A DNA stretch of 64,000 nt, taken from Acidimicrobiia bacterium. Lineage in GTDB: Bacteria; Actinomycetota; Acidimicrobiia; Spongiisociales; Spongiisociaceae. A program made the position numbers and the translations under genes. Below the pieces are notes generated by a model. It had not been told where the DNA came from, did not search any database, and was given only the letters and a program-made list of their open reading frames with translations. This document shows, one piece after another, positions 1-64,000 of the stretch. The stretch covers positions 1 to 64,000 of the forward strand of contig JBFGLM010000025.1 of NCBI GenBank assembly GCA_041576165.1, given 5' to 3'. The first letter of the stretch is position 1. Each line of letters begins with the position of its first letter.

Positions 1-851
1 CGTTCTCCGCAGCCGAGGGTGACTTGGGCGGCGGCGAGGGCTTCGATGTTGGCTTCGTGGGTGGTGCCGTTGTCGTCGTCGAAGGAGTCGGCTTCGATGG
101 CGGGCAGGTCGAGGGCGCGTACCAGGAAGGTGGCCATCTGCGCCCGGGTCACCGGGTCTTCGGGACAGTACAGACCGGGGGCACAGCCACCCGTGATCCC
201 GAGCTCGGCCAGCTGCAGAATGTTCGTTTCGTGGACCGACGCACCGATGTCCGAGAAAGGCCTAGACGGATCAGGCTCGGGGCTGGGGGGTGTCGAGACC
301 TCGGTGGCGGCTTGCAGGTGCGAGTAAGGGTTGATGGCGGTGCCGCTCGGGTCGTGCAGCTCGAAATGCAGGTGCGAGACGGTCGCTTCGGCGTTCCCCG
401 AGTCACCGACCCATCCGATGAGCTGCCCCGCCTCGACATAGACGCCCGAGTCGATCCCGTCAGCGAAACCGTACCCCAGTCCGTCGTCGGTGCCCGGCGT
501 GTCGTTGTTGAGATGGATGTACCAGCTGGCCCAGCCGTCGTCATGGTTGAGAGCCATGGCACAGCAGTCGCCGCCCTGTTCGTTGTCGATCCAGCCAACG
601 GTGCCGGAAGCAGCTGCGACCACCGGCACCATCTTGTCGGCGATGATGTCCGTCCCGGCGTGAGTGCGGCCGCCGGAGCGGGGCGCGCCAAACGTGTCCG
701 AGTAGTAGTTGTCGCCGGCCACCGGGAAGACGAGGGGATAGATCTCGGGTTCTTCCTGGGCGCGGGCCGGCAGAGCCGTCGCCAGGACGGCGATGATCAG
801 CGCTGTGAGGGTGAAACGGGCCGGCATGCTCGGCCAATATCGGAATCTCAA
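1..851 (-). CDS. Secreted M23 metallopeptidase with C-terminal SLH repeats (runs off the window's left edge)
   Basis: Not in the ORF track; manual translation of the minus strand gives signal peptide MPARFTLTALIIAVLATALPARA, M23 motifs HAGTD and HLHFE, then SLH repeats (PFSDIGASVHETNILQLAELGITGGCAPGLYCPEDPVTRAQMATFLVRAL). Start is TTG 851 (AAGGA upstream) or ATG 827. Confidence 0.88.
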   Translation of the reverse strand, partial: MRFRYWPSMPARFTLTALIIAVLATALPARAQEEPEIYPLVFPVAGDNYYSDTFGAPRSGGRTHAGTDIIADKMVPVVAAASGTVGWIDNEQGGDCCAMALNHDDGWASWYIHLNNDTPGTDDGLGYGFADGIDSGVYVEAGQLIGWVGDSGNAEATVSHLHFELHDPSGTAINPYSHLQAATEVSTPPSPEPDPSRPFSDIGASVHETNILQLAELGITGGCAPGLYCPEDPVTRAQMATFLVRALDLPAIEADSFDDDNGTTHEANIEALAAAQVTLGCGE

Positions 852-907
852 CCGATTCCTTGAATCTCCGCCATCGGGGTGTCACTCGCAGGCGCCCCGG
901 TCCAGGT

Positions 908-2986
908 TTACCCCAGGTCAGTTCCGTCGGCCCGGTAGAGGAACGCGGCCATCTGCCGACGTGGGACCGGATCCTTTGGGCAGAACAGCGACGAGTCGCA
1001 GCCGAGGGTGATTCCAGAGGCCGCTAGGGCATTGATGTTGGACTCGTGCACCCCGCCGTCATCCGTGAAGAAATCCTGAGTCGTCGCGGCCAGCCCGTAG
1101 CCGCGGGTGAGGAAGGTGGCCATCTGCTCCCGGGTGATCTCGTCTTCCGGGCAGAACAACGTTCCGTCCGCATCGCACCCCAGCGTGATACCCGCCTCCC
1201 GCAGCCGGTTGATGTTCTCCTGATGGGTGCTCGTTGCGTCGTCGGTGAAATGGTCCTGACTGGCGGCCGGCAGATTCAGGGCACGGCTCAGGAATGACGC
1301 CATCTGCCCGCGGGTCACGGAGTCGTTCGGGCAGTACAGGGTGCTCGACTGGTTGCACCCCAGCGTCACCCCGGTTGCCGACAGCCAGTAGATCTCCTTC
1401 TCGAAGGGATTGCCGCCGATGTCGGTGAACGGGGCGCCGGCAATGATCTCGAACGTGTGCAGCGTGCCGCCGACGGTCACGGTCGCCTCGTAGATTCCGG
1501 GCCCGGAATACGTGTGAGTCACGGAGAAGCCGTTGGCCGATCCGCCGTCGCCGAAGGTCCACAGGTAGCTGCCCGAGCAGACATCCACCCCAAAATCGAC
1601 GGTGAACGGGGCTCCCCCGTAGCTCGCCGATGCACTTGGAGCGAACTCGGTCAACGCCCGGTAGGCATTCAGACGGGCGCCGGTGGCGACGAGCCCGGTC
1701 AGGTTGGGCAGCCGGTCCGCACCACGGCGGATCCGAGCCTCGACCTGGTTGGGGGTCAGGCACGGGTCCTCGGACAGGACCAAGGCTGCCACACCAGCCA
1801 CATGTGGTGCCGCAAACGAAGTGCCATCCCCGAAGCCATAGCCGGATGGGCTGGACGCCGGTGGCAGCGACGAATAGATCGATACACCAGGGGCGGCCAG
1901 GTCAACCGTGGTGGCTCCGAAGTTCGAAAATGTGTCGAGCGCATCGAATTCGTCCGTCATCGCAACCGAGAGCAACCCCGATAGTGGAAAGCTGGCTGGG
2001 ATGGACGGTGTCCCAAAGACGCTGCTCTGAGGATCGTCGTTATTGCCTCCGAAGTTGCCCGCCGCGGCCACTACCGAGAGACCGGCGCCAATGGCATCGG
2101 AGAAGCCCGATTCGAAGATGTCATCGATCAGCTGGTCGCCGGTTTCTCGGCCAAGGGAGAGGTTGGCTACGTGCGCTCCATTAGCAGCGGCGTAGGCGAG
2201 GCCGGCAATCACGTCGCTGTCGAAGCAACCATTCGATCCGCATACCCGGACCGGCATGATCGTGGCGTCCGGCGCCACTCCTGCGATTCCCACGCCATTG
2301 ATCGGTGCCCCGATGATTCCGGATACGAAGGTTCCGTGGCCCCCTCCGCCTTCGTCCATGGGGTCGTTGTCGTTCGAGAAGAAGTCCCAGCCGTTCACGT
2401 CGTCCTCGAATCCATTGGAGTCGTCATCGAGCCCGTTGCCGGGAATCTCGTCCGGATTCACCCACACGGTTCCGGCCAGGTCGGGATGGGTCTGATCGAT
2501 CCCGGAGTCCAGTACCGCGACGACGACACCCGACCCGGTCGTGATGTCCCAGGCGTCGGTGGCGTCGATGTCGGCATCGGGGGTGCCGGAGGTGTTCTCC
2601 AGTGGCCACTGCAGGGCGGCATCTGGCTCCGGGTTCGGACCGAGCAGCTGGCTCACACCATTGGGAACGACGGTGACGCCCAGCTCGGACGAAAGCTGCG
2701 CCGCACGTACTGCCGGCGGCAACGGGGAGCTGTCCCGGATCAACGACCAGCCGAAGCCGAGTCGTTCGGTGCCACGCCCGAGCAGCCGGGCGCCGTCGAG
2801 CTTGATGAGAAACTCGCCCGCCACCGCGAGCGGATCGCCCTCGCGGCCGCCGACCGATACGAGCACCGGGCCCGTGGCGGGACGTGCCTGGTGGTCTGGC
2901 CGCGACGGTGGCTCCTGGGCAGCCGCGACCGGAAGCGAGGCCGCCAAGACGGCGACAACGACTGCGGTGCGGATGATCCGTTGCAC
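908..2986 (-). CDS. Secreted S8 subtilisin-like serine protease + PKD domain + 3 SLH repeats
   Basis: Signal peptide; triad motifs VAVLDSG, HGTFVSG and GTSFAAPHVAG; PKD-like YLWTFGDG; three GxTLGC..(F/Y)CP..RxQMA repeats. Confidence 0.93.
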   Translation of the reverse strand: MQRIIRTAVVVAVLAASLPVAAAQEPPSRPDHQARPATGPVLVSVGGREGDPLAVAGEFLIKLDGARLLGRGTERLGFGWSLIRDSSPLPPAVRAAQLSSELGVTVVPNGVSQLLGPNPEPDAALQWPLENTSGTPDADIDATDAWDITTGSGVVVAVLDSGIDQTHPDLAGTVWVNPDEIPGNGLDDDSNGFEDDVNGWDFFSNDNDPMDEGGGGHGTFVSGIIGAPINGVGIAGVAPDATIMPVRVCGSNGCFDSDVIAGLAYAAANGAHVANLSLGRETGDQLIDDIFESGFSDAIGAGLSVVAAAGNFGGNNDDPQSSVFGTPSIPASFPLSGLLSVAMTDEFDALDTFSNFGATTVDLAAPGVSIYSSLPPASSPSGYGFGDGTSFAAPHVAGVAALVLSEDPCLTPNQVEARIRRGADRLPNLTGLVATGARLNAYRALTEFAPSASASYGGAPFTVDFGVDVCSGSYLWTFGDGGSANGFSVTHTYSGPGIYEATVTVGGTLHTFEIIAGAPFTDIGGNPFEKEIYWLSATGVTLGCNQSSTLYCPNDSVTRGQMASFLSRALNLPAASQDHFTDDATSTHQENINRLREAGITLGCDADGTLFCPEDEITREQMATFLTRGYGLAATTQDFFTDDGGVHESNINALAASGITLGCDSSLFCPKDPVPRRQMAAFLYRADGTDLG

Positions 2987-3211
2987 GAAACCCTCCCCAG
3001 CGGATGACTTACGGTATCCGAAGGTGGCTGGTACCTTTCATCGGCACCGGCCCTGTCACCCTACAGTGAACCAGGGGTTGGACGGGCACCTTCGGCGGGT
3101 AGCCCAACGTTGGGGGTCCCCTGTGAGGGGCGTATCAGGACGCGGTAAAACAAAGAAAAACAGGCGGCGGCGTTTGGCGCGCCTCGCCCCGGTGGCCAGA
3201 AAGCCAGGCTG

Positions 3212-5128
3212 ATGATATTCCGCCGCTCGACCTTCGTCGCGCTCATCATCTCCGCCCTCTTCGTGGTGGGGAATCTCGAGATCCGGGCCGTTCCTCCAGA
3301 GGCGTCTGCCTGGTCGTTTCCGCTGGGATTCCAGGAATCGAACGCCTCGCACCTGTGGGAAACCGATGCCATTCGGGCCGATGTCACGCTGGCGGGTATC
3401 TCCTGGGAGCAAAAGCCGCCCCGAGCCGCATGGGTGCGGGGCAGCATGGACGGTGAGGTGTGGTCTGACTGGGCGGCGCTCGTGATCGAAGCCGAGCACG
3501 GACCGGATCCTGGGACCGACGAAGCCCGGGCCACCAATCCGGCCAGTGAGCCGGTCTATCTCGGTGAGGTCCGCTGGATCCAGTTCCGCATCGACGGACA
3601 GCCCGGCGAGCTCGAGGCGCACGTGGTCGAGACCGCAGGTCGTCAGCGATCGCTGCTCACCCGTGTGACCGACGCGTGGCGCCGAATCGCCTGGCGAGAA
3701 CCGTCGGCGGGTGCGGCGCCGGGTCAACCCGACATCATCAGCCGGGACGTATGGGGCGGTGATCGTTGCGTGGGAGACAAGGAGCCTCCCGGTCTCACCG
3801 ACGGGGTTCGGGCCATGTTCATCCACCACACGGCGACCGCCGGCGCCTATTCGGAAGCCGCGGCCCCTGACGTTGTCTATGCCATCTGCAATTACCACGC
3901 CAACACCAGGGGCTGGAAGGACATCGGCTACAACTTCCTCATCGACGTGTATGGCAACATCTACGAGGGTCGAGCCGGGGGAGTTGATCAACCGGTGTGG
4001 GGGGCCCATACGGGCGGGTTCAACTACTACTCGTTCGGGGTCGGGCTCATCGCCGATCACAATGTCTCGTCTGTGGGCGCAGCTGCCCAGCTGTCGCTGA
4101 TCGAGCTGGCCGCCTGGAAGCTCGACATCCACCATGTCGATCCGTCGCAGGCGATCACGATCGAATCGCTGGGATCCACCCGCTATGACCAGGGCGTCAT
4201 CGTCGACATGCCGACGGTGGCCGGGCACCGCGACGCCTCGTCGACCTCGTGTCCGGGGAATCTTTGTTACCCGTTGCTGGGGGGCTTCCGCACATCGTTC
4301 CAGGAGACGGGCGGCGCGAAGATATACGGCACCGGACCCGAGACTGCCCCCGTGCCGCTGGGCCCCACGACGTTCTCCTTCACGATCACCGAACCCGCCG
4401 ACTGGCATTTCCGGCTGTTCGACGCCAACGAAGAGATGCTGCTGGATGAGAGCGGAAGCGGTACCGACGTATCGATTCCGTGGGACGGCCGCATCGCCGG
4501 TGAACTCATCGAGCCGGGTGACTACCGGGTGTCCTTCACCGCTGTGACCGGGACTGGAGAGGTCCCCCGGCCCGTCGACCAGGTGATCACCTGGTATAGG
4601 GCACCGTTCCGCGATGACGACACGTCGGTACATGAGACCTCGATCAACACCATCGCTGCCCAGGGCATAACCCAGGGTTGCAGCACGTATTTCGATTGGT
4701 GGTTCTGCCCCGACGACGAGGTGCCCCGCGATCAAATGGCGTCCTTCATTGCCCGCGCGTTGGGGTTGGCCGACAGCGACAGCGATCGATTCAGCGATGA
4801 TGACGGGAACGTGCACGAGGGCGCTATCAATGCACTCGCCGACGCCGGTATCACGGTCGGGTGCAGCAGCGGTGGTGGCTACTGCCCCCGGCGATCGATT
4901 TCTCGAGCCGAGATGGCCACGTTCTTGTACCGGGCGCTCGATTTGCAACCGGCCGGCTCAGACTATTTCATTGACGATGACAACAACCCCCACGAGACGG
5001 CGATCAACGCCATCGCGGAACTGGGGGTGACGCTCGGATGCGGAGGGGAGCGTTTCTGTCCCAATGACCCTGTGATGCGCGCCCAGATGGCGAGTTTTCT
5101 CGACCGGGCGTTCATCTCCGGACCGTGA
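3212..5128 (+). CDS. N-acetylmuramoyl-L-alanine amidase (Amidase_2/PGRP-like) + FlgD-like Ig domain + 3 SLH repeats
   Basis: FIHHTAT, GWKDIGYNFLID, GAHTGGFN and GHRDASSTSCPG Zn-amidase motifs; WDGR..GELIEPGDY; three SLH repeats. Confidence 0.92.
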   Translation: MIFRRSTFVALIISALFVVGNLEIRAVPPEASAWSFPLGFQESNASHLWETDAIRADVTLAGISWEQKPPRAAWVRGSMDGEVWSDWAALVIEAEHGPDPGTDEARATNPASEPVYLGEVRWIQFRIDGQPGELEAHVVETAGRQRSLLTRVTDAWRRIAWREPSAGAAPGQPDIISRDVWGGDRCVGDKEPPGLTDGVRAMFIHHTATAGAYSEAAAPDVVYAICNYHANTRGWKDIGYNFLIDVYGNIYEGRAGGVDQPVWGAHTGGFNYYSFGVGLIADHNVSSVGAAAQLSLIELAAWKLDIHHVDPSQAITIESLGSTRYDQGVIVDMPTVAGHRDASSTSCPGNLCYPLLGGFRTSFQETGGAKIYGTGPETAPVPLGPTTFSFTITEPADWHFRLFDANEEMLLDESGSGTDVSIPWDGRIAGELIEPGDYRVSFTAVTGTGEVPRPVDQVITWYRAPFRDDDTSVHETSINTIAAQGITQGCSTYFDWWFCPDDEVPRDQMASFIARALGLADSDSDRFSDDDGNVHEGAINALADAGITVGCSSGGGYCPRRSISRAEMATFLYRALDLQPAGSDYFIDDDNNPHETAINAIAELGVTLGCGGERFCPNDPVMRAQMASFLDRAFISGP

Positions 5129-5166
5129 CCGATGGTCGGTCGAATCGGGGTCGATTGTTGATCATC

Positions 5167-7026
5167 ATGAACCGTAGGAACAGACTTCTTGCGATCTGCC
5201 TGGCTGTCGCCGTGGCCGGATCCCCCGCACCAGCCGCGCTGGCCGAGTCGGATATCGATTTCGAGTTCGCCGGAGCCGGGTGGGGGCATGGCGTCGGTCT
5301 CAGTCAGTACGGCGCCAAGGGCCAAGCGATCGAGGATCCCGCCAAGCCCGGGGCCGACATCGTCGAGTACTACTACCCGACCGCCGATGTGCGTCCGCTG
5401 ACCGACCTCAGTATGTCCAACGACTACCTGACCACGCTCGAGAACCCGCTGTGGATCAATCTCGACACCAGCCGCACCACACTCACCTTCACCGCGGTAG
5501 GAGGCCCGTTGGACCTGTGCCTCAGCGGTGACGGCGAAGGCCCATGCCCCAAGCCCGAGCATCCGCAAGCCGGACAGACGTGGACATTCGAAACGCTGGC
5601 GGGGGGCGGCTGCGCGTTCTTCATGAATGGTGTCCAGCAGGGCACCACGGGCGACTGCCAAGCCGCCATCGCCTGGCCGGACGCAGCTGCCGTCGACGTC
5701 GCGGATATCTGCGGTACCGGGGACGTGTATGACTGCCGCTACCAGTATGGGGAAATCAAGATCCGCCCCTCGGGATCCTCATTCCATGTCGTGCTCGCCG
5801 TGGGGTTGGAGGAGTACCTGCGCGGCCTGGGCGAACTGCCGATCGACTGGTCCGAGCCGGGCGCCAACGAGGCCCAGGTGATCGCCAGCCGGTCCTACGC
5901 GGTGCACGAGTTCTTGCGTCACGAAGATTCTCACACCCGCACCGATCTCAACGCCGGCGTGCCGACGAACTGCTACTGCCACATGTACGACGACGCTCGG
6001 GATCAGTCGTATGTCGGGTCCCAGATCAACGGGCTGGACCGCGAGAACCTCGCTTCGGTCTGGACAAGCGCGGTAGCAGCGACGACCGGTCAGGTCCTGA
6101 CGTACAGCGGGGCCAATTGGGAAAGCCTCACGGCATCGGGCGTGATCAAGGCGTTCTACTTCTCATCGAGCGGCGGTTGGACGGAATCCAACGTCGCCGC
6201 CTTCGGTTCCGCCACCCAGCCTCCATACTTCGAGCCGGTCGCCGATCCGTGGTCGCTCGATCCGGGCACCGGGAACCCGAATGCGGCCTGGACCAAATCG
6301 ATCAGTGCCGGCGCCATCGCCGACATTCTGGGAGTCGACCAGGTGACCTCTGCCCGGATGGTCAGCGGGCTCCCCAATGCGCAACTCGAATTCGGCGTGA
6401 TCGATAACGGGGTCGCCGGCATCCGCATCCGGGGCGGTGGGTGGATCCGGACCGATCTCGGATTGCTGTCATCAGGCCTCCACACGATCGACGGAGTCGG
6501 GCCGGGACCGCCGGCGCCGTTCGATGACATAGGTGGATCGGTGCACTTCGATGCGATCGTGGCGCTGGTTGACGCCGGCGTTACCGAGGGCTGTGACTCG
6601 AACTCGTTCTGTCCCAACCGGCCTGTGACCAGAGGTCAGATGGCTTCCTTCATCGCCCGGGCGATGGATCTACCACCCGCCACAGGTGACCACTTCACCG
6701 ACGACGACGCCGATGTGCACCAGGACAACATAAACCGGCTGCGGGAGGCAGGGATCACGACCGGGTGTGGGGCCAACTCCTTCTGCCCGGACCAGCCGGT
6801 GACCCGCGGGCAAATGGCAGTTTTCTTGATGCGCGCGCTAAATCTCACGGAGAGTGATGTCGATGCATTCTCTGACGACGACGTGACGCCGTATGAGGAT
6901 GCCGTCAATGCCATCGCAGCAGCAGGAATCACCGAAGGATGCGCCCCGGACCGGTACTGCCCGACGGCGTTGGTCCAAAGAGCACAAATGGCAACGTTCC
7001 TCGTCCGAGCCTTCTTCGGGGGATGA
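5167..7026 (+). CDS. SpoIID/LytB-domain lytic transglycosylase + 3 SLH repeats (paralog 1)
   Basis: Signal peptide MNRRNRLLAICLAVAV; GWGHGVGLSQYGA, EEYLRGLGE, AQVIASRSYA, DQSY, FYFSSSGG. Confidence 0.9.
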   Translation: MNRRNRLLAICLAVAVAGSPAPAALAESDIDFEFAGAGWGHGVGLSQYGAKGQAIEDPAKPGADIVEYYYPTADVRPLTDLSMSNDYLTTLENPLWINLDTSRTTLTFTAVGGPLDLCLSGDGEGPCPKPEHPQAGQTWTFETLAGGGCAFFMNGVQQGTTGDCQAAIAWPDAAAVDVADICGTGDVYDCRYQYGEIKIRPSGSSFHVVLAVGLEEYLRGLGELPIDWSEPGANEAQVIASRSYAVHEFLRHEDSHTRTDLNAGVPTNCYCHMYDDARDQSYVGSQINGLDRENLASVWTSAVAATTGQVLTYSGANWESLTASGVIKAFYFSSSGGWTESNVAAFGSATQPPYFEPVADPWSLDPGTGNPNAAWTKSISAGAIADILGVDQVTSARMVSGLPNAQLEFGVIDNGVAGIRIRGGGWIRTDLGLLSSGLHTIDGVGPGPPAPFDDIGGSVHFDAIVALVDAGVTEGCDSNSFCPNRPVTRGQMASFIARAMDLPPATGDHFTDDDADVHQDNINRLREAGITTGCGANSFCPDQPVTRGQMAVFLMRALNLTESDVDAFSDDDVTPYEDAVNAIAAAGITEGCAPDRYCPTALVQRAQMATFLVRAFFGG

Positions 7027-7137
7027 GACGTCGGCTGCGGACGACGAGGCAGAGCTGCGCAGTCACCCGATGGGTTTGTCGGACGCGATCCGGGCGAGGG
7101 GCGGGCTGCCCGGGGCGTCGCGGCCGTCTCTTTTTTT
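7025..7137 (+). terminator. Long imperfect stem closed by a T7 tract (terminator/attenuator-like)
   Basis: GAGAC..CGGCTGCGGACG (7025-7043) pairs with CGTCGCGGCCGTCTC (7116-7130), followed by TTTTTTT; inner GGCAG/CTGCC. Confidence 0.45.
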
Positions 7138-7153
7138 GCCACGAAATACCACA

Positions 7154-7173
7154 GAGAGTGGTAATTCACTCTC
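7154..7173. promoter_or_regulatory. Perfect 7-6-7 palindrome upstream of SpoIID paralog 2 (operator candidate)
   Basis: GAGAGTG-GTAATT-CACTCTC, ending 36 nt before the ATG; TTGCCA lies upstream. Confidence 0.4.
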
Positions 7174-7209
7174 GGAGCGCATCCGCCGGGCGCAGGAAGA
7201 GGAGTCGGC

Positions 7210-9066
7210 ATGACGCGGATCGCGCTGGTCACGGCATTGTTTTCGACCGTGCTGGCCACTCCCTCCCCGGCGCTGGGCGCCAGCGACTACACGTTCGAAG
7301 GTTCGGGCTGGGGTCACGGGGTCGGGTTCAGTCAGTACGGTGCCCGCGGCCAGGGTCTGGAGGATCCCACGAAGTCGGGTGAGGACATCGCCGCCTACTA
7401 CTTCACGGAGGCGGAACCGGCGTCGCTGGCGGACCTCGACCTATCCAATGATCTCCTGCTCACCCACGACCATCCCCTGTGGGTGGGCCTCGCTCAGAAT
7501 GTCGCCGTCCTCGAGTTCACTCCGATCGGCGGAGCGGTCGACCTGTGCCAGGACGGCGTGTGTTCCGGTCTGCCGTCTCCAACCAGCGGCCAGACCTGGA
7601 CGTTTCAGACCCTCGGTGGCGGATGCGCCTGGTTCAAAGGTGGCGTGCAACAGACCTCGACGGGTGCCTGCCACGGCACGGTGTCATGGCCGGGGGCGGC
7701 CGGTGTCGAGGTGCGGGACCTGACCAACGCTCCGCTCATCTGCAACAGCCTCGCCGTGCTCGATCGCTGCCAGTACCGGCACGGGCAGCTCGAGCTGCGG
7801 GATGATCCATCAGGGAGCGGCTTCCACGTGTCGCTGGCGGTGGGCCTGGAGGAGTACCTCTACGGTTTGCGGGAGCTGCCTGACGACTGGACCGAGGAGA
7901 ACGTGAGCGAGGCCCAGATCATCGTGGCCCGCTCGTACGCCGCCGTCGAGTTTCTCAGCCGGGAAGATCCGGCGGACCGCACATCAGTGGACGCCGGCCT
8001 GTCCTCCTATCAGAAGGACCTCTGCTGGTGCCACACCTACGACGATACGCGGAACCAGTACTTCGTCGGCTACGACAAAGAGGCGGGTGCCCCCCACTGG
8101 CCCGAGGCAGTGGACGCCACCACCGGGCGGGTTCTCACCTACTTCGGAGAAGACTGGGAGTGGTCGACCGAGGACGGCGTCCTCCAGGGTTTCTACTCCT
8201 CCTCGCCGGGCCCGTGGACGGAGTCGAACACGACCGGGTTCGGGTCGAGCGTCCAGTATCCCTATCTGCATCCGGTGCCGGATCCGTGGTCGCAGAGCGC
8301 GGAAGCGGGCAATCCCTACGCACACTGGGAGAAAACGTTCACGGCCGATACGCTCGCCTCGCTGCTGGGCGTCGGCGACGTACTCGGGGTGTCACTCCAG
8401 AGCGGCCCTCCCGGCGCTGTCGTGGTGTTCTCGACGGTCACCGGGGGTGTAGCCGCCGATGTGGAGCTGCGCGGCAGTGTCCTGCGGAGCACGCTCGGGT
8501 TGCGGTCGGCCGCAGTGACGGCCGTCAACGGCGTCGGTGCCGGACCGCCGCCGGTCTTCGCCGACATTGCCGGCTCTGTGCATGAAGCCAACATCGAAGC
8601 GATCTACGACGCCGGCATCACCATCGGATGCGACCGCACCAGGTTCTGCATCAATGACGATGTGTTGCGGGGGCAGATGGCATCCTTCATCGCGCGGGCG
8701 ATGAACCTGCCTACTCCGCTCGGCGATTACGCGTCGGACGACAGCACTTCCGTTCACGAGGACAACATCAACCGCATCTACGACGCGGCAATCCCCCTGA
8801 GCTGCGGGCTGAATCGCTACTGCCCGAGTGAGCCGATCACGCGCGAGCACATGGCGGTATTTCTCTACCGGGCGCTACAACTTCCCGACTCAACAGAGGA
8901 CGTATTCGGCGACGATGAGTACTCTCCGTATGAGGGTGAGATCAACGCTGTGGCGGCCGCTGGGATTACGGTCGGGTGTGCGGAAGGGAAGTTCTGTCCA
9001 AACGACCCGGTTTCTCGCGGGCAGATGGCGTCGTTCTTGGTCCGGGCATTCCTCAACTCCGAATAG
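7210..9066 (+). CDS. SpoIID/LytB-domain protein + 3 SLH repeats (paralog 2)
   Basis: RBS GAGGAG; signal peptide; GWGHGVGFSQYGA, EEYLYGLRE, AQIIVARSYA; SLH x3. Confidence 0.9.
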   Translation: MTRIALVTALFSTVLATPSPALGASDYTFEGSGWGHGVGFSQYGARGQGLEDPTKSGEDIAAYYFTEAEPASLADLDLSNDLLLTHDHPLWVGLAQNVAVLEFTPIGGAVDLCQDGVCSGLPSPTSGQTWTFQTLGGGCAWFKGGVQQTSTGACHGTVSWPGAAGVEVRDLTNAPLICNSLAVLDRCQYRHGQLELRDDPSGSGFHVSLAVGLEEYLYGLRELPDDWTEENVSEAQIIVARSYAAVEFLSREDPADRTSVDAGLSSYQKDLCWCHTYDDTRNQYFVGYDKEAGAPHWPEAVDATTGRVLTYFGEDWEWSTEDGVLQGFYSSSPGPWTESNTTGFGSSVQYPYLHPVPDPWSQSAEAGNPYAHWEKTFTADTLASLLGVGDVLGVSLQSGPPGAVVVFSTVTGGVAADVELRGSVLRSTLGLRSAAVTAVNGVGAGPPPVFADIAGSVHEANIEAIYDAGITIGCDRTRFCINDDVLRGQMASFIARAMNLPTPLGDYASDDSTSVHEDNINRIYDAAIPLSCGLNRYCPSEPITREHMAVFLYRALQLPDSTEDVFGDDEYSPYEGEINAVAAAGITVGCAEGKFCPNDPVSRGQMASFLVRAFLNSE

Positions 9067-9097
9067 CCCCACGCAAGCTGCCCGACTGCTGGCGCTG

Positions 9098-11098
9098 GTG
9101 TTGGTGGCAGCATCGATGAGTGCGGTGGCGCCGCCCGCCGCGGCCCATCCAGCCGACGTCTACGAATTTGAGGGCTCGGGCTGGGGTCACAGTGTCGGCC
9201 TGAGTCAGTACGGCGCCTACGGCCAAGCCCTCGAAGGGCGAACTGCACAGGAGATCCTCCGGCACTACTACCGGGGCGTCAACATCGAGACGATCGATCA
9301 GCTGGTGGCCGATGGTGACATCGCCGCCGACCACACCATCGTCACCGACGGCACGCCGTTGTGGGTAGGCGTCGTCCAGAACGCCACGTCGATCACGATC
9401 GCTCCGGTGGGCGGTGAGGTCCGCTTCTGCCAGTCGGTCACCGGTGTCGGAGTATGCGAAGAGGTGGGACGCACCGACGCCGGCGACGCCGAAGTCTGGA
9501 AGTTCGCCGAAACCGAGGTCGACGGCCAAGCCGGCTGCCTCCTCACCCGGGTCACTCCGGCTCCGGATGGTGCCGGCCCGATCCCGTTCGGTTCATGCCG
9601 GGCGTCGATCATCTGGGACGACAGCACGGCCGATCGGGTGGGGATTGAAGGAGCCGTCTGCTCGGGCAACAGTGGGATCGGGCGCAATTGTTTCAGCCGT
9701 GGCACCCTGCGTATACGCGACGACGGAGTCACCAGCGGTTTCCACGTGGCGTTGGAGATCGAGCTCGAGCAGTACCTGTACGGCCTGGGCGAAATGCCCT
9801 CGGAGTGGCCGTCGGAAGCACTGCGGGCGCAAGCGATCGCCGGCCGGGCCTATGCGGTGTACCGGCTGCTGGGCAACGATATCCCGTCGCTGGCCACCGG
9901 CAACGATGCCGGATTGAGCGCCGGCCGCAAAGCCGCGTGCTGGTGCCACATCTACTCGACGGTGAAAGACCAGAGCTATGTCGCGTACGCCAAGGAAGTG
10001 TCGAATCAGGCGTCCCGCTGGATTGACGCGGTCAACGCCACGGCCGGCGAGGTCGTAACCCACCCGACGGCCACGTCGGTGAACGCGTCGGTCGTCATCG
10101 CTTTCTACCACTCCTCCTCTGGTGGTATCACCGAGACCAACACGGCGGTGTGGGGTACGTCGTCTCAGCCTTACCTCCAGTCGGTCGATGATGCATGGTC
10201 CAACGCGCCGGCAGTCAACAATCCGTTTGAGTCGTGGACGGTTCGTGTCACTGCTGGAGAGCTTGCCGGGCTGTTGGGATGGGACAGCGTCGAGCAGGTG
10301 GTGCTGGCCAATGGAGCTCCCGCGGCCAGCTTCACGTTCACCGGAACCAACGACGGCGCGGCCGTCACCGACAATGTGACGGCGGCTGCCCTATACGCCC
10401 TGCTCGGCACCCGGTCTCCCCATATCGACAGTGTCACCGTTGATCCGTATTACCCCTTCGGTGATATTGACGGGAGCGTCCACGCGTCGGCGATCGTGCA
10501 GCTGTGGGATGCGGGCATCACCAACGGCTGCACGGATGAGCTCTTCTGCCCGGAGCGGCCGCTGTCGCGGGCACAGATGGCCACATTCCTCGCTCGGGTG
10601 CTAGGCCTCGAGCCGATCGACCAGCCCACATTCGTCGACGTCGCGGAGGACTCGGTCCACGCTCCGAGCATCAATGCCGTGGCCGCGGCCGGGATCACCG
10701 TCGGCTGCGACACGGCGGGATCACTCTTCTGCCCCGAGGAGGTCGTGTCGCGGGCGCAAATGGCGTCGTTTCTTGCCCGGGCGTTGGAGCTGGAGCCTGT
10801 CGCGGAGGGCCCGTTCCAGGATCTCACCGAGGCGGCCGGGCACCAAAGGAACATCAATGCGCTGTGGGAGGCAGGGATCACCCGCGGCTGCTCGGCTCTC
10901 GGAAGCTCGTACTGCCCGACCGACCCGATGACCCGGGCACAGACCGCTACTTTCATCGACCGCGCCTTCCTGGGCGGGGTGGGCGACCTGGCCTCAGTCG
11001 GAGGGAGGCCCGAGCAGGAACCCGCACCCCCAAGCCAGGTGCATCGCGGGCAAGACGAGGGGGAGCAAAACGGCCGCTGGCGCCCGACGGTCGACTGA
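9098..11098 (+). CDS. SpoIID/LytB-domain protein + 3 SLH repeats (paralog 3; start uncertain)
   Basis: GWGHSVGLSQYGA, EQYLYGLGEMP, AQAIAGRAYA, DQSY, FYHSSSGG; the first canonical start after the paralog 2 stop is GTG 9098. Confidence 0.88.
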   Translation: MLVAASMSAVAPPAAAHPADVYEFEGSGWGHSVGLSQYGAYGQALEGRTAQEILRHYYRGVNIETIDQLVADGDIAADHTIVTDGTPLWVGVVQNATSITIAPVGGEVRFCQSVTGVGVCEEVGRTDAGDAEVWKFAETEVDGQAGCLLTRVTPAPDGAGPIPFGSCRASIIWDDSTADRVGIEGAVCSGNSGIGRNCFSRGTLRIRDDGVTSGFHVALEIELEQYLYGLGEMPSEWPSEALRAQAIAGRAYAVYRLLGNDIPSLATGNDAGLSAGRKAACWCHIYSTVKDQSYVAYAKEVSNQASRWIDAVNATAGEVVTHPTATSVNASVVIAFYHSSSGGITETNTAVWGTSSQPYLQSVDDAWSNAPAVNNPFESWTVRVTAGELAGLLGWDSVEQVVLANGAPAASFTFTGTNDGAAVTDNVTAAALYALLGTRSPHIDSVTVDPYYPFGDIDGSVHASAIVQLWDAGITNGCTDELFCPERPLSRAQMATFLARVLGLEPIDQPTFVDVAEDSVHAPSINAVAAAGITVGCDTAGSLFCPEEVVSRAQMASFLARALELEPVAEGPFQDLTEAAGHQRNINALWEAGITRGCSALGSSYCPTDPMTRAQTATFIDRAFLGGVGDLASVGGRPEQEPAPPSQVHRGQDEGEQNGRWRPTVD

Positions 11099-11980
11099 TG
11101 TCCAAACGGCCCCGGTGAGGATCGTGGCCACGTAAGCCAGCGGCACTATGGCGCCCAGCAGGGTCTGGCCGCTCATGAGCAGTATCCCGGAGACGGCGAG
11201 GCCGATGACGAAGAGCGGCGGGACCAGCTGGCGCAGGCGTACCGCATCCGGGTGGGTCCGCAACATCCCGCGCTTCCAGCGGCCGTATTCGAAGTACTGG
11301 CGCCACAGCGCCACCAGTGAACCTCGCGGCCGATACTCGACCGCCAGCTCGGGGGTGAACCACACAACATGACCCGCCCGGCGGAGCCGGAAGTTCAGTT
11401 CGTAGTCCTGATTGCGGACCAGGGACTCGTCGAACAGTCCCACCTCCTCCAGCGGGCGGCGGTCGAACACGCCCAAGTAGACCGTATCCACTTCTCCCGG
11501 TGGCCCGCCCAGGTGAAATCGGGAGTCGCCCACCCCGAGGCGGGATGTCATCGCCAGTGCCACTGCCTGCGAGAAGAAAGTGGTGCCGGTGGCTGCCTGG
11601 ATTCCCCCCACATTGGCTGCCCCGGTGGCTCGCATCGTCTCCACGGCGGTCCGCACGTATTCGGGTGGCAGCGTCGAGTGCCCGTCACAGCGCACGATGA
11701 CCTCACCCCGCGCGGCCCGAATTGCCCGGTTCAGACCGGGGGCCGTGTACTGCGCGGGATTGGACAGGACGACGACTCTGGGATCGTCGACCGACTCGAC
11801 GATCGCCCGAGTGCCATCGGTGCTTTCCCCGTCGGCCACGATGACCTCGAGGGGTCCTGGATACCCCTGGTCCAGAGCGCTGCGAATGGCCGCCTCGATC
11901 GTCGTGGCTTCGTTGCGAGCCGCGATGACGATCGACACAGCCGGCCATTCGTCGTTGGATGCGCGGGCGGTTGGTTCCAT
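10994..11980 (-). CDS. Family 2 glycosyltransferase (ExoA-like)
   Basis: VSIVIAARNE, VADGESTDGT, RCDGH, RNQDYELNFR; C-terminal TM helices. Confidence 0.9.
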   Translation of the reverse strand: MEPTARASNDEWPAVSIVIAARNEATTIEAAIRSALDQGYPGPLEVIVADGESTDGTRAIVESVDDPRVVVLSNPAQYTAPGLNRAIRAARGEVIVRCDGHSTLPPEYVRTAVETMRATGAANVGGIQAATGTTFFSQAVALAMTSRLGVGDSRFHLGGPPGEVDTVYLGVFDRRPLEEVGLFDESLVRNQDYELNFRLRRAGHVVWFTPELAVEYRPRGSLVALWRQYFEYGRWKRGMLRTHPDAVRLRQLVPPLFVIGLAVSGILLMSGQTLLGAIVPLAYVATILTGAVWTSVDRRAPAAVLLPLVLPAMHLAWGCGFLLGPPSD

Positions 11981-12068
11981 GCCGCTACGTATACTGCCCG
12001 GCTCCCTAGCGACGGCGGAAATCATCCTCAGCGGCGAGTTTGCCTTCAGTCCCGAACTCCTGCTCTCT

Positions 12069-12725
12069 ATGTGGGCCGCGGGAACTGCGGCAGCCGGCGC
12101 CGCCGTGGCGTGGTGGCGGATCGTAGGGCCTGGCTACACATGGCTGACCGCAGGCTCCGTGAGCGGGATCGGCTTGGCAGCGGTCCTGCTCGATCCACAT
12201 CCCGGGGCGATCGTGGGCGTGGCGGGTGCGCTGCTGGCGGTGTGGGCTGCGCGCCACCCGATTGCTGCCGCGGCGCTGCTAGGTCTCTCTGCGGTCGGCA
12301 GCCTGACCACCGCCGCCGGTGCCGGCAGCTGGCCGCTGGCCGTGACCGGGTCGGCGACTTTGGGCGGCATCACCGGAGAGATGCTGTTGGGTCACTGGTA
12401 TCTGGTCAGCCCCCAGATGCCGCGCTGGGCCCTGCGCCGGCTGGACGTAGCAGGCGGTGTCGGGTTGGCCCTCGACGCCCTTCTGCTGGCGCTGGCGGGT
12501 TTCTTGGCCGGGGCGGGCGGATTGGGTGGGTGGATATTCGCCATGCTGGCCGGGGTCTCGATTGTGCTCATGACGGCAGTCTGGTTCGCCCTCCGAGAAC
12601 AGGGCTACGAGGGGGTTATGGCCGCAACCGGCCTCAGCTACCTCGCGGTGCTGACCGCGCTCGGAGCCACGGCCGTGGGACGCGTGTTGCTGTCCGGCGA
12701 CCGGTCGTTCTTTCCGCTCGGGTGA
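12069..12725 (+). CDS. Multi-pass membrane protein of unknown function (start uncertain)
   Basis: About 7 hydrophobic helices; GEMLLGHWYLVSP and VMAATGLSYLA motifs; GC3-biased codons. Confidence 0.75.
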   Translation: MWAAGTAAAGAAVAWWRIVGPGYTWLTAGSVSGIGLAAVLLDPHPGAIVGVAGALLAVWAARHPIAAAALLGLSAVGSLTTAAGAGSWPLAVTGSATLGGITGEMLLGHWYLVSPQMPRWALRRLDVAGGVGLALDALLLALAGFLAGAGGLGGWIFAMLAGVSIVLMTAVWFALREQGYEGVMAATGLSYLAVLTALGATAVGRVLLSGDRSFFPLG

Positions 12726-12804
12726 CGCCGGCGAGCCGCCCAAGAATGCCGGACCCGGTCGAGGCAAGCGGGCGTGGCAGTCGTTGCTCCCTACACTGCC
12801 GGCC

Positions 12805-13359
12805 GTGAAGATCTATACGAAGAGGGGCGACGACGGCACTACCGGGCTTTTCTACGGCGGCCGCATTCCCAAAGATTCGACCGGCCCGGAAGCGTACGGG
12901 ACGGTCGACGAGGCGGTGGCAGCCCTGGCGATGGCACGGGCCGAGGCTGAGGGCGATCTGGGCGAGCGGCTGCTGCAGCTGCAGCGCCAGCTCTTCGTGG
13001 TGGCGGCGGAGCTTGCCACAGACCCGGCCAACCACCACAAGCTGGAGTCCGGCGTCAGCCGGGTCACGCCCGGCATGGTGGAGGAGATCGAGCGCTGGAT
13101 CGACGAGCTCGTCGAAGACGTCGGGATGCCCGAGCAGTTCGTGGTGGCCGGGCGGACTCGGCTGCCGGCCCAGCTGGACCTGGCCCGCGCCGTGATCCGC
13201 CGGGCGGAACGACGGGCGGTCACCCATCTGCGGTCCGCAGGAGTGGCCGACAGCTCGGTGGTCGCCTACCTCAACCGGCTGGCCGACTACGTGTACATGC
13301 TCGTCCGGGCAGCTGAAAGCGAGTGGGAGCCCTCGCGGTCCGACGGAGGTGCATCATGA
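12805..13359 (+). CDS. pduO: PduO-type ATP:cob(I)alamin adenosyltransferase
   Basis: KIYTKRGDDGTT, AYGTVDE, ARAVIRRAER, YLNRLAD. Confidence 0.93.
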   Translation: MKIYTKRGDDGTTGLFYGGRIPKDSTGPEAYGTVDEAVAALAMARAEAEGDLGERLLQLQRQLFVVAAELATDPANHHKLESGVSRVTPGMVEEIERWIDELVEDVGMPEQFVVAGRTRLPAQLDLARAVIRRAERRAVTHLRSAGVADSSVVAYLNRLADYVYMLVRAAESEWEPSRSDGGAS

Positions 13360-14795
13360 ACATCACGAGTTCGGAATCGATCGGTCCCGCCACGGTGCTC
13401 GGGGTCGGGCTCACCGCGGGCGGCGAGTGGGATCCGGCCGCGGCCGAACTGGTCGCGAGCATCGAGGAGGGGTTGATTGCGTTTCTGGAGCAATCCGACA
13501 TGACGGGAAAACCCGGTCAAGCGGTGATGTATCCGGCGGCGAACGGAGTTGACTACGTCGTCGTGTTGGGACTGGGGGACGATCCGGACGCCGAATCGTT
13601 GCGGCAGGCGGCCGGCACGCTGTCCCGCATGACTCCCAAAGCCCCGACTGTGGCCACGACGCTGGCCAGTCGGGACATCTCGGCCGCCAGCCGGGCGGTC
13701 ACCGAGGGTCTGCTGCTCGGGCGTTACCGGTTCGATCGGTATGTCAGTGAGAGCCAGGAGCGGCTGACCGAATCGGTGACGCTGGTCGGGGGGGAGGACG
13801 CCGCCATCTCGGCCGGGCGAGCCGTGGCCGAGGCAGTCGTATGGGCGAGAGATCTCATCAACACACCGGCGGCGGACAAATCACCCGAAGACGTGGTGGC
13901 CGGGGCGCTCGAGGCGCTGGCAGATCAACCCATCCGCTCGGTGGTGTATCAGGGCTCGGAGCTGGAAGAGCAACGATTCGGCGGCCTGATGGGTGTGGCG
14001 GCCGGCTCGAGCCGCCCGGCCCGGATGCTGGAGCTGTGGTACGAACCCGTCGAGGCCCAAGCGTTCCTCGCGCTGGTCGGCAAGGGCATCACTTTCGACA
14101 GCGGCGGGCTTTCCCTCAAACCGGCGTCCGGCATGGAGATGATGAAGACCGACATGTCGGGCGCGGCGGCCGTTCTGGGTGCGCTGGCAGCCATCGTCCG
14201 ACTCGAGATCCCTGTGAAGGTCCTCGCTCTCTCCCCGCTGAGTGACAACATGCCGAGCGGCTCCGCCACCAAACCGGGCGATGTCCTGACGGCTCGCAAC
14301 GGAAAAACGATCGAGGTTGTCAACACCGACGCAGAGGGCCGGCTCGTCCTGGCCGACGCCTTGTCGCTGGCCTCCGAGCACGGACCCGATCTGATAATCG
14401 ACGTGGCCACCCTCACCGGTGCGTGCAAGGTTGCGCTGGGGGAGAAGATCGCCGGCGGGTTCAGCACCGACGAGCAGGCGCTCGATCGGGTGGTGGTGGC
14501 CGGCTCGAGGGTCGGGGAACGAATCTGGCCGCTCCCGCTGCCCGACGACTACCGTAAGCTCATCGACTCGCCCATCGCAGACATGTCCAATTCGGGCGGT
14601 CGGTTCGGAGCGGCCATCACCGCCGCCCTGCTCCTCCGCGAATTTGTTGAAGGCTGCCCGTGGGTCCACCTCGACATCGCCGGGCCGGCGCGCTGGCCAG
14701 AGGACGAGCACTACCAGTCGAAAGGCGGTTCCGGCTTCGGGGTCCGCACGCTGGTGGCGCTGGCCGAGGATATTGCGTCGAACGGCGGACTTTGA
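13356..14795 (+). CDS. pepA: Leucyl aminopeptidase (M17)
   Basis: LVGKGITFDSGG, MKTDMSGAA, NTDAEGRL; RBS GGAGG; ATGA overlap with pduO. Confidence 0.95.
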   Translation: MNITSSESIGPATVLGVGLTAGGEWDPAAAELVASIEEGLIAFLEQSDMTGKPGQAVMYPAANGVDYVVVLGLGDDPDAESLRQAAGTLSRMTPKAPTVATTLASRDISAASRAVTEGLLLGRYRFDRYVSESQERLTESVTLVGGEDAAISAGRAVAEAVVWARDLINTPAADKSPEDVVAGALEALADQPIRSVVYQGSELEEQRFGGLMGVAAGSSRPARMLELWYEPVEAQAFLALVGKGITFDSGGLSLKPASGMEMMKTDMSGAAAVLGALAAIVRLEIPVKVLALSPLSDNMPSGSATKPGDVLTARNGKTIEVVNTDAEGRLVLADALSLASEHGPDLIIDVATLTGACKVALGEKIAGGFSTDEQALDRVVVAGSRVGERIWPLPLPDDYRKLIDSPIADMSNSGGRFGAAITAALLLREFVEGCPWVHLDIAGPARWPEDEHYQSKGGSGFGVRTLVALAEDIASNGGL

Positions 14796-14825
14796 ATCAT
14801 CCATGACAAGCGACCGGCTATCCTC

Positions 14826-16136
14826 TTGGCGGCTTTGCGCGCACCACTCTGGGGGTTGAGCATCCGACGGCGGTTTCTCATTTCTACGGCCTCTGCCGAC
14901 CTGGCGGTCCTGCTCGCGGCGATAGTCCCGGCGTCGCTCATCGACTTCGGGGTGGGTCTTCCGTGGCTGGCTGAGCCACGCATCCTGCCGGTGATCGGGA
15001 TCATGGTCGGCTCGGCCCTGCTCGCCTCCTGGCTGAGCGCCCGCATGTGGTCGGGACACGCCCCGCGGCCGAACTATGGACGAGCCACCGTCATCGTGCT
15101 GGGCACGCTGGGCCTCACGTCGCTCAGCCTCACTCTCACCCAGCTGTACTTCTCACGGCCGATCATCGGCTGGACCATGGTGTTCTGGCTGAGCGGCGCG
15201 CTGGCGCACCGCGCGGTGCGACGCCGGCGTCCCTGGACCGAAGACCTGGTGCTGGTGACAGCGGAAAAAGGTCTGGTAGATGATCTGCGATTCTCAACGC
15301 ACGCCAACGTGATCGGGGTGCTCGATCCGGGCACCGAAGGCGAAATCCTTCCGCTGGAGGCCGGCCAGATTCTGGCCGTCGACCTGCGTTCGGTCCTGTC
15401 GGATCGAATGGCGCAATACGTCTCATCATGCACGCTGGCGGGCCTCGACGTCCGACCGCTCACGACGGTCTATGAGGAACACACCGGGCGGCTCCCGATA
15501 GTCCACCTGGCCGAGGGCTGGGAGTTACGGACTCCGGTTGTCAAAACGGCCCCCTACCTACCGGGCAAACGTCTGGTCGAGACGGGCATGGTCATCGTCA
15601 CCGCCCCCCTCAGCCTGCTGATTGCAGCAACCATCGCCATCATGGTCCGGTTCTCGTCGCCCGGTCCGGTGATATTCCGTCAAACCCGGGTGGGTCGCAA
15701 CGGTCAGCTCTTCACTCTCTACAAGTTCCGCACCATGCACGACGGGGCCGAAGAGACCGGACCTCGGTTCGCCGCCACCGACGACGACCGGGTGACCCCG
15801 GTCGGCCGGTGGCTGCGCCCTTCCCATCTCGATGAGCTGCCCCAGCTCTGGAACGTGCTCAAAGGTGATCTGGCGCTGGTCGGACCCCGGCCCGAGCAAG
15901 TTGCGTTCGCGCGCGAGTTTTCCCGCACCATTCCCTTCTACAGCCATCGCCATCTGATCCGTCCCGGCGTCACCGGCTGGGCGCAGGTCAACTACGGCTA
16001 TGCCGATGACCAGGCCGATACCATCGAGAAGCTGACCTACGACCTCTATTACGTGAAGCACATGTCGCCGTGGATGGATCTACACATCCTCGGACGCAGC
16101 ATCTGGACGGTCTTGACGGGCTTCGGCAGCCGCTGA
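14826..16136 (+). CDS. Polyprenyl-phosphate priming sugar transferase (WcaJ/WbaP-like)
   Basis: N-terminal TMs; KFRTM, DELPQLWNVLKGDLALVGPRPE, RPGVTGWAQV, YDLYYV. Confidence 0.93.
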   Translation: MAALRAPLWGLSIRRRFLISTASADLAVLLAAIVPASLIDFGVGLPWLAEPRILPVIGIMVGSALLASWLSARMWSGHAPRPNYGRATVIVLGTLGLTSLSLTLTQLYFSRPIIGWTMVFWLSGALAHRAVRRRRPWTEDLVLVTAEKGLVDDLRFSTHANVIGVLDPGTEGEILPLEAGQILAVDLRSVLSDRMAQYVSSCTLAGLDVRPLTTVYEEHTGRLPIVHLAEGWELRTPVVKTAPYLPGKRLVETGMVIVTAPLSLLIAATIAIMVRFSSPGPVIFRQTRVGRNGQLFTLYKFRTMHDGAEETGPRFAATDDDRVTPVGRWLRPSHLDELPQLWNVLKGDLALVGPRPEQVAFAREFSRTIPFYSHRHLIRPGVTGWAQVNYGYADDQADTIEKLTYDLYYVKHMSPWMDLHILGRSIWTVLTGFGSR

Positions 16137-16161
16137 GCTTTGCCAACCGGCTGCGCTCCGT

Positions 16162-17319
16162 TCAGCGGGGCCGGCACGTCTCGTCGTAATCCACTATCTC
16201 GGGTTTTCGAGTTGGATCACCACACGCCGGGCAACCCGGATTTTGGCCGAACCTGAGCGTCGTGAAATCCTGCGCCAACGCGTCGTAGAGCAGCAGCCGT
16301 CCGATGAGCGGGTCGCCGATCCCGAGTATGAGCTTGATCGCTTCGGTCGCCTGGATCGAGCCGATGATGCCCGGCAGCACCCCGAGCACACCCGCCTCCG
16401 CGCAGTTGGGGGCCAGCTCGGGCGGGGGCGGTGCCTCAAACAGGCAGCGGTAGCACGGTCCGTCATAGGGCCGGAAGACAGAGGCTTGTCCGTCGAAGCG
16501 AAAGATCGAGCCATGCACGACCGGAACATGGAGGTGGAGCGAGGCGTCGTTGACCAGATAGCGGGTGGGGAAGTTGTCGGCGCCGTCGATGATCACGTCG
16601 TAGCCGGACATGACCTCGAGCACGTTGTCGGCGGAGAGCCGCAGATCGTGAGTCTCGACCTTGACGTCCGAGTTGAGCGCGGTGAGGGTCTGGCGGGCCG
16701 ACTCCACCTTCTTCTCACCCACCCGGTGCAGATCGTGGAGGATCTGACGCTGCAGGTTGGTGGCATCGACCCGGTCATGGTCCACGATCCCGATGGTGCC
16801 CACGCCCGCCGCGGCCAGGTAGAGGCCGGCGGGCGACCCGAGGCCCCCGGCCCCGATCAGCAGCACCCGGGAATCGAGCAGCTTCTGCTGGCCGGCGTCA
16901 CCGACCTCGGCCAGCATGAGGTGCCGGCTGTACCGGGCTCGTTGATCGGCGCTGAACCTCCGCGGTACGTCCCAGTCCAATCCAGCCGCCTTCCAGCCGA
17001 TAAATCCGGTGTCGAGCGAGGCCACATCGGTGTATCCGAGCTGCTCGAGCGCCCGGGCGGCGAGCGCGGACCGTGCCCCGCTGGCGCAATAGAGGACAAT
17101 CGGCGTGTTTTGCTCCGGGGCCGCAGCCCGGATGCTGAACTCGAGCATTCCGCGGGGTATGTGGCGCGCACCGGGGATTGCGCCCTGTTCGAACTCGTCG
17201 GCCTCGCGGACGTCGATCACGAGCGTGTTCGGGCCGATGCGGCCGGCCAGGTCATCACAAGTGAGCTCGGTCACTGCGGCCCGAGCCTGGGCCACGAGCT
17301 CGTTTTCATGGACCGCCAT
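16162..17319 (-). CDS. moeB: Rhodanese-MoeB/ThiF adenylyltransferase fusion
   Basis: N-terminal rhodanese (IDVRE, YCASGARS); RYSRHL, GAGGLGSP, NLQRQ, CYRC. Confidence 0.92.
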   Translation of the reverse strand: MAVHENELVAQARAAVTELTCDDLAGRIGPNTLVIDVREADEFEQGAIPGARHIPRGMLEFSIRAAAPEQNTPIVLYCASGARSALAARALEQLGYTDVASLDTGFIGWKAAGLDWDVPRRFSADQRARYSRHLMLAEVGDAGQQKLLDSRVLLIGAGGLGSPAGLYLAAAGVGTIGIVDHDRVDATNLQRQILHDLHRVGEKKVESARQTLTALNSDVKVETHDLRLSADNVLEVMSGYDVIIDGADNFPTRYLVNDASLHLHVPVVHGSIFRFDGQASVFRPYDGPCYRCLFEAPPPPELAPNCAEAGVLGVLPGIIGSIQATEAIKLILGIGDPLIGRLLLYDALAQDFTTLRFGQNPGCPACGDPTRKPEIVDYDETCRPR

Positions 17320-17405
17320 GACCTGAGCGTACCGGGCGCGGCCGAAAATGGGGCCCGCCGCCACCCGGTCTCGATGTGGGATGAGCGGTGATCGGCGGCC
17401 TTCGC

Positions 17406-18158
17406 TCAGCCGACGAGGCGATCAACCAGCACAGTCAACGCGTCGCCGGCTCCTGCCTCGACCTTGATCGCGGCGTGGTCGAAGTCGGTCTCTCCCTGGT
17501 TGATGATCACGAACGGCGCGCCGCGGCGGGCGGCCATCAGCGGAATCTCCGCCGCCGGCCACACCGAAAGTGTGGTGCCGACTGCTACGACCGCATCGGC
17601 CCGGCCGGCCATGTCCTGGGCCTTGACCATTTCAGAGGCGGGGAGGAGCTGTCCGAACGAGACGACGGTGAGCTTGATGATGCCGTTGCAGTGCGGGCAG
17701 TGTGGATCGTCTTCACCTGCTTGCACGCGGGTGAGGACTTCCCCGGTAGGCCATCGGGCGTCGCAGACGAGACAGGTCACCGCCCGGGTGTTGCCGTGGA
17801 GTTCCGCTACTGCGTCGGCGGGTAACCCGGCTTCTAGGTGGAGCCCGTCGATGTTCTGGGTCACGCATCCGGCCAGCCGGTCGCATTCCCAGAGTCGCAC
17901 GATCGCATGGTGGCCGCGGTTGGGTTGAGCTCCCACATATCGAGAGTCACCCCACATGGCCCAGCTGCGCTGGCGGATCTCGGACGAAGCCAGGTAGCGG
18001 TCGATCGTGAAATCGTCCGGGTCGACCTTTGTCCAAAGGCCCTCCGGTCCCCGAAAGTCGGGAATGCCGGACTCGGTCGAGATACCGGCGCCGGTGAAGA
18101 CCAGTATTCGGGTGGCGCCGGCGAGCGCAGCTGCCGCCTGGTCGATCGGTTGGTCCAT
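17406..18158 (-). CDS. cobB: NAD-dependent deacylase (sirtuin)
   Basis: GAGISTESGIPDFRG, TQNIDGLH, ELHGN and two CxxC. Confidence 0.95.
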   Translation of the reverse strand: MDQPIDQAAAALAGATRILVFTGAGISTESGIPDFRGPEGLWTKVDPDDFTIDRYLASSEIRQRSWAMWGDSRYVGAQPNRGHHAIVRLWECDRLAGCVTQNIDGLHLEAGLPADAVAELHGNTRAVTCLVCDARWPTGEVLTRVQAGEDDPHCPHCNGIIKLTVVSFGQLLPASEMVKAQDMAGRADAVVAVGTTLSVWPAAEIPLMAARRGAPFVIINQGETDFDHAAIKVEAGAGDALTVLVDRLVG

Positions 18159-18201
18159 GCTGGGAGCGTAGACGGCGCCACCCGCAACTTCCCCGCAACG
18201 C

Positions 18202-18681
18202 TCACTTTCCGGGCGGGGATGCCGGCCGGCCGTTGGGGCCGAGGAGTTGTCGGTCCCTGTTGGGGGCGGTGCGGGCGTGCTCGGCCCGCAGCCAGCTGGG
18301 GAGCAGCCGGAGCTGGCGGGGTGTGAGCAGGGGGACCCGCTCCCGGACCAGCACGCGGGAACCGTAATGGAGCACGAGGTGCTCGGCTGCCAGAACGTGG
18401 AGGTAGAGAGGATAGGGGAGCGGGTTCCCCCTGGTGGCGGCGGTCACGAGCCGCAGGAGATCCGCCACCGCAGAGGGTCCGATGGCTGCACTCCAATACC
18501 GCCGCACATAGGGATCGGTCGGCTCGACGGAGGCAGTGAGCGGGTCGGGCCAGATGGCGGGCCGGATGATGGCGCGTGGGGTGGCGGAGATGCGGCGGGC
18601 AGTGCCCGGCTGTGGCGCGGTGTCCGTGGCGACGGGAGGACAGTCATCGGAACGGACGGGGCCGGGCACTGCGTACCGCAT
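18202..18681 (-). CDS. Hypothetical protein (YVRRYWSAAIGPSA motif)
   Basis: Fills the gap between two minus-strand genes; protein-like core DPYVRRYW..IGPS..VPLLTPRQLRLLP..EH; start uncertain. Confidence 0.6.
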   Translation of the reverse strand: MRYAVPGPVRSDDCPPVATDTAPQPGTARRISATPRAIIRPAIWPDPLTASVEPTDPYVRRYWSAAIGPSAVADLLRLVTAATRGNPLPYPLYLHVLAAEHLVLHYGSRVLVRERVPLLTPRQLRLLPSWLRAEHARTAPNRDRQLLGPNGRPASPPGK

Positions 18682-18690
18682 ACCCCTACG

Positions 18691-18740
18691 TAAGCACTAT
18701 TATCGCTCTATAGCAATAGTTAGCATTATATATAGTTTTC
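18691..18740. promoter_or_regulatory. AT-rich island with an imperfect palindrome and TATAAT on the minus strand
   Basis: ACTATT(ATC)GCT-CTAT-AGC-AATAGT at 18696-18720; ATTATA at 18725-18730 reads TATAAT on the minus strand; strongly AT-rich relative to the flanks. Confidence 0.5.
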
Positions 18741-19559
18741 GCGATCTAGCTGATTGAGCCAGTCGGTCACGATGCCGGCGACTTCGGTCTCGAAGCCGGC
18801 GTAATAGTGGCCGCAGCCGGCCAGCCGCACGGTCTGGACCGGCGCCGGGCAGCGTTCGGCGAAGGCGGCGACCGGGTACAGGTCCTCCGGTTCTTCCTCA
18901 CCCACGACGTAGAGGACTGGGCAGCGGATGCGGGGGGCGGCATCGAGCAAGTCGGGGCAGTGGTCCAGGAACTCGACGTAGGTGGCGGCCGAGATCACGT
19001 ACCACCAGCCCGGGGCCAAGAGCAGTTGATCACCTCGCCCCGCCTCCACCAACGCTCGAGCTTCGCGAGTCATCTCCTCGAACCGGTCCCCGGCCATCAG
19101 ACCGTTTTCGGCCATCAATCGCATCAGGTCCTTCCCGCCCCTATGCGCGGAGAGCAGCACCAAGCCAGGGGTGTCTTGTTTCGAGGAGACGTGGGCGGCC
19201 GCCAACGTTCCCCCGTTCGAGTGGCCCACGGCGACCGGGGTGTGGCCAGTCCGGTCGGTCAACCACCTCCCGGCGAGGTCGTCATCTTCCCGCGACTGGC
19301 TGATCGTCTGGAACGCGCCCCCTTCGAGCGACCGTGAGTCACGATTCGACAGGACGTCGTGGCCGCGTCGGTTGTACGCCAGGCAATGCCAGCCGTGCCC
19401 AGTCAGCACCGGCGGGAGGAAGCGGGAAGGGCCGACGTAGAAGTTCATCGTATTGCCATGGAACAGCTGTACTGCGCCGGTTGGCTTGCCGGAGGCTGCA
19501 TAGAAGGCGCCGTCGAGCGGGACGGTCGGGGTGGGAATGGACACGAGCTCGGTCCGCAT
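18726..19559 (-). CDS. Alpha/beta-fold hydrolase
   Basis: FHG, NRRGHD, nucleophile elbow GHSNGG, C-terminal GHYY. Confidence 0.88.
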   Translation of the reverse strand: MRTELVSIPTPTVPLDGAFYAASGKPTGAVQLFHGNTMNFYVGPSRFLPPVLTGHGWHCLAYNRRGHDVLSNRDSRSLEGGAFQTISQSREDDDLAGRWLTDRTGHTPVAVGHSNGGTLAAAHVSSKQDTPGLVLLSAHRGGKDLMRLMAENGLMAGDRFEEMTREARALVEAGRGDQLLLAPGWWYVISAATYVEFLDHCPDLLDAAPRIRCPVLYVVGEEEPEDLYPVAAFAERCPAPVQTVRLAGCGHYYAGFETEVAGIVTDWLNQLDRENYI

Positions 19560-19621
19560 GTTGCCTACCAGCCGGGAGGACGTGGGCGGGGCGGTTCGGA
19601 GCCGATGCTGTGCTCGGTGCG

Positions 19622-22120
19622 CTAGCCGCCGTCGGCGGGCGGCTGCGCCGGAGCCAGCCGCCCGACCACCAGCGTGATCGTGCCTTGATTCGGGACCACC
19701 CCACCGGGCCCGGGGCTGGTGGTGATGACCCGATCCACCAGCTCGGCATTCGTGACGTCCTGGAACGTGATCGCAATGTTGATGGTCACGCCGGAACTCG
19801 CCATCAGGTCCTGGATGACCTGGGTGGCCGATCCCACCGTCCGGCCGCGCAGGTCGGGCACTCCGACTTCGGGCGGGAGACCGTTCGAGACCTCGATCGT
19901 CACGGCCGAGCCGTGCGAGAGCCTGGCTCCGGCAGCCGGTGCTTGACTGATCACGACGTTGGCCGGTTCGAAGGAGTTGACCTCGACCACGGCCGGGCTG
20001 AGGTGGGCGTCGTAGATCTCCTCCGCCGCTCGGCCCCGGCTGAGGCCCACCACGCTGGGTACGTTGGTTGAGGGCCGCACGTTGTAGGCACCGGTGCCAT
20101 CGATGCCGGGGAACTCACCTACGGGATATTTCTCGAGCGCCAGCTTCATGAACGTTGCCCAGATGGGAGCGGGGACGGTTCCGCCGAAGACCCGCGAATA
20201 GGCCTGGCCGTTGATGACTACGTTGCGGAGCTCGGTTTGTTCGTCGGGGAAGCCGACCCACACCGCGGTGGTCAGGTTGGGTATGAACCCGACGAACCAC
20301 GCTTCGCGGAAGCTCTGATGGGTTCCGGTCTTGCCTCCCTGCGGCACGCCGATCTGGGCGGCGCGAGCGGTTCCGCAGCAGACCACCGATTGCAGCGGCT
20401 CCCGTGCGGCGGCCGCCAGCGCCGGGTCAATGACCTGTTCCGGCCGGATCTCGTGCTCGAACACCAACTCGCCTTCAACGCTCTCGATGCGGGACACGAG
20501 AAATGGATCGGCGTGGAGGCCGTTGGTGGCGAAGTTCGAGAACGCCGACGCCATCTCGAGTGGACTGACAGCACCCGCGCCCAGTGCGAGGGAGTACACC
20601 GGTTCGAGCGGTGATTCGATCCCGATCCGGTGGGCTACCTCGATGATCTTCTCCGGGCCCACTTCCACCGCCAGCTGCGCGTAGACGGCATTCACGGAGC
20701 TGGAGGTGGCCTGGAACAGGCTCATCAATCCGCCACCGCCACCGGCATTGCGCACCGTCCAAGTGTTCGAGCCGCCCGGACCGCACGGGAACCCGCAGTC
20801 GATCTTTTGCGGACTGCGGGCATCCCAATACGACTGCAGGGAACCACCAGTCTCGAGGTACGCCACCAGCGCGATCGGCTTGAACGCCGAGCCCGGATTC
20901 CGCCTGCCCTGCACGGCCAGGTCGTACTGCTCCTCTTCGAATGGCAGACCGGAGGACATCACCAGCACGGCTCCGGTCTGGTTTTCGACCATGGCGATGG
21001 CTCCGGTGGGAGCCCCTCGCGGGTCAGAATGTCCCTCGCCCGGCACCGGCAGCCATTCCTGCAGCAGCGCGTTGGCCTTGTTCTGCAGATCCAGGTCAAC
21101 CGTCACATAGATGTTGAGCCCGCCGCCACCCTCGCAGTCGACATCGTCGGCGGGACAGCCGAAGATGGCACGTTTGCGTTCGGGCTTGGACGCACCCAAA
21201 AACGCGAACTCGGGCTCGTTCAATAGCTGGCGGCGCACCTCGGCCACGACGTGGTCCGCCGGACTGTCGAACTCGCTGGGCGGAGCGATGGCGAACGGTG
21301 CCCGCTTGGCCCGCTCTGCCTCCTCCACAGTGATGAAGCCGTGCACTGCCATCGCGTCGATCACGTCGTCGCGCCGCTCCTGCGAGCGCTCAGGCTGACG
21401 CCGGGGGTCGTAGAGGGACGGGTTGCGGATCAGAACCGAGATGGTGGCCGCCTCGGCGATCGTCAGGTCTTCCATGTCCTTGCGGAAATACTCCTGCGAC
21501 GCCGCCTTCACGCCATACGCTGACCAGCCGAAGTACACGGAGTTCATGTAAAACTCGAGGATCCGTTCCTTCGTGTAACGCTCCTCGAGCTCGGCCGCGA
21601 ACAGCGCCTCGGTGATCTTGCGCTGGATTGTCAGCTCCGACCCGACGAAGTTCTGTTTCACGACCTGCTGGGTGATCGTGGATCCACCGCGGGTGTTGCC
21701 CCCGATGGTGTCGAAGAATGCCGAGAGGATGGCGGAAAAGTCGATACCGTCGTGCTGGAAGTACTCCGCGTCTTCTGCCGCCAGGATGGCGTTCATCAAC
21801 AGCTCGGGCACCTCGTCGATGCGAGCCGGTTCCGAGTTGCGGCCGTCGTGCAACTCAGCGAGGAGCACCCCATCTTCCGTGAATATCCGAGACACGCGAG
21901 ATAGATCGGGTAGATCCAGGTTGACCGACGCAGTCTCGGGGAAATACTCCTGGCGGAACGACTCGAAGGTGCCGTAGGCCGAGTTGAGGCCGATGAAGGA
22001 GAACAACCCCAACCACGTGGCGGACAGGACCGAGATTGTCAACAGGAGTGCCAGCGCGATGAACCAGCGACTGCGCAGTTCGCTGCGTTCTATCTGGTGA
22101 ATGGTGGGCTGCGACGGCAT
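19622..22120 (-). CDS. ponA: Class A penicillin-binding protein with 2 PASTA domains
   Basis: AED..FQHDG and GGSTITQQ transglycosylase motifs; SAFK, SVN and KTG transpeptidase motifs; VPSVVG and VPDLRG PASTA starts. Confidence 0.93.
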
Positions 22121-22183
22121 CGAGTCTCTAACGAAGGGTCGGGGCGAAAAGTTGCCGGTAGCATCCGGCGAGCTCAGAGGATA

Positions 22184-23761
<1,578 letters not shown>

Positions 23762-23773
23762 AGGGATGTCCAC

Positions 23774-25135
23774 ATGATCGGCGACCAACGGAAACGCTTC
23801 GTCATCGTGGGCGGTGGCCCGGCCGGCTCGACGGCGGCGACCGTTGCGGCCACCCTCGGAGCCCACGTGACTCTGATCGAGGACTCGATCATCGGTGGCG
23901 CTGCACACCTGTGGGACTGCATCCCGTCAAAGACGATGGTGGCCACGTCCATCCGCATGAACGCAATCAGGGGCGCGGAAAAGCTCGGGATCGTGCTCCC
24001 TGACGCCCACGTCGACTTGGGGCGGCTCGGCAAACGGATCGCCACGATCTCAGGCGACCTGGAGCGGGGGGCTACCGTCATCATGGAGAGCCAGGGTGTT
24101 GAACTGGTCCGGGGGCGGGGCCGGTTCGTCGACGAGCACACCGTCGTGGCGGACACGGCAGCCGGCGAAGTGAAGTTCGAGTTTGACATGGCGCTTGCAT
24201 CTACCGGCTCGGCACCGCGGGTCCCAGACTGGGCCGAAGTGGACGGCGAGCGGATCCTCACGACCCGGCACGCCTATGACCTCCCGTCCAGGCCGGAGCA
24301 CGTCATCGTGGTCGGGTCAGGGGTTACCGGAGTCGAGATGGTCCACATCTTCGAGAGCCTCGGGTGTCGGGTGACACTCGTCGTCAGCCGCCAGCAAGTC
24401 CTCCCGCACAAGGACGCCGAAGTTGCCGCGGTGCTCGAGCAGGACTTCCTCGAACGAGGCGTCCGGCTCGTCAAGGGGGCCCGGGCGATCAGCGCCGACC
24501 GTCAAGGTGAGGTAGTCGTCGTTGACACCGACGACGGACGCCGGCTGGAGGGTTCCCATGTCCTCCTCGCCATTGGCTCGGTTCCGCTAACGGACGGTCT
24601 CGGGCTCGATGCGGCCGGAGTCGAATTGGACAACGGCTATGTAACGGTCGACCAGTGGCAGCGGACCAACGTGTCGCATATCTACGCGGCCGGCGACATC
24701 ACCGGTCAAATGCCACTCTCGTCGGTGGCCAGCGCACAGGGCCGCAAGATCGCCCACCACGCGCTGGGACATCCCGACACCCCGCTTGACTATTCGAAGG
24801 TCGCGCAGGCGATCTTCACCGAGCCCGAAATCGCATCTGTCGGACTGGACGAAGCGATGGCGGCGGCCGAGGGCCGCAAGGTACGCATCACCAAAGTTCC
24901 CTTTGCGGCCAACCCCCGCAGCTTGATCCACGGCAGCACGACCGGCTTCGTGAAGGTGATGTCCGATCCCGCAACTCGGGTGGTGTTGGGCGGCACCATC
25001 GTTGGTCATCGAGCTTCGGAGCTGATCGGGATCCTGGCACTGGCCACCCAGGGCCACATCAAGGTGGACACGCTGGTGGAGACGCTCATGGTGCACCCCA
25101 GCCTCTCGGAGAGCATCTCAGACGCCGGCGAGTAG
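23774..25135 (+). CDS. lpdA: LpdA-like flavoprotein (NAD(P)H:quinone oxidoreductase type)
   Basis: GGGPAG, GGAAHLWDCIPSK (only one of the two redox Cys), GSGVTGVE, AAGD, HPSLSE; actinobacterial position next to accA. Confidence 0.8.
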   Translation: MIGDQRKRFVIVGGGPAGSTAATVAATLGAHVTLIEDSIIGGAAHLWDCIPSKTMVATSIRMNAIRGAEKLGIVLPDAHVDLGRLGKRIATISGDLERGATVIMESQGVELVRGRGRFVDEHTVVADTAAGEVKFEFDMALASTGSAPRVPDWAEVDGERILTTRHAYDLPSRPEHVIVVGSGVTGVEMVHIFESLGCRVTLVVSRQQVLPHKDAEVAAVLEQDFLERGVRLVKGARAISADRQGEVVVVDTDDGRRLEGSHVLLAIGSVPLTDGLGLDAAGVELDNGYVTVDQWQRTNVSHIYAAGDITGQMPLSSVASAQGRKIAHHALGHPDTPLDYSKVAQAIFTEPEIASVGLDEAMAAAEGRKVRITKVPFAANPRSLIHGSTTGFVKVMSDPATRVVLGGTIVGHRASELIGILALATQGHIKVDTLVETLMVHPSLSESISDAGE

Positions 25136-25136
25136 G

Positions 25137-25181
25137 GCGCCCCGATCAGGATCGGGGCGCGGGCGCCACCTTTGGTGGCGT
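25137..25181. terminator. Two tandem GC hairpins right after the lpdA stop
   Basis: GCGCCCCGATC-AG-GATCGGGGCGC (25137-25160) and GCGCCACC-TTT-GGTGGCGT (25163-25181). Confidence 0.6.
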
Positions 25182-25184
25182 TGG

Positions 25185-25345
25185 TGACGAGCGGCCTATC
25201 GGCAGCGCTTTTCTCTAGGTCGCACCGCGCAGGTCATTGCGTCTCAGATTGAAGGGGACGGCCGGAGCCTATTCCCGCTCAAACTCACCCTTTGGATTGG
25301 GCGCCCACGGAGGGGTGTCCGCTTGCCTGCCGCGTAGCTCGGTCA
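25185..25345 (+). ncRNA. Candidate 161-nt rod-shaped RNA with central bubble (6S-like)
   Basis: Nested pairings TGACGAG/CTCGGTCA, CGGCAG/CTGCCG, GCACC/GGTGT, a bubble, GCGTC/GGCGC and TGAAGGG/CCCTTTG; the G-U pairs favour the + strand. Confidence 0.45.
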
Positions 25346-25388
25346 GGCTGTGGCCGTGGCTGTGGCCGTAGCGCCGGACGCCGGCGGA

Positions 25389-25415
25389 GCCATCGTCCGG
25401 TTACCGGACGATGGC
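25389..25415. terminator. Perfect 12-bp hairpin centred on the accA stop codon
   Basis: GCCATCGTCCGG-TTA-CCGGACGATGGC. Confidence 0.6.
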
Positions 25416-27152
25416 GAGCACTTGACCGGGGCTCACGGCGTCGCCCGGCCGAACGCGGAGTTCCACGACGGCACCGTCGATCGGGGTCTTCACCTCGTTT
25501 TCCATCTTCATGGCTTCGAGTATCAGCACTGTCTCCCCGGCGTTGACCGCCTCGCCCGCCCTGGCCGCCAACTTGACGATCGTGCCTTGCATGGGGGCAG
25601 TGATGACGCCCGGCTCGGCCGAGCGGGGCGCGGCCGCCGTCTCCCGCTTCGGGCGAGCCCGGGCTGGGGCCTGACCGGCACCGGCCCGGCGCATTTCAGG
25701 AGCCCAGAAGGTCACGTCGAACCGCCGTCCGCCTACTTCGACGGTCAAGGACCGTTCGCTTCTCGCCTCTTCTTCTGGGAGCGTATGACCCGGCTCGAAT
25801 GTGATGCCGCTGAAGTCGACCTCGTCTTCCGCGAATCTGGTGTGGTGACGCGACTCTTGGAATGTCACATGATCGAGCACCACCAGATGGGCCGGGATGG
25901 TCGTCGCCACTCCTCGAATCACATACTCCTGGAGAGCTCGGCGACCCCGCCGGATGGCTTCATCGCGGGTCCGGCCCCAGACGACCAGCTTCGCCATCAG
26001 GTTGTCGTAGTACTGCGACACGGTCGCCCCGGGCTCCATCCAGCTATCAACTCGCACCCCGAATCCTTGGGGCTCGCGATAGTCGGTGACCTGCCCCGGG
26101 TTGGGTAGGAACCCCCGAGCCGGGTTCTCGGCGTTTATGCGGAACTCAATGGCATGGCCCGAGAGTTCGACCGAGTCGAACGAGAGGGGAGCGCCTTCCG
26201 CCACGCGTAGCTGCTCGGCGACCAGATCGATTCCCGTCACCATCTCGGTGACGGTGTGCTCGACCTGGAGCCGGGTGTTCATCTCCAGAAAGTAAAGATC
26301 ACCGTTGTTGTCGAGGAGGAACTCGACGGTGCCGGCGTTGCGATAGTCGCAGGCCTCGGCCACCGACAGCGCGGCCTGCCCCAGCGCGTGCCGCTGTTCT
26401 GCGCTGAGCGCCAGTGAGGGCGCCTCCTCTATCAACTTTTGGTGGCGTCGCTGAACCGAGCAGTCCCTCTCACCGAGGAACACGCCGGCTCCGTGATTGT
26501 CGACGATGATCTGAGCCTCGATGTGGCGCGGTTGGACGAGGTACTTCTCGACGTACACCTCGGGGTTGCCAAAATAAGCATCGGCTTCCCGGCGAGCTCC
26601 TTCGAATGCCAGTTGGAGTTCCTCCGGTCCGTCTACGACCCGCAGCCCCTTGCCGCCGCCGCCGTGGGCGGCCTTGATCGCCACCGGATACCCGAACTCG
26701 TCGGCCACGGCGGCAACGTCATCCGGAGTTGAGAGCGGATCGAGCGTGCCGGGGACGGTCCGGACGTCGGCCTTCTCGGCGGCGTTGCGCGATGCGATCT
26801 TGTCGCCCATCGTGGCGATGGCGCTCGGTGGTGGGCCGACCCAGATGATGCCGGCGTCCATCACCGCTTGGGCGAAGGCGGCGTTCTCGGCCAGGAAGCC
26901 GTAGCCCGGATGCACAGCATCCGCGCCCGATTCCTTGGCGATGCGAACTATCCGATTGCGGTTGAGGTAAGACTCCGAGGCGGGTGCCCCGCCGACGTTC
27001 CACGCCTCATCGGCGAGCTTGACATGGAGTGCGTCTCGGTCGAGTTCGGAATAGATCGCGATGGTCCGCAGCCCCAACTCGCGGGCGGTGCGGATGACCC
27101 GCACGGCAATCTCACCGCGGTTGGCAACCAGCACTGACTGCATCAGCCGCAT
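25401..27152 (-). CDS. accA: Acyl-CoA carboxylase alpha chain (biotin carboxylase + BCCP)
   Basis: VLVANRGEIA, HPGYGFLAEN, GGGGKG, EMNTRLQVEH, EAMKM. Confidence 0.96.
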   Translation of the reverse strand: MRLMQSVLVANRGEIAVRVIRTARELGLRTIAIYSELDRDALHVKLADEAWNVGGAPASESYLNRNRIVRIAKESGADAVHPGYGFLAENAAFAQAVMDAGIIWVGPPPSAIATMGDKIASRNAAEKADVRTVPGTLDPLSTPDDVAAVADEFGYPVAIKAAHGGGGKGLRVVDGPEELQLAFEGARREADAYFGNPEVYVEKYLVQPRHIEAQIIVDNHGAGVFLGERDCSVQRRHQKLIEEAPSLALSAEQRHALGQAALSVAEACDYRNAGTVEFLLDNNGDLYFLEMNTRLQVEHTVTEMVTGIDLVAEQLRVAEGAPLSFDSVELSGHAIEFRINAENPARGFLPNPGQVTDYREPQGFGVRVDSWMEPGATVSQYYDNLMAKLVVWGRTRDEAIRRGRRALQEYVIRGVATTIPAHLVVLDHVTFQESRHHTRFAEDEVDFSGITFEPGHTLPEEEARSERSLTVEVGGRRFDVTFWAPEMRRAGAGQAPARARPKRETAAAPRSAEPGVITAPMQGTIVKLAARAGEAVNAGETVLILEAMKMENEVKTPIDGAVVELRVRPGDAVSPGQVLAIVR

Positions 27153-27228
27153 GGTAGGAGCGTGGCGGGTGGCGTGCGATCCCATCTACCCAATGGCAGA
27201 CCGGACGGCAGTTCAGCCCTCGACAGGC

Positions 27229-28779
27229 TCACAGAGGGATGTTCCCGTGTTTTTTGGGCGGTAGCTCCTCGCGTTTGTTACGCAGCATCGCGAGCGCGCG
27301 AATCAGCTTGGCGCGGGTGGCCCGAGGCTCGATCACTTCGTCCACGAGACCCAGTTCGGCGGCCACATATGGGTTGTTGAACTTCTCCTCGTACTCCGCG
27401 ATCAACTCTGTGCGCCGGGCATCGGGATCCTCCGCGGCGGCTATCTCGCGACGGTGGATCACGTTGACCGCGCCCTGGGCGCCCATCACCGCAATCTCGG
27501 CACTGGGCCAGGCGAAGACCCAGTCGGCTCGTATGCCGCGAGCATTCATGACGAGGTATGCCCCTCCGTACGACTTGCGCGTGATGACGGTTACGCGCGG
27601 AACCGTTGCCTCGCAGTAGGCGTAGAGCAGCTTGGCGCCGTGGCGAATGATCCCACCGTGTTCCTGTGCCACGCCGGGGAGGAAGCCGGGAACGTCCACG
27701 AAGGTGACGAGCGGGACGTTGAACGCGTCGCAGAAGCGAACAAACCGGGCTGCCTTCTCGCTGGCGGCGATGTCGAGGGTGCCGGCCAGTACGGCAGGCT
27801 GGTTGCCGATGATTCCGACGCTGTTTCCTTCCAAGCGGCCAAAACCAACGACGATGTTCTGCGCGAAGTGCTCGTGCACCTGGTAGAACTCGCCGTCGTC
27901 TACCACCAGCTCGATCAGTTCCACCATGTCGTACGGCTGGTTGGGGCTATCGGGGATGATGCTGTCGAGCTCTTCGTCGGTCCGGTCCGGCGAGTCCGTC
28001 GGCGTGAAGTACGGCGGTGTCTCCATGTTGTTCTGCGGCAGGTAGGACAGGAGATACCGCACCTCCTCGAGAGCAGCCACGCCGGTATCGGCGATGAAGT
28101 GGGTGACGCCGGACTTGGTGGCGTGAGTGGTGGCCCCGCCCAGCTCCTCGAAGGTGACTTCCTCGCCCGTGACAGCTTTGATCACGTCGGGACCCGTGAT
28201 GAACATGTGGCTGGCCCCGTCAACCTGGTACACGAAGTCGGTGATGGCGGGGGAGTACACCGCGCCGCCTGCACACGGACCCATGATCACCGAGATCTGA
28301 GGGATCACTCCCGAGGAGCGCACGTTGCGTTCGAAGATACGGCCATAGCCGTCCAGTGATGCGACGCCCTCCTGGATCCGGGCGCCCCCCGAGTCCTTCA
28401 GGCCGATGATGGGCGCTCCGACCTGAAGGGCCATGTCCATCACCTTGATGATCTTGTCGGCCACCGCTTCACCGAGGCTGCCGCCGAACACGGTGAAGTC
28501 TTCGGCGAAAACGAACACCGTTCGACCATCAACCGTGCCGTGCCCGGTAACCACCGCATCGCCCAGCGGGCGGGTGGCTTCGATGCCGAAGCCGCGCGCT
28601 CGGTGTCGCACAAACATGTCGGTTTCCTGGAAGCTGCCTTTATCCAGGAGAAGGTCGATACGCTCGCGGGCGGTGTACTTGCCGAGTTCGTGCTGGCGGT
28701 CGACCGCTCTCTGACTCCCGGCGTGGAGCGCTGCCTCGCGAAGCTCCCGAAGGTGCTCGATTCGTTGTTCGGTACCCAT
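27229..28779 (-). CDS. pccB: Propionyl/acyl-CoA carboxylase carboxyltransferase beta chain
   Basis: DFTVFGGSLG, DSGGARIQEG, GPCAGGAVYSPA, DVPGFLPG, KKHGNIPL. Confidence 0.95.
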   Translation of the reverse strand: MGTEQRIEHLRELREAALHAGSQRAVDRQHELGKYTARERIDLLLDKGSFQETDMFVRHRARGFGIEATRPLGDAVVTGHGTVDGRTVFVFAEDFTVFGGSLGEAVADKIIKVMDMALQVGAPIIGLKDSGGARIQEGVASLDGYGRIFERNVRSSGVIPQISVIMGPCAGGAVYSPAITDFVYQVDGASHMFITGPDVIKAVTGEEVTFEELGGATTHATKSGVTHFIADTGVAALEEVRYLLSYLPQNNMETPPYFTPTDSPDRTDEELDSIIPDSPNQPYDMVELIELVVDDGEFYQVHEHFAQNIVVGFGRLEGNSVGIIGNQPAVLAGTLDIAASEKAARFVRFCDAFNVPLVTFVDVPGFLPGVAQEHGGIIRHGAKLLYAYCEATVPRVTVITRKSYGGAYLVMNARGIRADWVFAWPSAEIAVMGAQGAVNVIHRREIAAAEDPDARRTELIAEYEEKFNNPYVAAELGLVDEVIEPRATRAKLIRALAMLRNKREELPPKKHGNIPL

Positions 28780-28913
28780 GCGTCCCTCGTTGCGGATTCG
28801 GCCCCAGGCGCGCCTGGCTGCGGTTCGTAAGGATTGCGGCAACCCGGGTCGACACTGCGCCTTCGGCGGCACCGCGCCGCTAGCGTCATGGATTGGACTC
28901 CGGAGTCACCGAT

Positions 28914-29609
28914 TTGGCTACACCCTACGCCCAGTTCGACCTCGAGGGTACCGGGAGCACCCAGGATGACGCAGCGCGCCTGCTGGCCGACCGTGCGGCC
29001 GTGGTCGTTTCCGCTACCAGGCAAAGCGCGGGCCGCGGTCGGCTCGGCCGCGGCTGGACGAACGCGCCACGGGCGCTGGCGGTCTCCGTCGGCTTCCGGT
29101 CGGGTTGGCCACCCGACACCTGGCCCCGGATTTCGCTGGTGGCCGGCCTGGCCGCCCGCGATGCTCTGGGCGAGACGCTCCGGCTGAAGTGGCCCAACGA
29201 CCTGATGCGCGGCGGCTTCAAGGTCGGCGGCATCCTGACCGAAGCCGGCGGTTCCACAGTCATCGTGGGCCTCGGCGCCAACCTGTTCTGGCCCCGAGCT
29301 CCCGTGGGGTACGGGGCCGTGTTCGATCGGGTAGACCGGGTGCCAGGATCGAGCCCGCTGGCGAGTCATTTTGCCGATGCACTCTTCGAACGTCTCGACC
29401 GCGGGCCGGACGATTGGGGTCATGACGAGTACCGCGCCGTGTGCGTGACCCTGGGTCAGGACCTCCGTTGGGAACCGGGAGGTTCGGGCCGGGCGACCGA
29501 CATCGGTCGCGACGGCTCGCTGCTGGTGCTCACGGCGGGCGGACCCGAGGCGCTGATGTCGGGCGAGGTGCACGAGGTGCGTCACGCAGACGCAGACGTG
29601 CGGGACTGA
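28914..29609 (+). CDS. birA: Biotin--acetyl-CoA-carboxylase ligase (no N-terminal HTH)
   Basis: STQD, QSAGRGRLGRGW, KWPND, KVGGIL; TTG start after GGAG. Confidence 0.92.
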   Translation: MATPYAQFDLEGTGSTQDDAARLLADRAAVVVSATRQSAGRGRLGRGWTNAPRALAVSVGFRSGWPPDTWPRISLVAGLAARDALGETLRLKWPNDLMRGGFKVGGILTEAGGSTVIVGLGANLFWPRAPVGYGAVFDRVDRVPGSSPLASHFADALFERLDRGPDDWGHDEYRAVCVTLGQDLRWEPGGSGRATDIGRDGSLLVLTAGGPEALMSGEVHEVRHADADVRD

Positions 29610-29779
29610 CGGGTGGCGGGCCGGAGGACCGTAGCGGCCGATCCGGCCGCGCCGCCCGCGCGCCGCACTAGCCTGTCGGACCGAACTGGGACCGATGCCA
29701 CCTTCAGACGGACCGGGTTACAGGGCCGGCAGTACTGGCGATCAGAATCGACGACGAGAACGAAGAGGAGACTGCGTAG

Positions 29780-30538
29780 ATGACAGTGCTCGCCTTCGAG
29801 GGCACGTATCCGATTCTCTACCGGGATTTCGGACTGCCGACCGGGAGTGCGTACACGGAGGGCTACATTGCCCGTCCGGACCGGACCGGCTCGTACCCGC
29901 TGATCTTCGTGCTGGCCGGACTGGATGGCATCACCCCAACGATCAAAGACATTTGTCGCAGGTTGGCCCGCCACGGCTACGCGGCCGTCGCACCGGATCT
30001 GACCCGTGGAAACCACCCCGGCCGCGGAGCTTCGGAGGCGGCCTTGTTCGCGACGTATGCGGGCATCAGCGACCGCCGGGCGATGGCCGACATCGAGCAG
30101 GCGTACTGGTTTGTTACCGAGGACGATTCGGACTGGACCGTTGACGGCCCGGCTGGGATCGTGGGTATCGACATCGGCGGACGCTTCGGAATCATTCATG
30201 CGGCCAACCGCCCCGGAGTGGCAGCTTTGGCGGTGGCATACACCCCGCTCGCCGGCGATGAAGACCGTGACCACTCCGTAGCGGATGCGCTCGGCCGTCT
30301 GGTAATGCCCGTCCTCGGGCTCTATGGCGACAGCGATCCGTTGGTGCCGGCCGAAAGCGTCGACGCCGCCCAGCACCTGAATCCCCACGGCCAGTGGATC
30401 CTCTATCAGGGCGTTGGTCACGACTTCCTCGACGAGGATTCGCCCTCCTACGACGCGGGGGCTGCCGGCGACGCCTTCCAGCGCATCGTCGGACTCATGC
30501 GCGCGCATCTGCCCCAACCCGTCCTACCGGAAGGCTGA
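29780..30538 (+). CDS. Dienelactone hydrolase-family protein with Asp at the nucleophile position
   Basis: RRLARHGYAAVAPDL, GIDIGG (canonical GxCxGG), GDSDPLVP, YQGVGHDF; RBS GAGGAG. Confidence 0.85.
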   Translation: MTVLAFEGTYPILYRDFGLPTGSAYTEGYIARPDRTGSYPLIFVLAGLDGITPTIKDICRRLARHGYAAVAPDLTRGNHPGRGASEAALFATYAGISDRRAMADIEQAYWFVTEDDSDWTVDGPAGIVGIDIGGRFGIIHAANRPGVAALAVAYTPLAGDEDRDHSVADALGRLVMPVLGLYGDSDPLVPAESVDAAQHLNPHGQWILYQGVGHDFLDEDSPSYDAGAAGDAFQRIVGLMRAHLPQPVLPEG

Positions 30539-30541
30539 GGT

Positions 30542-31360
30542 TCAATCTCGTAGCCAGCTCGTGCCGCTCAAGCCGAGCCGCCGCAGAAAGCCGGCGGCCT
30601 GTGCAGCCAACCCAGCATCCTCTGCCCAGAGAACCAGCTCTCGCTCCCCGGCCAGTTCCGCAAAGGACGACGCGAGGGCCGCCGGGTGTATCTGGCGCAC
30701 CGGCGCATCCAGTTGGTGGTCCGGGCCGCTCGGAGTCACGATGGCCGGCGGCCATGGTCCGGCCAGTCGTTTGACAAGCTGCTGGCGGCTGGTCGAGTCG
30801 GCGGGCTTGGTGAATCGGGGGTCGGCCCAGAACATGTCGGCCTCTCCGGAGTTCGTGAGGATCACCGCTTCGCGGTTCAACACAGGGAGAGGGGGCGGGT
30901 CGAGCTCGGCCAGATCCTGCCCGCCATGGACACCTGCGGATCCGTAGAACCGAGCCCGGGGACAACGCTCCGTGAGCTGCTCTCGCAGTGCGGCCGCAGT
31001 TGCATCGCGATCGAGGGAACCGATGAAGATCCTGGTTTCGTTGTCCATCGTCAAAATCATCTGGTCGGGTCTCGTGAGGACAGGCTCGACGCGCAGGAGG
31101 CCGAGAATGTCATCACCTGCGACCACTCGCGTCGTCGCCGGGGTTGTAACTGGAGCGAGGATGGGTACTTTGCATCCGCGCGCAATGAGGCGGGCGCCGC
31201 TCACCCGGTGGCCGGCGATCGCAGTTTCGACAATCACTTCGAGCGGACCCTCGCACCCGGAAGGGTCGAACGTGAGCGGCGGGTCGATAAGGACCCGGGC
31301 CCCGTCGGCTGTGTCGACCAGGTATCCGACGTGGCCGGTCTCCTCGAGTGGCTGGATCAC
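30542..31360 (-). CDS. Degenerate MBL-fold/rhodanese-like protein
   Basis: GYLV..ARVLIDP and VETAIAGHRVSGARLIA align with ETHxHADxVSGARxLA but lack the His ligands; rhodanese-like tail without Cys. Confidence 0.65.
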   Translation of the reverse strand: MIQPLEETGHVGYLVDTADGARVLIDPPLTFDPSGCEGPLEVIVETAIAGHRVSGARLIARGCKVPILAPVTTPATTRVVAGDDILGLLRVEPVLTRPDQMILTMDNETRIFIGSLDRDATAAALREQLTERCPRARFYGSAGVHGGQDLAELDPPPLPVLNREAVILTNSGEADMFWADPRFTKPADSTSRQQLVKRLAGPWPPAIVTPSGPDHQLDAPVRQIHPAALASSFAELAGERELVLWAEDAGLAAQAAGFLRRLGLSGTSWLRD

Positions 31361-31399
31361 CGAGCCATGCTACGGCTCGGCTACTATGCCCGTTCGCTG

Positions 31400-32725
31400 A
31401 TGGCACCACGGACTTCTCCTCCCATAGCCCCCACGGCCCCACCACCACCCCGTCGCCGGTCCCGTACCGGGTGGCGGGTGTTGATCGGGCTACTGATCCT
31501 GGCCAACATCGTCGTTTTCGGCGCCTACTTCGGTTTGCGCTTCTTCACAGGCCGGTTCGCAGCCGAGGTGGGCACCATCACCGAGGTTGTGCCTGAGCTG
31601 AGCGCTCGCCCCGCGGCGGGAGCCGCTACCAACTATCTCGTCATCGGCAGCGACAGCCGCGATGTTCTGCCTGAGGATTTTGGCGAGTTTGGTGACTTCC
31701 CCGGCGAGCGAGCGGACGTGATCATGATCGCCCAGGTCCTGGACGGACGAGCCAGGATTCTCAGCCTGCCGCGCGACCTCAAAGTTGAGCTGGAAGGCCA
31801 CGGTACCCAGAAGATCAATGCGGCCTATGCGTTCGGTGGAGCCCCGCTCATGGTCCGAACAGTCCGGGACGTGACCGGCTTGGACATCCATCATTATGCC
31901 GAGATCGACTTCTTCGGGTTCGCCAGCCTGGTAGATGAGCTGGGCGGAGTCACGATCAACTTCCCCAACGCGGCTCGGGACCTCAAATCGGGTCTCGACG
32001 TCCCGGCCGGCGATGTGGAACTCAGCGGCGACATGGCGCTTGCCTACGCCCGATCGCGCCAGTACGAGGAGCTGCGCAACGGCTCGTGGGTGGCAGTCGA
32101 CGGATCGGACCTCGGTCGTATCCAACGCCAGCAGCGTCTCATCTTCGCGATGCTGTCCGCCGCCAAGCGGCCGAGCATCGTGTTCGATGCACCCGGGATC
32201 ATCTCGACGCTGGGCGATCATATGAGCACCGATGCGACATTGGACGGCGCCACCCTGGCCGACCTGGCCCTAGACGCGAGGTCATTCGACGCTGCTTCGA
32301 TTGACGCCATGACCTTGCCTACCCAGTTCCAGTCCATCGGCGGAGTTTCGTACCTCGTACCCGACGAGCCGGCGGCCGGCGAGATGATCGCACTGTTCGC
32401 CCGCGAGGCGGTTCCCGAAGAGCCAGGTGAGAACGCGGCACTCGCCCCGACCGACATCCGGTTGCGGGTGCTGAACGGGAACGGGTCGGCGGGGCAAGCG
32501 ACGACTTGGTCCGATCGGCTGGCCCAAGCGGGTTTCGAGATCGTCTCGGTCGGTGACGCCGGCGCTTTCACCCATCCGACCACGCTCGTTCAAGTTGCCG
32601 ACGGCCAGACGGCCATTGGCCAAGTTGTCGTGTCCCAGCTGGGTTTTGGGTCGATTGAGGCGGCCGCAGTTCCCGACGGCGTCGACGCCGTGGTCGTTGT
32701 CGGAGAGGACGCCCTGAGCCGCTGA
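31400..32725 (+). CDS. LCP (LytR-CpsA-Psr) glycopolymer transferase with LytR_C domain
   Basis: TM helix; YLVIGSDSR, RADVIM, LSLPRDL, KINAAY, ARSR, DLGRIQRQQ; VLNGNG..VVVVGED. Confidence 0.94.
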   Translation: MAPRTSPPIAPTAPPPPRRRSRTGWRVLIGLLILANIVVFGAYFGLRFFTGRFAAEVGTITEVVPELSARPAAGAATNYLVIGSDSRDVLPEDFGEFGDFPGERADVIMIAQVLDGRARILSLPRDLKVELEGHGTQKINAAYAFGGAPLMVRTVRDVTGLDIHHYAEIDFFGFASLVDELGGVTINFPNAARDLKSGLDVPAGDVELSGDMALAYARSRQYEELRNGSWVAVDGSDLGRIQRQQRLIFAMLSAAKRPSIVFDAPGIISTLGDHMSTDATLDGATLADLALDARSFDAASIDAMTLPTQFQSIGGVSYLVPDEPAAGEMIALFAREAVPEEPGENAALAPTDIRLRVLNGNGSAGQATTWSDRLAQAGFEIVSVGDAGAFTHPTTLVQVADGQTAIGQVVVSQLGFGSIEAAAVPDGVDAVVVVGEDALSR

Positions 32726-32789
32726 GGCCCTTTCAGTACGGACGGGCGTATCGGTACGATGGCTCGGCTAGGTATACCTGGAGGATCCA

Positions 32790-34061
32790 ATGCAGACGGC
32801 GGTCATCGGCGCGGGTTATGTTGGGCTCGTCCAGGCTGCCGGCTTGGCCGCGCTCGGGCACCGCGTACGCGTGGGCGAACGCGACCGGACGCGAATCGAC
32901 ACGCTGCGTGCCGGCGAGGTTCCCATCTTCGAACCCGATCTCGACCGCCTCGTGTCTGAAGGGTTGGCCAACGGCCTATTGACGTTCCACCAGTCGAATG
33001 TCGAGGCAGTGGCCGAGGCCGAGATCGTCTTCGTCGCCCTGCCGACGCCACCGGCCGCCGACGGTTCGGCCGATACCTCGATCATCGAGGAGGTCGTAAC
33101 CGAGGTGGGACCGCATCTGGTTTCCGGCGCCCTGTTCGTGATGAAGTCGACCGTTCCGGTCGGGTCGGCCGAACGCTTCCAGTCCCTGCTCGAGGCGGCC
33201 GGGGCCGATGCCACCGTCTTGAGCAACCCCGAGTTCCTCCGGGAGGGAAGCGCGGTCGCCGATTTCTTTCATCCCGATCGGGTCGTGATTGGCACCCGGG
33301 ACAAGGCGGCAGCCTTGAAGATGATCGACTTGTACCTCAAACTGGACGCACCGGTGGTTGTCACCGACCCGATCAGTTCGGAGATGATCAAGTACGGGGC
33401 GAACGCCTATCTCGCGGCCCGGGTCACGTTCGCCAACGCGATGGCCAACCTGTGTGAGGCGGTTGGGGCGGACGCCAAAGATGTACTTCACGGAATGGGC
33501 TACGACCGGCGCATCGGATTTCATTTCTTCAACCCGGGGCCGGGATATGGCGGGTCTTGTTTTCCCAAGGACACGCGCGCCCTGGTGTCGATTGCGGAGG
33601 AAGCCGGGTATGACTTTGCCCTGCTCAAAGGCGTCATCAACGTCAACGGGGAGCAGCTGGCGCGGATCATCCACAAAGTAGAGCGAGCCGCCGGGGGTAG
33701 CGTCGCCGGCAAGACGGTGGGCCTCTGGGGCCTCGCCTTCAAAGCTGATACGGACGACATCCGTGAATCTCCCGCTGTCGCGCTGGCGAGCCGGCTGGCA
33801 ACAAGAGGCGCCACCGTGCAGGCATACGACCCGAGAGTGCGAGCCGAGTTCGACGAGATCAGCCGTGCGGCCGACGCCTTGGCAGCGGCTAAGGGCGCCG
33901 ATGTCCTGCTCATCGCCACGGAATGGAACGAATTCAAGACGGTTGATCTTCGCGCAGTCCGGGATTCGATGGCGGGCAACAGCATCGTCGATGCGCGCAA
34001 CATTCTCGATCCGGAAGCGGTGCGGCGCTTGGGTCTGGATTACCAGGGTGTGGGACGTTGA
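32790..34061 (+). CDS. ugd: UDP-glucose/GDP-mannose 6-dehydrogenase
   Basis: GAGYVG, KSTVPVG, SNPEFLREG, GYGGSCFPKD, GLAFK. Confidence 0.95.
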   Translation: MQTAVIGAGYVGLVQAAGLAALGHRVRVGERDRTRIDTLRAGEVPIFEPDLDRLVSEGLANGLLTFHQSNVEAVAEAEIVFVALPTPPAADGSADTSIIEEVVTEVGPHLVSGALFVMKSTVPVGSAERFQSLLEAAGADATVLSNPEFLREGSAVADFFHPDRVVIGTRDKAAALKMIDLYLKLDAPVVVTDPISSEMIKYGANAYLAARVTFANAMANLCEAVGADAKDVLHGMGYDRRIGFHFFNPGPGYGGSCFPKDTRALVSIAEEAGYDFALLKGVINVNGEQLARIIHKVERAAGGSVAGKTVGLWGLAFKADTDDIRESPAVALASRLATRGATVQAYDPRVRAEFDEISRAADALAAAKGADVLLIATEWNEFKTVDLRAVRDSMAGNSIVDARNILDPEAVRRLGLDYQGVGR

Positions 34062-34110
34062 GCCCGGGACATCGCTACAGCGGAGGCAACGGGCGTCCGA
34101 TGGACGTGGG

Positions 34111-34839
34111 ATGGCACAGCAGAACGGGGCAAGGTACAAACACCTCTCGGTGATCGTGCCGGCCTACAACGAAGCGTCGACGATCGAGGCGTCGCTTCGT
34201 CGGGCGCTCGAGGCCGACCTCCCGATCGAGCGTGAGGTCATCGTGGTCGACGATGGCTCAACCGACGGGACGGCTGAGATAGTGGCCGCCATCGACGATC
34301 CGCAGGTGCGCCTCATCCGCCAGTCGGGGAACCGAGGAAAGGGCGCGGCGGTGCGGCGTGGTTTCAAAGAAGCGACCGGCGATCTGATCGTGATCCACGA
34401 CGCCGATCTGGAATACGACCCGCGCGATTGGGCACGGATGCTGCGGCCGCTCCAGGAGGGTGCAGCCGATGTGGTGTACGGATCCCGCTTCACCGGCGAG
34501 CGCCGCAACATGTTGTTCTGGCACTGGGTCGGGAACCGGTTCCTGAGCCTCGTAACCAACGTGCTCTACAACACGACCATCTCCGACATGGAGACCTGCT
34601 ACAAGATGGTTGACGCCCAGAGGCTGAAGCAACTGAAGCTGACGGCAAATCGTTTTGACATCGAACCGGAGATAACTGCCAAACTGCTCCGGACTGGATC
34701 CCGGATCTACGAAGTGCCGATCCGCTACGCAGGGAGAGAAATGCACGAGGGAAAGAAGATCTCGTGGCGTGACGGCATCCCGGCGCTTGCGACGCTGCTC
34801 CGAATCCGTCTCGCGCCCGGGAGCAGCATTCGTCGATGA
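34111..34839 (+). CDS. GT2 polyprenol-phosphate glycosyltransferase (DPM1-like)
   Basis: IVPAYNE, VDDGSTDGT, NRGKGAA, HDADLEYDP, DMETCYK. Confidence 0.92.
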   Translation: MAQQNGARYKHLSVIVPAYNEASTIEASLRRALEADLPIEREVIVVDDGSTDGTAEIVAAIDDPQVRLIRQSGNRGKGAAVRRGFKEATGDLIVIHDADLEYDPRDWARMLRPLQEGAADVVYGSRFTGERRNMLFWHWVGNRFLSLVTNVLYNTTISDMETCYKMVDAQRLKQLKLTANRFDIEPEITAKLLRTGSRIYEVPIRYAGREMHEGKKISWRDGIPALATLLRIRLAPGSSIRR

Positions 34840-35771
34840 GGGCGATTGTCACGGGCGGGGCAGGGTTCATCGGCTCCCACCTGGTGGACCGATTGGTCGA
34901 CGAGGGTTGGGAGGTGCTGGCTATCGACGACCTGTTGAAGGGCGACTTTTCTCGCTTGGCCGAGGCCCGGGCGCGGGGAACCGTCAAGTTTCATCAACTG
35001 GACATCCGATCCAGCGACCTAATCCAGGCTGTGGAGAAGTACCGACCGGACACGATCTTTCATCTGGCTGCTCAGGCTTCGGTCAGTGCGTCGGTGGCAG
35101 ATCCGGTGTATGACGCCGACGTGAACGTGCTCGGCACGCTGCGGGTGTTGGAGGCAGCGCGGGCGGCGGCATGTGACCGGATCGTCTTCACGTCGACCGG
35201 TGGTGCCGTCTACGGCAGCAACGTCAAGTTGCCGGCCAAAGAGACCTACGCCAAGAGGCCCGATTCGCCCTACGGCGTATCCAAGAAGGTCGTCGAAGAC
35301 TATTTTCGGCTGTACAAGAGCCTGTATGGCATCGACTACGTGATCATCGGTCCCTCCAACGTCTACGGCCCGCGTCAGGATCCGTACGGTGAAGCAGGCG
35401 TGGTTGCCATCTTTTCTCGGGCGATGCTCGACGGCAAGCGCCCAACGATTTTCGGTGACGGTACCCAGACCCGTGATTACGTGTTCGTCGATGATGTCGT
35501 GGATGCCGTGTATCGAGCCGACCGGATCGGTGGCGGGATGTTTCTGAACGTTGGCACCGGCCTCGAGACAAGCGTCAACGACCTATATCGCGACATCGCC
35601 GAGGCCGTCGGTTTTGACGGGCCACCCGTCTACGAAGCTCCCCGACCGGGGGACGTGATGCGCTCGGTGCTGGATACTTCGGCGGCCCGAAAAACCCTCG
35701 ACTGGGAACCGTTCACGCCCCTGGCCGAGGGTGTGCGCTTGACCGTGGATTGGTTCCGCAAGAACGGCTGA
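34836..35771 (+). CDS. galE: NDP-sugar epimerase/dehydratase (GalE-like)
   Basis: TGGAGFIGSH, YGVSK, NVYGPRQ, QTRDYVFV. Confidence 0.9.
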   Translation: MRAIVTGGAGFIGSHLVDRLVDEGWEVLAIDDLLKGDFSRLAEARARGTVKFHQLDIRSSDLIQAVEKYRPDTIFHLAAQASVSASVADPVYDADVNVLGTLRVLEAARAAACDRIVFTSTGGAVYGSNVKLPAKETYAKRPDSPYGVSKKVVEDYFRLYKSLYGIDYVIIGPSNVYGPRQDPYGEAGVVAIFSRAMLDGKRPTIFGDGTQTRDYVFVDDVVDAVYRADRIGGGMFLNVGTGLETSVNDLYRDIAEAVGFDGPPVYEAPRPGDVMRSVLDTSAARKTLDWEPFTPLAEGVRLTVDWFRKNG

Positions 35772-35776
35772 GCGCT

Positions 35777-36502
35777 TCAGCGGAAGAGGTCCTCGCCCGG
35801 TGCTCGTACCAGATCGCGCCCCAGGCCTCCGGTCGCCGGGTCATAGGCGACCCCCCGTACGACCGCCGCCGGTATCCCATTGGCCTTGCCCATCACCAGA
35901 TCCGCCGCGCCGGCTACTTCATCGGCGAGCGCCACCTGGGTCACCGCCAGGATGTTGCCGTGGGTGTCGGCTGTACCTCGGTGATCGACGATGGCCGGCA
36001 GCCCCGAAACGCCGATGGCTACATCGGTGAGCCCGGTGCGCCACGCCCGGCCGAACGTATCGGAGATCACAACCGCAATGGACACGCCGGACTCCCGTTG
36101 GAGCCGCAGGCGAACGCGATGCGCCGAGCCATCTGGGTCACGAGGCAGGAGCACGGCATGGCCGGGCGCCACGTTCGAGCGGTCGACGCCGGCATTGGCA
36201 CAAACGAAGCCGTGGTGCGTCTCTGCGATGACGAGCCAATCCCGCCGGCGCAAGATCGCCACCGCCTCTTGCTCGATGAGCGCCCGGTGGCCGTCGGGCC
36301 CCGGGTCGTCCAGCTTCACGACCATTCCCTCGGCCTTTGACACGAGCTTGTGGGTGATGACGATGACGTCGCCTCGGGCCAGCCGGATCCCGCTGTGGTC
36401 CAGGCCATCGAGCAGTAGATCGGCGACGTCATCGCCCGCCGCTGCCTCTGGAATGCCCGCGATCGGGTGAATCTCGATCGTCACAACAGATCGAGCATCC
36501 AC
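35777..36502 (-). CDS. cofE: Coenzyme F420-0:L-glutamate ligase (short form, no nitroreductase domain)
   Basis: THKLVSKAEG, CANAGVDRSN, SDTFGRAWR, DEVAGAADLVMGK; start may be GTG 36484. Confidence 0.94.
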   Translation of the reverse strand: MDARSVVTIEIHPIAGIPEAAAGDDVADLLLDGLDHSGIRLARGDVIVITHKLVSKAEGMVVKLDDPGPDGHRALIEQEAVAILRRRDWLVIAETHHGFVCANAGVDRSNVAPGHAVLLPRDPDGSAHRVRLRLQRESGVSIAVVISDTFGRAWRTGLTDVAIGVSGLPAIVDHRGTADTHGNILAVTQVALADEVAGAADLVMGKANGIPAAVVRGVAYDPATGGLGRDLVRAPGEDLFR

Positions 36503-37404
36503 TGGGCAAAGGCTTCCGCGTCTTCGGGGGCGGCGACGCGGGTCGACGCAACGTGGACGTAAACGCCCGCTTCGGTCAACTCGGGCCGCTCGTGGCCGTC
36601 GAGGGTGTCGATGATCAGGTCGTCGAGCAGGCCCTCGTACGCGGCAACAATCGCCCGATTACCCAGCGGGAAGCCGAGGCTGCGCAGAACTCGGTCCGCC
36701 GGCCCTTTGAGTGCTCGCCCTCCGAAGAGCGGACTGACCGCCAGCACGCGCTTGGCCTGCGCTACGGCCGAGGCCACTTCCGGTATGGAGAGAATTGGCC
36801 ACACCGACAGGGGCGGGTTGGATGGGGCGATCACCACGGCCTCCGCCCGGCGGATTGCGTCGATGACCCCGGGGCCCGGGCGCGCCGCCCGGGCCCCGTG
36901 AAAACGCACGTCGACGACCTCGTCGCGGTGCTGTCGTAGGACGAAGTATTCCTGGAAGGACAGCCACGTACCATCCTCGACTTGTACCCTGGTGCGTATC
37001 TCATCGTCGGACACCGGGAGCACGGCCGACTCCACCCCCAGCAGCCCGGCGAGTTCGGTGGTTATCGCTGAGAGCGGCAGACCGGCCTCGAGGCGGGCCG
37101 TGCGATACAGGTTCAAAGCCAGGTCGGCGTCGCCGATGGTGAACGTGGTGTCCTCGCCCAGGGCCCGCAGATGTTCCATTACCACCTGGGAGTCGCCCCG
37201 GCGCCCCCAACCCTCCATTCCTTCGATCCCGGCCAGCGTGTAGAGGACGGTGTCCACATCGGGACTGACGTACAGGCCGTAGAAGCGGTCGTCGTCACCG
37301 ATGTTGACGATCACAGACAGATCAACTCCCGACACCCGGTCAAACCCGCGGGCCAGACGAGCTCCTCCGACACCTCCTGAAAGTACCGTGATCTGTGTCG
37401 CCAT
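36481..37404 (-). CDS. cofD: 2-phospho-L-lactate/PEP transferase (F420 biosynthesis)
   Basis: LSGGVGGAR, VNIGDD, SPDVDTVLYTL, FQEYFV, APSNP, LKGPAD; RBS AGGAG. Confidence 0.95.
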   Translation of the reverse strand: MATQITVLSGGVGGARLARGFDRVSGVDLSVIVNIGDDDRFYGLYVSPDVDTVLYTLAGIEGMEGWGRRGDSQVVMEHLRALGEDTTFTIGDADLALNLYRTARLEAGLPLSAITTELAGLLGVESAVLPVSDDEIRTRVQVEDGTWLSFQEYFVLRQHRDEVVDVRFHGARAARPGPGVIDAIRRAEAVVIAPSNPPLSVWPILSIPEVASAVAQAKRVLAVSPLFGGRALKGPADRVLRSLGFPLGNRAIVAAYEGLLDDLIIDTLDGHERPELTEAGVYVHVASTRVAAPEDAEAFAQWMLDLL

Positions 37405-37518
37405 GTCTGCTCCTGATCGACGCGACACCCCGAGCCTGTCGGTGCGTCCAACTGTCTGCGCCGCACCCGTCCTCAGAGATTGCCTTGCTCTGTTTGTGCA
37501 TCCACAATGGGGTCTCTC

Positions 37519-40314
37519 ATGGAAACCCCCGACACCGCGAACACTGTCGACGCGCCCGTCGCGTCTCCGTCGGTGGCCGCCGTCGTGATCGCCCGTCGTC
37601 CGGGTGATCTCAGCGACGTGCTCGGCGCTGTCGGTGCGCAAGTGTACGACCCTGTAGGGGTGTTCGTCGTGGGGAAGGATCCGATCGGTCTCGGCGAGAA
37701 ACCGGTGCAGCGCGTCGGCACGATGAAAGAGATGGTGGAGCGCCTCCCGACCGGCGTGGACTATCTGTGGGTTGTTGACCAGGATGCCCGACCTCGTCCT
37801 GATGCGCTGGCGGCTTTGGTGGCAGGCGCAGAGCAGGTTGACGCCTCGGTGGCAGGTTCCAAACTGCTCCGCTTCGAGTCGCCCGAGGAATTGGTTTCGG
37901 TGGGAGCCGCCACCGATGTGTTCGGTGTGCCCTACACCGGTCTGGACGCCGGCGAGGTCGATCAAGGGCAGTACGACGTCGTCCGCGACGTGGCCTTCGT
38001 CGAGCCCGCTTCGATGTTGATCCGGCGGGATCTCTTCGCCGGGCTCGGCGGCCTCGACACGTTCATACCGTTCGAGTCGACCGGGATCGATCTGTGCCAG
38101 CGGGCCCGGATCAACGGTGCTCGGGTGGTGGTCGTCCCGTCATCGGAAACGCTACTGGTCGGCGCCTTCCCCGGACGGACCAAGACCTGGCGGGAGCAGG
38201 CAGGACGGATCCGCGCCATGCTCAAGTCCTACTCGTGGTTGACATTGGCGTGGGCCATTCCCGGCCTGTTGTTCATCGGTCTGGTCACCTCCTTTTACGA
38301 CACTTTCCGGGGCCGGCGGCTGGCGCTGTGGGACTACATGCGTGCGTGGCTGTGGAATGGGCTCCATATCGGATCGACGCTGCAGGGTCGCGTCCGGGCC
38401 AGGAATTCCCGGCAGGCGGGGGACGAGGAGCTGTTTCGTTACCAGGTGCGGGGGAGTGTTGAGTTGCGGGCGCTGGCGGCGGGTTTGAGTGACCGCCTTG
38501 CCAACCCCGATGAGGACGCCGACATCTTCGAAACCGAGGTGCTGCGTCTACCCGCTTTTTGGCAGCAACCGTCCTTCCTGGCAGGTGCGGCCGTTGTCGT
38601 CTACCTGGTCCTCGTGACCCGGTCGATCTGGACTGACGGCTTGCCCGTGGCCGGTTTCTCCTTGCCGGTGCGCGATTCGGCCCTCGCCACTCTCTCCAAC
38701 TATGCCGGTGGTTGGAACCCTGCTGAGCTGGGATCCCCCGCGCCCTTGCGGCCGGTGATCGGAGCGACTGCGTTGCTGCAACTCGTGCTGCTGTCAAAGC
38801 CCGGGCTGACCATGACGGTCCTGACGGCCGGCTCCGTGTTGATGGGTATCACCGGAATGGCCCGCTTGCTGCGGCCGCTCGGGATCGGACCATACGCCCG
38901 GCAGCTGAGCGGCATAGTTCTCATGACTGGCCCTGCCACTGCGTACCTCGCCGACAGCGGGGCGTGGGCGGCGGTCGTGGCCACTGGCTTCACTCCATGG
39001 GTATTGGCGCTGGCGCTGGGCCACCAGCCGGCGGGATGGAGGCGGATCGGAACCCTCGCTCGAGTAGCTCTGGCTTCGGCGGTGGTCGGCGCGATGGCAC
39101 CTCTCGCCCTGGGCGTGCCGATCGTCGCGCTGCTGATCGCAGGGCTCACACTCGGATTGTGGAGTCGGGCCTTCCTGGGAATGGTGGCGGCCGGAGCCGG
39201 TGCCCTGGCATTGATTCCGTGGTTGGCTGCACAGACTCCGACAGGACTGCTCACCAGCGGCGAACCCATCTATTACGAGCCGCGCTGGTGGGTGGCTGCC
39301 TGGTTGGCGCTCACGGTGATCGCAGCGGTTGCGCTGGCCAAATCTGAGCTCGGACGCATTGCAGCCTGGGGCGCTGTGCTGAGCGCCGGCGGCCTGTTCG
39401 TGACCCGGTCGGCCCGGCTCGGCATCGGCCGTGATGCCGGACTTGCCGGTTTCGTACTGGCCTCGCTGGGCCTGGCCATCGTTACGGCTGCGGTGTTGAG
39501 CCTCAACCCAGGCGAGGAGGGCGTGGGAATCAGCGCACGCCTGCTGCGACGCGCCGGCGTCGTCCTCGGCATTGGCATGGTGCTGCTGGCCTTGCTGCCT
39601 GTTGTCAACGGACGCGTCGGGTTGCCGCCTGACCGGCTCTCCGAAGCCGTGGCCTTCGCGGAGACCCGGGCTCTTCCCCACGGCCCCGATCGCATCTTGC
39701 TGGTTGGTCCGGCGGAGACTCTGCCGGGGGAGGTCCGCCGCCTCGCGGATGGAACTGCGTATCGGTTGGTCGGCGGTCCGCGGCCGCACCTCGATGAGGC
39801 CTGGCCCGGAGAGCCCCGGCTGGGAGATCGAGCATTCGCAGACCTGTTGGAGCTGATAGCAGAGGGTGGCGAACTGCGACCCGGCGAGCAGCTTGCGTTG
39901 TTTGGCGTACGGTGGGTCGTCTTCACCGGACCAACCGTGATCGAGCAGCGGCTCGTTTCTCAGCTGGACCTGCGGCCGCTTCCCGATCTGGTCTACCCAG
40001 TGTACGAGAACGATGTGCCGAGCCCGCGGGCGGTCACCGACACGGGGGTGGCGTGGAAGTGGATGCCGCCCGACTACACGGGTCGGGCAGTGGGCAGCAC
40101 GGTGCGGATCACAGAGAATGCCGACATCCGCTGGGGTCCCGGCGAGTGGGCGCAGGACGAGTGGGCCAATGTCGTGGCTGTCGCCGACGGGACCGCCTCG
40201 TTCAACCACGTGGCCGTGCATCGAGCGATGGCGCTGGGGGCCGGCCTGTTTGTCTTGGTTCTGATCGGCCTGTCCCTGGCCGGGATCTCCCCGGCGCCGA
40301 GGCCCGAAGAATGA
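37519..40314 (+). CDS. Large membrane glycosyltransferase (N-terminal GT2 + many TM helices)
   Basis: WVVDQDARP, GSKLL, DQGQYD, LGGLD, DLCQRAR; multi-TM C-terminal two thirds; usual partner of DUF5719. Confidence 0.85.
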   Translation: METPDTANTVDAPVASPSVAAVVIARRPGDLSDVLGAVGAQVYDPVGVFVVGKDPIGLGEKPVQRVGTMKEMVERLPTGVDYLWVVDQDARPRPDALAALVAGAEQVDASVAGSKLLRFESPEELVSVGAATDVFGVPYTGLDAGEVDQGQYDVVRDVAFVEPASMLIRRDLFAGLGGLDTFIPFESTGIDLCQRARINGARVVVVPSSETLLVGAFPGRTKTWREQAGRIRAMLKSYSWLTLAWAIPGLLFIGLVTSFYDTFRGRRLALWDYMRAWLWNGLHIGSTLQGRVRARNSRQAGDEELFRYQVRGSVELRALAAGLSDRLANPDEDADIFETEVLRLPAFWQQPSFLAGAAVVVYLVLVTRSIWTDGLPVAGFSLPVRDSALATLSNYAGGWNPAELGSPAPLRPVIGATALLQLVLLSKPGLTMTVLTAGSVLMGITGMARLLRPLGIGPYARQLSGIVLMTGPATAYLADSGAWAAVVATGFTPWVLALALGHQPAGWRRIGTLARVALASAVVGAMAPLALGVPIVALLIAGLTLGLWSRAFLGMVAAGAGALALIPWLAAQTPTGLLTSGEPIYYEPRWWVAAWLALTVIAAVALAKSELGRIAAWGAVLSAGGLFVTRSARLGIGRDAGLAGFVLASLGLAIVTAAVLSLNPGEEGVGISARLLRRAGVVLGIGMVLLALLPVVNGRVGLPPDRLSEAVAFAETRALPHGPDRILLVGPAETLPGEVRRLADGTAYRLVGGPRPHLDEAWPGEPRLGDRAFADLLELIAEGGELRPGEQLALFGVRWVVFTGPTVIEQRLVSQLDLRPLPDLVYPVYENDVPSPRAVTDTGVAWKWMPPDYTGRAVGSTVRITENADIRWGPGEWAQDEWANVVAVADGTASFNHVAVHRAMALGAGLFVLVLIGLSLAGISPAPRPEE

Positions 40315-41639
40315 CCCGTATTCTGGCGCTCGGGTTGGCGGCATTGCTCCTCGCCGGGGCGTGGGTGCTGGAAGCTCCGGTTGCGCTGGACCCCGACGTT
40401 GCGGTCGTGACCACCATCGAAGAAGAGGACGAGGCCTCGACCTCGCGATTCTCCCACTGTGCCTGGGCCTACGCGGATGGTGACATCGACACCGTAATCG
40501 CCTTGGCATCTGTCGCCGAAGCTGAGTACCGCCTCGCGTTCCCGGCCGCCGGGGAGCTCGAACCACTCGACCCTGAGATCCTGCCGCCCATGGCATCGAT
40601 CGGCATCCCTTTGTCTTCAATGCGGGTGCAGGGAGATGCGCCCACCATCGTCGAGTTCAGTGACGGGCCGGCGGCCGCGGCCGTTGCCGGACGGGGTGAC
40701 ACCGAGCTGTCAGCGTCTGTGTGCCCGGGCTCGCTTCCCAAAGTCTGGTCGGTACCAGGCGCCACCACCGACAACGAAGTCCGATTCGTGCTGCGGCTGT
40801 TGAACCCCTTCGCAGACGATGCCCGGGTCGCCATCAAAGCGACTTCCGAGTTGGGTTCAGAAGCGTTGCCCGATTTCGACAGCGTGTCGATCCCGCCACG
40901 CGCCATGCGGACGATTCTGGTGCACGAAGAGATTCCCGGACGAGCCAGTGTTGCGGTATCCATCGAGCAGGCCGAAGGATCGGTCATCCCGATGGCCGAG
41001 ATCGGTACCGATTCCGATATCGCGGTGTGGCCGGCGGTGAGACAAAGCGAGACCTGGGAACTCCCGGTAACCGCCATCGACGGCGTCGCCGGCGAGCTGA
41101 TGCTCCACAACGACGCCCTGATCGAAATCAACTACTCAATCGACGTGTTCGGGGAGGACGGTTCGGTCGAAACCGGTCCGAGTGGAACGGTGCCCGGGCC
41201 GGGAATCGTGTCCATACCCCTGGCCGACTTGGTAACCGGCGGCCCAACCGGGATTCGAGTTTCGGCGGATGGACCTATCGCAGCTGCTGTGTCCGTCACC
41301 AGTGAGAGCGGACTGGCAGTCGCGACGGGACTACCGACCGCATCGACCCGTTGGTTGGTCCCCGGTCCGAACTCGGAGCCTTCCGCGCAGTACAGCCTGT
41401 GGATCCTCAACTCAGGTGTCGAGGACGTGAACGTCGACGTTCGATTCTTGGACACCGTCGGGGATGCGCAGCCGGCAGAGCCGATAGTGCTCGCAGCCAC
41501 CTCGCTGCTATCGATCGCAGCCAACGAGCTGGGTAGCACCGGGATTCTGATCGAGGCGTCCGGACCGGTCTCGGTTGCCTACACCGCCACTGTGGCCGGC
41601 GCTGTTGCCATCGGCGAGGCGGTGCCAGTGGGTGAGTGA
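40311..41639 (+). CDS. Secreted/anchored DUF5719-like protein
   Basis: ATGA overlap with the GT; N-terminal hydrophobic helix; CP..W.VPG.TT and LLNP motifs; synteny. Confidence 0.75.
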   Translation: MTRILALGLAALLLAGAWVLEAPVALDPDVAVVTTIEEEDEASTSRFSHCAWAYADGDIDTVIALASVAEAEYRLAFPAAGELEPLDPEILPPMASIGIPLSSMRVQGDAPTIVEFSDGPAAAAVAGRGDTELSASVCPGSLPKVWSVPGATTDNEVRFVLRLLNPFADDARVAIKATSELGSEALPDFDSVSIPPRAMRTILVHEEIPGRASVAVSIEQAEGSVIPMAEIGTDSDIAVWPAVRQSETWELPVTAIDGVAGELMLHNDALIEINYSIDVFGEDGSVETGPSGTVPGPGIVSIPLADLVTGGPTGIRVSADGPIAAAVSVTSESGLAVATGLPTASTRWLVPGPNSEPSAQYSLWILNSGVEDVNVDVRFLDTVGDAQPAEPIVLAATSLLSIAANELGSTGILIEASGPVSVAYTATVAGAVAIGEAVPVGE

Positions 41640-42021
41640 GCTGGCGGTCAGGCTCATTGTCGTGGGTGCCGTCGCAGTTGTGCTCGCGTTGCTGATCGTG
41701 ATGGCCTTGCGCGGAGGCAGAAGTCGATCGCCGGCTTCGGTGACCCTGAGTGGCCTTGGTCTCGGGCCGGGATTCGTGCTCTTCACCTCTGCCACCTGCC
41801 CGAGTTGTGCCGACGCTCGCGATGTGGCCGATCGCGTGCTCGGGCCCGGGCGCTACGTGGAGCGGGCCTGGGAGGACGATCCGGACGCACTCACGGCGGC
41901 CGGGATCGATGAGGTCCCACTCGTGGTGGTAATGGGCCGTCGCGGGCGGGTGCGATCGGTCTTGCGCGGGGTGCCGGACCCGTTCCGGCTGCGGGTCGAG
42001 CGCATCCGTTCACGATTCTGA
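41632..42021 (+). CDS. Membrane-anchored thioredoxin-like protein
   Basis: N-terminal TM helix; FTSATCPSC (CxxC); cis-Pro-like EVP. Confidence 0.75.
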   Translation: MSELAVRLIVVGAVAVVLALLIVMALRGGRSRSPASVTLSGLGLGPGFVLFTSATCPSCADARDVADRVLGPGRYVERAWEDDPDALTAAGIDEVPLVVVMGRRGRVRSVLRGVPDPFRLRVERIRSRF

Positions 42022-42094
42022 ATGTCGCCAGGCCGGCAGCCCACTTGGGTCGAAATCCTTGGTGCCGGCTGTTGACCTGAATAGATTCCGGGTC

Positions 42095-42316
42095 ATGATT
42101 GGTTCATGCGTCCGGTGCGGCACTCCCGCAGCAGCTGTCATGGCGTTCGACTACGCCGCCGCCGAGGTGTGGATCGACGACCTCACCGACGTGCGGATGA
42201 AGGGCGGTTATCAGCTCTGCGCCGGTCATGCGGACCGGTTGACTCCTCCGCTCGGGTGGCGGCTCGCCGACCGGCGCACGTCCCCCCGTTTGTTCGTACC
42301 GCTCGAGGTCGCCTGA
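42095..42316 (+). CDS. DUF3499-like small Cys/His protein
   Basis: CVRC..A.A.M.FDY...WIDDL..LCAGHADRLTPPLGW; typical position upstream of manB. Confidence 0.8.
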   Translation: MIGSCVRCGTPAAAVMAFDYAAAEVWIDDLTDVRMKGGYQLCAGHADRLTPPLGWRLADRRTSPRLFVPLEVA

Positions 42317-42343
42317 CCTCGCTCCTTGCGGGGGTTACCCCCC

Positions 42344-42607
42344 ATGCCGCTTGACAGGGACCTGATTGAATCGGTCCGCGAGCTGGACGAGCACGAGTTG
42401 CGGCGGTTACTGATCCTCACCCAGGCCCGCCTCGGTGCCGACGCCCTCCAGAGCAGCCCAACGGTGCGGCTGCGCGAGCAGATGGTCAAGTGCGGCAAGG
42501 CGTCGTGTACGCAGTGTCCACATGGCCCGTATTGGTACGCCTACTGGACAGAAGACGGCAAACGGCGGAGCCGTTATGTGGGCAAGCTGATCGATCAACA
42601 AGATTGA
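42344..42607 (+). CDS. DUF6788-like small protein
   Basis: KCGKASCTQCPHGPYWYAYWTEDGKRRSRYVGK. Confidence 0.75.
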   Translation: MPLDRDLIESVRELDEHELRRLLILTQARLGADALQSSPTVRLREQMVKCGKASCTQCPHGPYWYAYWTEDGKRRSRYVGKLIDQQD

Positions 42608-42639
42608 GTTCCGCTCTAGCCAAATGCGAGTAGGCTCTA

Positions 42640-42742
42640 CGGAGGTGGTGGAAGGACCCTTGCTCAGGGACAAGCGCCCGGAAAGCGCTTCGTTTGCGGC
42701 TTTCGCCGGGCACCGGTACCGGGGGCCAGCTACCGCCCTCCG
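42640..42742 (+). ncRNA. Candidate structured RNA / 5' leader (103-nt rod with bubble)
   Basis: TAGGCT -10 at 42631-42636; CGGAGG/CCTCCG, TGGTGG/CTACCG, CCCT/GGGG, GCCCGG/CCGGGC, AAAGC/GCTTT. Confidence 0.45.
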
Positions 42743-42778
42743 ACGAGAGGCCAGGACCAGGTTGAGAGGCACAACAAC

Positions 42779-42970
42779 ATGAATTGCCCGAACTGCGGCG
42801 TCAATGACGTCATCGAGATCTACCAGAAGTTGCCGGACGGCACCGAGGTGCACTTCTGCGAATGCCACAAATGTGAGAACAAGTGGTGGGATCGAGACGG
42901 GCAATCCATCTCTCTCTCCGAGGTACTGGAGATCGTTCGTCGGAATCGGGCCGGCGCGACCGAGAGTTGA
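42779..42970 (+). CDS. 63-aa zinc-ribbon protein (zf-TFIIB/TFIIS-like)
   Basis: MNCPNCG...FCECHKCENKWWDRDG; GAGAGG RBS; GC3-biased codons. Confidence 0.8.
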   Translation: MNCPNCGVNDVIEIYQKLPDGTEVHFCECHKCENKWWDRDGQSISLSEVLEIVRRNRAGATES

Positions 42971-43098
42971 GCACCGTCCGCCGCCGGGCAGCGTACGCCC
43001 CGGGCGCCCGACATCCACTCCCCTCACCGGCACTCCCCGACGGCAAAGGCGTCGCCGGATTCCTTTAGGCGATCGGCTCGAATAGCCTGGCCGCCGGC

Positions 43099-45492
43099 AT
43101 GAGGAAACCTGAGCAGCTCACCGAGCCCGCGTCGCCGGACGGCGGCGGTGACAACCGGTCCGGGCGCGATCGGACACAGTCGTGGGTGGCGCTGGCCAGC
43201 GTGGCCGCTGTCTCGCTCACGATCCTGGCGGTGATGAACCCGCCGCTACTGCTGTCGGCCAATACTCCCTCCGGCGGGGATATGGGTGCGCACGTCCTGG
43301 GTCCGGCATTCCTGCGCGATCAGCTGCTCCCCAGTCTCAAGCTGCAGGGTTGGAGCAACAGCTGGTTTGCCGGTTTTCCGATCTTCTACTTCTACTTTCC
43401 CCTCCCCTCGCTGACCATCGTGTTCCTCGACCTGTTCCTGCCGTACGGCGTCGCTTTCAAGATCGTGACGGTGGTCGGCCTTCTTGCGTTGCCGCCGGCA
43501 ACGTACTTCTTCGTGCGCGCCATGCGATTCGGCCGGGGTGTCGCCACGGTGGCGGCAGCCGCCGGAGGCGCGTTTGTATTCCTGGAAACGCCCCAACCAC
43601 CCATTTTCGGGGGAACGATTGCTTCAACGTTGGCCGGTGAGTTCTCCTATTCGTGGTCATTCGCGCTGGCGATCACCTACCTCGGCCTCCTGATCCGGGC
43701 CGTGCGCGACGATCGCAGATACCTTCCGTGGGCGGCGCTGGCTCTCGCTCTGACCGCTCTCAGCCATGTCATCACCACGATCACCATCGTGGTGGCGTCG
43801 TTGCCGATCCTGCTGTGGCGTCGCGGTCTGCGGGTGGTCCCGACCACCTGGGTCCTCGGCTTTGCGGTTGCTGCTTTCTGGGCTCTTCCGTTGATGGTTC
43901 GGCTCAACCTGACGACGGACATGAATTGGCAGCCGCTGGCTGGATGGGACGAGCTCACCCCATTCGAGCTTTGGCCGATTGTCGGTGTCGGCCTTCTCGG
44001 CATGATCCTGGCACTGTTCACGACCTCGCGGGCAGTCCCGCTCGCGCTGATCACGGTGCTGCCGCTCCCCGCGTTCTTCTTGCTCGAGCAAGGCAGCAAG
44101 CTGTGGAACGGCCGCGTGCTGCCGCACTGGTATTACGGGATGTTCGTGTTTGCCGGTATCGGCGTCGGCCTGATATTGCAATCGGTCGCGCGCCGCCTGC
44201 CGGCCGCGCTGTCCCCCTGGTTGATACGCGGCGCCGTCCTCGGGGTGGGGGTCTTTTTGGTCGTCGTCCCGGGCGAATCAGACGTGCAGTCCGGCTTCTC
44301 CCAGGTCGTGATCGTTCTCACGGTTTTCGCGTTCCTCTCGGCCTTCATGCTGCGTTCCCCGGTAGCAACCAGGGTGGTGCTCCCGGCTGCCGCGGTGTTC
44401 CTCTTTGTAGGAGCTGCCGCGGTCGGAACGACCACCGACGAGAGCTACGTCGACGGCTGGGCCCGCTGGAATTACTCGGGCTACGAGGGTAAGGACGTGT
44501 TCTCGGAGTATGCCGCTCTGATGGAAACGATTGCGGAACTGCCCCCGGGGAGAGTCCAGTGGGAGGCCAACTCCGAGCTGAACTCATACGGGACGCCGAT
44601 GGCTTTGATGCTGTTCCCGTATTGGTCGGAAGGCAGCCACCCGTCGATGGAGGGCCTGTTCTTCGAGTCGTCCCTGACGACGCCGTTCCACTTCTTGAAC
44701 GCCGCCGAGCTGAGCCATCAGCCGTCAAATCCGATCCCAGGGCTGCAATATCACGTATTCGACTTCGATCGAGGCGTTGAACACATGCGCCTCTTCAACG
44801 TCGACTATTACGTCACGTTCACCGAAGAGGCGACGAACCGGGCCGCATTGGACCCCCAATTTGAGCAGATAGCATCGAGTCCACCCTTCACCATCTTCTC
44901 CCTACCAGAGAGCTCTCTCGTGGACGTTGCCGTGAATCAGCCATGGGTCTACGAAGTCGGAGACCGCGGGCTCCTGGATACCCTGACCGGCGTGGTCTCT
45001 CCCGGAGAGGACGTGGAGTTCGTAGACGTGGCGCTGGCCTGGTACGAGGACATCAGCCTGATCGATCAGTTGGTGGTGGCGGAGGGGCCGGCGGCCTGGG
45101 AGCGGGTCGGCCCCGACCTCGACGGGACGACCGTCCCGATCACGTCGGGCGGCACGGTGACGGACATCGAGTTGACCGATGAGCGGATCTCGTTCCGGAC
45201 TACCGCCGTGGGCATCCCTCACCTGGTGAAGGTGTCCTACTTCCCGAACTGGTCGGCTGCAGGGGCCGACGGGCCATACCGGGCGGCACCCTCCCTGATG
45301 GTGGTCGTCCCGGCCCAGGAGGAGGTGACCCTCGAGTTCCGCCCGACGTGGGCGGAAATCGGCGGGATTGTGCTCACTGTGCTTGGGCTCGTTGCAGTCG
45401 GTGGCTTGGTCGCCATGAGCCGGAACTCGGGCATGGGTTCATCCGGCCGGCATGCGTCGGTCAGGCGCCTTCGCGATCGAGCGAACGCTTGA
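43099..45492 (+). CDS. PTPS-related multi-pass membrane protein (GT-C-fold glycosyltransferase candidate)
   Basis: GGDMGAH, GWSNSWFAGFPIFYFY, about 13 TM segments, extracellular C-terminal domain (SYFPNW) and terminal TM. Confidence 0.8.
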   Translation: MRKPEQLTEPASPDGGGDNRSGRDRTQSWVALASVAAVSLTILAVMNPPLLLSANTPSGGDMGAHVLGPAFLRDQLLPSLKLQGWSNSWFAGFPIFYFYFPLPSLTIVFLDLFLPYGVAFKIVTVVGLLALPPATYFFVRAMRFGRGVATVAAAAGGAFVFLETPQPPIFGGTIASTLAGEFSYSWSFALAITYLGLLIRAVRDDRRYLPWAALALALTALSHVITTITIVVASLPILLWRRGLRVVPTTWVLGFAVAAFWALPLMVRLNLTTDMNWQPLAGWDELTPFELWPIVGVGLLGMILALFTTSRAVPLALITVLPLPAFFLLEQGSKLWNGRVLPHWYYGMFVFAGIGVGLILQSVARRLPAALSPWLIRGAVLGVGVFLVVVPGESDVQSGFSQVVIVLTVFAFLSAFMLRSPVATRVVLPAAAVFLFVGAAAVGTTTDESYVDGWARWNYSGYEGKDVFSEYAALMETIAELPPGRVQWEANSELNSYGTPMALMLFPYWSEGSHPSMEGLFFESSLTTPFHFLNAAELSHQPSNPIPGLQYHVFDFDRGVEHMRLFNVDYYVTFTEEATNRAALDPQFEQIASSPPFTIFSLPESSLVDVAVNQPWVYEVGDRGLLDTLTGVVSPGEDVEFVDVALAWYEDISLIDQLVVAEGPAAWERVGPDLDGTTVPITSGGTVTDIELTDERISFRTTAVGIPHLVKVSYFPNWSAAGADGPYRAAPSLMVVVPAQEEVTLEFRPTWAEIGGIVLTVLGLVAVGGLVAMSRNSGMGSSGRHASVRRLRDRANA

Positions 45493-46195
45493 GTTCCACT
45501 ATCCCGCGCAGCGTCCGCGGGATACGCCGGAAGAGGGACGATCGAGCGGTTCGCAGTTCCCTAACGACGATCGGCACCTCCTTTATCCGGTAGCCGGCCC
45601 GCTCGGCTCGCAGCACAAGCTCCGTGTCGAACAGGTCCTGATTGTGCTCCACCGAGTGGATCAGTTTGTCGATCACCTCGCGCCGAAAAGCCATGATGCC
45701 GTGCGTGTCGGACACCCGGGAGCCGAGCATCGCTCGCAGAATGAGGTTGAAGACGAGGGTCCCCGCCCTTCGCACGATCGAGCGTCGATCATCGGAATTG
45801 GGATCTCGCTTCGAGGCGATCACGACATCGGCTCCTTCGGGCTCTTCCACCAGCCCCTGCACGAAGGGCCCGGAGAAATAATCGATGTCGAATTTGACTA
45901 TCCAGTCGGCTCCGGCGGTGGCGGCAGTCTCGAAACCGGCACGCACCGCGGCGCCGTAGTCGGCGTGGGGGAGCTCGCGCAGTGAAATCGAGTCCCGCTC
46001 ATCGGCGAGGCGGGCAGCGGTGCTCGCGGTGTCGTCGCTGGAGCCATTCTCGACGAGAAAGATCTGAACGTCGGCGGGTACGCTATCAAGTTCGGCGCCG
46101 ATCAGTTCGATGGCACCGGCGAGGAAAGTTCCTTCGTTGTGAATGGGGATGGCAATGCCGATAGACGGCCGGCCGGTGGACGCTGAATCGCTCAT
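45461..46195 (-). CDS. GT2 glycosyltransferase (polyprenol-phosphate type)
   Basis: IAIPIHNE, VENGSSDDT, FDID, VIASKR, FDTELV. Confidence 0.88.
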   Translation of the reverse strand: MSDSASTGRPSIGIAIPIHNEGTFLAGAIELIGAELDSVPADVQIFLVENGSSDDTASTAARLADERDSISLRELPHADYGAAVRAGFETAATAGADWIVKFDIDYFSGPFVQGLVEEPEGADVVIASKRDPNSDDRRSIVRRAGTLVFNLILRAMLGSRVSDTHGIMAFRREVIDKLIHSVEHNQDLFDTELVLRAERAGYRIKEVPIVVRELRTARSSLFRRIPRTLRGIVELKRSLDREGA

Positions 46196-46302
46196 GACTT
46201 CTTCATCCGTTTGCTCGGGGAGTGTAGGACGGGACGCCGAATATGAGCGGCCGGCAGCAACTGGACTCTGCACCACAGTGGCACAGCGATGGGAGCCCGC
46301 GC

Positions 46303-47634
46303 GTGGGTGACCTGGAAAAGATCATCAAGGCATACGACGTCCGCGGGCGAACCGACACCGGCGAACTCGACCCGGACGCGGCTCTCCGCTTGGGTGCCGG
46401 CTTCGCCCGGTTCGTGCAGGCTGATCGGGTGGCAGTGGGGCGAGATTGCCGCGCATCGTCACCGGCGATTGCGGGGGCATTCATGGACGGGGCTAGATCC
46501 GAGGGCGCCGATGTAGTCAACCTCGGTGAGGTCGCGACCGACATCGTGTACTACTACTCGGGGGTAGCGAACGTACCTGCGGCGATGGTCACCGCTTCGC
46601 ACAACCCGCCCGAGTACAACGGTGTCAAGATGTGTCACCGCGGGGCCGGACCCATCGGTGCGGACAGCGGCCTCGAAGAGATCAAAGCACACGCCGAAGC
46701 GATCGAGCCGGGCCCCCCGACCGGAGCCGTCGAGTACGTCGACCCCAAACGTGGTTATGTCGAACACCTCCTGACGATCGTCAATCGCGACGCCATCGGA
46801 TCGCTCTCCGTGGCCTGCGACGCGGGGAACGGCATGGCCGGCGTCGTGCTCGAGGACGTCTTCGATGCAATCGATGCCCGGCTGCTGGGCCTGTACCTCG
46901 AGCCGGATGGGAGTTTTCCCAATCATCCTGCCGACCCACTTGATCCGCAGAATCTCGTTGATTTGCTCGAGTTCATGGAACGGGAACAGCCCGACGTAGG
47001 CGTGGCTTTCGACGGGGACGCAGATCGGGCGTTCTTCATCGACGATCAGCTGGTACCGCTCTCCGGGAGCACCACTACCGCGATCATCGCCGACTGGTAC
47101 CTCCAGCGGGAGCCCGGCGCGACCGTCGTGCACAATCTGATCACGTCGCGGGCAGTTCCCGAAACCATCCGGCAGGCTGGCGGCACGCCGGTGCGGACCC
47201 GGGTCGGACACTCCTTCGTGAAGCAGGTAATGGCCGAGACCGGCGCTGTGTTCGGGGGCGAGCATTCGGGCCACTATTACTTCCGGGACAACTTCCGGGC
47301 CGACTCCGGGATGCTGGCGATGCTGGTCTTGCTCCAGGTGCTGTCGGAGGCGGATGTGCCGCTGTCGCAGCTGCGCACCCGCTACGAGCCGTACGCAGCC
47401 TCGGGTGAGATCAACCTACGGGTGTCCGACCAGCCGGCGGCTGTCGCTCGGGTGGCGGACGCGTTCTCGGGTGCGGAGCAGGACCGGCTCGATGGGCTGA
47501 CGGTCAGCCTCGGTGATCGCTGGTTCAACGTGCGGCCCTCGAACACGGAGCCGCTGTTACGTCTGAACGCCGAGGCGGCGGATCGAGGCGCCGTGGAGGA
47601 GCTGGTGCAACGCGTGAAAGCGGCCATCGGCTGA
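46303..47634 (+). CDS. manB: Phosphomannomutase/phosphoglucomutase
   Basis: [36 protein letters not shown]. Confidence 0.95.
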
Positions 47635-47749
47635 TTCGCGCCCAGCGGCCCCGGGCATCCGCGACTGCGTTGGTCCAATTCGGGGCGGGCGTCTAGCGTT
47701 CCCTCGGCGCGCCGGACGGTGCTGCATCGACATCTCGAGGAGTATCGAA

Positions 47750-49000
47750 ATGGACTACGACATCGCCGATCCGGCATTGGCCGATGAAGGGGTGAAGCGC
47801 ATTGAATGGGCCGAGCGACGCATGCCGGTCCTCGCCTCGATCCGCGAACGCTACCGCTCGGAACAGCCGCTGCAGGGTCGCACAATCGCCGCGTGTCTGC
47901 ATGTGACCACTGAGACGGCCAACCTCATGATGGCGCTGCGCGACGGCGGAGCCGACGTGGCGTTGTGCGCGTCTAACCCTCTGTCGACCCAAGACGACGT
48001 TGCGGCCGGACTCGTGGAAGCCGGTATCCCCGTCTTCGCGGTCCGGGGAGAGGATTCGGAGCGTTACTACTCCCACATCCACGCGGTGCTCGACATGAAC
48101 CCAGACGTGACGATGGACGATGGGGCCGACCTGGTCTCGGTCTTGCACACGGATCGAACAGAGGTAACGCCTTCCGGCTCGACTGAAGAGACCACTACCG
48201 GGGTCATCCGCCTCAGGGCCATGGCTCAGGAAGGGGCATTGCGGCTCCCGGTTGTGGCGGTCAACGACTCGGCCACCAAGCATCTCTTTGACAACCGTTA
48301 CGGGACTGGTCAGTCGGCGATGGATGGCATCATACGGGCAACCAACCTGTTGATCGCTGGGTCCACAGTCGTTGTCATCGGATACGGCGACTGCGGACAG
48401 GGTGTGGCAACTCGGGCCGATGGCCTGGGAGCCAAGGTGGTCGTGGTTGAGGTCGACCCGGTACGCGCACTCGCGGCCGCCATGGACGGACACCAGGTCA
48501 TGACCGCGGATGCGGCAGCCGAGATCGGCGATGTGTTCATCACCGTGACCGGCAACAAACACGTCGTGCGGGGCCGCCATTTCGAGCGGATGAAGGACGG
48601 GGCCGTTCTGGCCAATGCCGGCCATTTTGACATCGAGATCGATCTCGCCCAGCTCTCGGCCGACGCCGTCGGTGTGCGCCGGGTGCGTCCGCATCTCGAT
48701 GAGTATGAGATGAGCGACGGCCGCCGCGTGATCGTGGCCGGTGAGGGACGGCTCGTGAACCTGGCCGCGGCGGAGGGACATCCTGCCGATGTGATGGACA
48801 TGTCGTTTGCGAACCAGGCGATGGCCGCGGAGTTCATCATCGAGCACGAAGGTGAACTAGAGCCACGCATCTACACGTTGCCGCCCAGCCTCGACGCCGA
48901 GGTGGCGCGCATCAAGCTCCGGAGCCTGGGGGCCGGGTTGGAGGAGTTGACAGCCGAGCAGCAGGCTTACCTGGCCAGCTGGACTGAAGGGACGTCGTAA
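47750..49000 (+). CDS. ahcY: Adenosylhomocysteinase
   Basis: [42 protein letters not shown]; RBS GAGGAG. Confidence 0.97.
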
Positions 49001-49031
49001 CCATGGGCGGGCCGGCCCAGGGCGCAACCTG

Positions 49032-50909
49032 TCAGCTGTGTGCCCGTTCTCCGTCGACCGAGTCGGGCCGTGATTCGGCCTGGCCGGTTCGAGATTCGAC
49101 GGTGTCCGCCATCGGCGCGTCGCCACGCAGGTCGATGATCTTGTCGGCGGCCGCGCCCGGCGCGTGGCTGGCTTCAGCCTCGTCGATCACGGCCACGATC
49201 TGCTCGTCAATCAGCTCTTCGCGCTCCAGCAGCGCATCCCGCAAGGCTTCGACCAGGTGCCGGTGATGGCTGAGCAGCCGGGTGACCTCGCGTTTGTTGT
49301 CGTTGAGGAGTTCATTCACCGCGTCCCGCCCGGAGCTGTCCGATAGCACTTTGGCTGCGAGATTGCCCGACAGGGCCCCGCCGTCAAGTGCTCGGTAGCT
49401 GATCAGCGAGGCGCCCAAACCGAGCGAGCCAACCATCTCGACGGCAATGTTGGTTGCGCTGGCGAGGTCGCCGGCCGGCCCGGTGCCCGATTCTCCGTAG
49501 AACAGCTCCTCGGAGACCATTCCGCCGAGTGCGATCTGCAGCAGCGCCACCAACTCGCTCTTGCGCTGGGTGTGCCGCTCCTCCTGCAGGCGATGTGCCA
49601 GGAATCCCAGGGCTTCCCGCCGTTTGATGATCGAGAGCATCTCGAGTTTGCGCCCTTTCCCGACCAGGTAGGCGACGGTGGCATGGCCGGCCTCGTGGGT
49701 GGCGATGATTTCGGCCTCTTCCGGGGGATAGTCAATAGGCTCGGGGAGGCCAATCTCGATCTCCGTGCGGGCCTGACGAAGGTCTTGCATGTTGAACCCG
49801 GACCGGCCGTCACGCAGCGCCAGCAGCAGGGCCTCGTCGAAGAGCCGCTCGATCGACGCCGGAGTGTGACCCATTGTGGCGGATGCCAGATCATCCCGGT
49901 TCTTCTGGAGATCCATCTCGGGATCGTGGGCCTTGCGCCGCAGGAAGTAGTCGATCAGCTCCAGCCGCGAATGGCGGCCCGGTAGGTCGAAATGGAGAAT
50001 TCGGTCGAAGCGGCCCGGCCGGAGCAGCGCCGGGTCAAGTGAGCTGGCCCGGTTGGTGGCGCCGATGAGCAGCACGTTGTTGTACGGTGGTTTGGGTTTG
50101 CGCCACTGGCGGTGCGCCGGCAGGAACAGATTCACGAAATCGGTGATCCGCCCGACGATGCGCTCGGTTGAGGTTGGCTCGTCGAAGCTCTGCATCTGGA
50201 TCAGCAACTCGTTTACCTGGCCGCTCGTGTCCGACGATACGGTCTGGTTCACAGCGTGACCGAAGGCCTGGTCCCCCGATATACCGCTGCGCGTCAAACC
50301 GATGGCATCGATCTCCTCGATGAAGCCGATTGCCCCGCCTTCCTTGCGAGCTGCTTTGCGCAGCGCCCGGAAGAAGGACTTCACGCGCCGGGCGGTCATG
50401 CCGTACCACATGGACTGAAAGGCGGTCGCCGACACGAACAGGAAAGGAATTTCTGCTTCCTTGGCCAGAGCCTTGGCCAGGTGTGTCTTGCCGGTCCCTG
50501 GAGGTCCTTCGAACAGAACCCCCCGCCGGGGCTGGCCGCCCAGCTCTTCTCGAAACTTCTGGTGATCGAGCATCACCCGCAGCGTGTGATCCACCTCGTC
50601 GACCACCCGCCCCAGCCCGACCACATCGCTGAATCCAACCTCGATCTGTTCCGGCTGGTATGTGATGTGGGGCGACCGGCTGTTGGTCAGCATCGGCAGC
50701 ACCAGCACGAGCCCGAGCAGCACAACGATCGCGATGGCCGGCAGCCAGAATACCGCCTCGTCGCTCAGCTGAGGCATGCTGGGCCAGGGGTTGGTGCCCC
50801 CCGCCACCCTGATCCACATCCATAGCGCAATGAGCCCGAGGAGGGTGACCAGTCGCCATAACCGTTTCCGGCGTACTCGTTCGCGCTTGACCGAAACGGT
50901 TGTGTCCAT
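49032..50909 (-). CDS. FtsH-like AAA+ Zn metalloprotease paralog
   Basis: Two TMs; GPPGTGKT, Walker B FIEEID, ATNR..LDPALLRPGRFDR, HEAGH. Confidence 0.9.
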   Translation of the reverse strand: MDTTVSVKRERVRRKRLWRLVTLLGLIALWMWIRVAGGTNPWPSMPQLSDEAVFWLPAIAIVVLLGLVLVLPMLTNSRSPHITYQPEQIEVGFSDVVGLGRVVDEVDHTLRVMLDHQKFREELGGQPRRGVLFEGPPGTGKTHLAKALAKEAEIPFLFVSATAFQSMWYGMTARRVKSFFRALRKAARKEGGAIGFIEEIDAIGLTRSGISGDQAFGHAVNQTVSSDTSGQVNELLIQMQSFDEPTSTERIVGRITDFVNLFLPAHRQWRKPKPPYNNVLLIGATNRASSLDPALLRPGRFDRILHFDLPGRHSRLELIDYFLRRKAHDPEMDLQKNRDDLASATMGHTPASIERLFDEALLLALRDGRSGFNMQDLRQARTEIEIGLPEPIDYPPEEAEIIATHEAGHATVAYLVGKGRKLEMLSIIKRREALGFLAHRLQEERHTQRKSELVALLQIALGGMVSEELFYGESGTGPAGDLASATNIAVEMVGSLGLGASLISYRALDGGALSGNLAAKVLSDSSGRDAVNELLNDNKREVTRLLSHHRHLVEALRDALLEREELIDEQIVAVIDEAEASHAPGAAADKIIDLRGDAPMADTVESRTGQAESRPDSVDGERAHS

Positions 50910-50973
50910 GCCGCTACCTTTCGCTGAGCGGGTGCCCGGCTGCGATGTCGTACCCGATTCGTAGCCTTCTCCC

Positions 50974-51543
50974 ATGATATGCGGGATTTGTAGTAAATGT
51001 CACAAAGACGCCAATTTGAGTTGCGGCGTTTGCGACCGGTGCGCGCGATCGCTTCGGTCTGGCCATGATCGGATCGTCGACGACCTGCTCGTACGCCCTG
51101 CATTCTTACACGACGATGTAATCCGTGGGCTCGTACATCGTCTCAAGTACTCGGCGTTGGTGGACCTGCCCCCGCTTGTGATCGGGGCCATGGCGAGCCG
51201 GGTGCCCCCCGACACCTCGGCGCTGATTCCGATCCCGCGGGCAGTTGCGCGAACGCTGCGATACGGCGTCGACCCGGCGTTGGTACTGGCCGAGGCGCTG
51301 AGCCGCGTCACCGGCATCCCGGTGTTGCCGGCACTCTCCGTGCCGCTCCTGGCGGCCAGCCAGGCACGGCGGGGGCGACAGCGGCGGCGAGATCCGGTGT
51401 TGCGGGCCGTCCGTTCAGTGCCGCCCGGGGCGGTGATCGTCGACGATGTCGTCACCACCGGACGGACCCTGGGCGCGGCCCGGCACGCGCTCGGTCACGC
51501 GGCCAGCCTGGCCGTCACCCTCACAACATCCGTGCGGCGTTAG
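50974..51543 (+). CDS. comF: ComF-family phosphoribosyltransferase-like protein
   Basis: N-terminal Cys cluster; HRLKY; IVDDVVTTGRT; sits upstream of hpf. Confidence 0.85.
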   Translation: MICGICSKCHKDANLSCGVCDRCARSLRSGHDRIVDDLLVRPAFLHDDVIRGLVHRLKYSALVDLPPLVIGAMASRVPPDTSALIPIPRAVARTLRYGVDPALVLAEALSRVTGIPVLPALSVPLLAASQARRGRQRRRDPVLRAVRSVPPGAVIVDDVVTTGRTLGAARHALGHAASLAVTLTTSVRR

Positions 51544-51559
51544 TAGAGTCTCGCACAGG

Positions 51560-51633
51560 GATGGACAACTGATCGCTGGCGCAGGTGGTACGGCTTCGCA
51601 ACACGTGTCAGGGATGTGTGCGGAAGGTCCATC
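51560..51633 (+). promoter_or_regulatory. Structured three-way-junction leader between comF and hpf
   Basis: TAGAGT -10 at 51544-51549; GATGGAC/GTCCATC closing stem; hairpin TTCGC-A-ACACGT/ATGTGT-GCGGA. Confidence 0.45.
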
Positions 51634-51660
51634 ACTCAGCCAGGGAAAGGAGCCGCAACA

Positions 51661-52209
51661 ATGGACGTGCGCGTACACGGTAGGAACCTGCACATCGGCG
51701 ACCGACTTCGATCGCACGCAGAGAAGAAGGTTTCGCGTGCAGCGCGGTTTTTCGATCATGTCGGCGACGCCGAAGTCGAGATCATCGAGGACCCCAACCA
51801 GCGCAACTCAGCCGGCCGGTTCTCGGCCAAGATCAGCGCCCCCGCCGCGGGCCACATCGTGCGCGGAGAGTCCGGAGGCGAATCGGCTTTCGCCGCGGTC
51901 GACAAAGCAGTCGATCGGTTTGGTCAGAATCTCAGCCGCTTGCACGACCGCCTGGTAGATCGCTCGCGCAAGGGCAGCAAGAAAGACCTCAATGTCACTA
52001 GTCCTCGCGCCGATGAAGATAGTCCAGAGGGTATTGAAATCGTCAGGGTGAAACAGTTCGTGATGAAGCCCTTGACGCCAGAGGATGCAGCATTGCAGAT
52101 GGAACAACTGGGACATAGCTTTTTCTTCTTCCTCAACGCCGAGACAGGTGTGCAGTCGGTGCTGTATCGCCGTCGCGACGGAAGACTGGGACTGATCGAG
52201 CCGGCATGA
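51661..52209 (+). CDS. hpf: Long ribosome hibernation promoting factor (RaiA/HPF)
   Basis: VHGRNLHI..LRSHAEKK; C-terminal IVRVKQF..KPLTPEDA.LQMEQLGHSFFFF..VLYRRRDG; RBS AAGGAG. Confidence 0.95.
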   Translation: MDVRVHGRNLHIGDRLRSHAEKKVSRAARFFDHVGDAEVEIIEDPNQRNSAGRFSAKISAPAAGHIVRGESGGESAFAAVDKAVDRFGQNLSRLHDRLVDRSRKGSKKDLNVTSPRADEDSPEGIEIVRVKQFVMKPLTPEDAALQMEQLGHSFFFFLNAETGVQSVLYRRRDGRLGLIEPA

Positions 52210-52856
52210 CGCGAGTGATCGTCGTGGACGACGCGCCGCTCTTCCAAGCGGGAATAGCGGCTGCGCTCGAGAACGCCGGCTTCGAAGTCGTCGGCCAGGC
52301 TGACGACGCCATGCGGGCCGTGGCGGAATCGAAGCGCCTGCAGCCGGACGTTGTCGTCCTCGACGTCCTCATGCCAGGCCTCTCGGGACTCGACGTCGTC
52401 GACAAGATCGTCGACGCGGTGCCGCACACCAAGGTCGTATTGCTCACGGCGTCCGAATCGGAAGAAGATCTGTTGTCTGCGATCAAGTCAGGTGCCTCCG
52501 GATACGTGGTCAAGGAGACCCCACTTCCGCAGCTCGTGGCAGCGATCGAAGACGTGATCAAGGGGGGAGCGGTGATTTCGCCGCTCATGGCGTCCAAACT
52601 GTTCAGGAATGTGCGCCAACTGCTTCGACATCGCGACATCGTCGCCGGGCGGCGTCCGACGCTGACCGGGCGCGAGGTCGAGGTGTTGCAGCTGGTCGCC
52701 CAGGGGATGACCAGCCGTGAAATCGGAGAGAAGCTCTTCATCTCCGAAAACACCGTGAAGAACCACGTGCGTAACATCCTCGACAAGCTCGGCCTCCACT
52801 CCCGGAGTGAAGCGGTGATGTACGCGCTCCGGGAGGAACTGATCTCCATCGACTGA
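52206..52856 (+). CDS. NarL/LuxR-family response regulator (no kinase gene in window)
   Basis: VVDD, LDVLMP, LLTAS, VVKE; LTGREVEVL..ISENTVKNHVRNILDKL. Confidence 0.95.
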   Translation: MTRVIVVDDAPLFQAGIAAALENAGFEVVGQADDAMRAVAESKRLQPDVVVLDVLMPGLSGLDVVDKIVDAVPHTKVVLLTASESEEDLLSAIKSGASGYVVKETPLPQLVAAIEDVIKGGAVISPLMASKLFRNVRQLLRHRDIVAGRRPTLTGREVEVLQLVAQGMTSREIGEKLFISENTVKNHVRNILDKLGLHSRSEAVMYALREELISID

Positions 52857-54739
52857 TGTCGGCGACGACCGAGGCCGCGGCCGCGGTGGTCGATGCACTA
52901 GGTGCAGCTTGGTCGATCCATGCGCTCTACCCGGATCCCCTCGAACAGCCGGCGTTTGTCAGGTCCGTGGACGCAATCAGAGAGGTTGCCGGTGAGGCGT
53001 TCATCGTCAACGTCACGCCCGCGGGATTCTTCCACGACGGTGAGCCGCTCGAGGATGTCCGGGGCAGCGCCGGCCGCCTCGCCAAGCGGCTGTTCGTGCA
53101 GAATGTGGACACGCTCGAGGTCACGGGCATGCCCACCGAGCGGGATGTCGTCCGCTTCTTCGATCTGCTGGCCCGCGATGAGCAGGATGTAACCGCCGGC
53201 GGAGGCGTCGGGGCGGCCCTCGCCCGGGATGGAGTCACCTCCTTCGCGGTGAGCGACCGGGCGCCGCTGGCCGAATCGACCGAACTGAGCGGCACCGAAC
53301 GGGACGAAAAGGTCGACTCGATCCTTGCCCAGGGCAGCGACCCCGAGGCCTTCGCAGCAGACCTCACGGCCCAGGGTGGAGGCGACCCGGCCACCGTCGC
53401 CAAGCTGGTGCACAGCAGCTACATCGAGATCATGGGATTGATCGACCCGGAAGACGTCGCCGGCGGGGAAGCTGCAGTCAAAGCCTTCGTCGAAGCGTTC
53501 TTCCACTTCGACGAGCCGATCCAGCAGGCAGTCCTGGAGCAGTTCCTGCAGGAGCACTCATCTCCGGTCGTACGGCCGTTCCTCGACCAGTTCGCCAGCC
53601 ACGAGCTGGTGGAGTTCGCGCAGCAGCTCGACCCACAAGGCTTTTCGCTGCTCATGAGCTATGCGGAGATCGTCACCGACCCCGAAGCCGACGGCCGCTC
53701 GCAGGATCTGCTCTCACTGCTCCAAGCACCCCAGCGGGTGAATACGGCGAGGCAGGCGATTGCCAGCCAGATCGAGAGCCGCTTCGGGACTTTCGACGAC
53801 CGTCCGCAACGGGTCGACGTCGCCATCCCGGACCCCGGCCGCTTCTTCTTCACAGTGCTCGATGCCTTCCGGGATCTGCTCGATGTAGAAGAACGACCGG
53901 AGAGATTCCGCCGGGTCCTCCGCATCTGGTCGGGAAAAGTCAAGAGCGCGATACGCCGGCAGGAGATCAGACGGGCCGAGCTGTGGCTGCGAGCGATCAG
54001 CGACAACCCGACCTACGAACGCCACTGGCAGGCGGATGTCGACCGGGCCGTCGAATCCACGATCACCGACGAGTTGTTACGCCAGCTCTTGGCGACCAGG
54101 GACGCCAACGAGTTGCTGGCGGCCGACGTCGATCGGTTCGTGCAGGTGGCGGGCGATGCTGCCGTCCGACCGCTGATCACGATACTGGCAGAAGGAGACG
54201 CCGCATCGCGACGCCCCGTGATGGAACTGCTGGCGATGGTGGCGCCTCGGCATCCCGAGCCCATTGTGAGTTCGGCCCGTGAGGCGCCGTGGTACCTCGC
54301 CCGCAATCTGGCCAGCGTGCTGCGGCGCGCCAAAGTCGAGGCGGCGGCTTCCTTGATGCGGGAGCTGATCGTTCATGCCGATGAACGAGTGCGGGTCGAG
54401 GCCGTTCGGGGCCTTGCGGTCCTGGGAACGCCCACCGACCTCGAGCTGATCGCCGATCGCCTGGCCGACGAGGACGATGCTGTTCGCTCCACCGCCCTCA
54501 CCGTGCTCGGCACCAGCTCGCATGAAGGCGCCGAGGAGATTCTGGTCGAGTCCATTTCATCCTCGAAGCTCAGCACCGCGCAGCGGGCGCGGGCGATCGA
54601 GCTTCTCGGCCGTCAGCCCACGGACGAGACGCGAGCTTTGCTGGAACGACTGGCCCACCGTCGCATTGCGTTGACAGGCACTGCGCGCCAGATCCGGACC
54701 GCAGCACGAAGAGCCCTAGGGGAAGGCGCAAAGACATGA
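52856..54739 (+). CDS. HEAT-repeat protein with unannotated N-terminal LYP domain
   Basis: C-terminal repeats PWYLARN, DERVRVEAVRGL, DDAVRSTALTVLG; TGATG overlap with the RR. Confidence 0.85.
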   Translation: MSATTEAAAAVVDALGAAWSIHALYPDPLEQPAFVRSVDAIREVAGEAFIVNVTPAGFFHDGEPLEDVRGSAGRLAKRLFVQNVDTLEVTGMPTERDVVRFFDLLARDEQDVTAGGGVGAALARDGVTSFAVSDRAPLAESTELSGTERDEKVDSILAQGSDPEAFAADLTAQGGGDPATVAKLVHSSYIEIMGLIDPEDVAGGEAAVKAFVEAFFHFDEPIQQAVLEQFLQEHSSPVVRPFLDQFASHELVEFAQQLDPQGFSLLMSYAEIVTDPEADGRSQDLLSLLQAPQRVNTARQAIASQIESRFGTFDDRPQRVDVAIPDPGRFFFTVLDAFRDLLDVEERPERFRRVLRIWSGKVKSAIRRQEIRRAELWLRAISDNPTYERHWQADVDRAVESTITDELLRQLLATRDANELLAADVDRFVQVAGDAAVRPLITILAEGDAASRRPVMELLAMVAPRHPEPIVSSAREAPWYLARNLASVLRRAKVEAAASLMRELIVHADERVRVEAVRGLAVLGTPTDLELIADRLADEDDAVRSTALTVLGTSSHEGAEEILVESISSSKLSTAQRARAIELLGRQPTDETRALLERLAHRRIALTGTARQIRTAARRALGEGAKT

Positions 54740-56070
54740 GTGAGCCGCTGATCAAACAGACGCTGGCCGGTTTACGCGGCGCAGTGACGCAGCTGGCCTT
54801 GTATCCGGCAGAGCATCCGGCCGTGGAGGGGTCCATCGAACGGGCCGCATTTGCGGCGTCCAGCTTGGTGGAGCACGCCGGAGAGACGGTGCTCACGATC
54901 ATGGGCGACTCGCTTTACCACGACCAGCGCCTCCTGGCGCACACCTCGCTGGAGTTCAACGGGTTCTTCCGAACCATGCAGGCACGGGGAATCGACTCGC
55001 TCACCTTTGACGGATTCGTTTCCCGGGCCGACGTGCGAGACCTTGCCGAATTCCTGGCAGGACGCATATCCGATGTCCCGGCGGAGGGGACAATCCGGCT
55101 GAACGACTCACCCTTCACCAGCGCCGAGCTGACGGCGAGCGGTGAGATCTCAGGTTTGCGGCGCAACTACGCCCGGTCACTCGATGTTCTGCGTGGGATA
55201 GGTCAAGCGATGCGCGGCGGCCAGGATTTCGACTTGAGCGGCGCCACCATGATCGTCGAACAACTGGTCGAACAGACGATCTCCCAGCCGGGAGCCAGCG
55301 TGCTGCTGGCGTCGATGAAGTCGCACGACGAGTACACCTTCTATCACTCCGTCAACGTCTGCATCCTTGCGATTGCGCTCGGCCGGAGGGTGGGGCTCGA
55401 CGAGCAAACCATCGGCACGATGGCGCTGGGTGCGTTGCTGCACGACATTGGCAAGCTAAGGGTCGCGTCGTCGATACTGCAGTACCCCGGCCGGTTGGAC
55501 GCCGAACAGTGGGCCGAGATCAAACTCCATCCCCAAGAGGGAGCCACTGCCATCCTGGCCGCCGCCGCTCCGGGACAGGAAGTGGCAGCGATCGTCGCGC
55601 TCGAACACCATCGCCGGTTCGATGGCGCGGGCTACCCCGTCCCGTCAAGGGTGCGCGAACAGCATTTGTTTTCTCGGGTTGTCACCGCCGCGGACGTCTA
55701 CGACGCCTTGACCACCCGCCGGTCATACCGGCGGGCGGACACACCTCACCAGGCGATCGAAGTGCTCCGCCAGGGAGCCGGTGGCCACTTCGATCCGATC
55801 ATGGTGGACCAATTCATCGGTTTTACGGGCGTATACCCTCCGGGATCGTTTCTTCGTCTCGAGGATGGGCGGGTGGCGATGGTCACGGTGAACGTCGCCG
55901 GAGAACAGCCGGAAGGATTGGTCGTGCGAACGTCGACGGGAGAGGAGCTGGCCGACCCCGAACCCGTGCGCATCGACCTCGACCGGCCGTTCACCCACCT
56001 CACCGTGGCGGAGGCCGGCATCGACCCTGCCTCCCTGCTCGAAACCGTAGCCGCCGCGCCGGTCGCCTAG
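54736..56070 (+). CDS. HD-GYP phosphodiesterase (cyclic-dinucleotide hydrolase)
   Basis: HSVNV, LLHDIGK, IKLHPQEG, EHHRRFDGAGYP, ADVYDALTTRRSYR; ATGA overlap with the HEAT gene. Confidence 0.93.
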   Translation: MSEPLIKQTLAGLRGAVTQLALYPAEHPAVEGSIERAAFAASSLVEHAGETVLTIMGDSLYHDQRLLAHTSLEFNGFFRTMQARGIDSLTFDGFVSRADVRDLAEFLAGRISDVPAEGTIRLNDSPFTSAELTASGEISGLRRNYARSLDVLRGIGQAMRGGQDFDLSGATMIVEQLVEQTISQPGASVLLASMKSHDEYTFYHSVNVCILAIALGRRVGLDEQTIGTMALGALLHDIGKLRVASSILQYPGRLDAEQWAEIKLHPQEGATAILAAAAPGQEVAAIVALEHHRRFDGAGYPVPSRVREQHLFSRVVTAADVYDALTTRRSYRRADTPHQAIEVLRQGAGGHFDPIMVDQFIGFTGVYPPGSFLRLEDGRVAMVTVNVAGEQPEGLVVRTSTGEELADPEPVRIDLDRPFTHLTVAEAGIDPASLLETVAAAPVA

Positions 56071-56138
56071 GTCCTGGTCAATGGTCCGGCTGAGACCCGG
56101 GCTTCACTAAGTCCCGGTACAGATAGGATGACCCCACC

Positions 56139-58790
56139 ATGTCGCTAGTCAAGAAGGTCTTCGGGGCGGGTGAAACCAAGCTGATGAAAAACCTCGCGGC
56201 TGTTGTCGACGAGGTGAACGCGCTCGAAGCGTCGATTCAGCCGCTCACCGACGGGCAACTCCGTGCGAAGACCGAAGAATTCCGCAAACGCCTGGCTGAT
56301 GGCGAGACACTGGAAGACATCTTGCCGGAGGCTTTCGCCGTCGTTCGGGAAACCGCCACGCGGGTGCTGGGACAGCGGCACTACGACGTGCAGGTGCTGG
56401 GGGCGGTGGCTCTTCATCGCGGGATGATCGCCGAGATGCGGACCGGTGAGGGAAAGACCCTCGTGTCCACCATGCCCGTCTACCTCAATGCGCTGGCGGG
56501 CCGCGGCGTCCACATTGTGACCGTGAACGACTACCTGGCATCTCGCGATGCGGATTGGATGGGAGGGATCCACCGCTTTCTTGGGCTGACGGTGGGACTC
56601 ATTCAGGCTGGTGACGACCCCCGGGCACGCCGACCGGCCTACGAGGCGGACGTCACCTACGGAACCAACAACGAGTTTGGCTTCGACTATCTGCGCGACA
56701 ACATGGCGATGCGGACCGAAGATCTGGTGCAGCGTGGTCATCACTACGCCATAGTCGACGAGGTCGACTCGATCCTCGTCGATGAGGCCCGCACGCCGCT
56801 CATCATCTCCGGCCGGGTTGGGGATACCGCCAAGTGGTATCGCGACTTCGCCAAGATCGTCAACCGTCTGCGCAGAGACGATCACTACATCGTCGACGAG
56901 GCCAAACGCCAGGTCCTCACTACCGAGGATGGCGTTGGTCGGGTCGAAGAGATCTTGGGCATCGAGAACATGTACGACCATGCGGCGGTTGACTTCGTCC
57001 ATCACCTCGAGCAAGCGTTGCGGGCAAAAGAGCTCTACCAGGACGACGTCGAGTACATCGTCGACCACGGCGAGGTCAAGATCGTCGACGAGTTCACCGG
57101 ACGTGTCCTGGAAGGACGGCGCTATTCGGAGGGTCTCCACCAGGCGATCGAGGCGAAGGAAAACGTCCAGATCAAAGAGGAGAACCAGACCCTCGCCACG
57201 ATCACGTTGCAGAACTACTTCCGGATGTACGAGAAGCTGGCGGGCATGACGGGAACCGCCCTCACTGAGGCAGCCGAGTTTTCTCAGATCTACGGCCTCG
57301 AGGTTGTCGAAGTTCCCACCAACCAACCCATAGCTCGAGTTGACCAGCCGGACGTCGTCTACAAGACCGAGGACGCCAAGTTCGACTCGCTGGTAGAGGA
57401 CATCGTCGAGCGCTATGAGAACAACCAGCCGGTGCTGGTCGGCACAGTCTCAATCGAGAAGTCTGAGAAGTTGAGCAACATCCTGCGCCGGCGGGGAATA
57501 CGACATGAGGTGCTCAACGCCAAGCAGCACTTCCGGGAAGCCGACATCATCGCCCAGGCCGGCCGCCCCGGGGCGGTGACCGTCGCGACGAACATGGCGG
57601 GCCGCGGTGTGGACATCGCGTTGGGCGGCAACGAGGATGGCTTGGCCAAGGCCGAGCTGAAGAAGCGTGGCCTTTCGCCCGACGACGACGGGTATGAGCA
57701 GGAGTTCCAGGCGTTCGTGCAGGAACTCGAAGCCGAGATCGCACCCGCCCGCCAGCAAGTGATTGCTGCGGGCGGGCTCTACGTGCTCGGTACGGAGCGC
57801 CATGAGAGCCGGCGCATCGACAACCAGCTGCGGGGACGTTCGGGCCGCCAAGGCGACCCCGGTGAGTCGCGGTTCTACCTATCGCTCGAAGACGAGTTGA
57901 TGCGGCGGTTCGCTTCGGAGCGCGTTGAGGCGATCATGGATCGTCTCCGCATCCCCGACGATGTGCCGATCGAGGCCAAGATGGTCTCCAAGGCAATCGA
58001 GCGGGCGCAGTCCCAGGTCGAATCCCGCAACTTCGAGATCCGCAAGAACGTTCTCAAATATGACGAGGTGATGAACCGCCAGCGTGAGGTGATCTACGCC
58101 TGGCGCAACGGAATCTTGCGGTCGGCCGAGAGCCGCGAGTTGGTAATGGAGTGGATCGACCAGGCGATTCCCGACGCCGTCTACGCGGTGATACCGGAAG
58201 GCGCGGCGCCTTCCACCTGGGATTGGGAGGAGATCCGCCAAGAGCTCTCTCAGATATTCCCCACCCATCTGGGACCGGATTCGGTGGACGCTTCGGCTGG
58301 CCTATCAGCCGAAGCCCTGGCCGGGGCCGCGGTCGAAGAAGCAGTCACGGTCTACGAGAAGCGCGAGGCAGAGTTCGGCGCAGAAGTACTACGGGCCATC
58401 GAGCGCCGCATCATCCTTTCGATCATTGACAACAAATGGCGTGAGCACCTTGCGGAGATGGACTATTTGCGGTCCGGTATCGGGCTGCGAGCGATGGGAC
58501 AGCGCGACCCGCTCACCGAGTATCAGCGAGAGGGCTATGAGATGTTCTCGGAGCTGGTCGCCAGCGTGAAGCGCGACGCGCTCCGTTACTTGTTCCATGT
58601 CGAGGTGACGCAGGCGCCGGCGCAGCCGCAGCGACCAACGGTGGTGACCGCCAGCGGTAGTGGTCAAACCAAACGCCAGGCCCAATCGAACAAAGTCGGA
58701 CGCAATGCTCCCTGTCCGTGCGGCTCGGGCCTGAAAGCCAAGAAGTGTTCCAACACACCAACGTGTCTGGGCAGCGACAAGGTTTCTTGA
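56139..58790 (+). CDS. secA: Preprotein translocase ATPase SecA
   Basis: [62 protein letters not shown]. Confidence 0.98.
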
Positions 58791-58834
58791 ATCCGGCCTG
58801 CGCCGCATTCTGGAGCGCGCGCTAAATTGGACGG

Positions 58835-59275
58835 GTGCGGGACAAAATGTCCGCCGCGCCTGGCGCGGCGGTGCCTTCGGAGGCGTCTATCCGGATCTGG
58901 TGCAGCGCATCACGGGACGCCCTTCCTGTGGTCGATGACGAAACGTTCGAGGCGCTCGTTGACGCCCTGGGTGAGCCTGATGCCGTTGCATCGGTATTGC
59001 GGATGTACTTGGCAGACCTGCCTGGTTTCGTCGGCACGATCAGATCCGTAGCACCTGATGTGCACGAGGAGGCCCGGGCGGCCGCCCATCGCCTCAAGGG
59101 GAACGCAGGGATGCTGGGTGCGCTGGCGCTCTCCGACGCCTGCCGCAGGTTCGAGACGGCCATCCGAGATCGAGAATTCGAATCGTTACCGGCGTTGAGC
59201 GCCGAGGTCTTGGAGGCGTCTGAAGCCGTCGCCGAATGGGTGCGGCAACGCCTCGGCCAGGGACGGGCCCGCTAG
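58835..59275 (+). CDS. Stand-alone Hpt (histidine phosphotransfer) protein
   Basis: AAHRLKGNAGMLGALALSDACRRFE Hpt signature. Confidence 0.88.
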   Translation: MRDKMSAAPGAAVPSEASIRIWCSASRDALPVVDDETFEALVDALGEPDAVASVLRMYLADLPGFVGTIRSVAPDVHEEARAAAHRLKGNAGMLGALALSDACRRFETAIRDREFESLPALSAEVLEASEAVAEWVRQRLGQGRAR

Positions 59276-59387
59276 CGACGGGTTGGGCGGCCGCCGAGCC
59301 TGGAGCCCTGCGGGTGTCGGCACCGGTTCGAGGTTGTACAGCTGAGTCCCGCGAAGGTCGTGCCACGGTCCGCTACCCTGACGGCGT

Positions 59388-60510
59388 ATGCACCACGAGG
59401 ATCCCCGCGCCGTCATCAAAGATCTCCGGGTACGGCTCAGCGATGCCAGGAGGTTCCTTTGACGTCGATGCCAAAGAAACGGAACTAGCCGAGCTTCGCG
59501 AGCTCGCGGCAGATCCCGGGCTGTGGGACGATCCGGAAAGAGCCACTGACATCACGCGCAAGCTGTCGCGTTATGCAGACATCGTGTCCCGGGTCGGCCG
59601 GCTCGCCGCCACCCTCGACGACGCCGAAGTCCTGTTGGATTTGGCCGACGAGGAGAGCGATGCAGAGACCCGGTCAGAGGTGGTCGAGAGTCTGAGCGAA
59701 ACCGACCGCGAATTGCAGGCCGTTGAGATCGAGTCCTTGTACTTCGGCGAGTACGACGACCGCCCGGCCATCGTGAGTGTGCATGCCGGGGCCGGCGGTG
59801 TGGACGCGCAAGACTGGGCCGAGATGATGTGGCGGATGTACACCCGATACTTCGACGGCGAAGGCCTCCGCTACGAGATCGATGAAGTGTCCCCGGGGGA
59901 GGAGGCCGGTATCAAGTCGGTCACCATGACCGTCGACGGTCCGTACGCCTACGGCCGCCTCGAGGGCGAGCGAGGGGTTCACCGCCTCGTACGGATCAGT
60001 CCGTTCGATGCCAATGCCCGCCGCCATACCTCGTTCGCGGCGGTCGACGTGATCCCGCAGGTGGATGATGCCGAGATCGAGATCAACACGGATGAGCTGC
60101 GGATCGACACGTTCCGCTCCCAGGGTGCCGGTGGCCAGCATGTCAACACCACCGACTCGGCGGTACGGATCACGCACCTGCCCACCGGGGTAGTGGTGGC
60201 ATGCCAGGCGGAGCGTTCCCAGATCCAGAACCGAGCCCGAGCCATGACGATGCTCAGAGCAAAGCTGGCCGACCTGGCCCGTCACGAGCGCCAGCGCGAG
60301 TTGGACGAGATACGGGGGGAGCAGAACGAGGCAGCCTGGGGCCGTCAGATTCGCTCATACGTGCTGCAGCCCTACCAGATGGTCAAGGACCTGCGCACCG
60401 ACTTCGAGGTCGGCAACGTGCAGGCTGTCCTGGACGGCGCGATTGGTCCCTTCAGCGAGTCATACCTACAGTGGCGGCGCGCACGCCGCGAACAGGCCGG
60501 CGCTGCGTGA
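59388..60510 (+). CDS. prfB: Peptide chain release factor 2, made by programmed +1 frameshift
   Basis: ATG 59388 gives MHHEDPRAVIKDLRVRLSDARRFL-TGA; the +1 frame continues DVDAKETE...ISPFD...GAGGQHVN. Confidence 0.96.
59448..59463 (+). other. prfB +1 frameshift cassette
   Basis: AGG AGG TTC CTT TGA C: internal SD, 3-nt spacer and CTT-TGA-C slippery stop. Confidence 0.95.
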
Positions 60511-60609
60511 CTCGACCGGCGGAGCTGACAGCTCACTTGGGCGTCATCTCGGGCGATGAACACCCGATCGGGCGCGAGCTCCTAGACGTCGCACTGGCCG
60601 GACAAAGCT

Positions 60610-60828
60610 TTGGATGACCTACCGAGGTCGGTAACCTCTGCGGCACGTCGGGAACCCACCGGGAGCGGCCGGCGTTGTCCCGAAGTCGCTCATGCCCGGG
60701 CGAAATAGGGCAACCAGCGCCCGGGCGGCAGACCGGCCGGCAGGACGACCAGCAGAACCGTCGGCATCGCGTCGCAGGAACCGCCGGGTGGGCCGGTCGG
60801 AGGGTTCGAAGAGCAGGCCGCATTCTGG
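60610..60828 (+). promoter_or_regulatory. Promoter candidate and long structured leader upstream of ftsE
   Basis: TTGGAT-16nt-TAACCT (60610-60637); stems at 60659-60670/60816-60828, 60694-60702/60718-60726 and 60731-60738/60791-60798. Confidence 0.4.
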
Positions 60829-60916
60829 CGGCACACGAGCGGCACAGAGGGCGGCACGGATTGCGGAAGTATCTGATGCAGCACGGACGAAGATTGCACA
60901 CGGGGTTTCACCGGAC

Positions 60917-61627
60917 ATGATTCGATTACATGATGTCACCAAGGTCTACGGCGGCGGAATCGTCGCAGCACGCGACGTGACCCTGGACATTCGCAAAGGC
61001 GAGTTTGTATTCCTCGTGGGACCATCGGGTTCGGGCAAATCCACGCTCATCCGGATGTGCCTGCGCGAGGAGCGGGTCACCAAAGGAACGATCTGGGTGG
61101 CCGGCAAGGACATCACCAAATTGCCCAACTGGAAAGTGCCCTACCTGCGGCGGTCGGTGGGAACCGTGTTCCAGGATTTCAAGTTGCTCCCGAACAAGAC
61201 GGTGGGCGAGAACGTTGCGTTCGCGCTCGAGGTACTGGGACGCCCCAAGTCGGTGATTCGGCGACAGGTGGCCCAGGTCCTGGAGCTGGTTGGTCTGGCC
61301 ACCAAGGCCGATCGATACCCGCGCCAGCTCTCGGGTGGAGAGCAACAGCGTGTTTCCGTGGCGCGGGCATTTGTCAACCGTCCTCCCATCCTGCTCGCAG
61401 ACGAACCAACCGGAAACCTCGATCCGGCAACATCGGTCGGCATCATGCGTCTGCTCGACCGCATCAACCGCACCGGCACGACCATCGTGATGGCGACCCA
61501 TGACCATGCGATCGTGGACGCAATGCGGCGTCGCGTCGTGCAGCTGGAACGGGGTCGCGTGGTCCGGGATGCCCACGAGAGCGGCTACGAGAGCGGCTTC
61601 GACTCGGGCGAGGTGGTGAGAAGCTGA
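60917..61627 (+). CDS. ftsE: Cell division ABC ATPase FtsE
   Basis: [37 protein letters not shown]. Confidence 0.96.
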
Positions 61628-62499
61628 TGCAGCGGGCGGCGTATCTGATCGGTGAGGCGTTCACGAGCCTGCGTCGAAACGTCCTCGTGGTGGCGGCTGC
61701 TGTGCTGGCTGTGTTCGTGTCCCTGGCGTTGGCGTTCGGCGCGTTGGTCTTCAACGAGCTGGTACGGCTCAACACGCTGCAGTGGCAGGAGGGCAACCAT
61801 TTGATCGTCTGGTTGCGCGATGACGTGGGCCAACCCGCCCACCTGGCGATGCTCGAAGAGGTCGTAGCTTACGACGAGGTCCAGACCGCCCAGTATTTCG
61901 ACAAGTCGCAAGCCTTCACCGAATTCAAGGAGCTCTTTTCGGACGAGCCGGCGCTCCTCGAGATCGTCGACCCGGCACTGCTCCCAACCTCGATCCGGAT
62001 CGAGCTGACCGATATCGATCTGTATGAGGCGGTCCAGTTCCGGCTCCTGGGGGAGCCGGCCGTTGATTCGATCTCAGTCCAAGCCGACGCAATAGAGCGG
62101 CTGCTGAGCGTGACCAGGGTCTTGTCCTCGATCGGTGTCGGACTGGTGCTATTGCTGGGTGTAGCCGCGATTGTGTTGATTGCCAACACCATACGGATGG
62201 CGATATACGCTCGCCGCGAAGAAGTTGGGATCATGAAGCTCGTCGGTGCAGGCAACTGGTTCATCCGAATCCCGTTTCTGCTGGAAGGGATCATCGAGGG
62301 GATCATCGGCGGGACGCTGGCGGTTGGTTCCATCGTGTTGGGCCACTACTTCCTGAGCCAGGTTCCCACCGATTTCTTCGTGCGATTCCAGGTCAGCACC
62401 GATTTCCTGACCCGGTGGGGTGTGCTGATTCTGGCGTTCGGCGGCCTGGCCGGCCTCGTCGGAAGCAGCCTGGGTCTGCGCCGGTTCCTCAAGGTCTGA
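61627..62499 (+). CDS. ftsX: Cell division permease FtsX
   Basis: IANTIRMAIYARREEVGIMKLVGA..FIRIPFLLEG; four TMs. Confidence 0.95.
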   Translation: MQRAAYLIGEAFTSLRRNVLVVAAAVLAVFVSLALAFGALVFNELVRLNTLQWQEGNHLIVWLRDDVGQPAHLAMLEEVVAYDEVQTAQYFDKSQAFTEFKELFSDEPALLEIVDPALLPTSIRIELTDIDLYEAVQFRLLGEPAVDSISVQADAIERLLSVTRVLSSIGVGLVLLLGVAAIVLIANTIRMAIYARREEVGIMKLVGAGNWFIRIPFLLEGIIEGIIGGTLAVGSIVLGHYFLSQVPTDFFVRFQVSTDFLTRWGVLILAFGGLAGLVGSSLGLRRFLKV

Positions 62500-62507
62500 T
62501 CGGGCCG

Positions 62508-63704
62508 ATGCGACGCTTTGCGCTCGTGGCGCTCAGCCTCCTCATGCTCACGCTCGTCGTCCCGAGCGGTGTGGGTGCCCAAAGCGAAGAAGACCGGCTC
62601 GACGAGATCCAGGCCGAGATCAAGGCGCTGGAGAACCAGATCAGTTCCGCTGAGTCGACCCGCCGCGAAACCGTGGTGATACTCGCCGATACCCAGGCTC
62701 GCTTGGACGAAGTGCGTGGTCGGCTGGAGGCCGCCCAGAGCGCCCTCGACGCAGTGCTCGCCGCCATCGCCGTCCAACAGGCCGCCATCGCGGAGCTGGT
62801 TCGCCAGATCGGTGTTGTGGAGGAGGCGCTCGCCCAAACCCAACTCGAACAACTGGCGACCCGCCAGCAGATACGCGAGCGGGCCGTCGACCTATACCGC
62901 AGCGGATCGTATGCCGTCGGTCGCGTCGTCTTGTCGGTGAATGACGCGACGAATGCGTCGGTCGGCGTCACCTACGCCGAGAATCTGCTGGAGAACACGA
63001 CATTCCTGCTTCGCTCCCTGGAGGCACTCGAGAATCAGGAACGGGCGCAGCGGCAGGTTCTCACTGACCGCCGGGCTGAGGAGGAAGTTGCCCTGGCGGC
63101 GCTGGAGGTGGACCGGGCCGAAGCCGAGGAACGCCGGGCCGAGGTCGATGCCATCCGCGCCGAAGTCGCGGCCGAACTGGCGTCGCAGGAGGCGCTGCTC
63201 GCATCCATCAACCATGAGATCGCTCACCTGGACGACCACGTCGCCAGCCTGGCGGCCGAGGCAGCCAAAATCGAGGCCGAGATCGCGGCGCGCCAGCAGC
63301 CCGGGGGTTCGAATCCGGGCGTGCTGGCATGGCCGCTCCCGGGCCGGGTCACCTCACCGTTCGGATATCGCATTCATCCGATCACCGGTACCTCCCGGCT
63401 GCACGCCGGAATCGACCTCTCCGGCTCATCCGGGCAGGCGATCAAGGCGGCCGGCGGAGGCACGGTGATCCTCGCCGAGTGGTACGGCGGATACGGCAAC
63501 ACGGTGGTCATCGATCACGGGGGCGGGCTGTCGACCCTCTACGCGCATCAGTCGGGATTGAACGTTTCCCGTGGTGCCGGTGTCTCGACCGGTGACGTGG
63601 TCGGCTACGTTGGATCGACCGGCTTCTCAACCGGACCCCATCTGCATTTCGAGACGCGGGAGGGAGGCACACCGGTGGACCCGATGAGGTACCTCGGCGG
63701 ATGA
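62508..63704 (+). CDS. Coiled-coil + M23 peptidoglycan hydrolase (FtsEX partner)
   Basis: Signal peptide, long coiled coil, and intact Zn ligands HAGID and HLHFE. Confidence 0.92.
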   Translation: MRRFALVALSLLMLTLVVPSGVGAQSEEDRLDEIQAEIKALENQISSAESTRRETVVILADTQARLDEVRGRLEAAQSALDAVLAAIAVQQAAIAELVRQIGVVEEALAQTQLEQLATRQQIRERAVDLYRSGSYAVGRVVLSVNDATNASVGVTYAENLLENTTFLLRSLEALENQERAQRQVLTDRRAEEEVALAALEVDRAEAEERRAEVDAIRAEVAAELASQEALLASINHEIAHLDDHVASLAAEAAKIEAEIAARQQPGGSNPGVLAWPLPGRVTSPFGYRIHPITGTSRLHAGIDLSGSSGQAIKAAGGGTVILAEWYGGYGNTVVIDHGGGLSTLYAHQSGLNVSRGAGVSTGDVVGYVGSTGFSTGPHLHFETREGGTPVDPMRYLGG

Positions 63705-64000
63705 GTGCCAAAAAGGCGGCCAAAGCGAAAGATCGAGGCGAGGCGACTGTCACGACCAACCGTCGTGCCCGGTTCGACTTCGAGCTGATCGAACGATTCG
63801 AAGCAGGGATGGTGCTGACGGGTTCAGAGGTGAAGAGCCTGCGGGCCGGCAACGCCAACCTCAAGGACTCCTACGCCGTGGTCGAAGACGGCGAACTGCT
63901 GCTCGTCGGCGCCTACATTGCGCCGTACCCATTCGCCCGCGACGGTGGCCACCAGCCGGAACGGCCCCGCAAGCTGCTGTTGCACCGACGTGAGATCGAG
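63701..64000 (+). CDS. smpB: SsrA-binding protein (partial, runs off the window's right edge)
   Basis: Manual translation: TNRRARFDFELIERFEAGMVLTGSEVKSLRAG...RPRKLLLHRREI. Confidence 0.96.
   Translation, partial: MSAKKAAKAKDRGEATVTTNRRARFDFELIERFEAGMVLTGSEVKSLRAGNANLKDSYAVVEDGELLLVGAYIAPYPFARDGGHQPERPRKLLLHRREIE

Follow-up and report, generated by a model that had tools for sequence, protein, structure and literature searches.

Why should a gene for an HD-GYP protein directly follow, and overlap, a gene for a HEAT-repeat protein with a similar N-terminus, and does this arrangement have anything to do with the hibernation promoting factor gene (hpf) that lies upstream? Two classes of c-di-GMP phosphodiesterases exist, of which the HD-GYP proteins are less well understood, and little is known of their regulation outside the Proteobacteria. 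The locus studied here lies in a 64,000-nucleotide stretch (the window) of contig JBFGLM010000025.1 from an Acidimicrobiia bacterium (GenBank assembly GCA_041576165.1). The first-pass annotation of this DNA had proposed an uncharacterised signalling device in which the shared domains heterodimerise and the HEAT scaffold gates the phosphodiesterase, linked to ribosome hibernation. The results presented here point to a two-gene module of Actinomycetota, consisting of a predicted c-di-GMP phosphodiesterase of the HD-GYP type and a dedicated sensing, regulatory or targeting partner, a reading to which we give a probability of roughly 0.6.

Organization of the locus

The hpf, response regulator (RR), HEAT and HD-GYP genes overlap stop-to-start (Table 1), as the first-pass annotation had stated and as both the ORF coordinates and the DNA itself confirm. 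The overlaps read from the DNA are ATGA at 52206-52209 between hpf and the RR gene and TGATG at 52854-52858 between the RR and HEAT genes; ORF coordinates place an ATGA at 54736-54739 between the HEAT and HD-GYP genes. Stop-to-start overlaps of 4 nt or 1 nt recur in related loci, which supports translational coupling of the HEAT and HD-GYP genes.

The product of hpf is a long-form hibernation promoting factor, with an S30AE domain (PF02482, 54.7 bits) and a C-terminal dimerisation domain (PF16321, 80 bits). Its ATG at 51661 is preceded by GGAAAGGAG, and the ORF list gives an alternative GTG start at 51616. The RR belongs to the NarL/LuxR type (Response_reg, 1.7e-26, 93 bits; GerE, 1e-22, 79.9 bits), but NCBIfam equivalogs, including NarL and MadR, all score below their cut-offs and a named orthologue is not assignable. 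A promoter and terminator scan of positions 50900-56400 gave counts that were not above those of shuffled sequences. Among the PADLOC models for anti-phage defence, the partner matched only a generic HEAT-ARM row (6.2e-05) and the HD-GYP protein matched none; the rows returned at the locus as a whole are generic HEAT and HTH ones.

Table 1. Features of the hpf-HEAT-HD-GYP locus, in positions of the window
Feature	Position	Strand	Basis or remark
hpf, long-form hibernation promoting factor	51661..52209	+	Opens the overlapping string; Pfam Ribosomal_S30AE and Ribosom_S30AE_C
NarL/LuxR-type response regulator (RR)	52206..52856	+	Receiver domain and GerE helix-turn-helix
HEAT protein (HEAT partner), 627 aa	52856..54739	+	ORF; HEAT_2
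N-domain of HEAT partner, aa 1-135, partner-type 'LYP' domain	52856..53260	+	hhalign against HD-GYP N-domain, 92.5%
All-helical middle region of HEAT partner, aa 151-432	53306..54151	+	AF2
PBS-lyase-type HEAT repeats of partner, aa ~437-610	54164..54685	+	Pfam HEAT_2
HD-GYP protein, 444 aa	54736..56070	+	ORF; HD_5/HD
N-domain of HD-GYP protein, aa 1-130, enzyme-type 'LYP' domain	54736..55125	+	AF2
HD-GYP catalytic domain, aa 193-365	55312..55830	+	Pfam HD_5, 1.3e-20
C-terminal extension of HD-GYP protein, ~79 aa, no family match	55831..56070	+	Conserved in 44-sequence alignment
secA	56139..58790	+	ORF, 3' of HD-GYP gene

The shared N-terminal domain

The N-termini of the HEAT and HD-GYP proteins had been aligned by eye. 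In a single BLASTP comparison the two proteins are 27% identical across 135 residues (E 0.005), which is weak alone, and an earlier hhalign run on less diverse alignments reached only 84%. These two values would suit a chance or compositional resemblance between unrelated domains, an explanation that is already largely refuted and hardly credible against the remaining evidence. An hhalign comparison of 18 HEAT with 17 HD-GYP N-termini gives a probability of 92.5% (E 5e-7) over 112 columns (7-118 against 5-120), compared to 0.6% with the target reversed and a maximum of 1.4% in 30 column shuffles (minimum E 0.036). A HEAT-N profile built from Acidimicrobiia sequences only picks up, in other classes, the N-termini encoded by the HD-GYP genes that lie downstream (per-genome E 2.4e-10 to 8.1e-4), and the HD-N profile in turn finds HEAT partners at E 1.6e-8 to 1.9e-4. 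AF2 models of both domains have an identical order of secondary-structure elements (aa-bb(b)-a-b-a...b in the HEAT partner), and an L-Y-P...P signature between the first two helices is 75-93% conserved over 101 N-domains. An unannotated alpha/beta domain of ~120 residues, here called 'LYP', opens each of the two proteins, and its two copies are paralogous. The homology seen by eye is upheld by the profile-profile alignment above controls and by the reciprocal HMM matches, and the absence of matches to either N-terminus in Pfam and NCBIfam agrees with the view that the domain is unannotated.

AF2 models the HD-GYP N-domain with high confidence as an alpha/beta fold (pLDDT 90.8, pTM 0.86). With this model, Foldseek found nothing convincing in the PDB (best E 0.58), and the best match in a wide VIA-align search was a helical hairpin of 64 residues (Z 6.2), with Z of at least 5 in 1 of 48,161 chains. 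The HD-GYP structures 4mcw and 3tm8 are among the matches listed in neither search. Such failures would not by themselves establish a new fold. The ESM Atlas returned leads that all score below 0.9, namely DUF3391 (0.77, rank 3) for HD-N and unnamed Thermodesulfobacteriota and Gemmatimonadota clusters (0.87-0.89) for HEAT-N; none of these leads is counted as evidence here.

In a quick IQ-TREE analysis of 98 N-domains, one branch (SH-aLRT 95) divides partner-type from enzyme-type domains. The same lineages occur on both sides of this split, and the tree therefore appears to fit an old duplication followed by co-inheritance.

The partner and the enzyme

Beyond the N-domain, full-length hhalign finds no similarity between the two proteins. 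The C-terminal third of the partner contains its only Pfam match, HEAT_2 (PF13646; 40.8 bits against a cut-off of 27.7). HEAT_2 is matched by all 18 homologues of the partner and HEAT_PBS (PF03130) by 10 of the 18, and a PDB sequence search aligned alphaRep/HEAT chains with residues 437-606. The middle region is predicted to form 16 helices, mostly at high pLDDT, and has no Pfam match; a Foldseek search with the model of residues 1-432 returned weak ARM/HEAT-like rows at most (best E 0.018). A degenerate HD domain was considered for this region and rejected, as the full-length hhalign shows no second similar region.

In the HD-GYP protein the only Pfam matches are HD_5 and HD, with HD_5 (PF13487) covering residues 196-354 at 74.3 bits against a cut-off of 27.2, and HD_5 is matched by all 44 homologues. 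The ~79-residue extension that follows the catalytic domain has no Pfam match at E up to 10. The metal ligands (H...HD...H...HH...D) and GYP motif of the family are present: H204, H236-D237, K240, H265, H291-H292 and G299-Y300-P301 are invariant columns in the 44 homologues, as is D323, and D320 is at least 90% conserved. Residues 193-365 align by profile to the solved HD-GYP enzymes 4mcw, 5z7c and 4r8z. The glutamate that faces the third-metal ligand of 4mcw is displaced by one residue in the HMM alignment, which counts against the preferred reading. The reported intactness of the metal ligands and GYP loop is borne out by the residues, the homologues and the 4mcw alignment alike. It is reasonable to regard the protein as a predicted phosphodiesterase whose substrate is most likely c-di-GMP.

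Further ties to c-di-GMP come from relatives. The N-domain and HEAT repeats of the partner also occur fused to a GGDEF cyclase domain, as GGDEF-AAA_16-N-HEAT, at three loci and in eight protein clusters. GGDEF genes are present in all five pair-bearing genomes checked.

Conservation and setting of the gene pair

On genome contigs, 23 of 24 related loci keep the order comF-hpf-RR-HEAT-HDGYP-secA-prfB as far as the contigs extend, and the 24th holds the HEAT and HD-GYP genes in a different setting. Profile searches of 401 Acidimicrobiia genomes, in which 10 first-look candidates were scored per genome and tallies are lower bounds, listed 39 HEAT-N matches. In 37 of them an HD-N match follows on that strand, 1.7-2.0 kb further downstream; of the remaining two, one falls at a contig end and the other is a 26-aa fragment. 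Among the 48 HD-N matches listed, 11 lack HEAT-N upstream. One genome (G561) carries the pair yet gave no HD-N match, which illustrates the lower bounds. The proposal that the two genes occur together almost obligately is supported by these matches. The pair is also duplicated as a unit, as secA-HEAT-HD-HEAT-HD-prfB in locus L043 and as two pairs in L050. In other classes of Actinomycetota, 18 pairs were seen at 16 loci in 15 genomes, with unrelated neighbours that include genes for Fe-S proteins, a histidine kinase, GGDEF-EAL, Maf, UPF0182, MFS, Rrf2/IscS/NifU and GatC.

Several loci depart from the standard architecture. In the three hpf loci of family f3 that were examined, a partner of ~355 aa has no N-domain and the HD-GYP protein has a conserved one. 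Proteins of ~790-860 aa with the N-domain and HEAT repeats occur in L035 and L058-L060 without an HD-GYP gene in the stretch covered. In L032 and L038 the motifs of the second pair are degenerate, with changes such as GYP to GHP.

The setting near hpf is less constant than the pair. As the first-pass annotation had noted, the hpf-RR-secA order is known without the pair, and one relative has comF-hpf-RR ... secA. Two others have comF-hpf-secA. The RR gene adjoins hpf even where the pair is absent. The Acidimicrobiia pairs in L050 and L043 lie beside secA/prfB or comF and have no hpf or RR match. The comF-hpf-secA-prfB cluster is older and also occurs without the pair. In the present lineage of Acidimicrobiia, the pair has come to lie within this old cluster, downstream of hpf and an orphan NarL-type regulator, and because of this position it is probably co-expressed with hpf. 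What is conserved is the HEAT gene followed by the HD-GYP gene, rather than the link to hpf.

Discussion

The features of this locus are best accommodated by a module in which the downstream gene encodes an HD-GYP phosphodiesterase with intact catalytic residues, acting most likely on c-di-GMP, and the coupled upstream gene encodes a non-catalytic partner composed of the N-domain, a helical solenoid and PBS-type HEAT repeats. We infer a physical complex of the two, and a direction of regulation in which the partner, through its N-domain and HEAT repeats, would provide the input that acts on the enzyme. Contact would probably be made by the two paralogous N-domains, by the partner's conserved C-terminal half, or by both. 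The first-pass annotation had made N-N heterodimerisation the basis of the device. This part of the claim is weakened by the f3 loci; since the f3 partners have no N-domain, N-N contact cannot be the sole or obligatory interface.

The same loci bear on the possibility that the two proteins form no complex and sense in parallel, with the shared N-domain binding the same small ligand or third protein in each, and the co-expressed proteins acting separately, the HEAT protein with an output of its own. An enzyme that retains its N-domain where its partner has lost it would suit such an arrangement, as would the N-domain/HEAT proteins without an adjacent HD-GYP gene and the GGDEF-AAA_16-N-HEAT fusion, in which the N-domain and HEAT repeats stand in the sensor-repeat position of STAND proteins. 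However, the gene overlaps are conserved, the two genes duplicate as one unit, and the same lineages populate both clades of the N-domain tree. A stoichiometric complex accounts for these features better than co-regulation alone, although they do not prove it, and parallel sensing seems rather unlikely. The substrate is a separate matter. In other bacteria 3'3'-cGAMP is a further substrate of HD-GYP enzymes (5z7c), the profile of the window's enzyme also matches the cGAMP-specific V-cGAP3 (5z7c), several HD_5 paralogues in a genome could divide substrates among them, and motifs in the second pairs of L032 and L038 are degenerate. An enzyme acting on another nucleotide (3'3'-cGAMP, c-di-AMP or pGpG) or serving as a nucleotide receptor could be imagined on these grounds, but the fusion of GGDEF to the N-domain/HEAT unit, the GGDEF genes in every genome checked and the intact metal ligands and GYP motif of the window's protein make it unlikely.

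The most specific alternative is the ribosome-hibernation device itself, in which the HEAT scaffold would gate the phosphodiesterase through an N-N heterodimer with an output on Hpf and the ribosome. The four overlapping genes in the window and the order shared by 23 of 24 related loci are what such a device would predict. However, the link to hpf is confined to one lineage: the pair has unrelated neighbours in other classes, it stands without an hpf or RR match in L043 and L050, and both the older cluster and the hpf-RR arrangement occur without it. This reading is very unlikely, and the suggested link to hibernation does not extend to the pair in general.

A bolder version of the preferred module may be put forward tentatively, as possible though not probable. 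LYP would be a new input and dimerisation module dedicated to c-di-GMP enzymes, existing as two ancient paralogous types, one in the partner and one in the enzyme. By taking the place of one subunit in an HD-GYP homodimer, the partner's copy would give an N-N heterodimer in which the HEAT solenoid could switch the enzyme on or off according to a bound protein or ligand. Coupling of this switch to hpf expression in Acidimicrobiia would clear c-di-GMP as ribosomes hibernate or wake.

An understanding of this pair is of interest in several respects. It defines a near-obligate, translationally coupled enzyme-partner gene pair in several classes of Actinomycetota, and a domain family, without a Pfam or NCBIfam model, found in HD-GYP phosphodiesterases, a GGDEF-STAND fusion and a HEAT-repeat protein. 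Judged from sequence and gene order, the pair is likely a new way to control c-di-GMP breakdown. Partners without the N-domain, tandemly duplicated pairs and the GGDEF fusion are natural variants that provide ready-made tests of how the pair works. Clusters holding these proteins include members named by NCBI for the cultured Parvivirga hydrogeniphila, so biochemistry need not depend on metagenome sequences alone.

Literature on HD-GYP proteins with HEAT repeats contained, in titles and the beginnings of abstracts, nothing about such a pair, and a literature search found nothing joining HD-GYP proteins with hibernation promoting factor. The HD-GYP proteins of Streptomyces have a different architecture, 6TM-HD-GYP (PMC6205966). 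The catalytic domain in the window (residues 193-365) is alignable with those of PmGH from Persephonella marina (4mcw), PA4781 (4r8z) and Bd1817 (3tm8) at E 1.7e-38 to 1.8e-09, and the general layout is common to all, an input domain followed by HD-GYP with metal ligands and GYP present. Unlike in these proteins, the N-domain in the window has no Pfam match, and their structures are absent among the fold-search matches listed. We know of no description of PmGH, PA4781 or Bd1817 with a dedicated partner bearing a paralogous N-domain.

Many HD-GYP proteins of Proteobacteria start with DUF3391 (PF11871), which occupies the same position as the window's N-domain, ahead of HD-GYP. Residues 1-190 of the window's protein have no hmmscan match to it at E up to 10; a homology too remote for HMMER is possible. 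Among 13 N-terminal pieces scanned, one relative matched at E 0.41, in the linker only, and PF11871 was found neither in genome G000 nor in 14 control genomes.

STAND signalling ATPases consist of an effector, then a NOD and then a repeat sensor, as in MalT-like and LAL regulators. The GGDEF-AAA_16-N-HEAT relatives share this layout, with the N-domain and HEAT repeats in the sensor position. No ATPase belongs to the pair in the window, and the comparison goes no further than to suggest an input role for these parts. V-cGAP3 of Vibrio cholerae has two HD-GYP modules in tandem, the first of which is degenerate and regulates the other. Like the pair, it combines a catalytic HD-GYP domain with a non-catalytic related module, and the catalytic domains align at E 9.4e-34. 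However, the paralogy in V-cGAP3 is that of the HD-GYP domain within one chain, whereas the paralogy in the window is divided between two proteins and confined to their N-domains.

Results

The window carries a ComF-like gene, hpf, a NarL/LuxR-type response regulator gene (RR), the HEAT and HD-GYP genes, secA and prfB on one strand (see the table). The stop-to-start overlaps described in the first-pass annotation are real: ATGA at 52206-52209 and TGATG at 52854-52858 were read in the DNA, and ATGA at 54736-54739, between the HEAT and HD-GYP genes, was derived from the ORF coordinates. Such overlaps are conserved in related loci and indicate translational coupling. PDB sequence searches gave the same limits as Pfam for the HEAT and HD-GYP regions, and no family in Pfam or NCBIfam covers residues 1-430 of the HEAT protein or residues 1-190 and 366-444 of the HD-GYP protein. 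The metal ligands and GYP loop are present and conserved, as previously noted, and by sequence the two genes encode an intact HD-GYP enzyme and a non-catalytic partner.

Three neighbors deserve mention. Taken with the orphan NarL-type regulator, the Hpt protein points tentatively to a phosphorelay around the hpf-secA cluster. The FtsH-like protease gene is a divergent neighbor of comF that is conserved in most related loci. In relatives the prfB ORF finds no match to its first ~50 residues, with tblastn matches mostly beginning at query residue 38-67; this is consistent with a start further downstream, or with the +1 frameshift usual in prfB lying upstream.

Coordinates of the gene string in the window and of variant partner and fusion proteins in other fetched loci (L0xx)
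Feature	Location	Strand	Remarks
FtsH-like AAA+/M41 protease	49032-50975	-	unusual N-terminal region
ComF-like gene	50974-51543	+	
hpf	51661-52209	+	
RR, NarL/LuxR-type	52206-52856	+	
HEAT protein, 627 aa	52856-54739	+	HEAT_2 at ~437-610 (Pfam)
HD-GYP protein, 444 aa	54736-56070	+	HD_5/HD at ~196-354 (Pfam)
secA	56139-58790	+	68-nt gap after HD-GYP gene
Hpt protein, 146 aa	58835-59275	+	Pfam Hpt 2.4e-13; between secA and prfB
prfB	59236-60510 (ORF)	+	ORF overlaps end of Hpt gene
Short f3 partner	L041:6908-7963	-	
Short f3 partner	L042:4147-5223	+	
Short f3 partner	L048:~3920-4753	+	
GGDEF-AAA_16-N-HEAT protein	L055:4021-8193	-	
GGDEF-AAA_16-N-HEAT protein	L056:3623-7459	-	
GGDEF-AAA_16-N-HEAT protein	L057:10495-14343	+	

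The two proteins resemble each other only in their ~120-residue N-domains. Pairwise BLASTP was weak (E 0.005, 27% identity over 135 residues). In contrast, hhalign of the N-termini from the window and related loci (18 HEAT versus 17 HD-GYP sequences) gave 92.5% probability (E 5e-7, 112 columns), against 0.6% for a reversed target and at most 1.4% for 30 column shuffles. A HEAT-type HMMER profile built from Acidimicrobiia only matches the N-termini of HD-GYP genes in other classes, and the HD-type profile matches HEAT partners; these cross-matches through intermediates confirm the homology. AlphaFold2 models are confident (pLDDT 90.8 for the HD-GYP N-domain, 84.1 for HEAT residues 1-432) and share one element order, in which a pair of long helices is followed by a beta hairpin plus a short third strand and then by helix, strand, helix and strand; in the HEAT model two additional short helices precede the last strand. 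The homology claimed from alignment by eye therefore holds, and the N-domains are paralogous. Conservation across 101 domains drawn from every architecture is highest at L15, A18, L24-Y25-P26, P32, G116 and L122 (HEAT numbering). Fold searches of the N-domain against solved structures gave no convincing match, which does not prove a new fold. At one related locus the HEAT gene N-terminus lies in another frame (L021:5975-6050), which breaks the alignment before residue ~26; either an assembly error or a frameshift accounts for this, and the locus was omitted from alignments A3 and A5.

A scan of one genome per species found 24 loci, all in Acidimicrobiia. The order comF-hpf-RR-HEAT-HDGYP-secA-prfB is kept in 23 of these as far as contigs reach, and the 24th has a diverged pair in another place. 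Among 401 evenly sampled Acidimicrobiia genomes, 33 have the HEAT-type and 37 the HD-type N-domain, all within six families of the window's order. For 37 of 39 HEAT-type matches, an HD-type match starts 1.7-2.0 kb downstream on the same strand; of the other two, one lies in a gene truncated at a contig end and one is a 26-aa fragment. HD-type matches without an upstream HEAT-type N-domain number 11 of 48, ten of them in a single family (f3). In all three f3 loci fetched, a ~355-aa protein is encoded directly upstream of the HD-GYP gene, in the order comF-hpf-RR-[short HEAT]-HDGYP-secA. Its match to the HEAT family is confined to the C-terminal half (profile positions ~303-629); the N-domain is missing, as is the first half of the helical region. 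Some genomes with this short partner carry a full-length pair as well, at another site (L047, L049). The pair has also been duplicated as a unit: one genome has secA-HEAT-HD-HEAT-HD-prfB, and in a different one secA is flanked by two pairs. On this gene-order evidence, the conserved unit is the HEAT-then-HD-GYP gene pair, inherited and duplicated together.

Among 401 sampled Actinomycetota genomes, at least 43 have the HEAT-type and at least 49 the HD-type domain, lower bounds because ten candidates were scored per genome; the counts take in two genomes flagged as unpublished, G483 and G649, on which no conclusion depends. Stretches fetched outside Acidimicrobiia hold 18 pairs at 16 loci in 15 genomes, with neighbors unrelated to one another and to hpf or secA. 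Clusters with these proteins have NCBI-named members from Coriobacteriia, Anaerosomatales, Parvivirga hydrogeniphila, Candidatus Solincola and Actinomycetota, whose annotations go no further than HD-GYP, HD or hypothetical protein. At one Coriobacteriia-type locus with two pairs, a GGDEF-EAL protein (L032:1044-2669, + strand) lies ~0.6 kb from one pair, whose HD-GYP motifs are partly degenerate.

Searched exhaustively with HMMER, the HEAT-type N-domain matched 744 clusters (50% identity) at E <=1e-3 and 178 at E <=1e-10. Of the best 150, the 148 newly listed comprise N+HEAT proteins, shorter N-terminal pieces and a few longer proteins matched in the N-region alone (P0224, P0242, P0278); no HD-GYP domain was found in these 148. 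N+HEAT proteins of ~790-860 aa have no HD-GYP gene within the stretch fetched. At L055, L056 and L057, proteins of 1278-1390 aa are fusions in which GGDEF (AGDEF motif) is followed by an AAA_16 STAND-type ATPase, the N-domain and HEAT repeats, and eight clusters have this architecture; judged by its domains, a partner-like unit is here fused to a diguanylate cyclase. At L056 and L057 the fusion gene lies within ~6-8 kb of a pair. When 98 N-domains were placed in a quick maximum-likelihood tree, one branch (SH-aLRT 95) divided the partner type from a group of HD-GYP-type domains, GGDEF fusions and long solo proteins; as the domain is short, inner branches are weak. Identical lineages occur on both sides, as expected if the two types arose by an old duplication and were inherited jointly.

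Discussion

The first-pass annotation linked the pair to ribosome hibernation. In G366 and G378, which belong to the same family as the bin, comF-hpf-secA-prfB occurs without RR or the pair. In a genome from a different family, comF-hpf-RR is separated from secA by a GNAT gene and an ABC transporter on the opposite strand. By these arrangements hpf-secA is the older frame; RR came to hpf independently, and some families then gained the pair behind RR. The hibernation link is then a feature of this lineage's operon, in which co-expression with hpf is plausible, but not a property of the module, which is absent from some hpf loci and has unrelated neighbors elsewhere. The family label of the contig is itself doubtful, since the assembly, of 161 contigs, is large (5.1 Mb, roughly double its relatives) and 7.5% contaminated, and none of five sampled same-family genomes matches either N-domain. 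The contig may belong to another Acidimicrobiia lineage.

The partner would be the subunit that provides input to, regulates or targets a predicted c-di-GMP phosphodiesterase; GGDEF genes are present in all five pair carriers checked. A phosphodiesterase with a dedicated partner subunit is the reading we favor, with a probability of roughly 0.6. Partner and enzyme may touch N-domain to N-domain, but the overall probability of the proposed heterodimer switch is fairly low. The partner variant without an N-domain argues that the conserved C-terminal half of the partner must matter too, and its place beside an enzyme that retains the N-domain argues that the latter has a role of its own. As to what a dedicated partner subunit might do, sensing is favored by the fusion proteins. 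STAND-type ATPases carry sensor repeats, and in the GGDEF-AAA_16-N-HEAT fusion it is the N-domain and HEAT repeats that occupy the same position.
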